This document shows positions 1-64,000 of a stretch of DNA of 64,000 nucleotides, piece after piece (the first letter of the stretch is position 1; the number at the start of each line of letters is the position of its first letter). A program made the translations under genes and the position numbers. Under the pieces are notes generated by a model that was not told where the DNA came from, made no database searches, and saw nothing but the letters and a program-made list of their open reading frames with translations. Origin of the DNA: an uncultured Acidobacteriota bacterium (GTDB taxonomy: Bacteria > Acidobacteriota > Thermoanaerobaculia > UBA5066 > DATFVB01). The stretch spans positions 256,001 through 320,000 of the forward strand of contig CAWEYG010000001.1 of the NCBI GenBank assembly GCA_963813155.1, in the 5' to 3' direction.

Positions 1-1112
1 CGCGGACCTTCGGACGATGGCGAAGCTGCTCGCTCACATCGGCGCGAAGAGTGTCGTTCGTCGACAGCGAGGCCGTGCTGGAGGCCGCCGAAATCCGGAC
101 GCCCGAAGCGCCGTACGACCTCGTGAAGACGATGCGGGCTTCGGTGCTCGTCCTCGGCCCCCTGCTCGCCCGGATCGGACACGCGAAGGCCTCTCTCCCG
201 GGCGGGTGCGCGATCGGCGTCCGCCCCATCAACCTTCACATCGCCGCGTTCGAAAAGCTCGGGGCCTCGGTCTCTCTCGAACACGGTGACGTCGAAGCGC
301 GAGCGTCGCGCCTGAGGGGCGCGGATTTCTTCTTCGACCAGGTCTCCGTGACCGGCACCGAAAATGCGATGCTCGCCGCCGTCCTGGCCGCGGGAACGAC
401 CCGGCTCGGCAACGCGGCGAGGGAACCGGAGGTCCAGGACCTCGCCCGGCTCCTGACGAAGATGGGCGCGAGGATCTCCGGAGCCGGCGACAGCGAGATC
501 GTCATCGAGGGGGTCGAGCGGCTGCACGGCGCCGAGCACTCGATCCTCGCGGACCGGATCGAGGCTGGGACCTATGCGGCGGCGGCCGCCGCGACGGGCG
601 GGGACGTCGAGATCGAAAGCGCGGACGCCGCGGCGCTTTCCGCTCCGCTCGCAAAGCTGCGTGAAATGGGGGCCGACGTCCACATTTGCGACGATGGATT
701 TCGGGTCCGCGCCCCGGGAGCCCTTCGCGCCTCGGACGTGACGACCGCTCCCTATCCGGGGTTTCCGACCGATCTGCAGGCGCAATTCATGGCGCTGGCG
801 ACGCGCGCGGCCGGAGTTTCGGCCGTGACGGAGAACATCTTCGAAAATCGATTTCAGCACGTTCCCGAACTGGCCCGCATGGGAGCGAGGATTTCGGTCG
901 ATGGCCACTGTTCCTCGGTCGAGGGACCGTCGCCGCTCCTCGGTGCCTCCGTCATGGCGACCGACCTGCGCGCGTCCGCTTCGCTCGTGATCGCGGGACT
1001 GATGGCGGAGGGAACGACCATGGTCGACCGGATCTACCACCTCGACCGGGGATACGACCGGATGGAGGAGAAATTGAACGCGCTCGGCGCGAAGATCGAG
1101 AGGATCCGATGA
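1..1112 (+). CDS. murA: UDP-N-acetylglucosamine 1-carboxyvinyltransferase (5' truncated by window edge; apparent +1 frameshift near nt 50)
   Basis: Motifs [44 protein letters not shown] in ORF 51..1112. Upstream MurA-like [15 protein letters not shown] lies in the adjacent frame. Confidence 0.97.
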
Positions 1113-1441
1113 GCGAGTGCCTCTTCTGCAAGATCGTGCGGGGGGAGATTCCGAGCCGCAAAATCGCGGAAGACGACGACGTCTTCGCCTTCGAAGACAT
1201 CGCCCCGCGGGCACCGACGCACATCCTCGTCGTGCCGAAGGAACACCTCGACGGGATCGCCGCCGCGACGGACGCCGCGGCCCTGGGAAAGGTCTTTCTC
1301 GCGGCCGCGCGAATCGCGAAGGATCGGGGACTGGAGGACTACCGGCTCGTCGTGAACAATGGCGAAAAGGCGGGCCAGTCGGTCTTTCACTTCCACGTGC
1401 ACGTGCTGGCCGGCCGGCCGTTCTCCTGGCCGCCCGGCTAG
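1109..1441 (+). CDS. HIT (histidine triad) nucleotide-binding protein, Hint-like
   Basis: [16 protein letters not shown]-terminus and [16 protein letters not shown] triad. ATGA overlap with the murA stop. Confidence 0.93.
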
Positions 1442-1448
1442 CCGGCTG

Positions 1449-2147
1449 CTAGGGGCTTGCCGGCAATTTGATCTTTCGCCGGTTTTCGAACGCAGGGACT
1501 TCGGAGTAAACGGTAATTCGCGCTTTTTCCCTCAGGTCTTTCGTCCACTTGTCGACCTCTTCCGACGTGCGGCGCGCCCGAAGCTCGTCGCGGACCTCCT
1601 CCTCCGCCGAGGACAGAGGCGGAACCGGCCGGCCCGCGCGACGATACTCTTCGGAGAACGCCCCTTCGTATTCCGCTTGAAGGTCCTCCGCCGAGATGAA
1701 GGCGAGCGCGGAAAACCGCTCGCGGACGTACTGGGAAACCACCATCTGCTTTTCGATCGAAGCACGCACCTCTTCGATCGTCATCCCCGCGGCCCGAAAT
1801 TCACGGTCGGGGTCTTTCCCCTCGGATTGCAGTCTCTGCCGAAGCTTACGGAGGGCTTCATCGACGGCGGCCGCATCCGGAGACGCCGGCGCGAATCGCA
1901 AAGCATCGCGGTAGCGAAGGTAATCGTCGATCATTTCGGAAAGAACCCGGTCGCGGAACTGCATCTCGCTCTCCGCGGCAGATTGCGTGATGCCGGCCGT
2001 CAGAATCGTCCGTCTCACCTCGGATTCCGTGATCGCGCGGCCGTCGACGGTCGCCGCGACCCGGTCGAGAATCGCGGCTCGCGACAGGCTCGCCGCGAAA
2101 AGAACGGCGGAGGCCGCCATGGCCCTCCCGAGCCTCGTTGTCCTCAT
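1449..2147 (-). CDS. SurA N-terminal-domain-like periplasmic chaperone
   Basis: Signal peptide, then ILDRVAATVDGRAITESEV and C-terminal WTKDLREKARI; no PPIase domain evident. Confidence 0.75.
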   Translation of the reverse strand: MRTTRLGRAMAASAVLFAASLSRAAILDRVAATVDGRAITESEVRRTILTAGITQSAAESEMQFRDRVLSEMIDDYLRYRDALRFAPASPDAAAVDEALRKLRQRLQSEGKDPDREFRAAGMTIEEVRASIEKQMVVSQYVRERFSALAFISAEDLQAEYEGAFSEEYRRAGRPVPPLSSAEEEVRDELRARRTSEEVDKWTKDLREKARITVYSEVPAFENRRKIKLPASP

Positions 2148-2173
2148 CGGCCGATTTTATCTATTCTTGGAGG

Positions 2174-3019
2174 GTGCCGGACACGGGAAAGCTCTTCGTC
2201 GTTGCCACCCCGATCGGAAATCTCGAGGATCTGTCGCCCCGCGCCATCTCCACGCTGCGCGGCGTCTCGGCGATCTTCTGCGAGGACACGCGAGTGACGG
2301 GAAAACTCTCGGCGCGCTTCGGGTTCGACGCCCCGAGATTCTCCTGCCACGAGCACAACGAGGCCGCGCGCGTCGGCGAGCTCCTCGACCGGCTCTCCCG
2401 TGGCGAGGACGTCGCGTACGTCTCCGACGCCGGAACGCCCGGCGTGTCCGATCCAGGACGGCGTCTGGTCGCCGGCGCGGCGGGGGCCGGATACGAAGTC
2501 CGCGTCGTGCCGGGGCCCTCCGCGGCGGTCTCCGCGCTGGCCGTCTCCGGGTTGCCCGGCGTTCCGCACCTGTTCCTCGGCTTCCCTCCCTCCCGGCGCG
2601 GCCCGCGCCGGGCCTTCTTCGAGCGCCTTCGGGACCGCGCCGAGACGCTCGTTTTCTTCGAGGCGCCCCACCGGCTCGCGGCCTCCCTCGCAGACGCGGC
2701 CGAAACGCTCGGCGAGCGAGCTGCCGCGGTGGGCCGGGAGCTGACGAAGATCCACGAAGAGGTGGTCCGGGGAAGCCTTGGCGAGCTTGCGCGAGGGTTC
2801 GCGACCGGGCCGGTCCGGGGCGAGTGCGTCGTCGTCGTCGAGGGAGCTTCGCCCGCCGAAAAAGCGCACGGCCAGCCGACGGACGACGAGATCGACGCGG
2901 AGCTCGCGTCGCTCGCCGCGCAGGGCCTCAGCGCGCGAGAGCGCGCCAAGGTGGTGGCGCGAAAGACGGGAGTGCCGTCGCGCGACGTCTACGCGAGAAT
3001 CCTCCGCGAAAAAGAGTAG
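2174..3019 (+). CDS. rsmI: 16S rRNA (cytidine1402-2'-O)-methyltransferase
   Basis: LFVVATPIGNLEDLSPRA, CEDTR, SDAGTPGVSDPG, RELTKIHEE. GTG start at 2174 chosen. Confidence 0.95.
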   Translation: MPDTGKLFVVATPIGNLEDLSPRAISTLRGVSAIFCEDTRVTGKLSARFGFDAPRFSCHEHNEAARVGELLDRLSRGEDVAYVSDAGTPGVSDPGRRLVAGAAGAGYEVRVVPGPSAAVSALAVSGLPGVPHLFLGFPPSRRGPRRAFFERLRDRAETLVFFEAPHRLAASLADAAETLGERAAAVGRELTKIHEEVVRGSLGELARGFATGPVRGECVVVVEGASPAEKAHGQPTDDEIDAELASLAAQGLSARERAKVVARKTGVPSRDVYARILREKE

Positions 3020-3021
3020 GC

Positions 3022-4641
3022 CTACGGGACCTCGGGAAGCATCGGGGCGAGCAGCCAGTTGAAGTCCGCTTCGAGCCGGAGCTCGCCTTGGCGCCGGGCG
3101 TCCGCGATCAACAGGTCGCGGATCGACTCCCTCTCCTGGCCGACTCGCGCCGCCTCTCGCCAGACGCGGTAGCCGCCCGCCCCGGCGGCCCGATACGAGT
3201 TGAGAGCCACCGTGAAGGAATCGCCGTCGGAGACGCCTTTTTCGGCTCGGCGAAGGTAGAGCAACCGGTCTCCCGCGGGCCTCGTGGGGTCGATCGCGTA
3301 GTCAGCTCCCGCGAGGGTGTCGCAATTGAAATAGAACACGTCGGAGCCGCGCTTCCAGGCAAACCCTCCGTCGGCAGCCTGGAGGCCCGAGAAGCATCCG
3401 GCCGCCCTCTCCAGCGCCGAACGCACCTGGCTGCCGCTCGCGCGCACGGTCACGAGCGAATTCTCGTACGGGTAGAACCTCCAAACGTCCCGGATCGTCA
3501 GGGGACCGGCTTTCCAATCGGGAAGCCGAGCCGCCAGGATCGAAGAAAAGGAGAGGTCCGCTCCCGTCGCTTCGCGCTGGACCCGGTGAACCCAGTCGAG
3601 CGCCGCGTTGTCGGACGACCGGAGGAAGCGAAACGAAACCGGCGCCCGGAGGCGCGCGATCGTCGTGGAGAGGGTCTCCTCGACGCGGCGGACGTCTTCC
3701 GCGACGAGACGAAGAATTTCGCCGTCCGGCTCCGTTCCCTTCATCGGAAGATTCTCCCCTCCGATCGAAGCGATCCTCCCCTTCTCGATCTCCAGGTCGT
3801 ATCGCGTCAGGAAATTGCCGTAGCGGCCCGGGATGGAGACCCAGACCTTTCCGATCCGCCGCGGTGGAAGGTTCTCGTGGGAGTGGCCTGCCAGGAGGAT
3901 GTCGATCCCGTCGACGCCGGTCGCGAGGGCCCAGCCGCGATTCTCGGCCGCCCACACGGGATCCGGCGGCCTTCCGGCCCCGAGATCGCGCTCGAAGCCC
4001 TGGTGAGTGAGCACGATCACGATCCCGCAGCGCTCGCGGCCGCGAAGGATCGGAACGTATTTCCGCGCAGTCTCGACCGTGTCGAGGAAATGCAGCCGCC
4101 CCAGATGCGAGGGGGACTCCCAGCTCGGCACCGCCGAGACGGTCAGGCCGAGCACGCCGATCCGAACGCCCGCGCGCTCGAAAATCGCGAACGGCCGAAA
4201 GACCGGCATGCCCTTTTCGTCGACGATGTTGGCGGATAGAAACGGAAACCGGGCGTCCCGGCGCGCCCTTTCGAGGACGTCGAGACCGAAATCGAACTCG
4301 TGGTTGCCGACGCACATGGCGTCGTAGCCCGCGCCGTTCATGGCGCGAATCGTCGGGTCGCCGGACCGGCCCGCGCGGGCGTGCAGGGCCTCGAGGGGCG
4401 TCCCTTCGATCGTGTCGCCCGAGTCCAGGAGAAGCACGGGATTTCCTTCGGACCGGATCGCGGCGACCCGCGAAGCGACGCGAGCGAGCCCCTCGCCGAG
4501 GTCCTGGCCGGCCAGCTCGTCCTGCGGCTCGACGTGGCCGTGCAGGTCCGACGTCGCGAGGATCGTGACATGCGCCCCTCGCGCGAGCGAAGCCCCGACG
4601 ATCGAAAACCCGGCGAGGAGCAAGCGAGCCCGAAACCGCAT
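3022..4641 (-). CDS. Secreted bifunctional metallophosphatase/5'-nucleotidase (CpdB/UshA family)
   Basis: Signal peptide; TSDLHG, DSGD, GNHEFD, GHSH metallophosphoesterase motifs; YPYEN and NSYRA in the 5'-nucleotidase C-domain. Confidence 0.9.
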   Translation of the reverse strand: MRFRARLLLAGFSIVGASLARGAHVTILATSDLHGHVEPQDELAGQDLGEGLARVASRVAAIRSEGNPVLLLDSGDTIEGTPLEALHARAGRSGDPTIRAMNGAGYDAMCVGNHEFDFGLDVLERARRDARFPFLSANIVDEKGMPVFRPFAIFERAGVRIGVLGLTVSAVPSWESPSHLGRLHFLDTVETARKYVPILRGRERCGIVIVLTHQGFERDLGAGRPPDPVWAAENRGWALATGVDGIDILLAGHSHENLPPRRIGKVWVSIPGRYGNFLTRYDLEIEKGRIASIGGENLPMKGTEPDGEILRLVAEDVRRVEETLSTTIARLRAPVSFRFLRSSDNAALDWVHRVQREATGADLSFSSILAARLPDWKAGPLTIRDVWRFYPYENSLVTVRASGSQVRSALERAAGCFSGLQAADGGFAWKRGSDVFYFNCDTLAGADYAIDPTRPAGDRLLYLRRAEKGVSDGDSFTVALNSYRAAGAGGYRVWREAARVGQERESIRDLLIADARRQGELRLEADFNWLLAPMLPEVP

Positions 4642-4672
4642 CCGCGTCGGAGCTTAACGGTAGAATCGCGGC

Positions 4673-5341
4673 GTGCCAAGAGAATCCGCGGCCGCCCGGC
4701 AGAAGCGCGCGAAGGAAATCGTTCGACGTCTCGCGAAAGAGTATCCGGACGCTCGCTGCTGGCTCAACTACCGAAACCCCTTCGAGCTTTTCGTCGCGAC
4801 CGTGCTCTCCGCGCAGTGCACGGACACGAGGGTCAACGAGGTCACGAAGACGCTGTTTCGGAAATACCGGACTCCCTCGGACTACTCCGGCGCGCCCCCG
4901 GGACAACTCGAGGCCGACATCCGCCCGACGGGGTTTTTCAACAGCAAAGGGAGAAGCCTCCGCCGCGCGACGGCGATGATCCAGAAAGAATTCGGCGGGC
5001 GGCTTCCCGAATCCGAAGAGGACCTCCTGAAGCTCCCCGGCGTCGGGAGGAAAACCGCAAACGTCATCCGCGGCAACGCGTTTCACGAGCCCGCCGGAAT
5101 GGTCGTCGACACGCACGTCGGCCGCCTCGCTCGCCGGCTCGGTCTGACCCGCGAGGAAGACCCCGTCAAGGTCGAGAGCGACCTGAACGAGCTTGTCCCC
5201 GCCGCCGAGCGCACGATGCTCGCGCATCGCCTGATCGAGCACGGGCGGAAAGTCTGCACCGCCCGAAGAGCGCGCTGCGAAACGTGCGCCCTGGCCGACC
5301 TCTGCCCCAAAGTCGGTGTTTCGCTGCGGGCCGCCGGATAG
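4673..5341 (+). CDS. nth: Endonuclease III
   Basis: LSAQCTD, LPGVGRKTAN helix-hairpin-helix, VDTHV, and C-X6-C-X2-C-X5-C Fe-S motif. Confidence 0.96.
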   Translation: MPRESAAARQKRAKEIVRRLAKEYPDARCWLNYRNPFELFVATVLSAQCTDTRVNEVTKTLFRKYRTPSDYSGAPPGQLEADIRPTGFFNSKGRSLRRATAMIQKEFGGRLPESEEDLLKLPGVGRKTANVIRGNAFHEPAGMVVDTHVGRLARRLGLTREEDPVKVESDLNELVPAAERTMLAHRLIEHGRKVCTARRARCETCALADLCPKVGVSLRAAG

Positions 5342-5363
5342 CCCCGGGGAACTCGACGAAGCC

Positions 5364-6338
5364 CTATTTCGGGTTCACGTAGACGACGACGTTCAGGTAG
5401 GCCGGGACCGGGCGGCCGTCGCGGAGGGCAGGCTTGTACTTCCATCGGAGGAGGGCCGCGACGATCGGCCGCTCCAGCCCGGGAGGCCCGTGCGGCGAGA
5501 TTCGAACGGACGCCACGTCGCCGCTCTCGGTGATCACCGCTTGCGCCGTGAACGGGCCCTCGGAACGCAGGTTTCGGCGGAGCGACTCGGACAGGACCGG
5601 CTCCACGCGACGGAGCAGAACGGGAGGAACGGTGGCGGCCGCCGCGGTCTCGTCGCGAAGCGTCGAGGGCGTTTCGGCCAAGGCTCCGTCGGGCTTGCCG
5701 GAGAGCGCGCCGGCGGGCGCCGGGGAGGGCTCGCTGGTCGGCGGCTCCGGCCGCGCGGCAGCGGCCACGCGGTCCCCCGATTTCTCGGCGCGCGCCGGCG
5801 CCTCCGCCGGCTCGGGCGGGGCTGCTCCCGCATCCGGAGCGAATTTTCCGGTCGGGGCCGAGGCGGGCCGGGGACGATCGGCCCTCTGCTGCGGCACCGC
5901 CTCTTCGTCCGGCAATTTCGGCTCTTCCGAGGGCGAGACGGACGTCGGCCGGGTCTCGGCAACCATCGACACGGGGGCCGGGTGCGAACGGGAGGAGCGA
6001 AAGCTGTAGAGCGAGAGCACTCCCACGAGGCACGTCGCGACGACGCTGGTCCACAGGAGATCGATTTCGAGCCGAATGTAGCGAACGGGAGGTCGCCACC
6101 GCAGCCTCGCGTCCAGCCGCCGCGCGATCCTCTCGGCGAGCGCCGGATCGGCCGGCTCCTCCCGCGCCTGCCGGTAGAGGGCCAGGACCGCCTCGAACTC
6201 CGCCTCGGCGGAGGAGCACTCGGAGCATTCCGCGGAGTGGAGCTCGTATTCGCGGCGCTCGGCCGCCGTCAACTCGCCGTCGTGCAGGCGGGACAGAAAC
6301 CCGATGGAGCGGGTCGGATGAGCGGCGGCATGTCTCAA
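5364..6338 (-). CDS. Putative anti-sigma factor: zf-HC2 (ZAS) domain, TM helix, Pro/Ala linker, TonB C-terminal domain
   Basis: DGELTAAERREYELHSAECSEC (HxxxCxxC), hydrophobic LLWTSVVATCLVGVLSLY, C-terminal WKYKPALRDGRPV. TTG start overlaps the sigma stop (TTGA). Confidence 0.8.
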   Translation of the reverse strand: MRHAAAHPTRSIGFLSRLHDGELTAAERREYELHSAECSECSSAEAEFEAVLALYRQAREEPADPALAERIARRLDARLRWRPPVRYIRLEIDLLWTSVVATCLVGVLSLYSFRSSRSHPAPVSMVAETRPTSVSPSEEPKLPDEEAVPQQRADRPRPASAPTGKFAPDAGAAPPEPAEAPARAEKSGDRVAAAARPEPPTSEPSPAPAGALSGKPDGALAETPSTLRDETAAAATVPPVLLRRVEPVLSESLRRNLRSEGPFTAQAVITESGDVASVRISPHGPPGLERPIVAALLRWKYKPALRDGRPVPAYLNVVVYVNPK

Positions 6339-6907
6339 GAGCGCCCCTTTGGCCGCGAGAGGACCGGGGCGAGTATCTCCTTGAGCCGCCCGCGTCCCCG
6401 CGCGATACGAGATTTTACAGTACCCACCGGCAGTCCAAGGGACACCGCGATCTCCTCGTAGTTCCACCCGTCGAGGTCCCGAAGGATGACCGGCATTCGA
6501 AACTCTTCGGGAAGGTGCCGGAGCGCTTCCGAAACGAACCGGCGCGATTCCTCCGCCGAGGCGTCCGCCTCCGGGTCCTCGCGGGCGGGCGGCTCCACGC
6601 GATCCAATGCCGGAGCCGGGGAAAAAACCCGGCGAAACCTTCCCCGAAACCGATATCGGTTCTTGACGGCGTTGTGCGCGATCGCCGCGAGCCACGCGCG
6701 CGCCGGCGCGTCGCCCCGATATCCCCCGAGACCGCGAAACGCGCGAAAGAAGATTTCCTGCGCCAGGTCTTCCGCGTCCTCGACTCCGACCGCCCGAACC
6801 ATCCATCCAAACACGCTGGCGGAGTGACGCGCGACGAACTCGTCGAACGCGCGATGATCTCCCCGTCGCGCGCGAAGCAGGAGCTCTTCGTCCGAGTTTT
6901 CTTTCAA
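6335..6907 (-). CDS. ECF-family RNA polymerase sigma-70 factor
   Basis: DAEDLAQEIF, WLAAIAHN (region 2) and YEEIAVSLGLPVGTVKSRIARGR (region 4). Confidence 0.95.
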   Translation of the reverse strand: MKENSDEELLLRARRGDHRAFDEFVARHSASVFGWMVRAVGVEDAEDLAQEIFFRAFRGLGGYRGDAPARAWLAAIAHNAVKNRYRFRGRFRRVFSPAPALDRVEPPAREDPEADASAEESRRFVSEALRHLPEEFRMPVILRDLDGWNYEEIAVSLGLPVGTVKSRIARGRGRLKEILAPVLSRPKGRS

Positions 6908-7180
6908 CCTCTTGTCCGTTCGGGACTTCGCGGAATTTCCGCCGGGTCATCGGAAAACCCTGTGAAAAACCTGCGGATTGAGCTCGAAAACCGCGGCCAA
7001 TCGGCCTCTGAGTTCGATTTGCACTCGTTCTTGTGCTGAACGAAAAGCCCCGTGTTTTCAGCCAGCGAGGCCCGTGGCCCGCGAAACCTCAACGAATTCC
7101 GCCCACGAGCCGGGTGTCGAGTTTTTTTTCCACACGTTCCGGCCTTTTCTTTCTTCAAGTTACTTCGCCGCCAAGGCGAT

Positions 7181-8770
7181 TCACGATCCGAATTCGCCGT
7201 AGACCGTCTTGAGACCCGCGACGATTTCGCCGAGAGTGGCGCCCGCGTCGACGCATCGAACGATGCCTGGCATCAAGTTGCGATCCTCCCTCGCGTCGCG
7301 AATCAGCGAGGATACGGTAGCTCCGGATTTTTTCGCGTCGCGACTCGCCCGGAAAGCCGCGAGCCTCGCGAGTTGGTCTCGCTCGACGGCCGGATCGGCC
7401 GAGTGGAGCGCGGGTGCGACCCCCTCGGTCTCCGCGTAGGCGTTCACGCCCACGACGATGCGCGACTTTTCTTCCACCTCGCGCTGAGCCCGGAAAGCCG
7501 CCTCCTCGATCCGGCGCGCGAAGAAGCCGGAGTCGATCGCCGCGAGCGCGCCCCCGAGGGAGTCGATCTTTTCGATCAGGACCTTTGCGCGGTCGTGGAT
7601 TTCACGAGTCCATCCTTCCACGAGGTACGACCCTCCCAGCGGGTCGACCGTGTCGGCGACGCCGGATTCTTCCGCGATCACCTGCTGGGTGCGCAGAGCG
7701 AGCTTCGCCGAGGACTCCGTCGGGAGGGCGAGAGCCTCGTCGAACGCGTTCGTGTGGAGCGATTGGGCTCCGCCCAGCACGGCCGACAGCGCTTCGAGGG
7801 TCGTTCGCACGATGTTGACCTCGGGCTGTTGCGCCGTCAGGGTCGAACCGGCCGTCTGGGCGTGAAACCGCATCGTCCACGATCGAGGATTTTTCGCGCC
7901 GAACCGGTCCCGCACGATCTCCGCCCAGAGCCAGCGCGCGGCCCGGAATTTCGCGACTTCCTCGAAAAAATTCGAGTGTGCGTTGAAGAAGAACGAGAGG
8001 CGCGGAGCGAAATCGTCGATCTCCAGGCCTCTCGCGAGCGCCGCTTCGACGTAGGCGACCCCGTTGGCCAGAGTGAAAGCGACTTCCTCGACCGCGGTCG
8101 AGCCCGCCTCGCGGATGTGATACCCCGAAATCGAGATCGTGTTCCAGCGCGGGACAGAATCCCGGCAGAACTCGAAGAGGTCGGTCGCGATCTTCATCGA
8201 GGGTTTCGGCGGAAACACGTAGGTGCCCCGGGCGATGAATTCCTTGAGGATGTCGTTCTGAACCGTGCCCGAGAGATCGCCCCAGTCGATCCCCCGCCGG
8301 CGCGCCGCCGTCAGGTAGAGCGCAAGCAGGATCGCTGCGGTCGAGTTGATCGTCATGGATACCGAAATCCGGTCGAGCGGCAGGCCCGCCGTCAGAATTT
8401 CCATGTCTTCGAGCGTCGAGATCGCGACTCCGACCTTTCCGACCTCTCCCCGGGCGAGCGGGTCGTCCGAATCGAGGCCGATCTGCGTCGGGAGGTCGAA
8501 CGCGATCGAGAGGCCGGTTTGCCCGCGTTCCAGGAGAAAACGGTAGCGGGCGTTCGATTCCCTCGCGCTTCCGAACCCGGCGTACTGCCGCATCGTCCAC
8601 AGGCGCGAACGGTAGCCGTCGGGCGAGATTCCGCGCGCAAACGGGTACTCCCCGGGCCGGCCGGCTTCGGAGGCCTCCGCGGCCGTGTAGACGGGCAGAA
8701 TGGGAATCTCGGACGACGTCGCGGCCGCGACCGTCCGTCCTGGTTTCCTTTCGCGCGGGGTGTCCGCCAC
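7181..8770 (-). CDS. Methylmalonyl-CoA mutase substrate-binding (large) subunit, no fused B12-binding domain
   Basis: [55 protein letters not shown]. Confidence 0.93.
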
Positions 8771-8816
8771 GCGACGATTCTAGCGTGGATCATTCGGTCT
8801 GATAGAATTCGAACGC

Positions 8817-10223
8817 TTGGGAAACCATCTCTCCGGGAGAATCGAATCCTTCGACCTCATCGATCTCGTCCAATGGCTGGAAGTGCGCCGCGTGTCCGGC
8901 CGGTTGACGCTGTCGAAGGGCGACGATCGGAAAACGATCGACTGGAAAGACGGCGACATCGTGTACGTCTCGGGCGGACGGCCCGCGGACCGGCTCGGCT
9001 ATTCCCTCCTGCGGTCGCGCGCGATCGACGTCTCCGGCCTCTACTCCGCCCTCGCCGAGAACCTCGTCGACGGGAAGAAACTGACCTACATCCTCCTCGA
9101 AAACAATCTCATCAGCCGCGAGCGGCTCGGCGGCGTGATCGAGACTCTCGCGAAGCGCCTCCTCCGCGAAGTGCTCACCTGGAGGAGAGGCCGCTTCGAA
9201 TTCGACCCGGATTTCCAGGCGGAAGACGTCCTTCAAATCCACCTCCGGCTCAAGGGGCAGGTCATCGCCTTCGAAGCGGTCAAGGAGATCGACGACACCG
9301 CGCGGACAGCCCGCGCCCCCTCCGAAGAAGAGGAGGGCGAGACCTGGGAGCAGCGGTTTCGGCCCGAATCCCTCGAAGAAGCGTTCTGGGAAATCCGCTG
9401 TCGTGTGACCGAAGAAGGCGACGTCGCGAAGGAAAAGGCGCGGTTCCTGTCTTTCCGGCGCTTCGGAAATGCCCTGCGAACCCGCCTGGCGGCCCCCCTC
9501 TCGTTTCTGCCGATCTACGAGGACAGCGCGCGGTATGCAGGCGAGCTGTTGCAAGGACCGGACGGACCCGAGACGGGCGAGAAGCTGCTCGGCCTCGTCG
9601 ATCTCGACCCGTTCTTCACGCTGAACCTGCTGTTACTCTCGAATTCTCTCGCGGTCGCGGGTATCCGGCGCGTCACGACGGCGAGGGAGTCTCGCCGCCG
9701 GATCGGCGACGCGGCATTTCGGGCATTCGTGGAGCGCCTCGCGTCCGCCCGTTCGGGCACTCGGTCCTCGGCGGACCCGGTTTCGCGCGTCCTGCGCCGG
9801 GCCGCTCTCGCAGCAGCTTTCGCGGCGCGGGCGTCGTCGAAGGACGACGTCGACCCGGAAGAGGCTTACGTCGCGGGGCTTCTGCACGCGACTCCCTATG
9901 CCGATCTTCTCGGCGCCGTCGAATCCGCCGCCCTGCCGCCGGGCGCGTTCCGTGCCGCTGCGGTCGAGTATTACCGGCCGGACGTCGGAAGGGTTCGAAG
10001 CGAAGCCTGGAGGCTGCCCGGTTCGCTCACCGCCGTCCTGTCGGACGCCGGGGAAAAGAATCCGCCGGCGCTCGTCGCGGCGGTCCGACAGGCGCGGAGC
10101 ACGATCCCGGGCTGCGCGATCGGCCCCCCTCCGGAATCGCCCCGAAGAGGCTCGGGACAACGCGCGGAGGTTCGCTCGGGCCTTCGGAGGGTCTTCGACC
10201 TCCTGGGTCTCGGAGAACCGTGA
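8817..10223 (+). CDS. DUF4388 (PATAN-like) domain protein with C-terminal HDOD-like domain
   Basis: N-terminal LSGRIESFDLIDLVQWL...SGRLTL...DRLGYSLL...WRRGRFEF; C-terminal DPFFTLNLLLLSNS and EEAYVAGLLH typical of HDOD. Confidence 0.72.
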   Translation: MGNHLSGRIESFDLIDLVQWLEVRRVSGRLTLSKGDDRKTIDWKDGDIVYVSGGRPADRLGYSLLRSRAIDVSGLYSALAENLVDGKKLTYILLENNLISRERLGGVIETLAKRLLREVLTWRRGRFEFDPDFQAEDVLQIHLRLKGQVIAFEAVKEIDDTARTARAPSEEEEGETWEQRFRPESLEEAFWEIRCRVTEEGDVAKEKARFLSFRRFGNALRTRLAAPLSFLPIYEDSARYAGELLQGPDGPETGEKLLGLVDLDPFFTLNLLLLSNSLAVAGIRRVTTARESRRRIGDAAFRAFVERLASARSGTRSSADPVSRVLRRAALAAAFAARASSKDDVDPEEAYVAGLLHATPYADLLGAVESAALPPGAFRAAAVEYYRPDVGRVRSEAWRLPGSLTAVLSDAGEKNPPALVAAVRQARSTIPGCAIGPPPESPRRGSGQRAEVRSGLRRVFDLLGLGEP

Positions 10224-10254
10224 CCGGAACCCGAATGCCGGATACACTCACCGC

Positions 10255-11847
10255 GTGAAACACGGGTGGCTCCTCCTCCTCGCCGCGGCCCGGCTCGCGG
10301 CACAGTCGCCCGGAGCGGTTTCGGAGAGCGTCAACGTCCGGGTGATGGACATCGACGTCGTCGTGACCGAAAAGGATGGACGCCCCGTCTCCGACCTTCG
10401 AAGGGACGAGTTCCAGGTCCGCGTCGATCGAAAACCCGTGTCCATCGACTACTTCGCCTCCGTGCACGACTCCTCGGTCCACGCCCCTGATCTGACGACC
10501 CTTTCTCCCGACCTCGTCCTGAACCAGTTCGAAAAAGCCCGGGACGCCTATGTGCCGCGACATTTCCTGATCTTCTTCGACGCGAACCTTTCGCCGAACG
10601 GACGCCAGCGGACGGGCGAGGCGCTGAAAGACCTCGTGACCCGGCTCGGGCCATACGACGAGGCGCTCGTGCTCGCCGAAGGAGGGGTCCGCGTGGAAAT
10701 GCTGTCGGACTGGACCTCGAGCAAGGAAGCCCTTCTGTCTGCCCTCGATGCCGCCGAGAAACCCCGCCCGGAGACTCTCCGCCGGCTCGAGCGGGAACGC
10801 CAGGTGATCCGCGAAATCGACCTGACGAGCCAGGTGGGCGCCCGGGTCTCGCGGGCCCGAATGCACGAAGAGGAAGAGTATCGGGAGGTCGAGAGAATGA
10901 TCGTTCACCTGAACGATGCGCTCTCTCTCTTCGGGGGCAAACCGGGGAAAAAGGTCCTGCTCGACGTTTCCGGAGGATTCGAGCTCGAGCCCGGCTCGAC
11001 ACTGCTCGCCTACGCGGAGCAGAGCGAGGCTCCCACCCTGTCGTTCCGGAGGGACGTTTCGGCCGAGCTCCGGCGCGTGACCGAGCGCGCCAACGCGCTG
11101 GAAATCACGGTTTTCTCTTTCGACGCACGGGGCCTCATCGCCCCCGGAGCGGACGTCTCGAACGAAGCGCCGCTCGCCGCACGGTCCCTCTTCGCCCGGG
11201 AAGCGACCCAGGGAGGACTCGCGCTCCTCGCGGACGAAACGGGGGGAAAGGCCTACCTGAATCAGAACCGCTTCGAGCGGGCCCTGGAGAGCGTCTATCG
11301 GGAAGTCTCCTCGTACTACTCGCTCGGGGTGAACTTGAAGAATCTCCCGTCCGAGAATACCCACAAGCTCGAGGTCGCGGTCAGCCGGCCGGGACTGATC
11401 GTTCGGGCGCGGAAAACCTACACGGTCGAAACCGAGGACCAGAGGGTCGAGTCCCGCGTTCTCGCGACGCTTCTGACCGAGACGTCCTATGCCGACGTTT
11501 CCGTCTCTCTCCGGACTTCACCGGTCGAACGGGACAAAGCCGACTACGTTCTTCCCGTCCAGATCGAGATCCCCGCCCGAGATCTCACGTTCTTGCCCGA
11601 AGGAGACCGCGCTTCGGCGCGCGTCGCGTATTACCTGTCCGCGGTAAACGACCGGGGAGAGCGGACCGGAATCTCGAGAACCGAGCAGACCCTGACGATC
11701 CCTCTCAACGAATCCCGGTCGGGCCGCCCCGTTGGAGCCCGCATTCCGGTTCGTCTCGCGAAGGGAAATTACCGGATCGTGATCAACGTCCGCGACGCCG
11801 AATCGGGCCGCATGGGCACGGCCCGGACGAACGCGCGGGTGGAGTGA
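10255..11847 (+). CDS. Secreted VWA-domain protein (Acidobacterial VWFA-related type)
   Basis: Signal peptide, ESVNVRVMDIDVVVTEKDGRPVSDL, GKKVLLDVSGG, LADETGGKA, SYYSLG, VRARKTY. Confidence 0.82.
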   Translation: MKHGWLLLLAAARLAAQSPGAVSESVNVRVMDIDVVVTEKDGRPVSDLRRDEFQVRVDRKPVSIDYFASVHDSSVHAPDLTTLSPDLVLNQFEKARDAYVPRHFLIFFDANLSPNGRQRTGEALKDLVTRLGPYDEALVLAEGGVRVEMLSDWTSSKEALLSALDAAEKPRPETLRRLERERQVIREIDLTSQVGARVSRARMHEEEEYREVERMIVHLNDALSLFGGKPGKKVLLDVSGGFELEPGSTLLAYAEQSEAPTLSFRRDVSAELRRVTERANALEITVFSFDARGLIAPGADVSNEAPLAARSLFAREATQGGLALLADETGGKAYLNQNRFERALESVYREVSSYYSLGVNLKNLPSENTHKLEVAVSRPGLIVRARKTYTVETEDQRVESRVLATLLTETSYADVSVSLRTSPVERDKADYVLPVQIEIPARDLTFLPEGDRASARVAYYLSAVNDRGERTGISRTEQTLTIPLNESRSGRPVGARIPVRLAKGNYRIVINVRDAESGRMGTARTNARVE

Positions 11848-11856
11848 GATCGAGCA

Positions 11857-12210
11857 CTAGCCCTTGCGGGGCACTTTGACGAGGGCGAACCGGCTGCCGT
11901 GGGCGCTGCGGTCCGCCTCGCGCTTCAGGTAATCGATCAGGCGGTCAGCCCGCTGCTGCAGGCTCTCCAGCCGCTCTTTCATGTTGAGGATGACTTCGAC
12001 CCCCGCCAGGTTCACGCCGAGATCCCGCGTCAGCGTGAGGACGATCTCGAGCCTCTCGATCGTCTCCTGGCCGTAGAGCCGCGTGTTTCCCTCCGTCCGG
12101 TCGGGACGGATCAGCCCTTCCCGCTCGTACATGCGAAGGGTCTGCGGATGGATCGAGTAACGGCGCGCGATCTCTCCAATCAAGACCGCGCCCGAACGCC
12201 GGGCGGTCAT
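11857..12210 (-). CDS. hspR: MerR-family heat-shock repressor, HspR-like
   Basis: IHPQTLRMYEREGLIRPDRTEGNTRLY and LGVNLAGVEVIL; last gene of the dnaK operon. Confidence 0.85.
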   Translation of the reverse strand: MTARRSGAVLIGEIARRYSIHPQTLRMYEREGLIRPDRTEGNTRLYGQETIERLEIVLTLTRDLGVNLAGVEVILNMKERLESLQQRADRLIDYLKREADRSAHGSRFALVKVPRKG

Positions 12211-12656
12211 GCGTGCTCCCGGCCGGACTTCGGCGTTCCCGGATCGGACGCCTTGGGCGCCGTGATCGTCAGCACACCGGATTTGAGAGAGGCGGAGATC
12301 GTCTCGGGGTCGATCCCGCTCGGAATCTCGAATTCGCGGACGAACTCCCCGTAGACCCGTTCCATTCGGAGAAAGCGGCTCGAGGAATCCGCCTCGGGCC
12401 GGGTGCCGGAAACTCGCAGTTTCCGGCCGTGGACTTCCAGCTTCACGTCCGAGAGCGTCACGCCGGGGATCTCGACCTGGAAAACGTATTCTCCCGCCGA
12501 CTCATATGCATCGGCGGCCGGCGACCAGAGGGACTCGGACCGTTCCGCCGGCGCCTCGAGGAACTCGCGCCGGTAAAGAGTCTCCTCGAAGAGCCGGTTC
12601 ATCTTCTCCTGAATCGCGATCAACTCCTGCATCGAGTTCCAGGGGAACGTCGCCAT
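12207..12656 (-). CDS. Hsp20/alpha-crystallin small heat-shock protein
   Basis: WSPAADAYE, EIPGV, RMERVYGEFVREF, GVLTITAPK. GGAGG lies 7 nt before ATG 12656. Confidence 0.9.
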   Translation of the reverse strand: MATFPWNSMQELIAIQEKMNRLFEETLYRREFLEAPAERSESLWSPAADAYESAGEYVFQVEIPGVTLSDVKLEVHGRKLRVSGTRPEADSSSRFLRMERVYGEFVREFEIPSGIDPETISASLKSGVLTITAPKASDPGTPKSGREHA

Positions 12657-12677
12657 CGCCACACCTCCGGAGCACGA

Positions 12678-14585
12678 TCAGTTCTTGTCGCTGTCCACGT
12701 ACTCCGCGTCGATGACTTGGTCCTCTTCGCGGGCCGCCCCGGAAGGCGGCGCCTGGGTCTGGCCTTCCGGGTTCGCGCCGCCCGCGGCCGCGCCTTTGTA
12801 CATCGCCTCGGCGAGGCGGTGGGAGGCCTTCTCAAGGCTCTCGCGGGCCGCCTTCATGCGATCCGTGTCTCCCGATTCGAGAGCGCTCTTGGCCGAGGCC
12901 AGCTCCTCGTCGAGCGCTTTCGCGTCGCTCTCCGGGAGTTTCGAGCGGTTTTCGGACAGGGTCTTTTCCGTGTTGTAGACAAGCGAATCGAGATGATTCC
13001 TCGTCTCGATTTCCGCCCGGCGCTTCTGGTCCTCTTCCGAGTGGGACTGCGCGTCCTTGACCATCTTGTCGATGTCGTCCTTGGACAGGCCCGACGACGC
13101 CGTGATCGTGATCTTTTGTTCCTTGCCCGTCCCGAGGTCCTTCGCGGACACGTTCAGGATTCCGTTCGCGTCGATGTCGAAGGTCACCTCGACCTGGGGA
13201 ACGCCGCGCGGAGCCGACGGAATGCCGATCAGGTGAAACACGCCGAGAGGCTTGTTGTCCCTGGCCATCTCGCGCTCGCCCTGGAGCACCTTGATTTCCA
13301 CCGACGTCTGGTTGTCCGACGCGGTCGAAAAGACTTCGCTCTTCCGCGTCGGAATCGTCGTGTTGCGCTCGATCAGCCGGGTCGAAACGCCGCCAAGAGT
13401 CTCGATTCCGAGAGAAAGCGGCGTCACGTCGAGGAGGAGCAGGTCTTTCACGTCGCCCGCCAGAACACCGCCCTGGATCGCGGCGCCGATCGCCACGACT
13501 TCGTCGGGATTCACGCCCTTGTGCGGCTCCTTCCCGAAGAGCTCCTTGACGATCTGCTGAATTCTCGGCATGCGCGTCTGACCGCCGACGAGAACGACCT
13601 CGTCGATGTCTTTCGCTTCGACGCCCGCGTCCTTCATCGCCTGCCGGCACGGCCCGACGCTGCGCTGCACGATATCCTCGACGAGCTGCTCCAGCTTCGA
13701 CCGGGAGAGCTTCAACTGGAGATGTTTCGGCCCGCTCGCGTCCGCGGTGATGAAGGGCAGATTCAGATCCGTTTCGAGCGTCGAGGAAAGCTCGATTTTC
13801 GCCTTTTCGGCAGCCTCTTTCAGGCGCTGCATGGCCATCGCGTCCTTCGCGAGGTCGATTCCCTGATCCTTCTTGAACTCCTCGAGGATCCAGTCGACGA
13901 TGCGCTGGTCGACGTTGTCACCGCCGAGATGGGTGTCTCCGTTGGTCGACTTGACCTCGACGACGCCCTCCCCCACTTCCAGAATCGAGATGTCGAACGT
14001 GCCGCCGCCGAAATCGTACACGGCGATCGTCTCGTCTTTCTTCTTGTCCAGGCCGTACGCGAGGGCGGCGGCCGTCGGCTCGTTGACGAGCCGCTCGACC
14101 GTCAGGCCGGCGATCTGCCCCGCGTCCTTCGTCGCCTGCCGCTGGGAGTCGTTGAAATAGGCGGGCACCGTGATGACGGCCCGGGTGACCTTTTCGCCCA
14201 GGTGGGCTTCGGCGGCCTCCTTCAGCTTCTGAAGGATCATCGCCGAGATCTCCGGGGGAGAGAACTGGCGTTCGCCGGCGTCGATCCGGACGTCCCCGTT
14301 GTCGGCCTTTGCGACCTTGTAGGGGACCATCTTCATCTCCTCGTTGACCTCGGAGAATTTTCGACCCATGAAACGCTTGATCGAGAAAATGGTGTTCGTC
14401 GGATTCGTCACCGCCTGCCGCTTCGCGACCTGCCCGACGAGCCGTTCGCCCGTCTTGGAAAACGACACGATCGACGGCGTCGTTCGATTCCCTTCCGCGT
14501 TCGCGATCACGACCGGATCGCCCCCCTCCATGACGGCGACGACCGAATTCGTGGTCCCGAGATCGATTCCGATGATTTTGGCCAT
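12678..14585 (-). CDS. dnaK: Chaperone DnaK (Hsp70)
   Basis: [52 protein letters not shown] before ATG 14585. Confidence 0.99.
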
Positions 14586-14624
14586 GAGCCTTGTCCTCCT
14601 CGCTCTGAATTCTGACCCGAAGGC

Positions 14625-14653
14625 AGGATAGAACATGAGCCATGCAATGTCAA
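14625..14653 (-). promoter_or_regulatory. Sigma70-type promoter of the dnaK operon
   Basis: Minus strand TTGACA-N17-TATCCT. Confidence 0.8.
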
Positions 14654-14654
14654 T
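14634..14654. promoter_or_regulatory. Degenerate HAIR-like (HspR) operator overlapping the dnaK promoter
   Basis: CATGAGC-N7-TGTCAAT versus HAIR consensus CTTGAGT-N7-ACTCAAG (9 of 14 positions); hspR is in the same operon. Confidence 0.5.
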
Positions 14655-14695
14655 AGGGGTTTGAATTAATATAAGCCTACATAGCTAAGATTAGC

Positions 14696-15985
14696 TCATC
14701 GAACGATATCGATTCTGATATTGCTATCACCGGATACATCGTTTGTTTTCCTGTGTTTAAGTATGGCTGCCCCCTCGGATACCGGGTCGAGCGTCCGACT
14801 GACTGAGAGGTTCGGATCCAGGACGCCCGTCGATGTCTTGCCGTAGAGATCGTACTTGTCGTCCCTGCTGCGCAGAATGTAGCGATAGTCCCCGAACTCG
14901 CCCCTCGGAAGGGAGTAGTCCTCCAGAATCGATACCGAGCCCAGCCTCGAAAGGTTCTCCGGGTAGGAACCCTGGCTCAGGTAGTACAACTCGATGCCCC
15001 GGTCGACCCGCTGGAGGCGCGAGACGGAAATCGAATTCTCGAGCGACGAGAGAAAGCCGCCCGGGCGCGACGAGCGGAGGAAGATGTTGGCGGGGTTCTT
15101 CGGGAGAAACACGGCGGAAAACACACCGAGTCCGAGCAGCGCGACCGCCAGAGCTGCCACCGGCAGGGCTCGCGACGGTTCGCGAAACACCGGCGCCACG
15201 ATCCGCTCGGCTGCCGACGGCGTGCCCGTGGACGCCGGCCGGGCCACCGCGACGAGCAGCTGGCGTCCGATCAGCTGATCCATCGCCTTGACGACATCGA
15301 AGTCCGAGAGAAACGTCGATTCGGTGATTTCGGCCACCGTTCGCACGCCGTCGACCAGCTTCCACACGATCGCCTCTTCCCGCGACACGAGCAGCTCCCC
15401 CGGCTGAGGGCCCGACTCCGTCGACACGAGGGAGAGCGATTCGGTACCTGGCGCCCGCCGGAAGACGAGATCCGTCGAAGGGATTCGCGCCTCGATGAGC
15501 GGCCACTCGTCGCTCATTCGCGCGGCCTCCATCAGGATGTTCTCCGTGGCAACGGGCGTGAAGTGATCGGAATCGTAGTCGACCGAGCTCTCCTGCGAAA
15601 AGAAGTACCGGCCGTCTTTCCAGCGAAACAGCCGGTAAATCAGATTGAGGATCTGCGTGCGAAGGGCGACGCGAAGGTCGTCGGCGGAAATCGCCTTGCG
15701 GGCCAGCAGCGCGGAACCCAGGCGCTGCTTCGATCGGCGTTGCTCTTCGAGGGCGCGGTTCAGGATGTCGGGAGTGATCTTGCCGGCACGAACGAGAAGG
15801 CTCCCCACGCGATTTTCGAACGGGCGCTTCACCGAATCCGCCGCGACCACGCGCCCGTCCACGAAGGAAACGAGGACCGTGTCCTGCTCTCCCTCGACGG
15901 TGAGAACTCCGGTCTTGCGCTGGTATCCGATCAACTGAAGAATCTCGCCCAGCGAAAAGTCGCGAAGGGTTCCTCGGAGTGCCAT
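14696..15985 (-). CDS. DUF4388 domain membrane protein with pilin/GspG-like C-terminal extracytoplasmic domain
   Basis: MALRGTLRDFSLGEILQLIGYQRKTGVL, one TM helix, then IELYYLSQGSYPENLSRL...YRY...YDLYG. Confidence 0.75.
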   Translation of the reverse strand: MALRGTLRDFSLGEILQLIGYQRKTGVLTVEGEQDTVLVSFVDGRVVAADSVKRPFENRVGSLLVRAGKITPDILNRALEEQRRSKQRLGSALLARKAISADDLRVALRTQILNLIYRLFRWKDGRYFFSQESSVDYDSDHFTPVATENILMEAARMSDEWPLIEARIPSTDLVFRRAPGTESLSLVSTESGPQPGELLVSREEAIVWKLVDGVRTVAEITESTFLSDFDVVKAMDQLIGRQLLVAVARPASTGTPSAAERIVAPVFREPSRALPVAALAVALLGLGVFSAVFLPKNPANIFLRSSRPGGFLSSLENSISVSRLQRVDRGIELYYLSQGSYPENLSRLGSVSILEDYSLPRGEFGDYRYILRSRDDKYDLYGKTSTGVLDPNLSVSRTLDPVSEGAAILKHRKTNDVSGDSNIRIDIVR

Positions 15986-15987
15986 CG

Positions 15988-17880
15988 TTACGACCAGGTC
16001 GCCCGGATATTCGCGCCGAGCCAGAGCGCGAAGGCCAGCGTGCCGGCAATCGCCTCGCGCCAGGGGTAGAGCGGCCGCGACGGAAGCGAGCGGATCGGGA
16101 AGAGCCGGCCGGCCAGAAAGGCCAGCGCGAGAAAGAAAAAGAACACGAGGAAAACTCCGAACCCGAAGGCCGGCTGTCCGCGGGAGATCCGGCTCGCTCC
16201 CGGAAGCAGCAGGGAGAGGAACCTGCGCTCGCGCTGCCGGATCTTCTGCTGTCTTCTCGTCTCGCTCGAGTGGGCGACTTTCGCGGCGATGTCGGCGCCC
16301 TCTTTGGTCACGAAGAGCCGGACGCACTCTTTGCAGAAAGCCGCCGCGCTTCCGCGGGGTTTGCATCGCCGGCAGAACGTCCCGCCGCACCGGACGCATT
16401 CTTCGGCTCCGAATCCGTTGGAGCGCAGGATTGCGCCGATCAGCGCCCCGAGGAGTATGGCGGCCCACGGGCCGAGCGCCGGAACCGAAGTGAAGACCTC
16501 CGCGGCCGACGGTTCGTGGCCGATTCCGGGGAGGACCTGGCTCTTGGGCTCGCGGCCCCAGCGGCGTGACCGCGCCGCGGCCTCCTCCACGGAATAGTCG
16601 AGGCTCAACACCCGAGCGAGCGTCGGCGATTCGATCCACCGGTCCACGTCGCGCGGGGAAAGACGCCGGGCGTTCGCCAGCGACTCCTTCTGCTGGTCGA
16701 AGAGGTACGAATCCCCCTGGGCCACGCTGAGGTTGTAGAAGGCGAGCGCGGAGGCCGGCTTCGCCTGCAGGCCGTTGCGATAGTCCGTGATCGCCTCGCT
16801 CAGGTCCCCCTGCCAGAAATGGATGTTCCCCATGGCGATCATGGTTCGAAAATTCCCCGGATCATTCTTCAGTGCCTTCGCGTAGTCCGCCGAGGCTTCG
16901 TCATAATCGTCCCGGCGCTGCGCGAAGCGCCCGAGGAGGTACCAGACATCCGCGTCTTCGGGGAAGATCTGCGACGCGCGCCGGAGGAGATCGACTGAGC
17001 CGCCCTCCTCTCGCTTCTCATTGAGGTCGATGGCCGCCGAGACCAGCGGCGACCGCGCGACCAGGTTTTCGTCGGCGATCATCTGAAAGGCGGGGCCAAT
17101 CAGGCCCACGACGGCCAGGGCCGTCCACAGAACGAACCGTTCGCCGGCTTCGGCATAGAGGGACACGAGAATCGACCAGTACAGAAAGAGCCAGAGCGGT
17201 CCGAATGAAAGCCAGAGCGGCAACCCCAGAACGGCCGCCGCCACGAGTGCGGCGCCCCGCGACCCGAAGGCGGGCACGGATCGCTCCTTCAGGTCGTGCA
17301 GAAGCAGCCGGACGTAACGGATGAGGAGGGCGAGAATGAGCGCGGCCGTCGCGGCGGCGATCGATGTCGCGAGGAGAATCGCGACGTTGGACAGGAACTC
17401 CCGCCGGGACTCCTGCGCGCGAGCGAGCGCCTCGGCGCTCGCCGCGATCGCGGAAGCAGATTTCGCGTATTCGCGGCGGCTCAGGTAGATTTTCGCGCGT
17501 TCCCAGCGCGCGTCCAGCAGGTCGGGGTCCAGCTGAATGGCGGCGTCGAGAGCGAGGTTCGCCCGGGACTTCTTTCCGAGCTTCTCCGCGAGCCGCGCCT
17601 GCTGGAGAGCGGCTCGCGAAAAATCCGACAGCCGAGAGAGCCCCACCCGGTCCGCGGTCTTGAGAATGTCGGCGAGGGCCAGCCGCGCCGAGGGGAGGTC
17701 GTCGTCGTTCAGGGCCGACTGAAACTCGAACCATCTGCCGCGAAGACCGGATCTCGTCGCGGGCGGTGGAAGCGGCGCCACCATCTCTTCGGAAGCGGGA
17801 GGGGGCGGGGCCGGCGCCGGGTTGCCGGCGCGCAGCGGCGCGCTCGCCAGGAGGAGCAGGGCCGACAGAAGTTTGCGCAT
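15988..17880 (-). CDS. Multi-TM TPR-repeat protein with Cys-rich (3x CxxC) segment
   Basis: Signal peptide, TPR-like helices (DADVWYLLG, ALAFYNLS), several hydrophobic helices, CVRC...CRRC...CKEC. Confidence 0.75.
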   Translation of the reverse strand: MRKLLSALLLLASAPLRAGNPAPAPPPPASEEMVAPLPPPATRSGLRGRWFEFQSALNDDDLPSARLALADILKTADRVGLSRLSDFSRAALQQARLAEKLGKKSRANLALDAAIQLDPDLLDARWERAKIYLSRREYAKSASAIAASAEALARAQESRREFLSNVAILLATSIAAATAALILALLIRYVRLLLHDLKERSVPAFGSRGAALVAAAVLGLPLWLSFGPLWLFLYWSILVSLYAEAGERFVLWTALAVVGLIGPAFQMIADENLVARSPLVSAAIDLNEKREEGGSVDLLRRASQIFPEDADVWYLLGRFAQRRDDYDEASADYAKALKNDPGNFRTMIAMGNIHFWQGDLSEAITDYRNGLQAKPASALAFYNLSVAQGDSYLFDQQKESLANARRLSPRDVDRWIESPTLARVLSLDYSVEEAAARSRRWGREPKSQVLPGIGHEPSAAEVFTSVPALGPWAAILLGALIGAILRSNGFGAEECVRCGGTFCRRCKPRGSAAAFCKECVRLFVTKEGADIAAKVAHSSETRRQQKIRQRERRFLSLLLPGASRISRGQPAFGFGVFLVFFFFLALAFLAGRLFPIRSLPSRPLYPWREAIAGTLAFALWLGANIRATWS

Positions 17881-17895
17881 CGGCCGCGAAACGCC

Positions 17896-18360
17896 TTACC
17901 GCGAAACGGGCCGTGCGGGACCGCTCGCCTCGACGAAAGCCAGGCGCAACTCGTAGAGCACCCGCGACAGCAGGTTCTGCTCCGAGAAGGACAGATGGGT
18001 TCGCGTCTTGCGCTCGAGCATGGAGAGCCAGTCGATGAAGCGGCGCGCGCCGGCGAGATCGACCGACGCCTTCGCTCCCGGCTCGGCGAGCAGTCCGAGC
18101 GACGCGTACGCGCTCGTGGCGAGCGAGCGGACGAGGTCGAGGAATTCCGTTTCCGCTCCCGAGTCGGCCTCGGGCTCCGGGCCGGGCCCCTCCTCGCCTT
18201 CGGGAGGCTCGCTCTTCGGAGATTCCGCGACCGGAGGGGCCGCGACCGGAGGGAGGGGATCCGGAGCGTTCTCCAGCTCCTGGTACTCGGGCTTCAACCT
18301 CCCGTCGGGAGTGAACATCCGAAAATCGGAGACCTTGAGAGGCTTTTGTTCGTCCGCCAC
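17896..18360 (-). CDS. DUF1844 domain protein
   Basis: LKVSDFRMFTPDG and FLDLVRSLATSAYASLG...IDWLSMLERKT...LYELRLAFV. GTG start inferred. Confidence 0.75.
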   Translation of the reverse strand: MADEQKPLKVSDFRMFTPDGRLKPEYQELENAPDPLPPVAAPPVAESPKSEPPEGEEGPGPEPEADSGAETEFLDLVRSLATSAYASLGLLAEPGAKASVDLAGARRFIDWLSMLERKTRTHLSFSEQNLLSRVLYELRLAFVEASGPARPVSR

Positions 18361-18433
18361 CGGCACCTCGAAGACTGGCGAGAAGAGTAGCATCCTCCTC
18401 CGTCGCGCGGCAAGGCGCTAGACTCTTGCCACC

Positions 18434-19228
18434 ATGCCCGACTCGATCGAACGCCTTCTGCTCCTCGTGGAGCGGCTTCGCCGCGAATGTCCGTGGGACC
18501 GGGAACAGACGTTCGCGACCGTCCAGACCTTCCTGCTCGAGGAGGCTCACGAGGTCCTCGAAGCGCTCGACCGGGAGAGCCCGGATCAGCTCCGCGGAGA
18601 GCTCGGCGATCTTCTCTTCCAGATCCTGTTTCTCTCGCGGCTCGCCCAGGAGCGGGGCTGGTTCGGCATCGAAGACGTCGCTTGTTCGATCGAGAAGAAA
18701 ATGATCGAGCGCCATCCCCACGTCTTCGGCACGGAAAAAGCATCGGACGCCTCGGAGGTCAAGGCCAGCTGGGAGAAGCGGAAGCGCGAGGGCCGGGACC
18801 CGAAGAGCGATCCTCTCGGAACCGTCCCGAAGGCGCTGCCGTCGCTCTCGGCCGCCCTGCGAATGAGCGAGCGAGCCGCGGACCTCGGATTCGACTGGGA
18901 ACGCGACTCGGACCTTCTCGCGAAGGTCGAGGAGGAGATCGGCGAAGCCCGGCGCGAGGCGGAGCTGGGAAACACCGTGGGGAGCGAGGAAGAGCTCGGC
19001 GACCTGCTCTTCGCCCTCGCGAACTGGGGGCGGAAACGGAAGATCGACCCGGAACGCGCCCTGCGGCGCGCGAACGAAAAATTCCGGCGGCGATTTCACC
19101 GGGTTGCGGAGCTCGCTCACGAAGAGGGTCGAGACGTTTCGGGGTGCTCCGCGCCGGAGCTCGACGCATTCTGGAATCGCGTCAAGGAAGAGGAGAAGTC
19201 CGCAACTCCGAAACCCGGCACGCCGTAA
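18434..19228 (+). CDS. mazG: Nucleoside triphosphate pyrophosphohydrolase MazG
   Basis: CPWDREQT, EEAHEV, ELGDLLFQ, RHPHVFG, second EELGDLLF, ANEKFRRRF. Confidence 0.95.
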   Translation: MPDSIERLLLLVERLRRECPWDREQTFATVQTFLLEEAHEVLEALDRESPDQLRGELGDLLFQILFLSRLAQERGWFGIEDVACSIEKKMIERHPHVFGTEKASDASEVKASWEKRKREGRDPKSDPLGTVPKALPSLSAALRMSERAADLGFDWERDSDLLAKVEEEIGEARREAELGNTVGSEEELGDLLFALANWGRKRKIDPERALRRANEKFRRRFHRVAELAHEEGRDVSGCSAPELDAFWNRVKEEEKSATPKPGTP

Positions 19229-20099
19229 CGCCCCGGTCGCGAAGTTTCGGAAGCCGGCGCTCGAGAACCGCGAGCGTCGTCGGGTGCGGATGACCGATCG
19301 CGACGGCGAAACCGTCTTTTCGGCAAGCCGACTCCGCCGAGTCGAGCTGGCGCTCGACGGACTGTTCGTCGGCATCGTCGTCGAGAAAGACGCTCCGCGA
19401 GAGCACGGGAACGCCGAGCCGCATCCCCACGTCCGGGACGACCGTCAGGCCGGTCGTCCGGCTGTCGAGAAAGAAAAGGCCGCGTCGCGACAGGCCCCCG
19501 AGCAGCGCCGACACGGTCTTCCGGTCGGCGGTTCCTTTCGACCCCATGTGGTTGTTGACGCCATCCGCTCCCGGCACGCTCTCCAGGTCCGCGGCGAGCG
19601 TCGCCTCGATTTCCCCCGCGGACATCGAATCGCGGATCAGTCCGGGCCCCGGATTCATCCTCGGGTCGAGAGGTTCCATCGGAAGATGAAGAAGGACTTC
19701 CTTCCCGGCCGCGCGAAGGGCGTCGGCCGTTTCGCGGCTCCGGGGAAGCTCGGGAAGGACCGCTCCGGCGAGCGGCACCCGGATGCGCAGAAGTCGATCG
19801 AGAGCCCGGGGGTCGTTGCCGAGGTCGTCGATCACGATCGCGAGGCGGGGGCTCGCGGGAGCGCCGGAATCCGCCGTCGCGACGATTTCGTCGGTTTTCG
19901 AGGAGCGATCGCGCTGCCGGGCTTCCCGGGCCGGCGCCGGTTCGCGCGGAACGCGCGCCCGGGGCTGCTCGGCATGGGGAGACTCACGGGCCGCTGGCGC
20001 GACGGGGCGACGGTTCCACAGAAGGCCGATGGCCAGGCCCAGCCCAAAGGCCGCGGCGGCGACGAGAAGGGTACGGGATCCTGTGGGTTTCTTGGAAAT
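19182..20099 (-). CDS. Divergent polysaccharide deacetylase (YibQ/DUF610); start uncertain, probably non-canonical near 20099
   Basis: LAIVIDDLG, HLPMEP, GVNNHMGS, FFLDSRT, VFLD, AIGHP. The frame stays open upstream of GTG 19835 and encodes an N-terminal membrane anchor. Confidence 0.88.
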   Translation of the reverse strand: MSKKPTGSRTLLVAAAAFGLGLAIGLLWNRRPVAPAARESPHAEQPRARVPREPAPAREARQRDRSSKTDEIVATADSGAPASPRLAIVIDDLGNDPRALDRLLRIRVPLAGAVLPELPRSRETADALRAAGKEVLLHLPMEPLDPRMNPGPGLIRDSMSAGEIEATLAADLESVPGADGVNNHMGSKGTADRKTVSALLGGLSRRGLFFLDSRTTGLTVVPDVGMRLGVPVLSRSVFLDDDADEQSVERQLDSAESACRKDGFAVAIGHPHPTTLAVLERRLPKLRDRGVTACRVSELRTSPLP

Positions 20100-20112
20100 C
20101 GAATTCGCCGTG

Positions 20113-21276
20113 TCAGGAGGCGGCAGGCTTCGCGACGGTGCCGCGCGCGACTTCGACGGCGCGACGGATCACGGGGTCGCCATCGGACTTCTCCCCCGGG
20201 AAGAGATCGACGCGAATCGTCGGACGCAGGGCCCGCCCGGTCAATTCGGTTCCGGACGGCGTCACGTACTCGCCGACCGTCATGTACAGCGCGCCTCCGG
20301 ACGACATCGGAAGGAGTTTCTGGACGATCGCCATGCCGGCCGTCGGTTCGCCGACGAGATCGCTCCCCGCCCGGTCGTGCAGAGCGCCGGCGAAGACCTC
20401 GGGAGGCCCCCCGGATCCGCTGTCGATCAGAACGACCGTCTTGCCCTTCCAGACCTGAGTTCCGGAGGTCGAAAACGTCTTTCCCGCAATCTTCTTGCCG
20501 GAGACTTTCGCCACTTCTCCCGACGGGATGAAGAGCGACGCGGTTCGGACCGCCTCTTCGATGTCCCCTCCGGCCGAGTCCCTCACGTCGACGATGATTG
20601 CCGGGGAGCCGGGCGGAAGCGATTCGAGCTGACGCTTGACCGCCGCGGCGACGCCGGGCTGAAAGTACGGGATGCGAATCACCGGAACCTGCTCTTCCGA
20701 TCGCTTCGTCACCTCCGCCGGCTGGTACGCCTTCCGCGCGACGCGGACCGTGACCTCGCGCTCGTCTCCGCCCCGCAGAAGCCGCAGCGACGTCGCGGAA
20801 CCCTCGGGCCCCGAAAGACGAGCCTCGATCTCCCAGAGAGACTGATTGCGGGACGGGGCGCCTTCCACGGAGAGAATCACGTCGCCCGGCTTGACGCCGG
20901 CGGCCTCCGCGGGAGAACCCGGCACCGGCGCGACCACGAAGGCGAACCCGCCGCGACGCCCGAGCACGAGACCGGAGTCGGACGCCTTCGACGCCGAAAA
21001 AGCCCGATACTTCGCCATCTGCCCGGCGGAAACGTAGTACGAATAGGGGTCGATCGCGTCCGTCACGCCGTCGTAAGCGCCCGCCAGGAGGGCCGACGTG
21101 TCGACCGGCTCGACGTAGTTCGTTCGCGTGAGATTGAGCACTTCGGTGAAGATCGCGAGCGGCTTCAGGACGGGGTCCTTGCCGGGCGCGAGGATCGGCC
21201 CCTTGAGGGCGGTCAGCAGCACCAGCGCCGCGATCGACGCCAGGACGAAAGCGAGACGGGACCGATTCGACTTCAT
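20113..21276 (-). CDS. S41/CtpA-family PDZ protease homolog, catalytic Ser/Lys apparently lost
   Basis: NYVEPVD, DPYSYY, PDZ segment (PGSPAEAAGVKPGDVI), DVRDSAGG, YVTPSG. SASASE reads SGGPPE and TFGKG reads TAGMA. Confidence 0.88.
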   Translation of the reverse strand: MKSNRSRLAFVLASIAALVLLTALKGPILAPGKDPVLKPLAIFTEVLNLTRTNYVEPVDTSALLAGAYDGVTDAIDPYSYYVSAGQMAKYRAFSASKASDSGLVLGRRGGFAFVVAPVPGSPAEAAGVKPGDVILSVEGAPSRNQSLWEIEARLSGPEGSATSLRLLRGGDEREVTVRVARKAYQPAEVTKRSEEQVPVIRIPYFQPGVAAAVKRQLESLPPGSPAIIVDVRDSAGGDIEEAVRTASLFIPSGEVAKVSGKKIAGKTFSTSGTQVWKGKTVVLIDSGSGGPPEVFAGALHDRAGSDLVGEPTAGMAIVQKLLPMSSGGALYMTVGEYVTPSGTELTGRALRPTIRVDLFPGEKSDGDPVIRRAVEVARGTVAKPAAS

Positions 21277-21324
21277 CTTGGCGATTCTAACACCCGGAAA
21301 GCCCTGCGCATTCCGGCGGCGAAA

Positions 21325-24300
21325 TCACCTCAGCCACCCCAGCGGGTCGGTCGCCTTCTGATGGTCCCGCACTTCGAAATAGAGAGACGGCTCGGTTTCG
21401 CCCGGCCCGACTCCGACCAGGCCGACCCGGTCCCCGGTGGAGACGACATCCCCGACCCTCACGACGATCGACCGGAGCCGCGCGTAGAGCGTCAGGACCT
21501 CGTCCCCGTGGTCGAGCACCGCCATGTTTCCGTATTCCGGGAACCACCGGGCGAACACGACTCTCCCGGAGTAGACGGCCGTCACGGGAGATCCATCCGG
21601 AGCGAGGATCTCGACGCCGTTGGACACGGTCCAGGCGTCGAACCGCGGATGGCGATGGCGTCCGAACGTGACAGAGATGCTTCCCCGGGCCGGCCAGTCC
21701 AGAACGCCCTTCCACGGGCGCGGGGAGCCGGCGGCGCCCGAATCGCCCCGGGAAAGGAGATCGAGCAGCGATTCGAGCCGTTGCGCCTTGTCCGAGAGCT
21801 CGGTGACCTGCTTTCGGGATTGCACCGCTTCGGACTGGGAGCGAGAAAGCAGGCGAAGCCGCTCCTGCTTCAGCGAAGCGATGCGCGCCTCCTGCTTGCG
21901 GTCCTCGGCGAGAAGACGGTCGGTTTCGGCGGCGAGCGCGGTTTCCGCGCTCAGGTCGTCCTCCAGCCGGCGTCCCGCCTCGGTGAAGCGCTTGAGGGAC
22001 TGGGCATCGGCGCGCGCCAGGCCGTCGAGAGTCTCGAGGGCGAGGAACACCTGCGACGTGGTCCGCGTCGAAAGAAGCACCTGGAGATAGCCGAAGCGTC
22101 CGAGACGCGACAGGAGCAGGATCCGGGAACGCAGAGCGCCCAGCGACTTCTGTCGCTGGGCGCGGGCCTGCGCGAGATCCAGGGACGTCTCCCCGCTGCG
22201 CCGCGCCAGATCGTCCCGGCGCGCGGCAATCCATTCGCGCTCCCTTCCCGCCATTTCCAGCCGCAGATCGAGCGCCTCGACCTCCTGGCGCAGCGAAGCC
22301 GTCTTCTTTTCCGCTTCCCGAAGCCGCCTCTTCGAGTCTTCGACTCGAGCCTGCAGGCGCTGCAGGTCCTGGCGTCCGGATTCGGCCGGCGTTCCGGGCG
22401 GATCCGCGCGCGCCGCCGAAGGGACCCCGACGCAGGCCGCAAGCGCAACGCACGCGGCGATTCCGTTTCGACGGTGCCGGCCGGAGCGGGAAGCGCCGCC
22501 CAGCCGCTTTCGGAGCTTCGAGAGAGATTCGGAGACCTCGCGCGACGTCTCCGGGGAGGCCGGGCGGCCCCCGAAGGATTCCACCCGGTAGATTTCGACG
22601 ATTTTCCTCGCGAGGCCGGCCGCGTACGCGCCCGCGGACGCAAACCCTCGAATCACCTCGGAAGAGGCGGCCGAATCCGAAAGAGGCCCGATCTTCCGCC
22701 GGTGCAATTTCCGCAGCTCCATGTATCCCGCCACCCCGGGGGAACGCCGTCCTCGCCGGGCCCGCCGAAGCAGAACCCGGGCCAGCCCGGCGAGCAGAAC
22801 GGCGAGGAACGCGACGAGGACGGGAGCGAGCCGCGGCGTTCGCACCGAGGACTCCAGGCGCGCGATCAGCGCTCTTCCGATTTCGATCAGTTGCACCTGC
22901 TCGAGCGAGCTGAACCCGAGGACATTGCGATCGTAGAAGAATTCGATCTCGTTCCCCAGCTCGGTGATCTTCTTCCAGACCGACACGGTCGTGACGCCGG
23001 GCCGGCCCTCCGCCGGCGTCGGGTCGAAGACCCGGAATCCCCGGCCGTCCACGTCGGCCTCGACCCAGGCGTGGAGATTGCTCCCGCGCACGAGAATTTC
23101 CGAAGAAAACGGCCCGAGCTCGCCGCCGAGCGAGCCTGTCGCGAGCCGCGCGGGAATTCCCTCCGCGCGCATCATCAGCGCGAGGGCGCTCGCGAAATAT
23201 TCGCAATGACCCTGCCGCGTGCGCAAAAGAAAATCCACGACCGGCTCGCCTCGGGCCGGCGGAGGATCGAGGCGGTACAGGAACCCCTTCGAGAAGTAGC
23301 CGACGAGACGGCTCGCGACGGCCCGGCGATCCGAGGCTCCGGCGGCGAGCCGGTCCGCGAGATCGGCGATCTCGGGAGGAACGTCGCGGAGAGTCACGCC
23401 CGTGCGGCCCGGTCCCGCTCCGTCCACCTGCGGCACGTACTCGACGCGGTAACGTTGTCCGCCGATCGGGCCGGGCGGCGCGACCGTGGCGTCGGAGGCG
23501 ATCGAGAGCTGCGAAGACATCGCCGAGATCGCCGTCGCGCCGTAGGGAACGAACAGGAAAGACGACGCCAGCGACGACGCTTCGATGTCGACCGCGCGGC
23601 CGGCGGGAGGATGCGGGAGCGCGACGGCCGTGCGATACGGCTCGGGGATCTCGACTCTCGCGTCGATGTTGGGAAGGCGCGCCATCGGCATTCCTTCCCT
23701 CGTCCATCGCCCCTCGGAGTAACGGTTGAAGGTCGTTTCGCGTAGCCGCAACGGATCCGCGATTTCTCCTCGCGAAGCCTGCACCCTCAGGAGGATGCGG
23801 TCGCTCCTCTTCGACGACGGGAAGGAAGTCAGGTCGACGCGGTCCGACGTGAAGAACGAGCCGCCGAAGGTCTCTTTCGGAACCGGCGCGGTCGCGAAGG
23901 GCGTTTGAAGCCGCGGAAGCGCGACGAACAGGGGGATCGCCAGGGCCGCGATGGCAACCACCGCGAGCAGCGACATTCCCGCCGTCGGGACCCGCGCGAA
24001 AAATCCGGCGGGGGGAGACTCGTCGAAGTCGGACAGGATCGCGATTCTCGCGAGGCAACGGAAGGACACGACGGCGATGAAGGCGAGGTACAGAAGCGAG
24101 GCGACGTGGGTCGAAGTCGAAGCCGCGTCGAGGGTGAGAAAAAAACAGAGCAGCAGGACCATGCTCTCGTCCCGGGACGACCGAAGGGACGCGAGCTTCG
24201 CCGCCGCCGTGAAAAGCAGGAGGTTCGTCGCCGTCTTGACCAGCCCGTGGTGCAGGAATCGGACCTCGCGGTAGAAGAAGCCGACGTAGAGAAGGGCAAG

Positions 24301-24504
24301 AACGTTCAGGACCGAGTTGGACAGTTGCAACGGGCGCGCTCGCCGCGCCCGGAGAAACACGTACAGGAGCAGGGCCTCGTAGGCGACCAGGACGCGAACG
24401 TCGAGGACTTCCGTCCAAGGCAGAGGCAGCGGCGCCGCGGCGGCAAGCGGCCAAAGGGCGGCCTGGTGGGCGGCCCGGGAGCCCCGGGAGAATCGCTCGC
24501 TCAT
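21325..24504 (-). CDS. Transglutaminase-like membrane protein (TgpA/DUF3488 type) fused in frame to an EnvC-like coiled-coil/LytM (M23) domain
   Basis: N-terminal TM bundle, GHCEYFASA/HAWVE/FDPTP triad, TM helix, then a signal-like segment, coiled coil and LDWPARG...GRVVFARWFPEYGN...LYFEVR. ATGA overlap with the DUF58 stop. Confidence 0.85.
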   Translation of the reverse strand: MSERFSRGSRAAHQAALWPLAAAAPLPLPWTEVLDVRVLVAYEALLLYVFLRARRARPLQLSNSVLNVLALLYVGFFYREVRFLHHGLVKTATNLLLFTAAAKLASLRSSRDESMVLLLCFFLTLDAASTSTHVASLLYLAFIAVVSFRCLARIAILSDFDESPPAGFFARVPTAGMSLLAVVAIAALAIPLFVALPRLQTPFATAPVPKETFGGSFFTSDRVDLTSFPSSKRSDRILLRVQASRGEIADPLRLRETTFNRYSEGRWTREGMPMARLPNIDARVEIPEPYRTAVALPHPPAGRAVDIEASSLASSFLFVPYGATAISAMSSQLSIASDATVAPPGPIGGQRYRVEYVPQVDGAGPGRTGVTLRDVPPEIADLADRLAAGASDRRAVASRLVGYFSKGFLYRLDPPPARGEPVVDFLLRTRQGHCEYFASALALMMRAEGIPARLATGSLGGELGPFSSEILVRGSNLHAWVEADVDGRGFRVFDPTPAEGRPGVTTVSVWKKITELGNEIEFFYDRNVLGFSSLEQVQLIEIGRALIARLESSVRTPRLAPVLVAFLAVLLAGLARVLLRRARRGRRSPGVAGYMELRKLHRRKIGPLSDSAASSEVIRGFASAGAYAAGLARKIVEIYRVESFGGRPASPETSREVSESLSKLRKRLGGASRSGRHRRNGIAACVALAACVGVPSAARADPPGTPAESGRQDLQRLQARVEDSKRRLREAEKKTASLRQEVEALDLRLEMAGREREWIAARRDDLARRSGETSLDLAQARAQRQKSLGALRSRILLLSRLGRFGYLQVLLSTRTTSQVFLALETLDGLARADAQSLKRFTEAGRRLEDDLSAETALAAETDRLLAEDRKQEARIASLKQERLRLLSRSQSEAVQSRKQVTELSDKAQRLESLLDLLSRGDSGAAGSPRPWKGVLDWPARGSISVTFGRHRHPRFDAWTVSNGVEILAPDGSPVTAVYSGRVVFARWFPEYGNMAVLDHGDEVLTLYARLRSIVVRVGDVVSTGDRVGLVGVGPGETEPSLYFEVRDHQKATDPLGWLR

Positions 24505-25538
24505 GCCGCGACCCTCCGGCGGGTCTCTCCCGGGCGCGGGGAAGGAAACGGCGGCGCGCCCTCGACCGGGAGCGCCGGCAGCCGGGCGAGCGCCTCCAGG
24601 ACGCGGCGGCGCTGGGAGAACCCGCCTCCGGGCGCCAGCGAAAACCCCCGGGCCGCGAGCCCGACCTCGCCGCCGGAGGCGAGCACCCGCAGCGCCTCCC
24701 CCGCCGTGAGCGAGATCGAACGCTCCAGCCTTTCGATCTCGGCCGGATCGAGAGGACGGGACAGCGCGTTCTCGACGAGGAAAACGACCGAGCTCGACCG
24801 CTCGTCTTCGCGCTCCCGGACGATCCACTTCTGCATCCGAGCCGACTGCTTCCAGTGAAGATCGCGAACGTCGTCGCCGGAGGAAAACTCGCGCAGCGTG
24901 CGCACCTCGGCGCCGAAGCCGCGGCGGGCCGCCGAATGCCTCCGCCCGCTCGTCGAGTCCTGGGCGGGCTCCGGGAGGCCCGACCGCTCGGGCGCCGGAA
25001 AGACGACGATCTCCTCCGGAATCCGCGCGTCCGCGTACTTGCGAAAAAGCCCCAGCGGAAACCGGCTCATCACGCCGGCGTCCGCCGTCGGAAAAACGCC
25101 CCGCCGGGGAAATACCGCCTCGACGAGATACCTCCTCTCCTCGCCGGGCGCGAGGGGCTCGAGGTAGAGCGGAGCCGGAAGCGCCTCGTGGAGAAACCAG
25201 ACTCCCTGGGCGGTAAACCGGCGCGAACGGCATTTCGCGACGATCAGAAGATTCGACGGCCGGCCCGCGACGATTTCGCCCTGCGCCCGGACGGTGCATT
25301 CGACCGCGCGGACGTTCCGGCGAGACACGATGCCGGAAACGACCATCCCGGCGAGCAATCCCGCCAGAATCGTGTAGAGCCCGTTGTTCGCCGTGTTCGT
25401 CGCCGCGATCGCGACGAGCAGCGTGAGGAGAATGTACGAGAGTCCGAGGTTCGTGATCCGAAGGTGCCAGGAGGGGACCAGACGCGTCACGCGAGGTTTC
25501 GTCGAGGGCGGATCCTCCGGCCGGATCTCGCGGTTCAT
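24501..25538 (-). CDS. DUF58 domain protein (MoxR-associated)
   Basis: AATNTANNGLY, FPLGLF, LREFSSGDDVRDLHWKQSAR, VRERE. Confidence 0.9.
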   Translation of the reverse strand: MNREIRPEDPPSTKPRVTRLVPSWHLRITNLGLSYILLTLLVAIAATNTANNGLYTILAGLLAGMVVSGIVSRRNVRAVECTVRAQGEIVAGRPSNLLIVAKCRSRRFTAQGVWFLHEALPAPLYLEPLAPGEERRYLVEAVFPRRGVFPTADAGVMSRFPLGLFRKYADARIPEEIVVFPAPERSGLPEPAQDSTSGRRHSAARRGFGAEVRTLREFSSGDDVRDLHWKQSARMQKWIVREREDERSSSVVFLVENALSRPLDPAEIERLERSISLTAGEALRVLASGGEVGLAARGFSLAPGGGFSQRRRVLEALARLPALPVEGAPPFPSPRPGETRRRVAA

Positions 25539-25540
25539 CT

Positions 25541-26476
25541 TCAGACCGGCACGGGCACCTCGGAGAGGATCTTGCGGATGATCTCCCTCTCGCGGGAACC
25601 CGTTCCGAAGCCGTCGGACGACACGGAAAGAATGCGATGCGCCAGGACCGCCTCGGCGACGGCTTTCGCGTCCTCCGGAAGCGCGAACTCTCGCCCGGCG
25701 AGGAGCGCCCGCGCCTGCACCGCGCGAAACAGCGCCTGAGCGCCCCGGGTCGAGACGGGGAGCCGCAGGTCGGACCGCTTGCGGCTCGCCTCGATGAGCG
25801 CGTAGATGTAGTCGAGCATCTTGTCCGCAACGCGAACTTCCTGAACGCTCGCCTGCAGTTTCGCGATCTCGTCCGGCTGGAGAACCGGCACGACCGATTC
25901 CAGGGCCCTCTCGGCGCCGCCGCTCTGGAGGAGTTTCTTTTCCTCCGCGGGGGCCGGGTAACCGAGGGAGATCCGCAGAAAGAAACGGTCGAGCTGCGAT
26001 TCCGGCAGCGGGTAGGTCCCGAGGTACTCGACCGGATTCTGAGTCGCCACGACGAGGAACGGCTCGGGCAGGCCGAGCGTGCCTTCGTCCGTCGTCACGC
26101 GGCCCTCGTTCATCGCCTGCAACAGGGCGGACTGGGCCTTGGGAGTGGCGCGGTTGATCTCGTCGGCGAGGATGATGTTGCCGAAAATGGGGCCGGGATG
26201 GAACTCGAACCGGTTGTGCGAGGAATTGAACACCGAAACGCCGAGGATGTCGGCGGGCAGCGTGTCGCTCGTGAACTGAATCCGCGAAAATTTCAGGCTC
26301 AGGGCGCGGCCGAGCGCCCGGGCGAGCGTCGTCTTGCCGACTCCCGGCACGTCTTCGATCAGGACGTGGCCATGGGACAGAAGCGCGATCAGGAGAGACT
26401 CGATCGCGGCGGGGTCGCCGCGGTACACCGAACCGATCGTGTCGCGGAGCCTCTGGAGCGGGAGCGCGCTCGTCAC
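25541..26476 (-). CDS. MoxR-family AAA+ ATPase
   Basis: HVLIEDVPGVGKT, RIQFTSDTLPADILG, LADEINRATPKAQSALL, ATQNP, LPESQLDRF. GTGA overlap. Confidence 0.95.
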   Translation of the reverse strand: MTSALPLQRLRDTIGSVYRGDPAAIESLLIALLSHGHVLIEDVPGVGKTTLARALGRALSLKFSRIQFTSDTLPADILGVSVFNSSHNRFEFHPGPIFGNIILADEINRATPKAQSALLQAMNEGRVTTDEGTLGLPEPFLVVATQNPVEYLGTYPLPESQLDRFFLRISLGYPAPAEEKKLLQSGGAERALESVVPVLQPDEIAKLQASVQEVRVADKMLDYIYALIEASRKRSDLRLPVSTRGAQALFRAVQARALLAGREFALPEDAKAVAEAVLAHRILSVSSDGFGTGSREREIIRKILSEVPVPV

Positions 26477-27468
26477 CGCGAGCTCGAAAGGAAGTCGCGT
26501 ACGGCATCGCGAAGGTCGCCCTCCCGCGAGCTCGGAAAAACGAGGATCCCTTCGGCCGTCGCCGCGACGACCGAATCGGAGATCCCGACCGTCAGCACCG
26601 GCTGGTCCGGAGAGGAGAGGACGAGGTTTCCGTTCGCGTCGCATCCGAGCAGTTCCCGGAGCGCCCGGTAGGACCCGACGTCGTTCCAACCGGCGTCGCA
26701 CGGGACGCAGAAGACTTTCTTCGCCTTTTCCATGATCGCGTAGTCGAAAGAGATCGAAGGCAGCCGCGCATAAGTCTCCGCTACGCCTCCGCCCGTCTCC
26801 CGGTCGTAACGACGGCACGCCTCGAGCAATTCCGGATCGACCCGGGAGGCCTCCGCGATCAGGTCGGAAGGACGGAACACGAAGATTCCGGCGTTCCAGA
26901 GAAAGTTTCCGGCGGTCAGATATTTCCTTCGCGGTTTCGAGATCCGGCTTCTCGACGAAGCGGCGCACCCGGCGGGCAGCGCCCCCGCCTTCGCCCGGCT
27001 CCGCCTCGATGTATCCGAATTCCGTCTCGGCTCGGACCGGAACGATTCCGAGCGTCACGATCGACCCCTCGCTTGCAGCCGTCGCGGCCGCCGCCCGAAG
27101 CGCGGCGCGCAGGGCCTCCGGATCCGACACGGACTGGTCGGCCGGAACGACCGCGGTGATCGGATCGCCGTCGCGCTCGAATCGCAGGGCGGCGCAGAGG
27201 ATGGCCGGGCCCGTGTTGCGGCGCGAGGGCTCCAGCATCAGGCTTCCCTCCGAGAGCTCCGGCAGCTCGGAGAGCGTCAGCTCCCGGTACGATTCCGCTG
27301 TCGCGACGAAAAAGTCACCGCCGAGAGGCGCGAGGCGCTCGTACGTGTCGCGGAGGAGCGACCGTTTTCCCCCGAGCGAAGAGGAATTGCTTCGGACGTT
27401 CTCTCCGTCGAAAGGGGCCAGAGTCGCGTTCCGGCGCCGCCCGCCAGCAGGAGAGAACGGATCTTCAC
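26473..27468 (-). CDS. manC: Mannose-1-phosphate guanylyltransferase (three apparent +1 frameshifts near 27402, 27380, 26923)
   Basis: LAGGAGTRLWPLS / RPKQFL / EPSRRNTGPA, PADQ, FGYI, FVEKP / WNAGIF, ISFDYAIMEK, GWNDVGS, spread over successive frames. Confidence 0.88.
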
Positions 27469-28361
27469 GGCCAGGGAAGCCCCAGCAGCTCGACTTCCGG
27501 CACGAGCTCGATCGAGAATTTTTCCAGAACGCGCTGCCGCATCAGGCGCATCAACTCCAGCACGTCCGAGGCGGCCGCCCGATCTTCGTTCACGATGACG
27601 TTGGCGTGCCGGCTCGAAATTTCAGCTTCTCCCTGCCTCGTTCCCTTGAGCCCGCATTCTTCCAGCAGTTTACCCGCGAACTGGCCGGGAGGGTTCTTGA
27701 AAATGCTTCCGGCATTGGCCTGCGGCGGAAGGGCGCCGCGGCGTTTCTCGGTCACTTCGCGAGTCTTTCTCTCGATTTCCTCTTTCGAGGCCGGACGCAG
27801 CCGCAGGATCGCCCGGCAGACGATCGCTCCGCTCTCGATCAAGCCAGTCCACCGATAGCCGTGCTCGATGTCGGACCCGGGCACCTCGCGCAGATCCCCC
27901 GACCGGTCGAGCAACGTGACGCTTTCGAGAACGTCGAAGATCTCGCCGCCGTAGGCCCCGGCGTTGATGCGGACCGCGCCCCCCATCGAGGAAGGGATTC
28001 CGGAAATCGATTCGATTCCCGAAAGGCCCGCGCGCGCCGCCTTCGCGCACACGCCGCCGAGAGAAGCGCCGCCGCCGGCGGTCAGCCGTTCGCCGTCGAT
28101 CGAGACTTGCAGGAATTCCCCTTCCAGGACGACGACGTATCCGGGCAAGCCTTCGTCGGAGACGAGGACGTTGGAGCCCTTGCCGAGGATACGGAACGGT
28201 TTTCCTTCGGATTTCGCGGCCCGCAGCGACTTCGCCAGACCCTCGGCGCTCTTCGCGACGACGAAAAATTCCGCCGGTCCGCCGATTCGAAGCGTCGTGT
28301 GCTTCGCGAGCGGCTCCGCAAGGCGGATCTCGCCTTCCGAGGGAGAGAGGGCGAGAGTCAC
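27465..28361 (-). CDS. murB: UDP-N-acetylenolpyruvoylglucosamine reductase
   Basis: HTTLRIGGPA, GKGSNVL, GIPSSMGGAVRINAGAYG, AGSIFKNP, HANVIVN, LVPEV. Confidence 0.96.
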   Translation of the reverse strand: MTLALSPSEGEIRLAEPLAKHTTLRIGGPAEFFVVAKSAEGLAKSLRAAKSEGKPFRILGKGSNVLVSDEGLPGYVVVLEGEFLQVSIDGERLTAGGGASLGGVCAKAARAGLSGIESISGIPSSMGGAVRINAGAYGGEIFDVLESVTLLDRSGDLREVPGSDIEHGYRWTGLIESGAIVCRAILRLRPASKEEIERKTREVTEKRRGALPPQANAGSIFKNPPGQFAGKLLEECGLKGTRQGEAEISSRHANVIVNEDRAAASDVLELMRLMRQRVLEKFSIELVPEVELLGLPWP

Positions 28362-28368
28362 GACGTTT

Positions 28369-28454
28369 CCCCCTCACCCGGTCCTCCGTCGCTGCGCTCC
28401 GGAGTCCCACCCTCTCCCTCGAGGGAGAGGGCAAGCGAAGCGCGGGTGAGGGGG
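28369..28454. repeat. Nested REP-like palindromic element
   Basis: Outer perfect inverted repeat CCCCCTCACCCG (28369-80) / CGGGTGAGGGGG (28443-54) enclosing the perfect palindrome CCCTCTCCCTCGAGGGAGAGGG (28410-31). Confidence 0.75.
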
Positions 28455-28464
28455 CACGTCAGCT

Positions 28465-28969
28465 TCACAGCAACCTTCCTATTCCGTAGGTGAGCGCGCC
28501 CGCGAGAACTCCCGCGGCCACGTCGTCCAGCATGATCCCCCACCCGCCCGGCAAGTCCTGGAGCTTCCGGATCGGTCCCGGCTTCCAGATGTCGAAGAGG
28601 CGGAAGAGAACGAAGGAGGCGAGCCAGAGCCCGGCCGCGTTGTGAAACTGAGGAAGCGCGCAGGGAGCGCTCGCCAGCAATTGACCGGCGACCTCGTCGA
28701 TCACGATCGGGCCGGGGTCTTTCGCCGCCGCCACGGACTCGGATCGGCCCGACCAGTAGACACCCAGGAAAAACACGCCGAGGGCCTTCGCGAGAATCCA
28801 GAGAAACCCTTGCTCGAACCGCGCATTGATGCACGCCGCGATCGCGAGGCCTTCCAGCGCTCCCCCACGTCCCCGGCGCGAACGGGATCATTCCGATGCC
28901 GCAGCCGGTCGCGAAAAACGTGGAAATCGGGCGCTCCTTCCACGCCCGGGACATGTCCGTTCTTGACAT
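28465..28969 (-). CDS. pgpA: Phosphatidylglycerophosphatase A (apparent +1 frameshift near 28858)
   Basis: PFAPGTWGS in one frame; KDPGPIVIDEVAGQ, LFRLFDIWKP, GGWGIMLDDVAAG in the next. Confidence 0.9.
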
Positions 28970-29055
28970 CAGGCGGAGCGAGGCGTAAAAAGACTCGTCC
29001 TCATCCGCAAAATCCTACACTGAACGTTCGCGCAAAATGCGCGACCAGGCCGCGC

Positions 29056-29082
29056 GTTCGCCGTTCTATAATGTCGGCGAAC
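29056..29082 (+). promoter_or_regulatory. recA -10 box (TATAAT, 29067-72) flanked by an 8-bp inverted repeat, candidate operator
   Basis: GTTCGCCG-N11-CGGCGAAC centred on TATAAT, ending 17 nt before the recA ATG. Confidence 0.55.
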
Positions 29083-29099
29083 ACGTGAAGGAGGAAGAC

Positions 29100-30191
29100 A
29101 TGGCACAGATCAAACCGGTCCCCGGCTCCCCCGCAAACCCCGTTCTCACCGAAAAGATGCGCGCGATCGAAACGGCGCTCAGCCAGATCGACCGCCAGTA
29201 CGGCAAGGGCGCGATCATGCGCCTCGGCGACCATCCCCCCGTGCTGATCTCCGTGATCCCGACCGGCTCGATCGCGGTCGACGCCGCGCTCGGCGTCGGC
29301 GGCGTGCCGCGCGGGCGCGTCGTGGAGATCTTCGGCCCGGAATCGTCCGGAAAAACGACCCTTTCGCTCCAGATCGTCGCCCAGGCGCAGAAGCGCGGCG
29401 GCATCGCCGCCTTCATCGACGCGGAGCACGCGATGGACGCCGAGTACGCGAAGAAGCTCGGAGTCGACACCGACAACCTCTTCGTCTCGCAGCCCGACTC
29501 CGGAGAGCAGGCGCTCGAGATCACCGAGATGCTGATCCGCTCCGGAGCGATCGACGTCGTCGTGATCGACTCGGTCGCGGCGCTCGTTCCGAAGGCCGAG
29601 CTCGAAGGCGAGATGGGCGAGGCTCAGATGGGGCTTCAGGCGCGGTTGATGTCGCAGGCCCTTCGAAAGTTGACCGCGATCGTCTCGAAGTCGAACACGT
29701 GCCTGATCTTCATCAACCAGATCCGCGAGAAGATCGGCGTGATGTTCGGCAACCCCGAGACGACGACCGGCGGCCGCGCGCTCAAGTTCTATTCCTCCGT
29801 CCGCATCGACATTCGCCGCATCGCCTCGATCAAAGACGGCGAGACCGTCGTCGGGTCGCGAACGAAGGTCAAGATCGTCAAGAACAAGGTCGCTTCGCCT
29901 TTCCGGCAGGCGGAGTTCGACATCAACTACGGAGAAGGAATCTCCCGCGGCGGCGAGCTCCTCGATCTCGGAACGGAGGCGAAACTCGTCGAGAAATCGG
30001 GATCGTGGCTTTCGTACGGCGATCTGCGAATCGGCCAGGGACGGGAGAATGCGAAGCAGTTCCTGAAGGAGAATCCGGACATCGCCACCGAGCTCGAGAA
30101 AAAGATTCGCGAGCACCTCGGTCTCTCGCCCCTTCCCCCGGCCCTCGCGCCGGCGCCCGAACCGGCGGACAAGGACGCAAAAAAGAAATAA
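29100..30191 (+). CDS. recA: Recombinase RecA
   Basis: [63 protein letters not shown]. Confidence 0.99.
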
Positions 30192-30243
30192 ACGCCGGAG
30201 CCCCCTTGTTCGTAATAACCATTGAGATCTCCTCAGTTCTCAG

Positions 30244-30272
30244 CCCCGCGGCCGAAAGGCCGCGGGGTTTTT
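30244..30272 (+). terminator. Rho-independent terminator after recA
   Basis: CCCCGCGGCC-GAAA-GGCCGCGGGG followed by TTTTT. Confidence 0.88.
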
Positions 30273-30335
30273 CGTTTTCGGGAAGGTGCTGAAAAGACTA
30301 GGGAATCGGCGCAAATTCTGAAAAGATGGGCTCAG

Positions 30336-33179
30336 ATGGCTCGCGCTCGTCCAAGAATCCTCGCCCTCGCGATCCTGAGCCTTCTCTTCCACCTTCCCCG
30401 GCCGGCCGGCGCGCAACCGATACGGGTGGGCGTGTTCGTCTCCGGGCCGGCCCGGTGGTCGGTCCCGGCGGGCAAGAACGCCCCGATGGCCGCGATTCCC
30501 GTGTCGTGGCCTCTTCCCGCCGATCCCCCCGGCTCTCCCGCCCTCGATCCCGGTCCTTCTCGAGATCCGTCTCTCCGATCCTGCGTCCGATGTCGGCGAT
30601 GCCGACCTCGACCGGTTCGTCGGCCTTCTCAAGGAGCACTCGAACGTCGAGTTCGTTTCGATCGGAAGTTTCGCTTCTCCGGACGACGAGAAACGCTGGG
30701 CCTATCTCGCGAAGCGAATCGGATCGGCCGCCCGCGGCGCCCGGCCGGCGATCAAGGTCGGCCTCGCCACCGAATCCGATTCTCCGGGGACGGGGACGCT
30801 GCTTCGGGCTCTCGCGGAAGATTCGGAAGCGGCGCCGTATTTCGACGCGTTCCTCCTCGAGGGCGCCGCGAAGGGGCTCGCGGCGGGCATCCCGACGGCC
30901 GCTCCCGGGGTAGGAGCTCTGGTGCGCGACGGGAACCGGCGCGGATTCGGCGGAGAGCGCGCTGGACCGGCTGATCGGCTCGTTCTCCGAGCTCCGGGGC
31001 GCCATCGTTCTGCTCGCCCGAAGCGCCGAGCCGGCGGCCCTCTTCGAGACCGAGACGCGGGTGCAGGCGTACTTCACCGACGACGTCTCGCGGGAGCCCG
31101 CTTCCGCCGCCGCGGTTCGCCCGGACGGTTCGACCGTTCCGGTCGCAAGCTTCTTCCGGGCAAAGGACCTGTCGCCGATCCGTTTCCTCGAAAAGGGACC
31201 CGCCACGGAGACTCTCGACTTCGGCGCGGGAAGTTATCAAACGGCGCGCGTTCAGAACCTCTCCAACGGCGCCCGCCGCAACTTCGAGATCCCTCCCGGC
31301 GCAAAATCGCTCGCGCTCGACACGACCCGGGGCGCCCTCGCGGTCGAGCTCGTCCCCTCTGCGCCGCGTTCCGGCGAAACCCGCTCCCAGGTCACCGTCG
31401 GCGGGCAACACTCGCTGACGGCCGAAGAGGTCATCGCGAAGGAGCGCGCCTGGAAGGCGGCCCAGGACGATCTCGTGAAGTCGTACGCGGCCGATCTCAC
31501 GACGTCGCTTCGATTCCGCGTCGCGGAGGTCAACGAAACCTTCGATCTGACGATCCAGGGGCCGCTCTTCAAACAGAGGGGACAGGATTTCGACTGGGCG
31601 TGGAACGAGTTCTTTGTCAACGGGATCCGGTGGAAAGGAAAGACGCTTCCGAAGATCCCCATCCTTCAGCCGGAGAAAGTCACGACACTTCCTCTCGAAA
31701 TCGAGCTCACGGAAGACTACGTGTACTCGCTCGCCGGGCGGACCGTCATCGACGGCCGCTCCGCGTACGAAATCGACTTCTCGCCGAAGTCCGGAACGGG
31801 TGAGAAGCCGATGTACAAGGGAAGGGCCTGGATCGACGATCAGACGTTCGCGCTGCTGCGCCGCCGCTCGGTTCAGCAGAACCTGAAGGGTGAGACGCTT
31901 TCCAACGTCGAGACGGAATTTTACCGGCCGGTGCCCGGGGGCAACGGCGCCGTCCTTCCGATCGAGATCAAGGGCGAAGAGGTCTTCTCGACCGCCGGAC
32001 GAACGACGGCCGTCGAACGCGCCGTCGTGATGAAGCACGTTCGCATCAACCCGGCGGACTTCGATCAGAAGAGGGAACGAAGTCTATGCCTCGCAGCGGC
32101 AAATGGTGCGCGACACGGACAGGGGACTGAAATACCTTCTTCCCGATCCCGCGCATCCCGGCGGGCGCGTGGTCGAGGAGTACGTTTCGAAAAAGAGCCT
32201 GTTCGGCGCCGCCGGCGCCTTCTACGACGGATCGCTCTCGTACCCCGTCCCCCTGCTCGGGATCCAGTACTTCAATTTCGACCTCTTCAAAACGGGCAAG
32301 CAGATCTCGACGTTCTTCGCGGGGGCTGTTCTCACGACGAACTACACCGATCCGGCGTTCCTCGGCTCGCGGTTCGACCTCGGCGCCGACGTCTTCGCGT
32401 TCGCAATCCCGTTCGGCGACGCGTCGTATCGGAACGGAAAAGAAGTCAAGAGCGAGCGGCTCAAGCACGTGCCGGCCGTGTTTCAGATCAACGCCGGCCA
32501 CCCGCTCGGGCCGTATCTCAAGGCGTCGCTCGGGATCTTCGCGAAATGGGACGACTACCAGCGCGATCCCGACACAGACCACGACTTCGTCACGCCCGCC
32601 GACACGTTCACGTTCGGCGAAGAGCTCAAGCTCACCTCGAACATCAGCGGCTTCGCCGCGACGCTCGACTACTCGAGATTTCACCGCGACGACTGGCCGT
32701 TCTGGGGGATCCCCGGAACATCGGAGTACGAGCCGTCGCAGCGCGATTACGAGAAGTGGTCGGCACAGGTCTCGAAGGACTACTACTTCTCGGGGTTCCG
32801 GAAGATTCACGCAGCGCTCACGTACCTCTCCGGCTCGGACCTCGACCGCTTCTCGCGATACGAGTTCGGAGCGTTCTCCGGAAATCCTCTGCGCGGCTAC
32901 CAGAGCGGGGCGCTGCGAACGAAGCAGGCGTGGATCATGAACCTCTCGTACGGGCTGAACATCGAGAACATCATCCGCCTCGAAGCGCTCTACGACCAGG
33001 CGATCCTGAACGACGAGGTCTCCGGGTTCCACCACCAGTACTATTCGGGCGTCGGGATCTCCGGGCAGTTGAACGGTCCCTGGAACAACTCGCTCGTGCG
33101 ATTCGACGTCGGAGTGCCCGCCGTCTCGCACGGCATCCACGGAGTGTCCGGTTCGGTGCTCCTGCTGAAGCTCTTCTAG
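30336..33179 (+). CDS. Large exported, probably outer-membrane hypothetical protein (~950 aa; three apparent +1 frameshifts near 30552, 30934, 32075)
   Basis: Signal peptide MARARPRILALAILSLL...AGA; central LolA/RseB-like strand segment (YKGRAWIDDQTFAL); C-terminal amphipathic strands ending LLKLF. Confidence 0.7.
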
Positions 33180-33183
33180 CCGG

Positions 33184-34086
33184 CTAGTCGGCCTCCATCA
33201 GCTTCGTCTCGAGCACGAGCGAAGGACTGAATTTCTCGATCCGAAGGTAGAACTCCGCGGCCTGGTACAGAGCCTCGGCGGGCGTCAGGCCCACGATCTC
33301 GCTTCCGACGACGTTGACTCCGTATCGCGCCGCCTCCGACTTCACGCACTCGAAGACGCGGTGGAGAGGGGTTTTCCGGAAATTCGTCATGTTGATCGAG
33401 ACCTGGACGATGCCGCGATCCTTCAGCTCGACCCCCATCGCCTTGCAGTATCGAAAGCCGCCTCCGAGATGGCGTATCGAGCGCGCGATCGTGTCGGCCA
33501 CGGAGAAATCCGCCGTCCCGAGGTTGATGTTGTAAGCGATGAGGGGCATCCGGGCCCCGACGACGGTCGCCCCGGCCGTCGGATGCGGGCGGTCGGGCCC
33601 GAAGTCGGGCTTCCACCCCGGCGCCCGCATTTTCTCGCCGAGGCCTTCGAACTCTCCCTTTCGGATGTTCGAAAGGTTACGCCTCTCCTCCAGCGTCGCG
33701 GCGTCCTCGTACAGGTAGATCGGAATCCCGAACCGCCGGGCGGCCTCCTCGCCAACGACCCGGGCGATCGCGACGCAGTCGGCGGCGGTCGCGCCTCGGA
33801 TCGGGATGAAGGGGACGACGTCGACAGCGCCGATTCTCGGGTGCTGGCCGGAGTGCGTCGTCAGGTCGATCCTCGCGATCGCCGCCTCCATCACGGCGAG
33901 CGCCCCCCGGCCGATGGACTCGGAGTCTCCGACCATCGTCAGAACGCTCCGGTTGTGGTCCGCATCCGAGGTGAGATCGAGGACCTTGACGCCGGCGACG
34001 GCGCGAGCGGCCTCGGCGATCGCGGCGATCTTTTCCGGGTCGCGCCCTTCGGAGAAGTTCGGCACACATTCGACGATCTGCTTCAA
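33184..34086 (-). CDS. ftcD: Glutamate formimidoyltransferase (stand-alone FT domain)
   Basis: IVECVPNFSEGR, DADHNRSV, HSGQHPRIGAVDVVPF, PDFGP, VQVSINM. TTG start 34086. Confidence 0.93.
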   Translation of the reverse strand: MKQIVECVPNFSEGRDPEKIAAIAEAARAVAGVKVLDLTSDADHNRSVLTMVGDSESIGRGALAVMEAAIARIDLTTHSGQHPRIGAVDVVPFIPIRGATAADCVAIARVVGEEAARRFGIPIYLYEDAATLEERRNLSNIRKGEFEGLGEKMRAPGWKPDFGPDRPHPTAGATVVGARMPLIAYNINLGTADFSVADTIARSIRHLGGGFRYCKAMGVELKDRGIVQVSINMTNFRKTPLHRVFECVKSEAARYGVNVVGSEIVGLTPAEALYQAAEFYLRIEKFSPSLVLETKLMEAD

Positions 34087-34122
34087 TTTCCCACCTCGCT
34101 TTGTTATCCTCTTCCTGACCTT

Positions 34123-36171
34123 ATGGCCGACAATATCGCTTATCCGGGCAATCCGTCGCTCCCGAAGGAAGTGCGGGACAAGATCCTTTCGACGTTCCGG
34201 CATTCTCTCGGCCTCTACGGCGAGGGAAAAACGGTGGATTGCGCCGTGGGATGCGAGTTCATCCTGAAAATGGATCCCCGGTTCGGGCCCGCGAAGAAAC
34301 TGCTCGAGAAAGCCCGCAATCCGGCCGCCGACGTCGACGTCGCGGAGTTGCAGAGCTCTCTCGGCGAGGAGGTTGCCGCGCCCGGGAATCTCGGGGACGA
34401 AGCTCCCGACAAGCTCCTCATCTCGGCGATCGAAGCGTTCGCCGACCGGAATTTCGACACGGCGATCGAGAACGCGAACCGCGTCCTCGCAGCGCTTCCG
34501 GGCAACAACGACGCCCGCGAGATTCTGGAGAAGGCGCGGCGCAAGCGGGACCTTCAGCCGCACGTGGAAAACTTCCGCCAGCGCGCGCTCTTCGCGCTCG
34601 AGTCGGGCCAGGTCGAGGAAGCGCGGCTCAACTTCGAACGAATGCGCAACCTCGATCCCGAGCACCCGGAAGTCGAAAAGCTCGCGGCACGGCTCGAAGG
34701 AGGCGGCGCTTCCGCGGCAATTCCGATTTCGCCGCCCGCCATGGAGGAGTCCGAGTTTCGTTTCGACCTCAGCGAGCCCGGAACGGCCCCGGTCGAACCG
34801 TTTCGGCCCTCGGCCGGATCCGGCGCGCCGGCAACGGGAATCGAGGGTCTCGATCTCGGCCCCCTCGCCGAAAGCCCACCCCTTTCGGAATGGGCTCCGA
34901 TTTCGGACGCGGCCCCTCCCCCGTCGTTCGGACAATCCTCGACGGCGGAAGCCCCGCAGCCGAACTTCGCGGACCTGTGGAGCCCGGAGCCCCCCGCGTC
35001 CGCTTCGGGATCGCCCGGAGCGACGAGCCCGGACGAAATTGCCCGGCTGTTGCGGGAGGGCGACGAGCTTTCGTCCCGAAACCCCCAGGCGGCCATCGAG
35101 ACCTGGTCCCGGATCTTTCTGCTCGATCTGGGGAACGCCGACGCGACGACGAGAATCGAGAACGCGCGATCGAAGCTCGCGGAAACGAACCGGCGCGTTT
35201 CGGACGCCCTCAAGACGGGACGATCCCTCTACGACGGCGGTCAGCTGAAAGAGGCGCGGGAGAAATTTCTCGAGGTCCTCGCAATCGACGAGAACGAGCC
35301 CACCGCCCGGTCGTTCCTCCAGCGCATCGAGAACGACATGTCGCGGCCCCAGGGCTCCTACGACCTTTCCCTCACCTCGCCGCGCGGCGACGTGCTGGAC
35401 GACGACGAGTTGTCGCCGAGGGAAGCGCCCGCCGCAGCTTTCTCCGCCGACCGCGCCGAACGAGAGCCGCCGGCGGCGAAACGGCGCAAGTCCTGGCTTC
35501 CGCTCGGGGCGGGCGCCGCGCTCGTGATCGCGATCGGCGCGGGCCTCTACTTCGTGCTCCGTCCGGGGCAAACGGCGCCGCCCCCTGAATCGGCCAGACC
35601 CCTGCCGAAACGCCGGGCCGAGGTGCCGCCATCGGCCGAGCCCGCCCCCGTGTCGCCGGGTACCGGCTCGACAGCGATCCCTGTTCCGAACGCTCCGCCT
35701 CCCGGAGCGGACGCCAAGCGCGCCGAGGCGGAGGCCGCGCTCGCCGGGCACCATTACATCGCGGCCCTCACGGCGTTCAATCTGTGCGCGTCCGCTTATC
35801 CGGCCGACCCCGGGTTTCGACAGGAAATGGGCCAGGCGGCCGATCGCGTCGGCGAGATTTCCCCCGCGGTCAAGCTCTACAACGACGGCGATTACGAGAC
35901 CGCCCTGCCGATCCTGTGGCGGCTGAACCAGGCCGATCACCAGAACGAAGACGTCCGGTCGTATCTCGTCCGGGCCTATTACAACCTCGGCGTCCTCAAC
36001 CTCCAGAACAGCTTCTTCGACAAGGCGTCGCGTTCCTTCGCGGACGCGCTCGGCGTCGACCCCAACGACGCGCTGGCGAAAAGGCAGAAGGCGTTCGCCG
36101 ACCGGTACATGAAGAAACCGCCCGATCTTCTCGCGCGAATTTACGTGAAGTACCTCCGGCCCCGCCCATGA
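34123..36171 (+). CDS. TPR-repeat single-pass membrane protein
   Basis: TPR-like repeats, Pro/acidic linkers, TM LPLGAGAALVIAIGAGLYFVL, C-terminal TPRs (RAYYNLGV). Confidence 0.75.
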   Translation: MADNIAYPGNPSLPKEVRDKILSTFRHSLGLYGEGKTVDCAVGCEFILKMDPRFGPAKKLLEKARNPAADVDVAELQSSLGEEVAAPGNLGDEAPDKLLISAIEAFADRNFDTAIENANRVLAALPGNNDAREILEKARRKRDLQPHVENFRQRALFALESGQVEEARLNFERMRNLDPEHPEVEKLAARLEGGGASAAIPISPPAMEESEFRFDLSEPGTAPVEPFRPSAGSGAPATGIEGLDLGPLAESPPLSEWAPISDAAPPPSFGQSSTAEAPQPNFADLWSPEPPASASGSPGATSPDEIARLLREGDELSSRNPQAAIETWSRIFLLDLGNADATTRIENARSKLAETNRRVSDALKTGRSLYDGGQLKEAREKFLEVLAIDENEPTARSFLQRIENDMSRPQGSYDLSLTSPRGDVLDDDELSPREAPAAAFSADRAEREPPAAKRRKSWLPLGAGAALVIAIGAGLYFVLRPGQTAPPPESARPLPKRRAEVPPSAEPAPVSPGTGSTAIPVPNAPPPGADAKRAEAEAALAGHHYIAALTAFNLCASAYPADPGFRQEMGQAADRVGEISPAVKLYNDGDYETALPILWRLNQADHQNEDVRSYLVRAYYNLGVLNLQNSFFDKASRSFADALGVDPNDALAKRQKAFADRYMKKPPDLLARIYVKYLRPRP

Positions 36172-36794
36172 CGGAAGACGAGGATCTCGAGCTTCGCCTT
36201 TCGGCCGAGGCCGAGCCGGACCCGCTCGATCGCGTTCTCATCCAGCGACCGGGGGATCTTTTCCCGTCCGCCGATCTGGATCGGCGCCGGATGTCGGGCG
36301 AGCCGGCGGAATCTTCGTCCCTCTTTCCGCGCGAGGACGAGCCGTCTCCCCCGGCGACGGCGAATCTTTCGCCGGATCGCGCCGCTCCGATGGCGGGGCG
36401 CGCGCGGGCATTCGGCACGGATGCGCTGCTGTGCAGCCTCGTGGGCGTCGGGGCATTTCTCGGGGCGGCGGCAAGCGTGCAGCGGACTCCGTCCGCGCAA
36501 TCCTGGATCTGGTGCGTCCTGTTCACCCTTCAGGTCTCGTTCTTCCTCTGCGTGCCGTCGCTCGTTCTCTTCGGGAAGACGCCGGGAATGGCCCTCGCGG
36601 ACCTGACCGTCGAGCGGGAGGACGGCGAAAAGCCGTCGATCTCCGCCGCGGCGCGTCGCTGGCTTCTCGCCGTCGTGACCGCCGCCCTGGCCGGGCTTCC
36701 GCTCCTCACGATCGCGTTCGATCGCCGCCGCCGCACTCCCGCGGATCTCGCGTCCGGATGGCCTCTTCGCCCTTTGCCGGAGTCCCTGCGCTGA
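36168..36794 (+). CDS. RDD-family membrane protein
   Basis: RARAFGTD, GKTPGMALADL, AARRW, RRTPADLAS. ATGA overlap. Confidence 0.8.
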   Translation: MTEDEDLELRLSAEAEPDPLDRVLIQRPGDLFPSADLDRRRMSGEPAESSSLFPREDEPSPPATANLSPDRAAPMAGRARAFGTDALLCSLVGVGAFLGAAASVQRTPSAQSWIWCVLFTLQVSFFLCVPSLVLFGKTPGMALADLTVEREDGEKPSISAAARRWLLAVVTAALAGLPLLTIAFDRRRRTPADLASGWPLRPLPESLR

Positions 36795-37477
36795 GCGAGG
36801 GCTCTTCTCGATATGGATGGAAGGCGATTCCCGGCTCTTCCCACGAGATCCTGAGACGCCGGCTTCTCGCGCTTCCCCGCGAAACCGCCGTGCTCGACCT
36901 GGGCGCGGGAAACGGGCACCTCGGCTCCGCCGTGCGCGCCCATGTTTCGCATCTGACGGGAGTCGAGTCGGACCCGGCCGCGGCATCCGCGCCGGCCGCC
37001 GCGGCGTACGACCGCTGGATCACGGCGAGCCTTTCTGCCGAACTTCCCGTCGGGCGCCGGTTCGACGTCATTCTCTGCGCGGACATTCTCGAGCATCTCA
37101 GCGATCCGGATCACCTGCTCGGGGCGGTCCGGGGGTGGATCGAGCCGGGCGGCAAGCTCCTCGTCTCGATTCCCAACGTCGCCAATATCACCGTGCGACT
37201 CGCCATCCTGGCGGGGCGATTCCCGTACTCGGATCGCGGGCTGCTCGACCGCACGCATTTGCGATTCTTCACGCGCCGCTCCGCTCGTCAGCTCGTCGAG
37301 AACTGCGGCTTCGCCGTCGACCGGGTGACCGCGACCGCGATGCCTCTCGAGCTCGCCTGGCCGGTGCTCGGCCGGTTTCCGCTCCGCCCGCTCTTTCGCG
37401 CTTTCACGGTGGCCGCGGCCCGCCTCTGGCCGACGCTTTTCGGCTACCAGTTCGTCATCGAGGCGCACGCCCGGTGA
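36758..37477 (+). CDS. Class I SAM-dependent methyltransferase (alternative CTG start at 36791)
   Basis: VLDLGAGNG, FDVILCADILEHL, VSIPN, GLLDRTHLRFFT. Confidence 0.85.
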   Translation: MASSPFAGVPALSEGSSRYGWKAIPGSSHEILRRRLLALPRETAVLDLGAGNGHLGSAVRAHVSHLTGVESDPAAASAPAAAAYDRWITASLSAELPVGRRFDVILCADILEHLSDPDHLLGAVRGWIEPGGKLLVSIPNVANITVRLAILAGRFPYSDRGLLDRTHLRFFTRRSARQLVENCGFAVDRVTATAMPLELAWPVLGRFPLRPLFRAFTVAAARLWPTLFGYQFVIEAHAR

Positions 37478-38181
37478 ACGTTTCGCTCGTCATCCCCGCC
37501 TACAACGAGGCCGACCGGATACTGCCCTCGATCGCGCGAATCGCGCAATACCTCCGCGAAAAAGGCGAGCTCTGGGAAGTGATCGTCGTCGACGACGGCT
37601 CCCGCGACGGCACCGGTTCTTCCGTCCGAAACGCCGCGAAAGCGAACGGCCTGCCGGTCCGGGTGATCGAGCTTCCCGAGAACCGCGGAAAAGGGGCCGC
37701 CGTCCGCGCCGGCGTTCTCGAGTCCCGCGGCGACTGGGTCCTGATCATGGACGCAGATCTCTCCACCCCGATCGAGGAGTGGGAGAAGCTCCGCGACAGC
37801 GGGGCCCGCGTCGCGATCGGATCGCGAGCCCTCGACGAATCGCTGATCCGGCGCAAGCAGCCGTGGTACCGGCGGACGATGGGAAAGACGTTCAACCGAT
37901 TCGTGCAAATGCTCTCGGTTCGCGGGATCCGGGACACGCAGTGCGGGTTCAAGTGGATCGAAGGAAACCTGGCCCGCGAGCTCTTCGCCCGGGCCCGAAT
38001 CGACCGGTTCGCCTACGACGTCGAGATTCTGTCGATGTGCCGCGGCCTCGGCGTCGAAATCGCGGAGGTGCCGGTCGTCTGGATGAACTCGCCGCAGTCG
38101 AAGGTGTCGGTCGTCTCCGATTCCCTGCGAATGCTTCGCGATCTCGTTCGAATCCGGATTGCTTCGGGCCGGAACCGCTGA
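37474..38181 (+). CDS. GT2 glycosyltransferase, polyprenyl-phosphate glucosyltransferase-like
   Basis: VIPAYNEA, VDDGSRD, NRGKGAAV, DADLS, DTQCGFK, FAYDVE. Confidence 0.9.
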   Translation: MNVSLVIPAYNEADRILPSIARIAQYLREKGELWEVIVVDDGSRDGTGSSVRNAAKANGLPVRVIELPENRGKGAAVRAGVLESRGDWVLIMDADLSTPIEEWEKLRDSGARVAIGSRALDESLIRRKQPWYRRTMGKTFNRFVQMLSVRGIRDTQCGFKWIEGNLARELFARARIDRFAYDVEILSMCRGLGVEIAEVPVVWMNSPQSKVSVVSDSLRMLRDLVRIRIASGRNR

Positions 38182-38183
38182 CG

Positions 38184-39458
38184 CTACTCCGCCAGGTCGA
38201 GGGGAAACTCGTGGCAAAGGTCGGTCACCTGACGACGGACTCTTCGCTGGACCTCCGGATCCGCCAGGGCTGAGAGAACTTCCGAAATCGCGTCGGCGAT
38301 GCGACCCATCTCGCCGGTCTCCATCCCGCGTGTCGTCACGGCCGGAGTGCCGATGCGAACGCCGGAAGCCTTCAGCGGCGGCAGCGGATCGAACGGAATC
38401 GTGTTCTTGTTGACGGTAATCCCCGCTGCGTCGAGCGCCTTCTCGGCGTCCTTTCCGGTGAGGCCCTTCGCCCCGACGTCGATCAGGAAGAGGTGCGTGT
38501 CGGTGCCGCCGGAAACGATCCGCCAGCCGCGTCCCGAAAGCGCGGACGCGAGGGCGCGCGCGTTCTCGACGACGCGGCGCTGGTAATCGCGGAATTCCGG
38601 CGTCGCGGCCTCCAGGAAGCAGACCGCCTTCGCGGCGATGATGTGCTCGAGGGGGCCTCCCTGCACGCCCGGAAAAACGTTGCGGTCGAGGTCTTTTTGC
38701 CTCTCCGATTTGCAGAGAACCATGCCGCCGCGGGGACCCCGAAGGGTCTTGTGGGTCGTCGTCGTCACGAACGGAGCCCGCCCGACGGGCGTCGGATGCA
38801 GCCCGGCCACGATCAGGCCGGCGATGTGGGAGATGTCGCACATGAGAACCGCGCCGATTTCGTCGGCGATATCCGCGAATCTCGCGAAGTCGATCGTGCG
38901 GGAGTAGGCCGAGGCTCCCGCGATGATCAGCTTGGGGCGGTGTTCCCGGGCCTCGCGCGCGAGCTCGTCATAGTCGATTTGCTCATCCTCCTTCCGGACC
39001 CCGTATGCGAAGACCTTGTACTCGCGTCCGGAGAACGAAAGGGGGTGCCCGTGCGTCAAATGGCCCCCGTGGGAAAGGTTCATTCCGAGAATCGCGTCGC
39101 CCGGCGATAGCGCGGTCAGGTAAACCGCCATGTTCGCCTGAGACCCGGAGTGCGGCTGGACGTTCGCGTGCTCGGCTCCGAACAGCGCCTTCGCGCGGTC
39201 GATCGCGAGCGTTTCGACCCGGTCGACGAACTCGCACCCTCCGTAGTAGCGGCGGCCCGGATAGCCCTCGGCGTACTTGTTCGTCAAGACTGAGCCCGCG
39301 GCCTCCCGGACGGCGCGCGACACGAAATTCTCCGAGGCGATCAGCTCCAGGTTGTCGTTCTGGCGGCCAGCCTCGTCGCGAATCGCCGCCGCGACGTCGG
39401 GATCGACCGCGGAGAGCTCGCGGGAGAGAAACGAGAGGGACGTCAGCGTCTTGCTCAT
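38184..39458 (-). CDS. glyA: Serine hydroxymethyltransferase
   Basis: [42 protein letters not shown]. Confidence 0.99.
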
Positions 39459-39471
39459 GGCGCAGATCCTT

Positions 39472-40773
39472 TCACAACGCGCCGCGTCCGGGAAAGGCGG
39501 CCGTCAGGTCCTCGAATTCCTGGAGTGCGAACTTGTCGGTCATTCCGGCGATGTGATCCGCGATCGCGCGAAGGAACGCGGGTCGAAATCGATAGCTCTT
39601 GTCCGCCTCGCGGGGTACCTCGGAAAGCGGGATGTCGCGCAGGTAACGAAGCTTCTGGCCCGACGAGTATTGCCGCAGAACGTCGTCCGGAAGGAGCCGG
39701 GGATTGTCGTGAAACGCGAGGAAGAGTCCCCGGACGACGAGCCTCGCCTGGCCGTCGCGCCGGGCGATCGGGAACGAGTGGATGATGTTCCGGTAGACGA
39801 AGTCCTTCAACTCCCGGTACCGGCGAAGGCCCTCCGCCGAAAACGAGACGAGGTCCCCGGGAATGCGGTCCCGGATCTCGTAGAAGCGCCCGGTCGAAGT
39901 GATCCGGTTGCGCTCGATCCAGGCCTGGATCTTCTTGCCGGAAAACGTGATGAGGTCGCCGATCATTTCGTTGTAGAGCCCCCGGATGAGCTCCGCGCGG
40001 CGAAGATCGCGGGAGCCGGGGGTGCCCCGGCGGCCGCGGATCCGGCGCGAAATCTCCAGTTGTTCGATTCTCTCTTCGGCGATCATCGCGACGCCGTCTT
40101 CGAGATCATGGGCCTGTTGCGCGATTTCATCGGACCAATTGACGACCTGCGCCTCCAGCGATCCGCCCGACGAGAGCCGCAGACCTTCCGGGAATTCCAG
40201 GGGAAAGGGATAGTCCTTCTTCCAGAGCGTGTGCTTGAGGATTCCCTCCCTCACCTCGTGGGTAAGGTTCAAGCCCGGGTGCTCGTACCGGTTTTCGAGG
40301 CGATCGACGACCCGGACCGACTGAAAGTTGTGCTTGAACCCTCCCGCCGCTCGCGGAAGCTTCAGGGCCGGGTCTTCCCCGCGCAGCAGGCGGTCGAGGA
40401 CGTACTCGCCCGAGTGGCCGAAAGGGGTGTGGCCGAGATCGTGCCCGAGGGCGATCGCTTCGGTCAGGTCCTCGTTCAACGCGAGCACCCGCGAGACGGA
40501 GCGCGCGATCTGCGAAACTTCCAGCGTGTGGGTGAGCCGGGTGCGAAAGTGATCGCCTTCGAACGGGATGAAGACCTGCGTCTTGTGCTTGAGCCGGCGG
40601 AAAGCCCTCGAATGGAGGAGGCGATCGCGGTCCCTCGCGAACGAGGAGCGAAACGAGTCCTTCGCCTCCTCGTCGGTGCCGTACGGCCGTTCCGCGCGCG
40701 AGCTCTTCGAGGCCGCGACGGAGAGCCGTTCTTCTTCCGCCGCCTCCCAGAGGGATCGGGGAGTCGCCTTCAA
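39472..40773 (-). CDS. dgt: Deoxyguanosinetriphosphate triphosphohydrolase-like HD protein
   Basis: [54 protein letters not shown] overlap. Confidence 0.92.
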
Positions 40774-42059
40774 GCGGGCTCCGACGCCGGGATCGCACGC
40801 TGGAGAAGGCCGCGGCGCACCTCGCCGACCAGATAAAGAGATCCCGCAACGAGAGCCTCGGGCGCGCCGGCCGCGAGGATTCGCTCGAGGCCTTCGGCCG
40901 GAGAGGCCGCGACCTCGGCGTCCGCCCGCAGGCCCGAGAGCTTCGTCCGAAGCGATTCGGGAGACGCGGCCCGCGCGACAGCGGGAGCGGTCAGAACGAC
41001 TCTTCGCGCAAGCGGCAGGAGACGCGAGGCGATCCCCGCGACATCCTTGTCTTCCATCGCCCCGAAGAGAAGGTCGAACGGAGGACGCCCGCGAAAGAAG
41101 TCGGAAACCGCGGCGGCTCCCGCGGGATTGTGGCAGCCGTCGAGCCAGACGATCTTGCCCGCGACCGGAATCGCTTCCAACCGCCCCGGCCACCTCGTCT
41201 TCGAGACGCCTTCGACGATCGCTTCGCGCGAGAACCGCGGATCGCGGCCGCGCAGCTCTTCTGCCGCGAGGACGGCGATGCCGACGTTTTCCACCTGATG
41301 CCTGCCGCGAAGAGGCGTCTCGACCTCGTAGACGTCGTTCGGCGTCTCGAGCCGGAACGCCTGGCCCGCCGCCGTCTCCCGGCGGCCGGAAACCCGGAGC
41401 GCCGCGCTCGCCGCGACGAACCGCGACCCCACGCGCCCGGCCTCGGCGGCGAGGACCGCGAGCGCCGCGGCGTCGTTCCCGCCGCAGATCGCGGGACGGC
41501 CCGGACGAAACACTCCCGCCTTCTCCTTCGCGATCGCCTCGACGGTCTCCCCGAGGTCCTCGACGTGGTCGAGCCCGACGGACGCGACGACCGAGACGAG
41601 CGGCTCAGACGCGTTCGTCGCGTCGAGGCGTCCGCCGAGGCCGACCTCGACGACCGCAAACTCGCAGGGGGCGCCGGCGAACAGCAGCTCGGCCGCCGCC
41701 GTCACCGCCTCGAAGTACGTCACCGGCACGGCCGGGGTCCGCGCCGCCGCGCGAAAGACGCGATCCAGCGCCGACTCCAGCGACGCCCGATCGACGTCCT
41801 CGTCCCCGATGCGGATCCTCTCGGCGACGTCGATCAGGTGCGGCGACGTGTGGAGGCCGCAGCGGATGCCCGCCGCGCGGCAGATCGACGAGAGGGTCGC
41901 CGCGACGGAGCCCTTCCCGTTCGTGCCGGCGATCAGAGCCCGGGGAACCTTCCGATCCGGGCGGCCGAGCCGCTCGAGGAGGTCGCGAATGGATTTCAGG
42001 CCGAGCCGCATCCCGCGCGGCGAAAGCGACGCGAGCGTTTCGAGGGGATCGGCCGTCAG
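40770..42059 (-). CDS. folC: Folylpolyglutamate/dihydrofolate synthase (start CTG 42059 or ATG 42011)
   Basis: IAGTNGKGS, TSPHL, EVGLGGRLDATN, LDH, WPGRLE, LDGCHNP, GSLYLVGE. Confidence 0.94.
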   Translation of the reverse strand: MTADPLETLASLSPRGMRLGLKSIRDLLERLGRPDRKVPRALIAGTNGKGSVAATLSSICRAAGIRCGLHTSPHLIDVAERIRIGDEDVDRASLESALDRVFRAAARTPAVPVTYFEAVTAAAELLFAGAPCEFAVVEVGLGGRLDATNASEPLVSVVASVGLDHVEDLGETVEAIAKEKAGVFRPGRPAICGGNDAAALAVLAAEAGRVGSRFVAASAALRVSGRRETAAGQAFRLETPNDVYEVETPLRGRHQVENVGIAVLAAEELRGRDPRFSREAIVEGVSKTRWPGRLEAIPVAGKIVWLDGCHNPAGAAAVSDFFRGRPPFDLLFGAMEDKDVAGIASRLLPLARRVVLTAPAVARAASPESLRTKLSGLRADAEVAASPAEGLERILAAGAPEALVAGSLYLVGEVRRGLLQRAIPASEPA

Positions 42060-42898
42060 GCGAGGAAGAGGTTCAGGCAACGGCCCACCGTTTCTTTCAG
42101 GTCCTTTCGCTCGACGACCATGTCGAGCATCCCGTGCTCGAGCAGAAACTCCGAGCGCTGAAACCCCGCCGGGAGCGTCTGCCGGATTGTCTGCTCGATC
42201 ACGCGGGGTCCCGCGAAGCCGATCAGGGCCTTCGGCTCGGCGATGTTCAGGTCGCCGAGCATCGCGTAGGAAGCGGTGACTCCCCCCGTCGTCGGGTCCG
42301 TGAGGATCGAGAGATACGGCAGACGCTGGCTCGCCAGGCGCGCGAGCGCGGCGGACGTCTTCGCCATCTGCATGAGCGAAAGCACGCCTTCCTGCATCCG
42401 GGCTCCGCCGGAGGCGGAAACGATGACGAGCGCGGCCCGCTCCTCGATACACCGCTCGGCGGCGCGGGCAATCTTCTCTCCCACGACGCTTCCCATCGAG
42501 CCACCCATGAACGCGTACTCCATCGCAACGACGACCGCGGGAAAGCCGGCGATCTTCCCCTTCCCCACGATCGCCGCGTCGCTCGTGCCGACCGAGTCCT
42601 CGTATTGTTTCAGGCGGTCCCGGTAGCGCTTCGTGTCCTTGAAGTGGAGCGGATCGCCCGAACGAAGCTCCCCTTCGTAAACGACGAACTCCTCGCCGTC
42701 GAAGAGGGAGCGAAGCCTTTCGCCGGCCGAGAGCGGGAAATGATAGCCGCAGCGAGGGCAGATCTTGAAAAGCCGCTGAAGCTCCTTGCCGAAAATGATC
42801 TCGCGGCACGACGTGCATTTCACCCAGAGTCCCTCGGGGACTTTGCTCGGGCGATTCTGACGCGGTTCCTTCGGGGCGCGATCCTTCTTGAACCACAT
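42056..42898 (-). CDS. accD: Acetyl-CoA carboxylase carboxyltransferase beta subunit
   Basis: LWVKC..C zinc finger, GGSMGSVVGEK, SGGARMQEG, PTTGGVTAS, FQRSEFL. Confidence 0.97.
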   Translation of the reverse strand: MWFKKDRAPKEPRQNRPSKVPEGLWVKCTSCREIIFGKELQRLFKICPRCGYHFPLSAGERLRSLFDGEEFVVYEGELRSGDPLHFKDTKRYRDRLKQYEDSVGTSDAAIVGKGKIAGFPAVVVAMEYAFMGGSMGSVVGEKIARAAERCIEERAALVIVSASGGARMQEGVLSLMQMAKTSAALARLASQRLPYLSILTDPTTGGVTASYAMLGDLNIAEPKALIGFAGPRVIEQTIRQTLPAGFQRSEFLLEHGMLDMVVERKDLKETVGRCLNLFLA

Positions 42899-42911
42899 GA
42901 TTGAAAGGATT

Positions 42912-43688
42912 CTAGCGGAAAAAAGCGACTCGCCGCCGGCCCGACGGCTCGACCTCGACGCGCGCGGAAACGCCGAAGGCTTTCTCGAGAGCTTCGGCCG
43001 AGAGGCATTCCCCGACCGTTCCCGCTGCGAGCAATCGGCCGGCCCGCATGACGATCGCGTGATCGGCGATTTCGAGAGCTTCGTCGAGATCGTGCGTGGC
43101 CCAGAGAATCGTCGTCGCGCTCCGCTCGTGGGACCTCTTCAGAATCTCGAGAAATTCGATCCGATGCCGCGGGTCCAGATCGGTCGTGGGCTCGTCGAGG
43201 AGCCAGACTGCCGCCCGCTGGGCCAGCATCCTCGCCAGGAAGACCCTTCGGCGCTCGCCGCCCGAAAGCTTCGCCGCATCGGAGGAGGCGAGACTCGCGA
43301 CGTCGCACTCCCGCATTGCCTCGAGCGCGATCTCGCGGTCCTCGCGGCTTTCCCACAGCCACCCGGAGCGCCACGGGGCTCGGCCCTGCAGGACGAGCTC
43401 GGCGACCGAGATGGGAAAGACGAGGTCGACGGACTGCGGCGCGTAGGCGATCTGGCGCGCCGACTCGCGCCGACGCCGCCGCGACAGCGCCGTCCCGTCC
43501 CACCGGATCTCTCCCCTGTCGGGGCGCAGGACGCCGGCGATCGACTTGAGCAGTGTGGATTTCCCCGAACCGTTCTCTCCCACGACGGCGGCCACGGCGC
43601 CCGGCTCGAGCTGGAACGCGACGCCTTCGATCGCCCGGCGCGAGCCGTACGAAACGCCCAGCTCGACCGCCTCGAGTCCTCGACTCAT
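42912..43688 (-). CDS. ABC ATP-binding subunit, cobalamin/Fe-siderophore type
   Basis: GENGSGKST, LSGGERRR, LLDEPT, THDL. Confidence 0.9.
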   Translation of the reverse strand: MSRGLEAVELGVSYGSRRAIEGVAFQLEPGAVAAVVGENGSGKSTLLKSIAGVLRPDRGEIRWDGTALSRRRRRESARQIAYAPQSVDLVFPISVAELVLQGRAPWRSGWLWESREDREIALEAMRECDVASLASSDAAKLSGGERRRVFLARMLAQRAAVWLLDEPTTDLDPRHRIEFLEILKRSHERSATTILWATHDLDEALEIADHAIVMRAGRLLAAGTVGECLSAEALEKAFGVSARVEVEPSGRRRVAFFR

Positions 43689-44647
43689 GCCGCCCGCCGG
43701 AGGGCGGCGATGAAGAAGGGAACCCCCACGAGCGCGGTGACTGCGCCGATGGGAACTTCGGCGGGAGAGAAAACGAAACGCGAAAACGCGTCGGCCACCG
43801 CGAGGAGAGCCGCGCCCAGCAACGCCGACGACGGAAGAAGCACGCGCTGGTCGTTGCCCCAGAGAAACCGCGAAAGGTGCGGGGCCAGGAGGCCCACGAA
43901 TCCGACGATCCCGACAAAGGACGTCGCGGCCCCCGCCAGAAGCGCCGCGGCGAGGAAAACGGCCGCTTTCGTCCTCTCCGTCGACGCCCCGAGGGCGGCC
44001 GCCGTCTCTTCGCCCGCCAGGAACAGGTTGAGCTCCGGAGCCAGCAGCATCAGGGCCGACATCCCGACCGCAAAATACGCGAACAGGGTCCACGCTTCCG
44101 TCGCGCTCGCCTGGGCGAGGCTCCCCATCATCCAGAAAAGCATCGACCGCGCGGAGGCGCCGCTCGAGACGGAGAAGGCGAGCAGGATCCACGCCGAGAA
44201 AAACGCGTTCGCCGTCACCCCCGAGAGCAGCAGCCGATTCAGGTCGATCCGCCCGTCGCGCCTCGCGAGAAAAGCGACCGCGAACGTCGAGCCGGCGGCG
44301 CCGAGAAACGCGGGCAGCGGGGATTGCAAGGGCGCGATTCCGAACAGGACCGCGGCCGTGGCGCCCGCGGCGGCGCCGCCCGATGTGCCAAGCAAAAAAG
44401 GATCGGCGAGCGGGTTCTTGAGGAGCGCCTGCAGCGCCGCCCCGGCGCTCGCCAGCGCGGCGCCGGTCAGGGCCGCCAGCGCGACGCGCGGAATCCGAAG
44501 CGACAGGATCGCGAGGGCGGCGGAATCCCGGTGCCAGACGGCGGACGGCGACAGGCGCACGCTTCCGACCGAGACGGCCGCCGCGGCCGCGAGGAAGAAA
44601 AGCAGCGAGGCTTCGAAAAGCGCGCGGCGCAACCCCGGGGCCCTCAT
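43685..44647 (-). CDS. ABC permease, FecCD/BtuC family
   Basis: LRIPRV, NPLADPFLLGTSGGA, FWMMGSL, GEETAAALG, GFVGLLAPH, EVPIGAVTALVG. Confidence 0.92.
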   Translation of the reverse strand: MRAPGLRRALFEASLLFFLAAAAAVSVGSVRLSPSAVWHRDSAALAILSLRIPRVALAALTGAALASAGAALQALLKNPLADPFLLGTSGGAAAGATAAVLFGIAPLQSPLPAFLGAAGSTFAVAFLARRDGRIDLNRLLLSGVTANAFFSAWILLAFSVSSGASARSMLFWMMGSLAQASATEAWTLFAYFAVGMSALMLLAPELNLFLAGEETAAALGASTERTKAAVFLAAALLAGAATSFVGIVGFVGLLAPHLSRFLWGNDQRVLLPSSALLGAALLAVADAFSRFVFSPAEVPIGAVTALVGVPFFIAALRRAA

Positions 44648-45483
44648 GGCCCGAGCCTCCGAAATGCCGCGGCGAGCTCTTCGAGCGCGTCGAACGACCT
44701 CGGCCCCGGCCGGGTGAGGAGGTCCCCGTCGATCGGAATGGTCCTTCCCTCGCGCACGGAGGCCATTCGGGAGATCGGTCCCGAGTGAAACGCCTCGCGG
44801 AAGATCTCGCGGCTCGAAGATTCCGCGGGATAGACGACCGCGCGGCAGGGCGCGGTGACGAGAAATTCCGCCGAGATCACGGGCCAGCCCGGGCGCGCGA
44901 TGCAATTCGAGCCGCCCGCCTCCCGGAGGAGGTCCTCGCCGAACGTCCCGCTGCCGGCTGCCTGCGGAGGCGAAGGCCAGACGAGCAGGATCGCGCGGAC
45001 GGGCCGATTCGCGAGCGCGCGGGTTTCGACGGCGTCGAGCCGCCGCTGGAGCGAATTCGCCAGGGCGGCCCCGCGCGGCCCCGCACCCAACCGCTCGGCG
45101 ATCACCCGGATCGATCGGATGACCCCGCGCAAATCCGGCGCCGACGTCGTCAGGACGGGGATGCCGCGGGCCTGGAGCAGCGCGACCGTCGACGGCGAAT
45201 TGCCTTCCGTGGTCGCGAGCACGAGGTCGGGGTTCAGCGAGACGATGCGCTCGAGATCCGGCGTGAGACCTCCGACGACGGGCAGCGAGAGCGCCTGGCG
45301 CGGATAGTCGGAGTGGGAAGACACGCCGGCGAGCGCGCCGCCCGCGCCGAGCGCAAACACGATTTCCGTCAGGTTCGGGGCGAGCGCCACCACGCGCCGT
45401 GGCGCGGGTGCGGGGGCCGCGCCCGCCAGCGCCGGCCGAAGGGCGAACGCCGCGGACAGGATTCCGAAAAGGAGCTTACGAAG
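44644..45483 (-). CDS. Helical-backbone substrate-binding protein (BtuF-like); start uncertain
   Basis: RVVALAPNLTEIVFALG, SDYP, ERIVSLNPDLV, RPGPR. Signal peptide RKLLFGILSAAFALRPALA lies upstream of the first canonical start (GTG 45393). Confidence 0.85.
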   Translation of the reverse strand, partial: LRKLLFGILSAAFALRPALAGAAPAPAPRRVVALAPNLTEIVFALGAGGALAGVSSHSDYPRQALSLPVVGGLTPDLERIVSLNPDLVLATTEGNSPSTVALLQARGIPVLTTSAPDLRGVIRSIRVIAERLGAGPRGAALANSLQRRLDAVETRALANRPVRAILLVWPSPPQAAGSGTFGEDLLREAGGSNCIARPGWPVISAEFLVTAPCRAVVYPAESSSREIFREAFHSGPISRMASVREGRTIPIDGDLLTRPGPRSFDALEELAAAFRRLGP

Positions 45484-45700
45484 CGCTGTCTGCCTCTTCC
45501 AGGTCGTTCGGAACGCCGAGCCGTGTGCAGGCCGCGTCGTACATCTGCCGGGCGGCCTTTTGGGCGTTCTGGAGCTCGGCGAGCCGCTCTTTCACCTTGG
45601 CGAGCTCATCCTGAATCGTCGCCTCGAGATCCGAGATCTCCTTCTTGGTGACCGCCATCGTTTGTTCGTAGAACTTTTTCTGCTCCGCGGAAAGCGTCAT
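45476..45700 (-). CDS. Small coiled-coil hypothetical protein
   Basis: 74-aa helical ORF with AAGGAG RBS, between the kinase and the ABC genes. Confidence 0.75.
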   Translation of the reverse strand: MTLSAEQKKFYEQTMAVTKKEISDLEATIQDELAKVKERLAELQNAQKAARQMYDAACTRLGVPNDLEEADSAS

Positions 45701-45727
45701 GGGCGCGTACTCCTTCTTTGCATTCGG

Positions 45728-48643
45728 TTACGGGTTCACGTCGACCGGAATGAGCTTGTACATTTTCACGGGGACTCCGTTCTTGCTGGCCGGGCGGAAC
45801 CGGGCTTTCTTGACGGCCTCCAGGATCGCCTCGTTGACGCCGGTTTTCGAAGGAACACCGCTCTGAAGCCGCGCCGACTGAACTCGTCCGTTTTCGTCGA
45901 CGAGAGCGAAAATCATGACTCGCCCGGTGACGCGCTCCCGCCTCGCCGCGAGCGGATACTCGACCGAGAGCCGGGATGTGAGCACCGGCTCCACGACGTC
46001 GGGACCGGGCCCGACGAGGTCGCCCCGGGATACGGTGCCTGCCTCGGCCTGCGCAGGAGCCGGCGGCGGGGCCGCGGCGGCAGTCTGCTCGATCCTCTTC
46101 GGGGCCGAAATCGGCGAGGGCGCCGGCGACGCGGGCTCGATCGCGACGGGAACGGGAACGGGCGCGGTCTTCGTGGGAGCGGGCGCGCCGACGGACGGCG
46201 AGGAAGCGGCGGCGAGGTCGCCCGACTTCACCGGCTTTGCCTTCGACTGTTTCTCGAGCTCTTTCTGCTTGAGCGCGAGCTGCTTTTTCACTTCCTCGTC
46301 GACCTGGCTTTCGGTCAGGGTCGTGGACGCCGGAGGGGGAGCCGCGCTCGACGTCGCGGGCGCGGTTACCGTCGCCGGGGCCTTCGGGGGCGCGGCCGGC
46401 GCGGCCGTCTTGCGGCGATAGAGGAACAGTCCGGCAATCAGCGCGACGGCCGCGATCCCGATCCCGGCGATCAGGGGCGCGCGCCCTTTCTTCTCGGCTT
46501 CGACGCGCTTCGAGGAATAGGCCCCGAAGACGCCGCTCTTCGTGTCGTGCTCGACGGGCGGCGGCGGTTCCTCCACGGCCGGAGGGGGCGCCGGCGCCGG
46601 TGCCGGCGGCGCTGCGGCAACGCCGGGGGCGGTTCCCGTCGATCGTCTCTGAACGACCGTGCCTTTCGCCTTCTTCGACTTCACCGGCGCCGCGGGCTCG
46701 ACCTTCGAGGGCGCGAACGCCTGGTCGAAGGCGTGGTCCGTCTCGCCGGCCGCGCCCTTCTCCTCCGCCTGGAGGTGATGCAGGTAAATTGCGATGTCGG
46801 CGCTTCCGGGCGCCGGGGAGTACGTGTAGAGGACGGACTCCAGGTCCCGTTGGAGATCGGATGCGTTCTGGTACCGGTCCTCGGGGTTCTTGGCGAGCGC
46901 TTTCAGAACGATCGAGTCGACCCGCTTCGGGATGTCGGGGTTCTTCGCGGACGGCGGCTGCGCCTTCGCGTTCTTGACCTGCTCCAGGATCGTCAGGTCG
47001 GAATCCCCCGCGAAGAGCTTCTCCCCCGTCAGCATCTCGTAGAGAACGCTCCCGAGCGAAAAGAGGTCGCTGCGGCGATCGATCGGCTTGCCCGAAGCCT
47101 GTTCGGGCGACATGTACTGGAGCTTGCCTTTCAGAGCGCCGGCCTGCGTCTGGGAAGACTTCGAGGCGGCCTTCGCGATTCCGAAGTCGCACAGCTTGAT
47201 GTCGCCCTCGTAGGAAATCAGCACGTTCTGCGGCGAGACGTCCCGGTGGACGAGCGACAGGTCCTTCCCGTCGAAGTCCTTTCGCCGGTGCGCGTAGTCG
47301 AGCGCCGCCCCGAGCTTCGAGGCGATGAAGAGAGCGAGCTCCGGCGGCAGAGGAAGGCCGTGCGCCGAGCCCGATTTCAAGATCGAGCGAAGGTCGCGCC
47401 CCTCCACGTATTCCATCGCGATGTAGTAGGAATTGTCGACCTTTCCGAGGTCGTAGATGTGAATGATGTTGGGGTGGTTGAGCTGCGCCGCGAGCTTCGC
47501 CTCGTCGGCGAACATCGTGATGAAATCGTCGGAGGCCGCCATGTGCGGCAGAATCTTCTTGATCGCCACGATTTTCTGGAATCCGTCGACGCCGCTCATG
47601 CGCGCCTTGTAGACCTCCGCCATCCCGCCCGTTGCGATCTTCTCCATGAGCTGGAACTGTCCGAACCGGTCCTTGTCGGACGCAACGACGCCCGGCGCCG
47701 AGTGCGACGGAGCCGTCGGACGCGCGGGTTGCGGCTTCGGAGGCGGAGGGACCTCGGCCGGCGGCGGCGGAGGGACAACGGGGGCCTGGGGCTTCGGCCG
47801 CGGTGCGGCGACCCCGAGCCCCGAGAGCGTCTGAGAGATCAGGTTCTCGACTTCCCTGTCGGTCGAGGGGCGCGGCGCGGCCTTCGCGGCCGGAGGCTCG
47901 GCGGACCGCGGGGGTTCGACTCGGGCCGCGGCGGGCGTCTCGACGACTCTGGCCGGGGCTGGAGAAGTCGGCGGCGCGGGTTTCGGGGCATCGGTCCGCG
48001 CATCCGCCGCCGTTCGCCTGGGAGTGAGCATTCCCGAAAGGGTGTCTTCCAGCCGCTTCTGCATGTCCGACGCCGGAGGCGAGGCGCGCGGCGCAACGGG
48101 CGGGGCAGGAGCGGGCGAGGCCAGATCCGCGAGGCTCATGTTCCCGGCCGGCCGCTTCGCAGCCGGCGAAGGCTCGGACTCGAAATCGTCGAGAACGTCG
48201 GAAAAGATGTCCGACGACGTCAGGCCGCCGGACAGCTGAGAGGCGTCGATGCGCATTGTCCGCGCGCCCGGGTCGCTCGAATCGATCGCATCGAAGGCAA
48301 GACTGCGAAAAGTATCGTCGGAGAACGGTTTTTCGAGAATGTCGAACGCGCCGATTTTCTGCGCGTCCGCCTTCGGGTTCGAACCCTTGTAGCCGGACAT
48401 CATCAGGAGAATCGGAGGAGCGGTCGGTCCGCCGCGCCGCCGGAGATCTCGAATGACGTCGTTGACCCGCGACTTCGGAAGCACGGCGGAAATCAGGACC
48501 AGGTCGGGGCGGGTGCGGTCGAAAGCCGCGATCGCCTCATCCCCGTCCTTCGCGACGTCGACGTCGAAGTCCGAGCCGCTCGCCAGCCGAACCTTATCGA
48601 TGTAACGCGGTTCGTACTCGATCAGGAGGAGTTTCTTTGCCAT
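45728..48643 (-). CDS. Pseudo-receiver domain + Ser/Thr protein kinase + TM + TonB C-terminal domain protein
   Basis: REC-like N-terminus (PDLVLISAVLP, ILEKPF); kinase GGMAEVY, AIKK, HRDVSPQN, DFG, YMSPE; TM helix; YPLAARRERVTG...FRPASKNG. Confidence 0.9.
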   Translation of the reverse strand: MAKKLLLIEYEPRYIDKVRLASGSDFDVDVAKDGDEAIAAFDRTRPDLVLISAVLPKSRVNDVIRDLRRRGGPTAPPILLMMSGYKGSNPKADAQKIGAFDILEKPFSDDTFRSLAFDAIDSSDPGARTMRIDASQLSGGLTSSDIFSDVLDDFESEPSPAAKRPAGNMSLADLASPAPAPPVAPRASPPASDMQKRLEDTLSGMLTPRRTAADARTDAPKPAPPTSPAPARVVETPAAARVEPPRSAEPPAAKAAPRPSTDREVENLISQTLSGLGVAAPRPKPQAPVVPPPPPAEVPPPPKPQPARPTAPSHSAPGVVASDKDRFGQFQLMEKIATGGMAEVYKARMSGVDGFQKIVAIKKILPHMAASDDFITMFADEAKLAAQLNHPNIIHIYDLGKVDNSYYIAMEYVEGRDLRSILKSGSAHGLPLPPELALFIASKLGAALDYAHRRKDFDGKDLSLVHRDVSPQNVLISYEGDIKLCDFGIAKAASKSSQTQAGALKGKLQYMSPEQASGKPIDRRSDLFSLGSVLYEMLTGEKLFAGDSDLTILEQVKNAKAQPPSAKNPDIPKRVDSIVLKALAKNPEDRYQNASDLQRDLESVLYTYSPAPGSADIAIYLHHLQAEEKGAAGETDHAFDQAFAPSKVEPAAPVKSKKAKGTVVQRRSTGTAPGVAAAPPAPAPAPPPAVEEPPPPVEHDTKSGVFGAYSSKRVEAEKKGRAPLIAGIGIAAVALIAGLFLYRRKTAAPAAPPKAPATVTAPATSSAAPPPASTTLTESQVDEEVKKQLALKQKELEKQSKAKPVKSGDLAAASSPSVGAPAPTKTAPVPVPVAIEPASPAPSPISAPKRIEQTAAAAPPPAPAQAEAGTVSRGDLVGPGPDVVEPVLTSRLSVEYPLAARRERVTGRVMIFALVDENGRVQSARLQSGVPSKTGVNEAILEAVKKARFRPASKNGVPVKMYKLIPVDVNP

Positions 48644-48754
48644 TTCTCAGTGTCCGGCATTATCCCTGCGCGGCGCCCAGAATGTCAAACTCGAACCCTT
48701 TACAGGCGGCCGGAACGATCGCTAAAATAGAGAGCTTTTGAAAAGAGGGACGAC

Positions 48755-49495
48755 ATGTCGGGCCACAGCAAATGGAGCACGATTAAACACAAGAAGGGCG
48801 CGGCGGACGCCAAGCGCGGGAAGATCTTCACCCGGATCATCAAGGAAATGACGGTCGCCGCCCGCGAAGGCGGCGGAAGCGTCGACTCGAACGCGCGTCT
48901 CCGCAAGGCCGTCGACGACGCGAAGGCCGCGAACATGCCCGCCGACAACATCAAGCGAGCCATCCAGCGCGGGACCGGCGAGCTTCCCGGCGTGCAGTAC
49001 GAGGAAATTTCCTATGAAGGCTACGGGCCGGGAGGCGCCGCGCTTTTCGTCGAGGTCCTCACGGACAACAAGAACAGGACGCTCCCGGAAATCCGGAACC
49101 TGTTCTCGAAGAACGGCGGCAACCTCGGCGAGAGCGGCTGCGTGCGGTTCATGTTCGACAAAAAAGGATACCTCGCGGTCGAGCGGAGCAAGATCGACGA
49201 AGACCGGCTCATGGAAATTGCCCTCGAAGCCGGAGCCGACGATCTCTCGACGGAAGATCCGGACGTGTACGAAGTTTACACGTCCGCCGACTCGTTCCAC
49301 GACGTCAAGAAGAAGCTCGAGGAGAAGGGCATCGCGATCGCCTCGTCGGAGATCACGATGCTTCCGCAGACTCCGGTCAAGCTCGAGGACGCCAAGGCCG
49401 CCCAGCTCGTGAAGCTCATGGAAGCGATCGAAGAGCACGACGACGTCCAGAACGTCTGGACGACCGCCGAACTCCAGGAATCGCAGATGGCGTGA
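48755..49495 (+). CDS. yebC: YebC/PmpR-family protein
   Basis: MSGHSKWSTIKHKK, YEGYGPGG, TDNKNRT, DDVQNV. Confidence 0.96.
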   Translation: MSGHSKWSTIKHKKGAADAKRGKIFTRIIKEMTVAAREGGGSVDSNARLRKAVDDAKAANMPADNIKRAIQRGTGELPGVQYEEISYEGYGPGGAALFVEVLTDNKNRTLPEIRNLFSKNGGNLGESGCVRFMFDKKGYLAVERSKIDEDRLMEIALEAGADDLSTEDPDVYEVYTSADSFHDVKKKLEEKGIAIASSEITMLPQTPVKLEDAKAAQLVKLMEAIEEHDDVQNVWTTAELQESQMA

Positions 49496-49992
49496 AGGTC
49501 CTGGGACTCGACCCGGGCTCCCGGGCTTCGGGCTTTGGACTGGTCGAATACGCGGCAGGAGCGTTCCGCTCTTTCGAATTCGGGGTCTGGCGGGAGTCCT
49601 CTCCCCGCCTCTCGGCCCGGCTCGAGTCGCTCTTCCGGCGCTGCGAGGAATTTCTCGAAAAAAGCCGGCCCGCGGCGGCCTCGATCGAAACGATCTTTTC
49701 CGGGAAGAGCGCATCGTCGGTCTTCGCCCTGGCGCAGACTCGCGGCGTTCTGCTCCTGGCCTGCGCGCGCGCGCAAATCCCGATTTTTGAGTACGAACCG
49801 CTCACGGTGAAAAAGACGATCACCGGCTACGGCCGCGCGGAGAAGCCCCAGACGCGGGAGATGGTCCGATCGCTGCTCTCGGCAGGCCAGGTCCAGATCC
49901 CGCTGGATGCCGCCGACGCGCTCGCAATGGCGATCTGTCACTGTCACCACGCATCGTCCGCGAATTTTGACCATCCGGTGGCCGCCTGTTGA
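49492..49992 (+). CDS. ruvC: Holliday junction resolvase RuvC
   Basis: LGLDPG, IETIF, LAQTRG, KKTITGYGRAEK, DAADALAMAICH. Confidence 0.94.
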   Translation: MKVLGLDPGSRASGFGLVEYAAGAFRSFEFGVWRESSPRLSARLESLFRRCEEFLEKSRPAAASIETIFSGKSASSVFALAQTRGVLLLACARAQIPIFEYEPLTVKKTITGYGRAEKPQTREMVRSLLSAGQVQIPLDAADALAMAICHCHHASSANFDHPVAAC

Positions 49993-50001
49993 GTACCCCG
50001 A

Positions 50002-50046
50002 ACCGGAAATCGCGGTGTTGCCATTTCCGGTGCGCGGTACTAACAT
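50002..50046 (+). promoter_or_regulatory. Sigma70-like promoter for the DUF4388 gene with overlapping inverted repeat
   Basis: TTGCCA (50018-23)-N17-TAACAT (50041-46); inverted repeat ACCGGAAAT-N12-ATTTCCGGT (50002-31). Confidence 0.5.
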
Positions 50047-50059
50047 CCGCCTGAACGTA

Positions 50060-50896
50060 ATGGCATTTCAGGGATCACTCAAAGAGCTTCCGGTGCCGGA
50101 CATCGTTCAGTTGATGTCCGTGTCGGGAAAGACGGGAGTTTTCACCCTCGTCCGCGGAGGCGATCGCGGCTACATCTACCTGAAAAACGGCCAGATGGTG
50201 CACAGTCAAATCGGCGAGGTGAGCGGCGAGGAAGCCGTGTACGCGCTCGCGATCTGGTCTTCCGGCGATTTTCAGTTCTCCCCGAACGAAGAAACCGACC
50301 AGAACACGATCCACAAGTCGAATACGAGTCTTCTCATGGAGGCGGCGCGGCGGCTGGACGAGTGGAAGGTCCTGTCCAAGAAGATCCCCGGAGTCGACTG
50401 CGTTCCGATCCTGCGGGAGCGGGAGAGCCCGGAACCCGTCACGCTGTCGCCCCAGGAATGGAATCTCACCGGAAAGATCGACGGCCAGCGGTCGATCGAG
50501 GAAATCGCGAAATTGAACCGGACTTCTCCGTTCGACGTCGCCAAGACGCTCTACGGGCTGGTCGCCGCCGATCTCGTGGAGCTGCGGACGAAGGATTCTC
50601 TCCACCCCGTTTCCGCTCCGCAGGTTCCGGCGGCGCTCGGCGATGAAAAAAAAATTCTCATGATCCTCTGCACCCGCGTCAAGCAGGAAGCCGAGGCGAC
50701 GATGGGTGAACAGAATCTTCCCGGCATCGATCGGCCCTATCGCCAGGCGCTCGCCGAGATCGACCGCGGAAGGGGAATCGAAGCCGTTCGCGATTTCATC
50801 CGCCAGACCGAACAGACGATTTCGGCGCTGAGGGGCGCGACTCCCATGCGGGCGTTCCAGGAGAAAATGTCGCTCGTGATGCAGCCGAAGATCTGA
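50060..50896 (+). CDS. DUF4388 (PATAN-like) domain protein
   Basis: MAFQGSLKELPVPDIVQLMSVSGKTG, GEEAVYAL, WSSGDFQF, LLMEAARRLDE, IDGQRSIEEI. Confidence 0.85.
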   Translation: MAFQGSLKELPVPDIVQLMSVSGKTGVFTLVRGGDRGYIYLKNGQMVHSQIGEVSGEEAVYALAIWSSGDFQFSPNEETDQNTIHKSNTSLLMEAARRLDEWKVLSKKIPGVDCVPILRERESPEPVTLSPQEWNLTGKIDGQRSIEEIAKLNRTSPFDVAKTLYGLVAADLVELRTKDSLHPVSAPQVPAALGDEKKILMILCTRVKQEAEATMGEQNLPGIDRPYRQALAEIDRGRGIEAVRDFIRQTEQTISALRGATPMRAFQEKMSLVMQPKI

Positions 50897-50935
50897 AATT
50901 CTCCCCTCGCGAACCCGCCCTCGAGCCAAAAAGTC

Positions 50936-50964
50936 TTTCAAACAGCAGGGTTTTCCCTTATAAT
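50936..50964 (+). promoter_or_regulatory. Sigma70 promoter of the OmpA-family gene
   Basis: TTTCAA-N17-TATAAT; AAAGGAG RBS before ATG 51044. Confidence 0.6.
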
Positions 50965-51043
50965 CCCCTCAAGTTCCGGCACGGCCGGTCGCAACGATCC
51001 GTGGCTAGATTGGCTTCCTCGTGATCTGGAGAAAGGAGCTTCT

Positions 51044-52462
51044 ATGAAGGTCGCGCGCCGAGCGCCTGCGCTTCTGGCGGTCACCCTCCTCATGTTCCCG
51101 CTGGTCCTGTCGGCACAGATCTCGAACGGAACGATCGGGTACAGCGCGGCCGTCCCCTCGCCGTATGCCGGGCCGATCGCTCCCGACTTCGACGGCGAGA
51201 TCGGCCTCTTCACGATCCCGACCGGCGACACGCTTCCCGCGCGCGGGTTTTCGCTCGGAGTGTACGGCCAGAACATCAAGCTGATCGCGGGACAGAATCC
51301 CGACGTGCCCGTCGACGAGAAACACCGTCTGTTCGAAAAATCCTCGGTGAATTTCAGCCTCGGGTACGGTCTCGGAAGCCACGCGGAAGTCTTCGCGTCC
51401 GCCGGCGAGGATCGCTGGGAGAGCCGCGGCGGATGGGTGGACGGCTACGTCAACGGGCTCGAGCTTCCGGACCAGTTCCGGCAGGACGAGGCGCGCAAGC
51501 TGCGGATCGGGATGAAGGTCGCCCTGTGGGACATCGGGACGAGGGCGCGATTCGCGCTGTATGCGGCCGTTCACGCCCCGATCACGAACAACGACACCGA
51601 CGTGAACACCCGCCGCACCGATTGGCAGTTCGGGCTCTCCGCGAGCGACGGCATCGTCACGGGCAACGTCGACTACATCCTGTCGGGCCGCCGCTCGACC
51701 GATCCGGACATCCGCGCTCCCAACCGAATCCGCTTCGCCGTCGGCACCGACGTGCCGCTCGGGCCGGTGCACTGGATCTCGGAAATCGACCGCAACATCT
51801 TCGACGGGCCGGACTTCAAGCCGCCCGACTATTCGAACCTCCTCACCGGCGTGCGCTTCTTCTTCGGGCACTCGGGATGGGCCGTGTCGGCCGCGCTCGG
51901 CGCCAACCTCGATCAGCTCGGGCGAAACGGCTTCTCTCCTTCGCCGGTGGGCGGCCTTCTCGGGCTGACCTACTCTCCGTTCCCGGCGCCGCCCGAGCCC
52001 CCGAAACCGCTGCCGCCGGTCCAGGCGAAGGTCGAAGAGACGCAAACGGAGGTCGCCGTCGTTCCGGCGCCGGTCGAGGCCGCGCCGCCGGCTGCCGTTC
52101 CGGCTCCGCAACCGAGAACGACGACCGACACGATTCAGTTCGACCGAGGAGCCCGGTTGACCAACATCGCGAAGGCGATCCTGGACGGAGTCGCCCTTCG
52201 GATGAAGAACGACCTGAATTCCACGGCCGTGATTACCGGATACTCCGACAACGCCGGCAGCGAAGACGCGAACCTCCGGATGTCGCAGCAGCGCGCCGAC
52301 GCGGCGAGGGCCTATCTCATCGAGCGCCACGGAATCGACGCCGCCCGCATCCGGACCGAGTCGAAGGGCTCGACGGAACCCGCGGCCGACAACTCGACCG
52401 AAGAGGGCCGCGCCAAGAATCGGCGCGCGGTCATCGTCGTCACGTTCGTCTCCGGTTCATGA
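51044..52462 (+). CDS. OmpA-family outer-membrane protein
   Basis: Signal peptide, beta-rich N-domain, Pro linker, OmpA_C motifs GYSD, NLRMSQQRA, GRAKNRR. Confidence 0.88.
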   Translation: MKVARRAPALLAVTLLMFPLVLSAQISNGTIGYSAAVPSPYAGPIAPDFDGEIGLFTIPTGDTLPARGFSLGVYGQNIKLIAGQNPDVPVDEKHRLFEKSSVNFSLGYGLGSHAEVFASAGEDRWESRGGWVDGYVNGLELPDQFRQDEARKLRIGMKVALWDIGTRARFALYAAVHAPITNNDTDVNTRRTDWQFGLSASDGIVTGNVDYILSGRRSTDPDIRAPNRIRFAVGTDVPLGPVHWISEIDRNIFDGPDFKPPDYSNLLTGVRFFFGHSGWAVSAALGANLDQLGRNGFSPSPVGGLLGLTYSPFPAPPEPPKPLPPVQAKVEETQTEVAVVPAPVEAAPPAAVPAPQPRTTTDTIQFDRGARLTNIAKAILDGVALRMKNDLNSTAVITGYSDNAGSEDANLRMSQQRADAARAYLIERHGIDAARIRTESKGSTEPAADNSTEEGRAKNRRAVIVVTFVSGS

Positions 52463-52487
52463 TCTTTCGAACGGCCAAGGCTTTCTC

Positions 52488-52515
52488 ACCCCCTCCGCCG
52501 GAGGGGGTTTTTTTT
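52488..52515 (+). terminator. Rho-independent terminator
   Basis: ACCCCCTCC-GCC-GGAGGGGGT followed by a T tract. Confidence 0.85.
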
Positions 52516-52523
52516 CACGCGGG

Positions 52524-53624
52524 ATGAGCGGGCCCTCGGACCCGCCGCCCCGTCCCGGGCCGGCGAACTCCCGCAGCCTGGCTTTTCTGGCTCTTCTCGC
52601 GGCGATCGCGCTGCTCTGGGTCGGCCAGGCCTTCTTCGTCACGCTGCTGTTTTCCCTCTTCCTGTCCCTCGCGCTGCGGCCGTTCGTTTCGCTGCTCGAG
52701 CGCGCGAGGATGCCCCGGGTCATCGCGATCTCGCTCGTTCTCGCGATCCTGATCGGCGCGGTCGTGCTGCTCGTCGTCAACGTTTCGGCCCAGCTGCAGC
52801 AGTTCTATCTCGACCTGCCCCTGTACCAGAACAAGATCCGCGACCTCACGACCCGCGCGACCGATTTCATCCGCGGAATCCAGGAACGGACGGGCAGCAT
52901 TCTTCCGGAGGACAACACCCGCGGAATCCGCGAGGTGAAAATCTCCGAATCCTCGTCGACGACGATTCGAGCGTTCCTCTCCCGGGTCGGTTCGACGCTC
53001 TCGATCCTTCTCTCGGCCGGCGCGGTCCCCTTTCTCTCGTTCCTCATGTTGAAGGACCGGGAGAAGTTCGGCCGGGCCCTTTCGGGACTTCTCCGCCGCA
53101 GCCCGCGGTTCGCCCGTTTCGACATCGTGACGGCTGTTTCGCGGTCGCTGACGGCGTATGCCGTCGGCGAATCCTTCGTCGTGCTCATCATGGCCGCCGC
53201 GACGACGCTGTCGCTCATGCTGCTCAAGATCAATTACTTCTACATCCTCGGCCCGCTGGCGGGCGTTTGCGTTCTCGTTCCGTACGTCGGCGTGATCATT
53301 TCGACGGTTCCGGCGATCATCGCGGCCTTTCTGCAGGCGGGGGGCCGCGAGGCCATCACCGTCCTGATCCTCTACTCGGCGCTCCAGTTCCTGGAGGGAA
53401 ACGTGCTCACCCCGTTCATCGTCGGGGGCAAGGTTCGCCTCTTCCCGCTGACGGTTCTCGTCGCTTTTCTCTTCTGGGGAACGCTCTGGGGAGTCGCGGG
53501 AGCGATTCTCGCGGTTCCCCTGACGTCCGCCATCAAGGTCGTCTGCGAGAACGTCGAGGGGTGGGAACCCGTCGCGCGCCTCCTCGGCGAAGCGGACGCC
53601 CCGCCGCCGCCCGAAGCGATCTGA
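52524..53624 (+). CDS. AI-2E family transporter
   Basis: Multi-TM; LVPYVG, QFLEGNVLTPFIVG, WGVAGAILAVP. Confidence 0.9.
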   Translation: MSGPSDPPPRPGPANSRSLAFLALLAAIALLWVGQAFFVTLLFSLFLSLALRPFVSLLERARMPRVIAISLVLAILIGAVVLLVVNVSAQLQQFYLDLPLYQNKIRDLTTRATDFIRGIQERTGSILPEDNTRGIREVKISESSSTTIRAFLSRVGSTLSILLSAGAVPFLSFLMLKDREKFGRALSGLLRRSPRFARFDIVTAVSRSLTAYAVGESFVVLIMAAATTLSLMLLKINYFYILGPLAGVCVLVPYVGVIISTVPAIIAAFLQAGGREAITVLILYSALQFLEGNVLTPFIVGGKVRLFPLTVLVAFLFWGTLWGVAGAILAVPLTSAIKVVCENVEGWEPVARLLGEADAPPPPEAI

Positions 53625-53636
53625 AAGGGCCGCTCC

Positions 53637-54518
53637 CTAGACGATCCCTTCCCGGACAGACATCGCCGCGCCGAGAAGCCCCGCGGCCGCTCCCGCGAGG
53701 GGAAAAATCGCGAGGGCCGACAGCGGAAAGAAACGCACCCAGAAGATCGAGAGAACCGGGTGCGGCGAGAGCTGGAGGAACCGCGTCGCCGCGGCGTACG
53801 TCGCGGTGAGCAGCACGAGGGCGAGAACGCCTCCGCAAGCGCCTTCGAGAGCGCCGTGGAGCCAGAAAGGCGCCCGAATTTTCGCTTCCGTCGCGCCCAT
53901 CAGACGCATGATCTCCACCTCGTCGCGATGCTGGTCGAGCGCAAGGCGAACCGCGGAAGCCACGGAGAAGATCCCCGCGAGGCACAGGACCCCTCCGAGC
54001 ACGTAGGCGAATCGCTTCACCACGGAAACGGCGTCCCGAAATCGGGTCTCGAAGACCGCTTCCTCCTGAACCTGCTCGACGCCCGGCAGCTTGCGCGCCT
54101 TCGAAGCGAGCCGCGTGGAGGAGTCGAGGGAGCTCCGCGCCAGAACGATCTCCAGGACGGTCGGAAATTCGAGATCCGGCAGGCGCAGCAGGGCGGGCCG
54201 CAGGTCCGGAAACGCGGTGAGAAAGTGCTCGCGCGCCGCCGAAGGGCGCACGATCCGGACCCGGGTGACTCCGGCCTCTCCCGCGATCGACGCGGCGACC
54301 GCCCTCGCGTCGGCCTGGGGCGCCAGCGTCACGACGAGAGACGGAGGCACTTCCACGTTCGACGCGAGGCGCGAGACGTTCTGCGTGAGCAGCAGGAGAA
54401 GGCCGGGAATGTAGAGCGCGAGAGTGATCAATCCGACGGCGAGCACCGTGAGCCCGGGACCGCTTCGCGCGATCGACCAGGCCTCCGCGAAGGCGTGGCG
54501 CAGCGCGACCCGGATCAC
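53637..54518 (-). CDS. ftsX: Cell division permease-like protein FtsX
   Basis: 4-TM layout, [21 protein letters not shown]; directly downstream of ftsE. Confidence 0.88.
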
Positions 54519-55228
54519 GCCATTGGAAGGAAAGGCGCTTCCCGCGCGGCGAGAGCGGCGGCGGGTCGGATCTCGACCTCGCGAAGCCGGCCGCGCTCGA
54601 GCGTGAGAACCCTCTTCCCCATTCGCCGGATGAGCTCGATGTCGTGCGTCGCGATGACCACAACGGTCCCGCGCAGGTTGATCTCCGCGAACAGATGCAT
54701 GATCTCCTGCGAGAGCGCCGGATCGAGATTTCCGGTCGGCTCGTCCGCGAGCAGCAGCTGCGGCTCGTTGACGAGGGCCCTCGCGATCGCGACCCTCTGC
54801 TGCTCGCCGCCCGAGAGCTCCGGAGGGTAGGCGTTCATCCGGTAGTGAAGCCCGACCTGCTTCAGGACCTGGTACGCCCGCCTCTTCTGTTCCGCCGGAG
54901 CGGTGCCCAGGATGTTCTGGACGAACGCGAGGTTTTCAAAGACGGTCTTGCGCGCGATGAGCTTGAAGTCCTGGAACACGATCCCGACGGTCCGGCGGAA
55001 GTACGGAAGCTTCGAACGGGGAAGGACCCCGATGTTGCGGCCGTTGACGACGATCTGGCCCTCGCTCGGCAGCTCGTCGCGAAAGAGAAGCCGGAGCAGC
55101 GTGGTCTTTCCAGCGCCGGAAGGCCCCGTGAGGAAAACGAACTCCCCCTTCGCGACGCTGAAGGAGACGTCGATCAGCGCGTGCCGGTAGTGGCCGTAGT
55201 CCTTCGAGACGTGGAAAACGTCGATCAC
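54515..55228 (-). CDS. ftsE: Cell division ATP-binding protein FtsE
   Basis: [50 protein letters not shown] overlap with the gatB stop. Confidence 0.94.
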
Positions 55229-56695
55229 GCGTCGAGCAGCTTTCGGAGGATCTCGGTCAGAACCGCCGGATCGGCCCGCCCGCCCGTCGCCTTCATCGCC
55301 TGTCCGACGAACCAGCCGAGCGTGGCCTTCTTCCCGGCGCGGTAGAGCGCGACCTGTTTCTCGTTGTCGCGAAGAATCGCCTCGACGGCCGGGAGAAGTG
55401 TCGAAGTATCCGCAAGGAGCGTGAGGTTCTTCGATCGGATGATTTCGGAAGGAGACCCTCCGCTCGCGACCATTTCCTCCAGGACGACCTTTCCGGCCGA
55501 CCCCGAGATCTGACCCGACTCCACGGCCCGCAGCAGCTCGCTCAGGGCGGCCGGAGAAACGGAGAACTTGCCCGCGTCCTCCCCGCTCAGGCCTTTCTCC
55601 TTCATCCATCGAAGGACTTCCCCCGAGACCCACGCCGATGCCAGCCGCGGCGAAATCGAAGCCGCGACCGCCTCGAAATACTCCGCCAGCGGCCGCGCCG
55701 AAGCGAAGAGTTCCGCGTCGGATTCGGGAATCCCGTACTGCGACTCGAGACGGATCTTCTTCGCACGCGGCGTCTCGCGCAGGGAAGAGCTCACCTGCAC
55801 GATCCACTCCTCGGCGATCTCCAGCGTCCCCAGGTCGGGCTCGGGGAAATAGCGGTAGTCGTGCGCTTCTTCCTTGCTTCGCATCGCTCGCGTGCTGTTC
55901 GTCGCGACGTCGAACAGACGCGTCTCCTGGACGATCGGCAGCCCCGACGCCATCGCCTCGGCCTGGCGCTCGGCTTCGTGCTCGATCGCCCGGCCGACGT
56001 TGCGAATCGAGTTCATGTTTTTCACCTCGACGCGGGTGCCGTAGGGATCGGTCTCCGAACGCCGGACGGAGATGTTCGCGTCGCAGCGCAGGTTGCCCTC
56101 CTCCATGTTCGCGTCGGAGATCGAAAGCGCGCGGAGGAGCTTGCGGAGCTCCGTCAGATACGCCATCGCCTCCGCGGCGGACCGGATCGAGGGCTCCGAC
56201 ACGATCTCCAGCAGGGCCACCCCGGCGCGATTCCACTCGACGAGGGTGACCGTGTTCGGAACGTCGGGAAACGGGTTTTCGTGGAGCGACTTCCCCGCGT
56301 CTTCCTCGAGGTGCGCGCGCACGAGCGGGACGGACTTCGACGCCGCGTCCGTTCCGATCTCGATCGCCCCGCCCGTGCAGATCGGGCGGTCGAACTGGGT
56401 GATCTGGTAACCCTTCGGCAAATCCGGATAGAAAGTAGTTCTTTCGCGCAAAACGGGACTGGCGGTGGATCGTCGCTCCCACCGCGAGCCCAAACCGGAT
56501 CGCGAGAGTCACGGCCTCGCGGTTGACGACCGGCAGGGTGCCGGGAAATCCGAGGCAGACGGGGCAGGTCGCGCTGTTCGGTTCGGCCGCGAACGTCGCC
56601 GGGCAGGGGCAGAACATCTTGGAGGAGGTCGCGAGCTGCGCGTGGACTTCCAGGCCGATCACCGGAAACACCTTCAGTTTTTCAGCGACCGGCAT
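55225..56695 (-). CDS. gatB: Asp/Glu-tRNA amidotransferase subunit B (apparent +1 frameshift near 56432)
   Basis: IGLEVHAQL...RKNYF in one frame; [43 protein letters not shown] in the next. Confidence 0.96.
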
Positions 56696-57908
56696 CGAGG
56701 AATTTTACCCGAAGTGCCGGCAAAGCTGGAAGGGCGGCGGCCGAGCGAAGCGCGCGCGCCAGGTCTTCGACGAGATCGTCCGGATGCTCGAGCCCGATCG
56801 AAAGCCGAAGGAGGTTGGGCGGCGTCGTCGAAGCGGCCCCCTCCATGGAATGCCGGTGTTCGACGAGACTCTCCGTTCCCCCGAGACTCGTCGCGTTCGT
56901 GAAGAGCCGAAGGCGGGAGGCGGCGGCGATCGCTTCGTCGCGGCCTCCTTTCACGCGGAAGGAAAGCATGCCGCCAAACGCGCGCATCTGCCGCGCGGCG
57001 ATGGCGTGGCCGGCGTCGGACGGCAGCCCGGGATAGTGCACCGCTTCGACCCGCGGATTCCCTTCGAGCGCGCGGGCGACCGCGAGGGCGTTGGAGGAAT
57101 GCTTCTCGACGCGGCAGGCCAGCGAGCGCATGCCGCGCAGGACGAGCCAGCTGTTGAACGGCGACGAGACGCCGCCGAGGATCGACCGGTTGTGGAGCGC
57201 CGATTCGTGCAGAGCGCCGCGTTCCCGGAAGACGAGCGCGCCGCCCTGCACGTCGCTGTGCCCGCCGAAATATTTCGTCGTGGCGTGCAGGACCGCGTCG
57301 AAGCCCAGATCGATCGGCCGCTGGAGAATCGGCGTCGCGAACGTGTTGTCAGCGACCGCGAGCGCCCCCGCCCCTTTCGCGAGCTCCGAAACGGCCGAGA
57401 GGTCGACGACTTTCATCAGCGGGTTCGAGGGCGTTTCGACCCAGACGAGCCGGGTCTCCGGGCGGACGGCGCGCTTCACGTTGTCGAGGTTTTGCATGTC
57501 GACCGCGGACGAATCGATTCGCCAGCGAGGCAGGAACTCCGAGGCCAGCACCCGGAAGTGATAGTAGATGTCGTCGGGAAAAATCACGTGCGCGCCGGCG
57601 GGAAGCGACTGGAGAAGTGCGGTCCCCGCGGCCATCCCGGACGCAAAGGCGAGCGCGGCCTTTCCCCCTTCGAGAGCCGCGAGGGCTTCTTCCAGCCGTG
57701 ACTGCGTGGGGTTCGAATCCCGGATGTAGACGAAACCCCGCGGCGACGACGAGTCCGGCTCGTGCTCGAAAGTCGTGGACAGATGAATCGGAGGGGCGAG
57801 CGCTCCGGTGGCGGGATCGACTTCCGAGCCCGCGTGGACCGCGATCGTTTCGACTCTCCATTCGGACGCTCCGTCGAGCTTCCGGCGGTCAACAGTGTCG
57901 GGCGCCAA
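56682..57908 (-). CDS. PLP-dependent trans-sulfuration enzyme (cystathionine gamma-synthase/lyase family)
   Basis: [45 protein letters not shown]. Confidence 0.92.
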
Positions 57909-57916
57909 GCGAGCAG

Positions 57917-57924
57917 ATTATAGT
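57917..57924. promoter_or_regulatory. Overlapping back-to-back -10 boxes
   Basis: TATAAT on the minus strand (57922-17) and TATAGT on the plus strand (57919-24), 8 and 7 nt from the two divergent start codons. Confidence 0.6.
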
Positions 57925-57931
57925 TGTCCGC

Positions 57932-58630
57932 GTGAAGGCGTGCGCCGAACGATCGCGGAACGGTGCCCTCGTCGCGTTTTCGGTCCGGGGCGAGGCCCCG
58001 CCGGACGAGCCTTCCGCGACCGCCCACCTGGCGAGAGAATTCGCCTCCGGCCTGGGGCACGAGCGGCTTCCGATCGCGCGCGCGACGCAAGTCCACGGAA
58101 CGACCGTTCTCGAAGCGGACCGCTCCCTCGCCGAGGGATCCGTCGTCCTGCTCGGCGAGGGGGACATCCTCGTGACCGCGACGCCCCGCCTCGCGCTCGT
58201 CGTTCAGACGGCGGACTGCGTGCCGATCCTGCTCGTCTCGCCCGTCGCCGTCGCCGCGGTCCACGCGGGATGGCGGGGAACGGCGCTCGGCGCGGCGACG
58301 GCGGCTGTTCGCGACCTGCGCAGCCGTTACGGCATCGACCCGCAGACGCTGTCGGCCCACATCGGGCCCAGCATCGGGACCTGCTGCTACGAAGTCGGGG
58401 GCGACGTCGGGGCGCAATTCGCGGGCGAATTCCTGCGGCGGGATTGCGGCGGAAAATTCCGGCTCGACCTGCGGGCCGCGAACCGGTCGCAGCTCGAGGC
58501 GGCGGGAGTTCTTCCGGCCAACATCGACACGGTCCCGCTCTGCACGATGTGCGGCGGCGAGAACCTCGCGTCGTACCGCCGGGACGGGCGAAACGCCGGC
58601 CGGATGATCGCGATCGTCGCGCGGCTCTAG
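57932..58630 (+). CDS. pgeF: Peptidoglycan editing factor PgeF (YfiH/laccase-domain protein)
   Basis: QVHG, TADCVPIL, VHAGWRG, IGPSI..CCYEV, CTMC, SYRR, GRM. Confidence 0.9.
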   Translation: MKACAERSRNGALVAFSVRGEAPPDEPSATAHLAREFASGLGHERLPIARATQVHGTTVLEADRSLAEGSVVLLGEGDILVTATPRLALVVQTADCVPILLVSPVAVAAVHAGWRGTALGAATAAVRDLRSRYGIDPQTLSAHIGPSIGTCCYEVGGDVGAQFAGEFLRRDCGGKFRLDLRAANRSQLEAAGVLPANIDTVPLCTMCGGENLASYRRDGRNAGRMIAIVARL

Positions 58631-58640
58631 TAGGGGGTTC

Positions 58641-58771
58641 CTCGCCTGGGGCGGGTGGCGCGGGGCGAGACTCCCTTTTGCCGCTCGCGACGCGGGTGTA
58701 GCAAAGTCTTCAGGCTCGCGGCGAGCGGAAAAGCGGAGCGAGTCCCGCGACAGGACCCGCGCTCGGCCGAG
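58641..58771 (+). repeat. Long imperfect inverted repeat / candidate structured RNA
   Basis: Arms pair over about 55 nt (CCGCTCGC/GCGAGCGG, TTTT/AAAA, CTCC/GGAG, CGCGGG/CCCGCG, GCGGGT/ACCCGC, CTCG/CGAG). Confidence 0.6.
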
Positions 58772-58848
58772 CTGCAGCTGGGGCTGACCGCGACGACGTC
58801 AAACGAGACACCCTTCCGGGGTTATCATCTTCTCGTGCGAGGGCTGAA

Positions 58849-59055
58849 ATGACGAAATCCCATGCCACGGCAGAAGTCTTCTGGACGGCCTTTAAGGCGC
58901 TTCCGAGAAAACAGCGCGCCGAAGTACTGCGCCTGGTGGCTTCGGACGAGAAAATGCGGCGCGACCTCCTCGACCTTTCAACGTTTGAAGCTCGCAGCAG
59001 TGAGCCCAGCCGCTTGCTACGCTCGACTCGTGCCGCGCGAAAACGCCGCGCTTAA
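58849..59055 (+). CDS. Putative antitoxin
   Basis: 68-aa ORF ending 6 nt before a RelE-like toxin. Confidence 0.65.
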   Translation: MTKSHATAEVFWTAFKALPRKQRAEVLRLVASDEKMRRDLLDLSTFEARSSEPSRLLRSTRAARKRRA

Positions 59056-59061
59056 GATTTC

Positions 59062-59316
59062 GTGTCGTTCGAAGTCCGGCTCAAACGCAGTGCCGAAAAG
59101 GAACTCGATCAGCTTCCCGCAAAGATTCGCGAGCGAATCGAACGCAGGCTCTTGCTTCTGGAGGATTCGCCGTTTCCTTCGGGAGCGAAAAGGCTCCAGG
59201 GCAACGAGCGCTTTCGCCTGAGAGTCGGCGATTACCGAGTCCTGTACGAAGTCGATCACGCGGCACAAGTCATTCAGATCGTCGCGATCGGACACCGAGG
59301 GGAGGTTTACCGGTAG
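59062..59316 (+). CDS. RelE/ParE-family type II toxin
   Basis: AEKELDQLP, KRLQG, FRLRVGDYRVLY, IGHRGEVYR. Confidence 0.9.
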   Translation: MSFEVRLKRSAEKELDQLPAKIRERIERRLLLLEDSPFPSGAKRLQGNERFRLRVGDYRVLYEVDHAAQVIQIVAIGHRGEVYR

Positions 59317-59394
59317 AAGCGCTCTCGAGCATACCCCGCCCCTGGGGCGTCTCGACTCCAAACCGTCTCCTCATCTCGAGACAGCTCGCGCAGT

Positions 59395-59931
59395 TTAGTC
59401 CGACCGAACAAACTCGGTGTCCCTCTCGACGAAGAAAGACTTACTCCAGCATTCCCACACCCCGGCAGGCGCGGTGTTGGGAGTGTCCGGCGAAAAAACC
59501 GAGTGAACGCGATACCAGCCACGCCTGACGCGATAAGAGTTGCCTAAAGCTCGCTCCTCAACGTGTGACCAGGCCATCGAGCTCAGCCCACCCCGAACGG
59601 GATAGGATGAAAAGGTGTGACCACTCCAGTGAGAATAGGGGCGGCAGCGTGGAACGTCATTTCGTTTCGCTCGTTCCACGAACATTCCCACTTTGACTTC
59701 CGGCTCCAAGAGAAAAATCTCTGATCGACGCCCTGCCCGAATCTGGAGCGCGACATCATCCGCGGTTGGAAAGGTGACCGCCGTCACATCCATGCTGACC
59801 GGACAGATGGCGTGTCCGTTGTCGGTTCCCGCGAGGACACGAACCGGCAAAATCGTCAGAACGCAGACCAAGGCACTGACGATCGCCGAAAGGCTACCAA
59901 GAACCCGCTGTGAACTCGTTCGCCTAGACAT
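59395..59931 (-). CDS. Hypothetical exported protein
   Basis: N-terminal hydrophobic signal-like segment; visibly more A/T-rich than flanking genes; no recognisable motif. Confidence 0.5.
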   Translation of the reverse strand: MSRRTSSQRVLGSLSAIVSALVCVLTILPVRVLAGTDNGHAICPVSMDVTAVTFPTADDVALQIRAGRRSEIFLLEPEVKVGMFVERAKRNDVPRCRPYSHWSGHTFSSYPVRGGLSSMAWSHVEERALGNSYRVRRGWYRVHSVFSPDTPNTAPAGVWECWSKSFFVERDTEFVRSD

Positions 59932-59961
59932 CTTCCGCGGTAATCCGCCCCAGTCCCGGCT

Positions 59962-61032
59962 CTATCCGCCGAGCGTTTTCGCGACGGCGTCGGCGAGCGT
60001 CATGTAGGCGGCCGTCGCCTGAGAGCGGGGCTCCGCCGCCACGATCGGCGTCCCGGCGTCTCCGCCCGCGACGATCGCGGGGTCGATCGGGATCTCGCCG
60101 AGGAACGGCACGCCGAGCGCCTCGGCCGTGCGCCTGCCGCCCCCGTGCTTGAAGATCTCGTCGCGGTGGTGGCACGAGGGACACTCGTAGTAGCTCATGT
60201 TTTCGATGATGCCGAGCAGCGGGACGTTCACTTTCTGGAACATCGCAAGCCCCTTGCGGGCGTCGATGAGCGACACCTCCTGCGGCGTCGTCACGATGAT
60301 GGCGCCCGAGAGCTGAATTTTCTGCGTGAGGGTGAGCTGGGCGTCGCCGGTCCCCGGAGGCAGGTCGATCAGGAGGTAGTCCAGCTTTCCCCAGGCGACG
60401 TCCTGAAGAAACTGCTCGACGGCCTTCATGACCATCGGCCCGCGCCAGATCACCGGCTGGTCGACGTCCATCAGAAACCCCAGCGAGATGACCTTCACGC
60501 CGTGGCGTTCGATCGGAACGATCTTGTCCTCTTCGTTCACGTACGGCTTGCCGGTCGCGCCCATCATCATCTGCTGCGACGGACCGTAGATGTCCGAATC
60601 CATGAGACCGACGGTGTAGCCGAGGCGCGTGAGCGCGAGCGCGAGGTTCGCCGTCACGGTCGATTTCCCGACCCCCCCCTTGCCGGACGCGACCGCGACC
60701 TTGTACTTGACGTCCTTGAGGATTTCGCCCGTCGGCACGGGAGCCGGCCTCGAGCCGGGCGGTCCCGACATCCCGGGATGGCGGACGTCGAGCGAAATCG
60801 TGACCGCCTGGACCCCCGGGAGTGCGCGAAGCCGCTCGGTCGCGTCGCGCTGAATCTCTTCGGCGACGCGGGGGGACTCGGTCTGGATCTCGAGGCGAAA
60901 CGAAACGTTCCCGCCGCCGACGTTCAGGTCCTTCACGAAGCCGAACGACACGATGTCGCGCGAGAGCCCCGGAAATTTCACCGTCTTCAGGACATCGAGC
61001 ACCTGTTTTTCATCGAGAGCCGTCGCCGCCAC
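59962..61032 (-). CDS. mrp: Mrp/ApbC/NBP35 Fe-S cluster carrier ATPase with N-terminal DUF59
   Basis: SGKGGVGKST, DSDIYGPS, IWRGPM, DLPPGTGD, TTPQ, ENMS..CPSC. GAAGGAGG RBS before GTG. Confidence 0.94.
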   Translation of the reverse strand: MAATALDEKQVLDVLKTVKFPGLSRDIVSFGFVKDLNVGGGNVSFRLEIQTESPRVAEEIQRDATERLRALPGVQAVTISLDVRHPGMSGPPGSRPAPVPTGEILKDVKYKVAVASGKGGVGKSTVTANLALALTRLGYTVGLMDSDIYGPSQQMMMGATGKPYVNEEDKIVPIERHGVKVISLGFLMDVDQPVIWRGPMVMKAVEQFLQDVAWGKLDYLLIDLPPGTGDAQLTLTQKIQLSGAIIVTTPQEVSLIDARKGLAMFQKVNVPLLGIIENMSYYECPSCHHRDEIFKHGGGRRTAEALGVPFLGEIPIDPAIVAGGDAGTPIVAAEPRSQATAAYMTLADAVAKTLGG

Positions 61033-61076
61033 GAGACCTCCTTCGAAGTGGGCATCATAGTATCCTCTCCGCAAAA

Positions 61077-61817
61077 ATGGCCAAGCCCTCCGCGCTCGTC
61101 GTCTATTCGGGAGGCACGTCGCCCGGCTTCGAGGAATCGTTCGCCGCGAGCGGCTTCGCGGCGAGATGCGTCCCGAGCCATCGAATCGAAGCGACGCCGT
61201 CGGAGCTTCCGGCCGAAGCCCGGGTCGATCGGCTGATTTTCACGAGCCGCAACGCCGTGGAGGCGTTCGGTCTCGCCGGCCTCGCCCGATACCCGAACGC
61301 CCGGGTAGTCGCCATCGGAGAATCCACGCGCGAAACGCTGAGGAGATTCGACCGGCGCGGCGAGGTGCCCGGGATCGCTTCGGCCGAAGGGCTGCTCGAG
61401 AGTGTGCCCGCCCGCCTGGAGGGCGAGTTCGTGCTCTGGCCGCGCGGGGAAGACGCGGACCTCGCGCTCGCCGGCGAGCTTCGGACGCGAGGAGCGGAAG
61501 TCGACGCGCCATCGGTCTATCGGAAAGTTCCGCTGCCGTTCCCCGGAGACCTCGAGCCGGAGATTCGAGAGCGGAAGTACGCCGCCTACTCCTGCACATC
61601 GGGCGCCGCGGCCCGCTGGCTCTACGGGAACCTCGCCCCCGAGCCGGCCGCGATCCTCCGGTCGATCCCCGCCGCCGTCCTCGGCGAAAAGACCGCGGCC
61701 GTCCTACGGGGCCTCGGCGCCGAGAATACCGTCCGCGCCGACGGGGCCTCGTTCGAAAGCCTGGCGACGGGTCTCCTTGCGCTGCTCGAGAGCGCGGCTC
61801 ACCGCTCGAAGACGTAG
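61077..61817 (+). CDS. hemD: Uroporphyrinogen-III synthase-like protein
   Basis: LIFTSRNAVE, VAIGEST, AEGLL, VYR, TSGAA, GEKTA. Confidence 0.75.
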   Translation: MAKPSALVVYSGGTSPGFEESFAASGFAARCVPSHRIEATPSELPAEARVDRLIFTSRNAVEAFGLAGLARYPNARVVAIGESTRETLRRFDRRGEVPGIASAEGLLESVPARLEGEFVLWPRGEDADLALAGELRTRGAEVDAPSVYRKVPLPFPGDLEPEIRERKYAAYSCTSGAAARWLYGNLAPEPAAILRSIPAAVLGEKTAAVLRGLGAENTVRADGASFESLATGLLALLESAAHRSKT

Positions 61818-62566
61818 AGCGCGCGCTCGCCGACGATCGACAGCCCGGTCGCCACGTAGCCGCGCCGCATCAGGCTCTCCGACTGTCGCCTCAGGTGAAG
61901 GCGGGCGCGGAGGGCGAGCCGGGGGTCGGAAAAATAGAGGCGAGGGGCTCCGAGAGGGATCTCGACTCCGACCCGGCGTGCGCGGGGCGGCGAGCCGGTC
62001 TTCCAGATGCGAACCCCCTCCGGATCCGGCTCCGGGAAGATTCGGCCCTCCGCGGCCAGCCTCACTTCCCGTCTCTCGAGCTCCCAGTGGACCTCGAACC
62101 GGTCGGTCGGGAGCTTTCCGTACATTCCGCCGATGTGCCCGTAAAAATCCCGGAAATAATCTTTCGCGCGCGCCCGAAGCCGGACGAGATTCAACCGTGC
62201 GTTCTTGACGAGCAGCGGGTCGTAGGTCCACGTCACGAGATCGATTCCGCGGGCGAGACACCAGCGGCGTTGAAAGAACTTCAGGCGAACCGACAGGCCG
62301 CGGCCCTGCGCCTGCGGATGGACGGCCAGGAGGTGCGAGTGCTGGCAGATCCTGCCGTCGAGAATGCGCGGAAACCCGTGAACGAACCCGAGCATTCGCC
62401 GCCCCTCGAACGCGCCGGCGGTCAGCCCCCCGGCATGGGTGATCGCGATCAGGTCCGCCGCGGCCGGCGTCGCGAGGCTCGACATCCGCCAGGCGGCCCG
62501 GGCGATCGCCTGGGCGGCCGCAAATTCCGAGGGCTCCCGCAACTCGCGAAGGAGGACCCGCGTCAC
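61799..62566 (-). CDS. GNAT-family acyltransferase (putative D-amino acid N-succinyltransferase)
   Basis: HSHLLAVHPQAQGRGLSVRLK, WTYDPL...NARLN, PTDRFEVHW; in operon with menC/NSAR. Confidence 0.8.
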   Translation of the reverse strand: MTRVLLRELREPSEFAAAQAIARAAWRMSSLATPAAADLIAITHAGGLTAGAFEGRRMLGFVHGFPRILDGRICQHSHLLAVHPQAQGRGLSVRLKFFQRRWCLARGIDLVTWTYDPLLVKNARLNLVRLRARAKDYFRDFYGHIGGMYGKLPTDRFEVHWELERREVRLAAEGRIFPEPDPEGVRIWKTGSPPRARRVGVEIPLGAPRLYFSDPRLALRARLHLRRQSESLMRRGYVATGLSIVGERALYVFER

Positions 62567-63651
62567 GCGAGATCCCGGAGGAGACGCTCGAGAAAATCCA
62601 CGCGCCGCGGAAGATCTTCCACGAGCGCGAACTCGTGAACCGCGTGGGCTCCGTCGCCTCCCGGGCCGAGGCCGTCCAGCGTGGGGACGCCGGCCGCCGC
62701 GGTCAGGTTTCCGTCGGACGCTCCCCCGACCCGTTCGGCGCCGAGCTCCCAGCCCGATCCGGCGGCGATCGCCTTCGCCCTCTCGTAGAGCGCCGTGGAT
62801 TCCGCGTTCGGCTCCATCGGGGGCCGGTCGAAACCCCCGGCCACCGTGATCGCGACGCGCGGATCGATCGGGTCGCGTCCCGCGATCGCCGCCGCGACGC
62901 GAGCCTGCTCGGCGGCCGTCCAGACGCGGACGTCGACGGAGAGCCGGGCACTCTCCGGGACGACGTTGGTCTTCGTACCCGAAGCCGCGATTGTCGGAGT
63001 GACGCTCGTGCCGGCCGCCGCGTCGCCGAGCGTCTCGAGAAACAGGACGAAGCGCGAGAGCTCGGCAAGGGCCGACGCGCCCTTTTCGGGTTCCAGTCCC
63101 GCGTGCGCGGCGCGGCCCGCAAACGAAATCTCGAACAATCCCGTTCCCTTGCGGGCGACCTTCGCGGCCCCGCCCCGCGACGGCTCGAGCACGAGAACGC
63201 GGTCGTGCCGCTTTGCTTCCTCCAGGAGGAGGTGGCGGGAAGCGCGCGTACCGATCTCTTCGTCGGGAGTGAGGAACAGGGAGGCACCGACGGCCGCGCC
63301 CTCGCGGCGGAGCCTTTCGAGGGCGTGGATCGCGACCGCGATGCCCGCCTTCATGTCGAAGACGCCCGGGCCCGTCGCGGCCCCGTTTTCGATCCGGAAC
63401 GGGCGCTCCCGAAGCGTCCCCGCCGGCCACACGGTGTCGAGATGCCCGACGAGGAGCGTCCCGCCGGTTCCGCCTCCGAGACGGGCCCGGATCGCGTCGC
63501 CGGCCGGGGGCGACGGCAAGCGTTCCGCGCGAAGGCCAGCAAGCTCCAGTCGGCGCACGATCCACTCCCCGAGGGACGAGACGAGCCCCGGGTCGTCCGA
63601 CGGCGACTCGTGCTCGACGAGGGCCCGAAGGTCGTCGAGGATTTCCGTCAC
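62563..63651 (-). CDS. M20 metallopeptidase (carboxypeptidase G2-like)
   Basis: GHLDTV, GPGVFDMKAG, DEEIG, LEP, AHAG, GGASDGN, GAHAVHE. Confidence 0.9.
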   Translation of the reverse strand: MTEILDDLRALVEHESPSDDPGLVSSLGEWIVRRLELAGLRAERLPSPPAGDAIRARLGGGTGGTLLVGHLDTVWPAGTLRERPFRIENGAATGPGVFDMKAGIAVAIHALERLRREGAAVGASLFLTPDEEIGTRASRHLLLEEAKRHDRVLVLEPSRGGAAKVARKGTGLFEISFAGRAAHAGLEPEKGASALAELSRFVLFLETLGDAAAGTSVTPTIAASGTKTNVVPESARLSVDVRVWTAAEQARVAAAIAGRDPIDPRVAITVAGGFDRPPMEPNAESTALYERAKAIAAGSGWELGAERVGGASDGNLTAAAGVPTLDGLGPGGDGAHAVHEFALVEDLPRRVDFLERLLRDLA

Positions 63652-64000
63652 GGGACGAACTCCTCGCGAGCCGTCGTGTATCGATCCAGCACGTCGGCGC
63701 GCACGTCCACGCCGATCCCGGGACCTTCCGGAACCGGCATCTCGCCCGCTGAGGCCTCGAGGGAGGGCTCCACGATGTCCTCTTCGAAGTAGCGGGACGC
63801 GGACGACGTGTCGCCCGGCTTTCGAAAGTTCGGAAGCGCGGCGAGATGAATGTTCGTGGCGCGACCGACCCCGGCTTCCAGCATCCCCCCGCACCAGACG
63901 GGAATTTCTGTTTCAGCGCAGGCGTCGTGGATGGCCTTCGCCTCCCCCAGGCCTCCGACCCGTCCGATCTTGACGTTGATCACTTTCGCGGCTCCGAGCG
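63648..64000 (-). CDS. menC: o-succinylbenzoate synthase / N-succinylamino acid racemase (5' truncated by window edge)
   Basis: INVKIGRVGG, VWCGGMLEAGVGRA, PGDTSSASRYF, typical of the NSAR/OSBS enolase-superfamily subgroup. Confidence 0.88.
   Translation of the reverse strand, partial: LGAAKVINVKIGRVGGLGEAKAIHDACAETEIPVWCGGMLEAGVGRATNIHLAALPNFRKPGDTSSASRYFEEDIVEPSLEASAGEMPVPEGPGIGVDVRADVLDRYTTAREEFVP

Follow-up and report, generated by a model that had tools for sequence, protein, structure and literature searches.

An in-frame fusion of tgpA and envC in a soil family of Thermoanaerobaculia (Acidobacteriota)

How is EnvC made and exported in a cell whose only envC gene has no start of its own? 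EnvC normally works in the periplasm with FtsEX and amidases. In the window studied here (a whole stretch of 64,000 nucleotides of DNA from an uncultured Acidobacteriota bacterium), one gene encodes a full-length TgpA and, behind an internal signal-like segment, a full-length EnvC (Table 1). A second copy of tgpA or envC was not found in the genome.

Table 1. The fusion gene, the parts of its product, and related genes in the window. Residue numbers are those of the fusion protein.
Feature	Residues	Position	Strand	Basis and remarks
tgpA::envC fusion gene	1059 aa	21325..24504	-	ATG 24504; stop 21325-21327
TgpA_N domain	38-359	23428..24393	-	Pfam PF11992, 4.5e-24; helix bundle and start of periplasmic domain
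Transglutaminase-like core	381-495	23020..23364	-	Pfam PF01841, 9.3e-20; Cys434, His478, Asp494
Last TgpA TM helix	558-580	22765..22833	-	Hydropathy; AF2 helix H560-586; followed by RRARRGRR
TgpA C-terminal tail domain	582-679	22468..22761	-	Charge, alignment, AF2 helices 589-670 (pLDDT ~64-86)
Internal signal-like segment, RRNGIAACVALAACVGVPSAARA	677-700	~22405-22476	-	Sequence
Internal signal-like segment, NGIAACVALAACVGVPSAARA	680-700	22405-22467	-	Sequence
EnvC coiled coil, two long helices	706-812 and 816-918	21751..22389	-	AF2 pLDDT mostly 77-91
Degenerate LytM (Peptidase_M23)	961-1054	21343..21624	-	Pfam PF01551, 6.5e-24; metal ligands absent
DUF58 gene		24501..25560, start approximate	-	Pfam PF01882, 3.4e-10; frame signal
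moxR (AAA_3 ATPase)		25541..26450, start approximate	-	Pfam PF07726, 3.8e-59, and AAA_lid_2
S41 C-terminal processing peptidase, ctpA-like (PDZ and S41)		20113..21276	-	Pfam PF03572, 2.9e-29, and PDZ
yibQ-like divergent polysaccharide deacetylase		19182..20099	-	tblastn with the G016 Polysacc_deac_2 protein, 49% identity
ftsX with FtsX extracellular domain		53637..54518	-	Pfam PF02687 and PF18075
ftsE (ABC ATPase)		54515..55240, start approximate	-	Pfam PF00005, 4.2e-37

The minus frame that ends at the stop codon of the fusion gene is open as far as 25830, and the ATG listed in Table 1 is a plausible start, with a 4-nt overlap (ATGA) with the stop codon of the upstream DUF58 gene. GC3 is 0.78-0.87 in a single frame over the entire gene including the junction. 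Between 22655 and 21953 there is no stop codon in any minus frame, and from 22584 to ~22300 there is no in-frame ATG, GTG, or TTG; only CTG 22503 and ATC 22461 were seen there. A sequence-only reading of the window had pointed out a single frame of 1059 residues with a TgpA-like and an EnvC-like part, the motifs GHCEYF, HAWVE, and FDPTP, the lack of a stop across the junction in all three minus frames, the lack of an in-frame ATG, GTG, or TTG just before a signal-like segment at ~22410-22475, a LytM domain without Zn ligands, and FtsEX encoded at 53.6-55.2 kb. The ORF, its translation, an alignment of the LytM domain to a canonical M23 domain of the same genome, and the Pfam search agree with all of these, the segment being placed slightly wider. 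The profile search that had been suggested gave three domains on the 1059-aa protein (TgpA_N, Transglut_core, and Peptidase_M23).

The TgpA_N bundle has seven helices within residues 7-195, as seen from hydrophobic segments and from the AF2 model (H7-23 through H175-195, pLDDT mostly 70-89). The transglutaminase-like core aligns to the periplasmic domain of Pseudomonas aeruginosa TgpA (6g49_A, 2.7e-19); C434, H478, and D494, the putative catalytic triad, are invariant in 20/20 fused homologues. The tail has 23 K+R and 8 D+E residues, a strongly basic composition that suggests a cytoplasmic location. It forms a conserved block in the alignment of the fused proteins and reaches the end point of unfused TgpA (...RLKKLA-stop). 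By its charge and hydropathy, and by analogy with P. aeruginosa TgpA, the protein probably has a periplasmic catalytic domain, a late TM helix, and a cytoplasmic tail. The study of P. aeruginosa TgpA predicts six TM helices and a periplasmic domain at residues 180-544, reports that TgpA is critical for viability, and has its authors proposing a cell-wall-linked essential role (PMC3507681).

The C-terminal 360 residues matched 8tzk_E over their full length in a phmmer search of the PDB (1.8e-27, query 21-368 to chain 39-380), and also 8i6o_E, 6tpi_A, and 8hd0_E. The two helices of the coiled coil are presumably antiparallel, with the tip of the hairpin near residues 813-815, where the AF2 pLDDT dips to 53-61. 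The tip carries a conserved LLLSRLGRFGYL motif, and L798, S799, R800, G802, R803, G805, Y806, and L811 are invariant in the 20 fused homologues. The LytM part matches EnvC LytM structures (6tpi_A, 4bh5_A, and 8hd0_E). The Zn-ligand motifs of M23/LytM domains are HxxxD and HxH. Compared with the canonical M23 domain of the same genome, HxxxD is replaced by SxxxE, the His of YxH by R, and HxH by SxY, and these replacements are invariant in 20/20 fused proteins.

The EnvC part is also orthologous by neighbourhood. A gap of 48 nt separates the fusion gene from the ctpA-like gene behind it, which follows envC in unfused relatives too, while the yibQ-like gene is the last of this envC-ctpA-yibQ block, shared by the window and unfused relatives; the order of envC and then yibQ is presumably that of Escherichia coli as well. 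On the other side, moxR and the DUF58 gene are directly upstream of the fusion gene. In the membrane, the EnvC part presumably pairs with FtsX, and Amidase_3 genes and signal peptidase I genes were found in the genome. Further upstream, an NTP_transferase gene (26500-27462) is split into three frame pieces in this assembly.

Is the fusion real? The sequence-only reading had inferred either a real fusion or a polyprotein released by signal peptidase at the A-R-A site, and had proposed a look at sequence data over the junction. Independent contigs have neither an indel nor a stop there: in those of four metagenome runs from four different studies, no letter is inserted or deleted in 22100-22900. 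A 1199-nt contig from another study spans this entire interval with 37 substitutions and 0 gaps, and 22376-22640 is matched without a difference by a 265-nt contig of a third study; the substitutions listed for the junction contigs leave the frame open. In G001, G002, G003, and G004, which belong to the same family and to two genera, the junction is contiguous and stop-free, and G004, a one-contig genome of ~60% identity, has kept the fusion. There are 20 database protein clusters of 1040-1069 aa with PF11992, PF01841, and PF01551. In total, the same frame is present in five genomes and 20 clusters (NCBI, ENA, JGI, and Logan) at 55-87% identity, and the automatic annotation at JGI names both halves on some records. 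All genomes compared are uncultured MAGs, and the host is a family of Thermoanaerobaculia (Acidobacteriota) from soil. The G001 copy of the fusion has a frame break near residues 300-312. The fusion is real and inherited and is not an assembly artefact. Both halves are known families; no description of the TgpA-EnvC architecture was found among the entries listed by the literature search, and the combination is undescribed in the literature searchable in this way.

Two rival explanations were weighed here. One is an artefact of assembly or sequencing, or a decaying pseudogene, in which two genes would be falsely merged by a lost stop codon or an indel error in a long-read MAG. The assembly does hold frame-broken genes such as the NTP_transferase gene, and the G001 copy is broken too. 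However, the indel-free agreement of four studies, the persistence of the frame among relatives, the invariance of catalytic and structural residues, and the lack of a second tgpA or envC in the genome speak against this explanation, which is effectively refuted. In the other, the frame is fused, but most EnvC would come from ribosomes that start anew inside it, at a non-canonical or lineage-specific codon just ahead of the hydrophobic segment, so that the cell would in effect still have two proteins. Two in-frame GTG codons (V659 and V666) lie at such a place in G003, which makes separate initiation possible for some members; G000 and G001 have a common CTG at L668; and the yibQ-like gene apparently starts with ATT, an unusual codon, which makes rare starts plausible in the lineage. 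Yet no candidate is positionally conserved across the five genomes, including rarer start codons: G002 has CTC where G000 has CTG, and in G004 the only candidates, an ATC and a CTG, lie within the hydrophobic core or behind it. In three of the five genomes (G000, G001, and G004), no in-frame ATG, GTG, or TTG was found from the TgpA tail to the coiled coil; thus, EnvC must be translated within the fusion. Nor was a Shine-Dalgarno-like GGAGG seen by eye in the junction DNA of G000, and since no stop codon precedes the candidate starts, ribosomes on tgpA would read through anyway. There is no conserved internal start, and separate initiation is very unlikely to be the main source of EnvC.

How did the two genes meet? 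In the genomes examined from two sister families (12/12 of f2 and 12/12 of f3), tgpA and envC are two genes that lie far apart. Thus, the fusion is derived and not ancestral. The comparison with relatives, also proposed beforehand, gave a divided answer: same-family relatives are fused, so the outcome named beforehand as refuting, two genes in every relative, did not occur for this lineage, whereas all 24 sister-family genomes have two genes, and there envC has a start codon of its own and EnvC begins with a signal peptide. The unfused TgpA of f3 has ends of the RLKKLA-stop type in all 5 clearly read cases of 7 loci, and the fusion reads on at this point. At the fusion, recA, pgpA, moxR, and DUF58 on one side meet ctpA, yibQ, mazG, DUF1844, and TPR genes on the other. 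The leftover flanks, Bac_transf and Phosphodiest, are adjoining and convergent in G000, G001, G002, G004, and G005, and this is the reciprocal junction. The flanks on both sides show that a single ancestral inversion put the stop region of tgpA next to the start of envC. In G004, the junctions are at 1.41 and 3.67 Mb, with dnaA, as a proxy only for the origin, at 2.493 Mb, ~50 kb from their midpoint; in the unfused G016, the two loci flank dnaA at distances of 1.37 and 1.45 Mb, on the assumption that its contig is circular. The origin of the fusion is a single inversion, roughly symmetric about dnaA, in the ancestor of the family. One breakpoint was at the stop codon of tgpA, the last gene of moxR-DUF58-tgpA, and the other in the first codons of envC in a Phosphodiest-envC-ctpA-yibQ cluster. 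Through the inversion, tgpA lost its stop and envC its start, and the two became joined in frame.

What becomes of the EnvC part after translation? In an alignment with unfused EnvC proteins, the internal segment falls on their N-terminal signal peptides, and it is the former EnvC signal peptide. Its sequence is variable, but it is hydrophobic in 20/20 fused proteins. EnvC, the cell's sole copy, is made as the C-terminal 360 residues of TgpA. The basic cytoplasmic tail of TgpA may serve as the n-region for the old signal peptide, and the segment would be inserted in an N-in/C-out orientation, placing the coiled coil in the periplasm together with the dead LytM domain. Such a topology is coherent, as far as charge, hydropathy, and P. 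aeruginosa TgpA can tell. Signal peptidase I may then cut after an A-x-A-like site (A700/D701) and free a normal EnvC. The candidate site is A-R-A/D, between residues 700 and 701. The AF2 model of the full-length protein is poor (mean pLDDT 60.8, pTM 0.32) and thus uninformative on the global geometry; the segment appears in it as an 11-residue helix only, with low confidence.

Release of EnvC by signal peptidase I is the reading that I prefer, and I regard its probability as evenly balanced. The fusion would then be a tolerated 'polyprotein' which only couples the synthesis of two proteins. Alternatively, the segment may be an uncleaved eighth or ninth TM helix, so that EnvC is covalently tethered to TgpA, and the fusion would be retained because both activities cooperate in the cell wall; the transglutaminase-like enzyme might be brought to FtsEX and the septal amidases, or EnvC might be held at TgpA sites. 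I consider this tether possible but doubtful. The descent of the segment from a cleavable signal peptide, its short span, its 11-residue AF2 helix, the short linker behind it, and the presence of signal peptidase I genes were counted as indirect evidence for cleavage: the uncharged span has a median of 16 aa, compared with 15-22 aa in the true last TM helix of TgpA, with 13-14 aa in six members, and the linker to helix alpha1 is ~6-9 residues in the genus of the window. However, the segment is only slightly shorter in hydrophobic span than that last TM helix, the span is 19-27 aa in some members, and elsewhere the linkers are P/A-rich and up to ~30 aa long. A (-3,-1) small-residue site is present in 18/20 fused proteins behind an n-region with 4-8 K/R. 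Nevertheless, AxA occurs in 14/20 of them versus 11.2/20 expected from shuffled Ala-rich linkers; it is no commoner than composition predicts, so the conservation of the site gives no support for cleavage. The segment lacks a sequence conservation suggestive of packing on the TgpA bundle, which speaks against the tether, but the variability is a weak argument for a signal peptide, since TgpA's own last TM helix is equally variable. In the antiparallel geometry, helix alpha1 would start at the LytM end, ~105 helical residues from the FtsX-binding tip, and this distance combined with a short linker also disfavours the tether. According to the available text of a preprint, EnvC is described as vertical, or as lying parallel to the membrane at ~50 A above it (bioRxiv 10.1101/2023.10.06.561269). 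A horizontal EnvC and longer linkers could let a tethered EnvC reach FtsX. The tether would also fit with the retention of the fusion, with both parts constrained, in two genera and 20 clusters, and with the role proposed for P. aeruginosa TgpA. Against it, the fusion arose from an inversion breakpoint and not from neighbouring, functionally linked genes, and the two genes are unlinked in 24/24 sister-family genomes. The data fit an accidental, tolerated fusion whose products separate equally well as a functional tie between TgpA and amidase activation. It is unlikely, though not negligibly so, that EnvC is tethered and that the fusion is a 'Rosetta stone' which reveals a role of MoxR-DUF58-TgpA in septal cell-wall cleavage by FtsEX, EnvC, and amidases. 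In that case, TgpA could, for instance, act at the division site on proteins associated with peptidoglycan, by trimming or cross-linking them.

The locus offers a fully mapped, replichore-symmetric inversion that created an in-frame fusion with both reciprocal junctions preserved, and an important division gene rescued by read-through from an upstream gene. The locus also serves as a natural experiment on whether a Sec signal peptide after eight or so membrane helices is cut or becomes an anchor, and on whether a tethered EnvC is functional. Should the tether be true, it would be the first functional hint for TgpA; if EnvC is simply cleaved off, the fusion is an evolutionary curiosity of one uncultured soil lineage.

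Compared with P. aeruginosa TgpA (PA2873; 6g49), the fusion protein has the same multi-TM TgpA_N part and core with Cys-His-Asp, its gene has the same position after moxR and DUF58, and the periplasmic placing of the core, the late TM helix, and the cytoplasmic tail are predicted to be alike. In contrast, it lacks the TgpA stop, and its tail leads on to one more segment that would cross the membrane and then to a whole EnvC. With EnvC of E. coli, Vibrio cholerae, and P. aeruginosa (6tpi_A, 8hd0_E, 8tzk_E, and 8i6o_E), it shares the coiled coil, the ligand-free LytM domain, a conserved tip motif where V. cholerae EnvC touches FtsX, and the presence of FtsEX and Amidase_3 genes in the genome, the partnership with FtsX being presumed here. 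Unlike those proteins and the unfused relatives, it has no cleavable N-terminal signal peptide on a stand-alone gene with its own start; the signal peptide is internal and follows 679 residues of a polytopic membrane protein, and envC is transcribed with moxR-DUF58-tgpA and not with the upstream Phosphodiest gene. PcsB, CwlO, and RipC, and the LytM activators NlpD and ActS, are likewise coiled-coil or LytM proteins that are FtsEX-coupled or amidase-activating. In the available accounts, they are stand-alone secreted proteins or lipoproteins, and for none of them is a fusion with a transglutaminase-like membrane protein mentioned.

A parallel in layout is found in bacterial membrane polyproteins that are cut at a signal peptide within the chain, such as FbcH, the cytochrome b-c1 precursor of Bradyrhizobium. 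FbcH joins two subunits of one complex, whereas tgpA and envC are unlinked in all sister genomes examined and the cleavage proposed here is putative. In both cases, the frame runs on from a polytopic membrane protein into a periplasmic one whose signal peptide is retained, and processing of FbcH by signal peptidase gives two mature proteins.

It was found that the tgpA::envC gene carries a coding signal in only one frame, in which GC3 stays at 0.78-0.87 throughout, the junction included. Translation from the ATG at 24504, which overlaps the stop codon of the upstream gene as ATGA, gives the 1059 residues of the single frame claimed by the sequence-only reading. No in-frame ATG, GTG or TTG exists from 22584 to the coiled coil, in line with the claim that the signal-like segment has no start of its own, and all minus frames are indeed free of stop codons across the junction (from 22655 to 21953). 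At a G+C content of about 68%, long open frames abound on both strands of the window. Two of them, one on the opposite strand and one in another frame, overlap the real gene; they are spurious, their translations being Arg/Pro/Gly-rich nonsense. The original observation was confirmed as written.

Coordinates of the fusion gene, its neighbours and related loci
Feature	Sequence	Coordinates (strand)	Remark
tgpA::envC	window	21325-24504 (-)	fusion gene
Spurious open frame	window	19783-23745 (+)	1320 aa
Spurious open frame	window	21287-24454 (-)	1055 aa
yibQ-like polysaccharide deacetylase	window	19182-20099 (-)	
NTP_transferase/ManC-like gene	window	26500-27462 (-)	
FtsX and FtsE	window	53.6-55.2 kb	
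Reciprocal junction	G000 (genome of the window)	C2:144009-149083	Bac_transf and Phosphodiest convergent
Reciprocal junction	G004	1408857-1412746	Bac_transf and Phosphodiest convergent
ORF between Bac_transf and Phosphodiest	G000	C2:145301-146947 (+)	~500 codons, GC3 0.81
Frame break in the TgpA part	G001	C16:~291784-291845	L003/L014

A Pfam scan bore out the proposed architecture, with TgpA_N at residues 38-359, Transglut_core at 381-495 and Peptidase_M23 at 961-1054, and the quoted motifs (GHCEYF, HAWVE and FDPTP) are all present in the translation. In an alignment of 20 fused proteins, the catalytic Cys434, His478 and Asp494 and many residues of the EnvC part are invariant. The topology was drawn from Kyte-Doolittle windows and charge counts. 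The TgpA part has seven predicted helices within its first 200 residues, followed by a domain of 355 aa, the core of which can be aligned with the periplasmic domain of Pseudomonas aeruginosa TgpA (6g49_A, 2.7e-19), a hydrophobic helix (residues 558-580), RRARRGRR, and a 98-aa tail. The tail has 23 Lys and Arg against 8 Asp and Glu and is probably cytoplasmic, judging from the positive-inside rule and the analogy with P. aeruginosa TgpA. For the latter protein, PMC3507681 predicts six transmembrane helices and, at 180-544, a periplasmic domain, and reports that it was found to be exported in a PhoA screen. The tail is kept in 20/20 fused proteins as …PATRAYLRLRRLH…GFA…IVEIYRAEAFGG…RELRRL.R.LRR. 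Behind it, these proteins have a short hydrophobic stretch of variable sequence, whose uncharged span measures 13-27 aa (median of 16). A small-x-small site usually comes next, and a variable linker, rich in P/A and about 6-30 aa long, leads to the coiled coil with its conserved start, R.DL.RLQARVEDSRRRL.

The alignment of the C-terminal 369 residues with 8tzk_E (1.8e-27), which is EnvC in an FtsEX-EnvC structure, runs from one end to the other, and further EnvC structures (8i6o_E, 6tpi_A and 8hd0_E) are matched as well. AlphaFold2 gives the coiled coil as two helices (residues 706-812 and 816-918), with a pLDDT of mostly 77-91 and of 53-61 at the tip. As the full-length prediction on the 20-row alignment has a mean pLDDT of 60.8 and a pTM of 0.32, only its confident secondary structure was used. 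Directly before the hairpin tip lies an invariant LLLSRLGRFGYL motif (residues 796-807), which aligns with residues 117-136 of the Vibrio cholerae EnvC chain. That stretch includes several of the residues listed in bioRxiv 10.1101/2023.10.06.561269 as contacting FtsX. The LytM domain was rightly said to lack Zn ligands; judged against a canonical M23 protein from this genome, every metal and catalytic His/Asp has been lost. A complex prediction of the TgpA periplasmic domain (residues 201-555) with the EnvC part (residues 700-1059), made on slices of the alignment, scored 0.00 in two runs, which gives no answer either way. Apart from what the fusion has changed (the own start and N-terminal signal peptide of EnvC, and the stop codon of TgpA), each half has the sequence, domain and gene-order features of its family.

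Is the fusion an artefact? The assembly does hold genes in frame pieces, such as the NTP_transferase gene. However, an error at the junction is excluded by three independent lines, namely metagenome contigs, related genomes and protein clusters, and an artefactual fusion is extremely improbable. Four public metagenome runs from soil or rhizosphere, all of different studies, provided contigs that have no indel in 22100-22900, as expected of a genuine junction; these are assembled contigs, not raw reads, and the best-matching run may be the source sample. Of the 22 runs listed as containing the sequence, none is an RNA run. A 1199-nt contig of another study covers the entire interval with 37 substitutions and no gaps, and over 22376-22640 a 265-nt contig from a third study matches without any difference. 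The listed substitutions, beside which there are 22 further differences, leave the frame open and are mostly conservative changes.

In a search of 30 related genomes, all uncultured MAGs, the proposal of a real fusion was borne out by full matches over residues 1-1059 without a stop in G002 (same genus, 81%), G004 (a one-contig genome of another genus, about 60%) and G003 (about 61-63%). Two of the genomes, G002 and G008, are unpublished; neither is the sole support for any claim. The gene of G001 (about 90%) is contiguous over residues 288-1059 and has a frame break near residues 300-312, far from the junction; the part downstream of the break is found in the database as protein P0003 (703 aa). 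The break reflects either a fault of the assembly or a tgpA half that is disrupted while the EnvC half keeps its frame. In G005, two contigs (C87 and C189; L006, L013) both end inside the junction, in the GC- and Ala-rich hydrophobic segment, into which the upstream contig reads without a stop; evidently, the short-read assembly breaks there. Neither half was found in G006, which is 51% complete. A database search limited to long proteins yielded 20 clusters in which the three Pfam domains occur together in 1040-1069 aa; they come from NCBI, ENA, JGI and Logan and have 63-87% identity in the EnvC part. One of the 20 is labelled as a Thermoanaerobaculia MAG, and the named genome records are Thermoanaerobaculia or uncultured Acidobacteriota.

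In two sister families of the same order, f2 and f3, the two parts match different places in all genomes (12/12 each), 0.27-1.8 Mb apart where both lie on a single contig. The unfused TgpA of f3 ends in …RLKKLA, …RLKAAI or …KKLAS before the stop codon (5/5 clearly read tails, of seven loci printed), at the exact point where the fused proteins continue, and the unfused EnvC has its own GTG or ATG start and a normal signal peptide. The ancestral locus A consists of recA and then pgpA-x-NTP_transferase-moxR-DUF58-tgpA, opposite which lies a convergent glycosyltransferase cluster with Bac_transf as its last gene. The ancestral locus B consists of a methyltransferase gene, then Phosphodiest (about 710 aa)-envC-S41 ctpA-yibQ, mazG, and DUF1844-TPR. 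At the fusion, the left flank of A meets the right flank of B in both the window and G004. If a single inversion broke the chromosome at the stop of tgpA and the start of envC, exactly this junction would result, along with the reciprocal one, at which Bac_transf and Phosphodiest adjoin. They do so convergently in five genomes (G000, G004, G005, G001 and G002); G003 is uninformative, having the two genes on two short contigs. Since both junctions occur in both genera, a single ancestral event is indicated.

Inversions symmetric about the replication origin are a common type. In G004, dnaA (2.493 Mb) lies about 50 kb off the midpoint of the junctions at 1.41 and 3.67 Mb, and in the unfused relative G016, dnaA is flanked by the two loci at distances of 1.37 and 1.45 Mb, provided that the contig is circular. 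These positions are the signature of an origin-symmetric inversion, with dnaA only a proxy for the origin. Alternatively, the history may have had two steps, the inversion coming first and a short spacer and the stop codon being lost afterwards. About 12 extra residues (GGASRSGRHRRNG) are present at the joint in the genus of the window and absent from the other genus. The spacer at the reciprocal junction of G000 is filled by a coding-like ORF on the plus strand; a similar spacer of 2.7 kb is found in G001 and G002, and one of only about 440 bp in G004. A tblastx comparison of the 1.8-kb G000 spacer with the loci of relatives returned high-GC noise only.

Separate synthesis of EnvC by internal initiation is quite improbable. 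In the stretch that leads from the tail motif of TgpA to the coiled coil, in-frame ATG, GTG and TTG are all absent from G000, G001 and G004; a single TTG occurs in G002, within the hydrophobic core, and two GTG codons occur in G003, ahead of the core. No rarer start is conserved in position among these five genomes. No second envC or tgpA was found in the genome, the other matches being M23 domains only. Thus, the sole EnvC must be translated within the fusion in at least three genomes. The basic cytoplasmic tail would act as the n-region of a signal peptide (4-8 Lys/Arg in the 15 residues preceding the hydrophobic segment, in the 20 fused proteins), and the hydrophobic segment would cross the membrane N-in/C-out, placing EnvC in the periplasm. 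FtsEX is encoded where the sequence-only reading had located it, and its FtsX has an extracellular domain. The genome has eight Amidase_3 matches, some of them fragments, and four signal peptidase I matches.

Cleavage of EnvC from the fusion has about an even chance. In its favor, the hydrophobic segment derives from a cleavable signal peptide and its core is short; AlphaFold2 gives an 11-residue helix there with low confidence, and in the genus of the window only about 6-9 residues separate the segment from helix alpha1. Given the antiparallel hairpin, the start of alpha1 should be at the same end as the LytM domain, with about 105 helical residues between it and the tip that binds FtsX. According to bioRxiv 10.1101/2023.10.06.561269, EnvC stands vertically in P. 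aeruginosa and lies horizontally in V. cholerae, at a height of about 50 A over the membrane. On the other hand, EnvC may stay tethered to TgpA, which is rather unlikely. Against cleavage, the last transmembrane helix of TgpA itself is only slightly longer than the segment and equally variable, and other members have long P/A linkers. A-x-A occurs in 14/20 proteins against 11.2/20 expected from shuffled Ala-rich linkers; not being enriched, its conservation was dropped as an argument for cleavage.

Two neighboring genes deserve mention. In the yibQ-like gene, no ATG, GTG or TTG precedes the membrane anchor. The window, G001, G002, G004 and G005 (L014, L002, L024, L013) share the position of an in-frame ATT, with S/P-K/S-K/R-rich residues after it, which suggests that ATT is a conserved start codon of this gene in the fused family; in G016, the gene begins with an ordinary start codon, which overlaps the stop of the S41 gene. 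The NTP_transferase gene matches that of G016 in three pieces (frames -2, -1, -2), and the two frame breaks reflect either assembly indel errors or a pseudogene.

Among the best 150 of 93,280 matches in a library of 1.84 billion representatives, only one 50%-identity cluster (P0014) spans both halves; thus, the architecture appears confined to the fused lineage. A word-based search returned only the fused clade and two M23-only proteins, with no independent fusion; weaker fusions of independent origin may rank lower. Among the titles and abstract openings searched, none concerned an EnvC-transglutaminase fusion; both halves are already mentioned in automatic protein names of JGI. The closest functional analogy for the fusion is a membrane polyprotein that is cut at an internal signal peptide, such as FbcH, the cytochrome b-c1 precursor of Bradyrhizobium.
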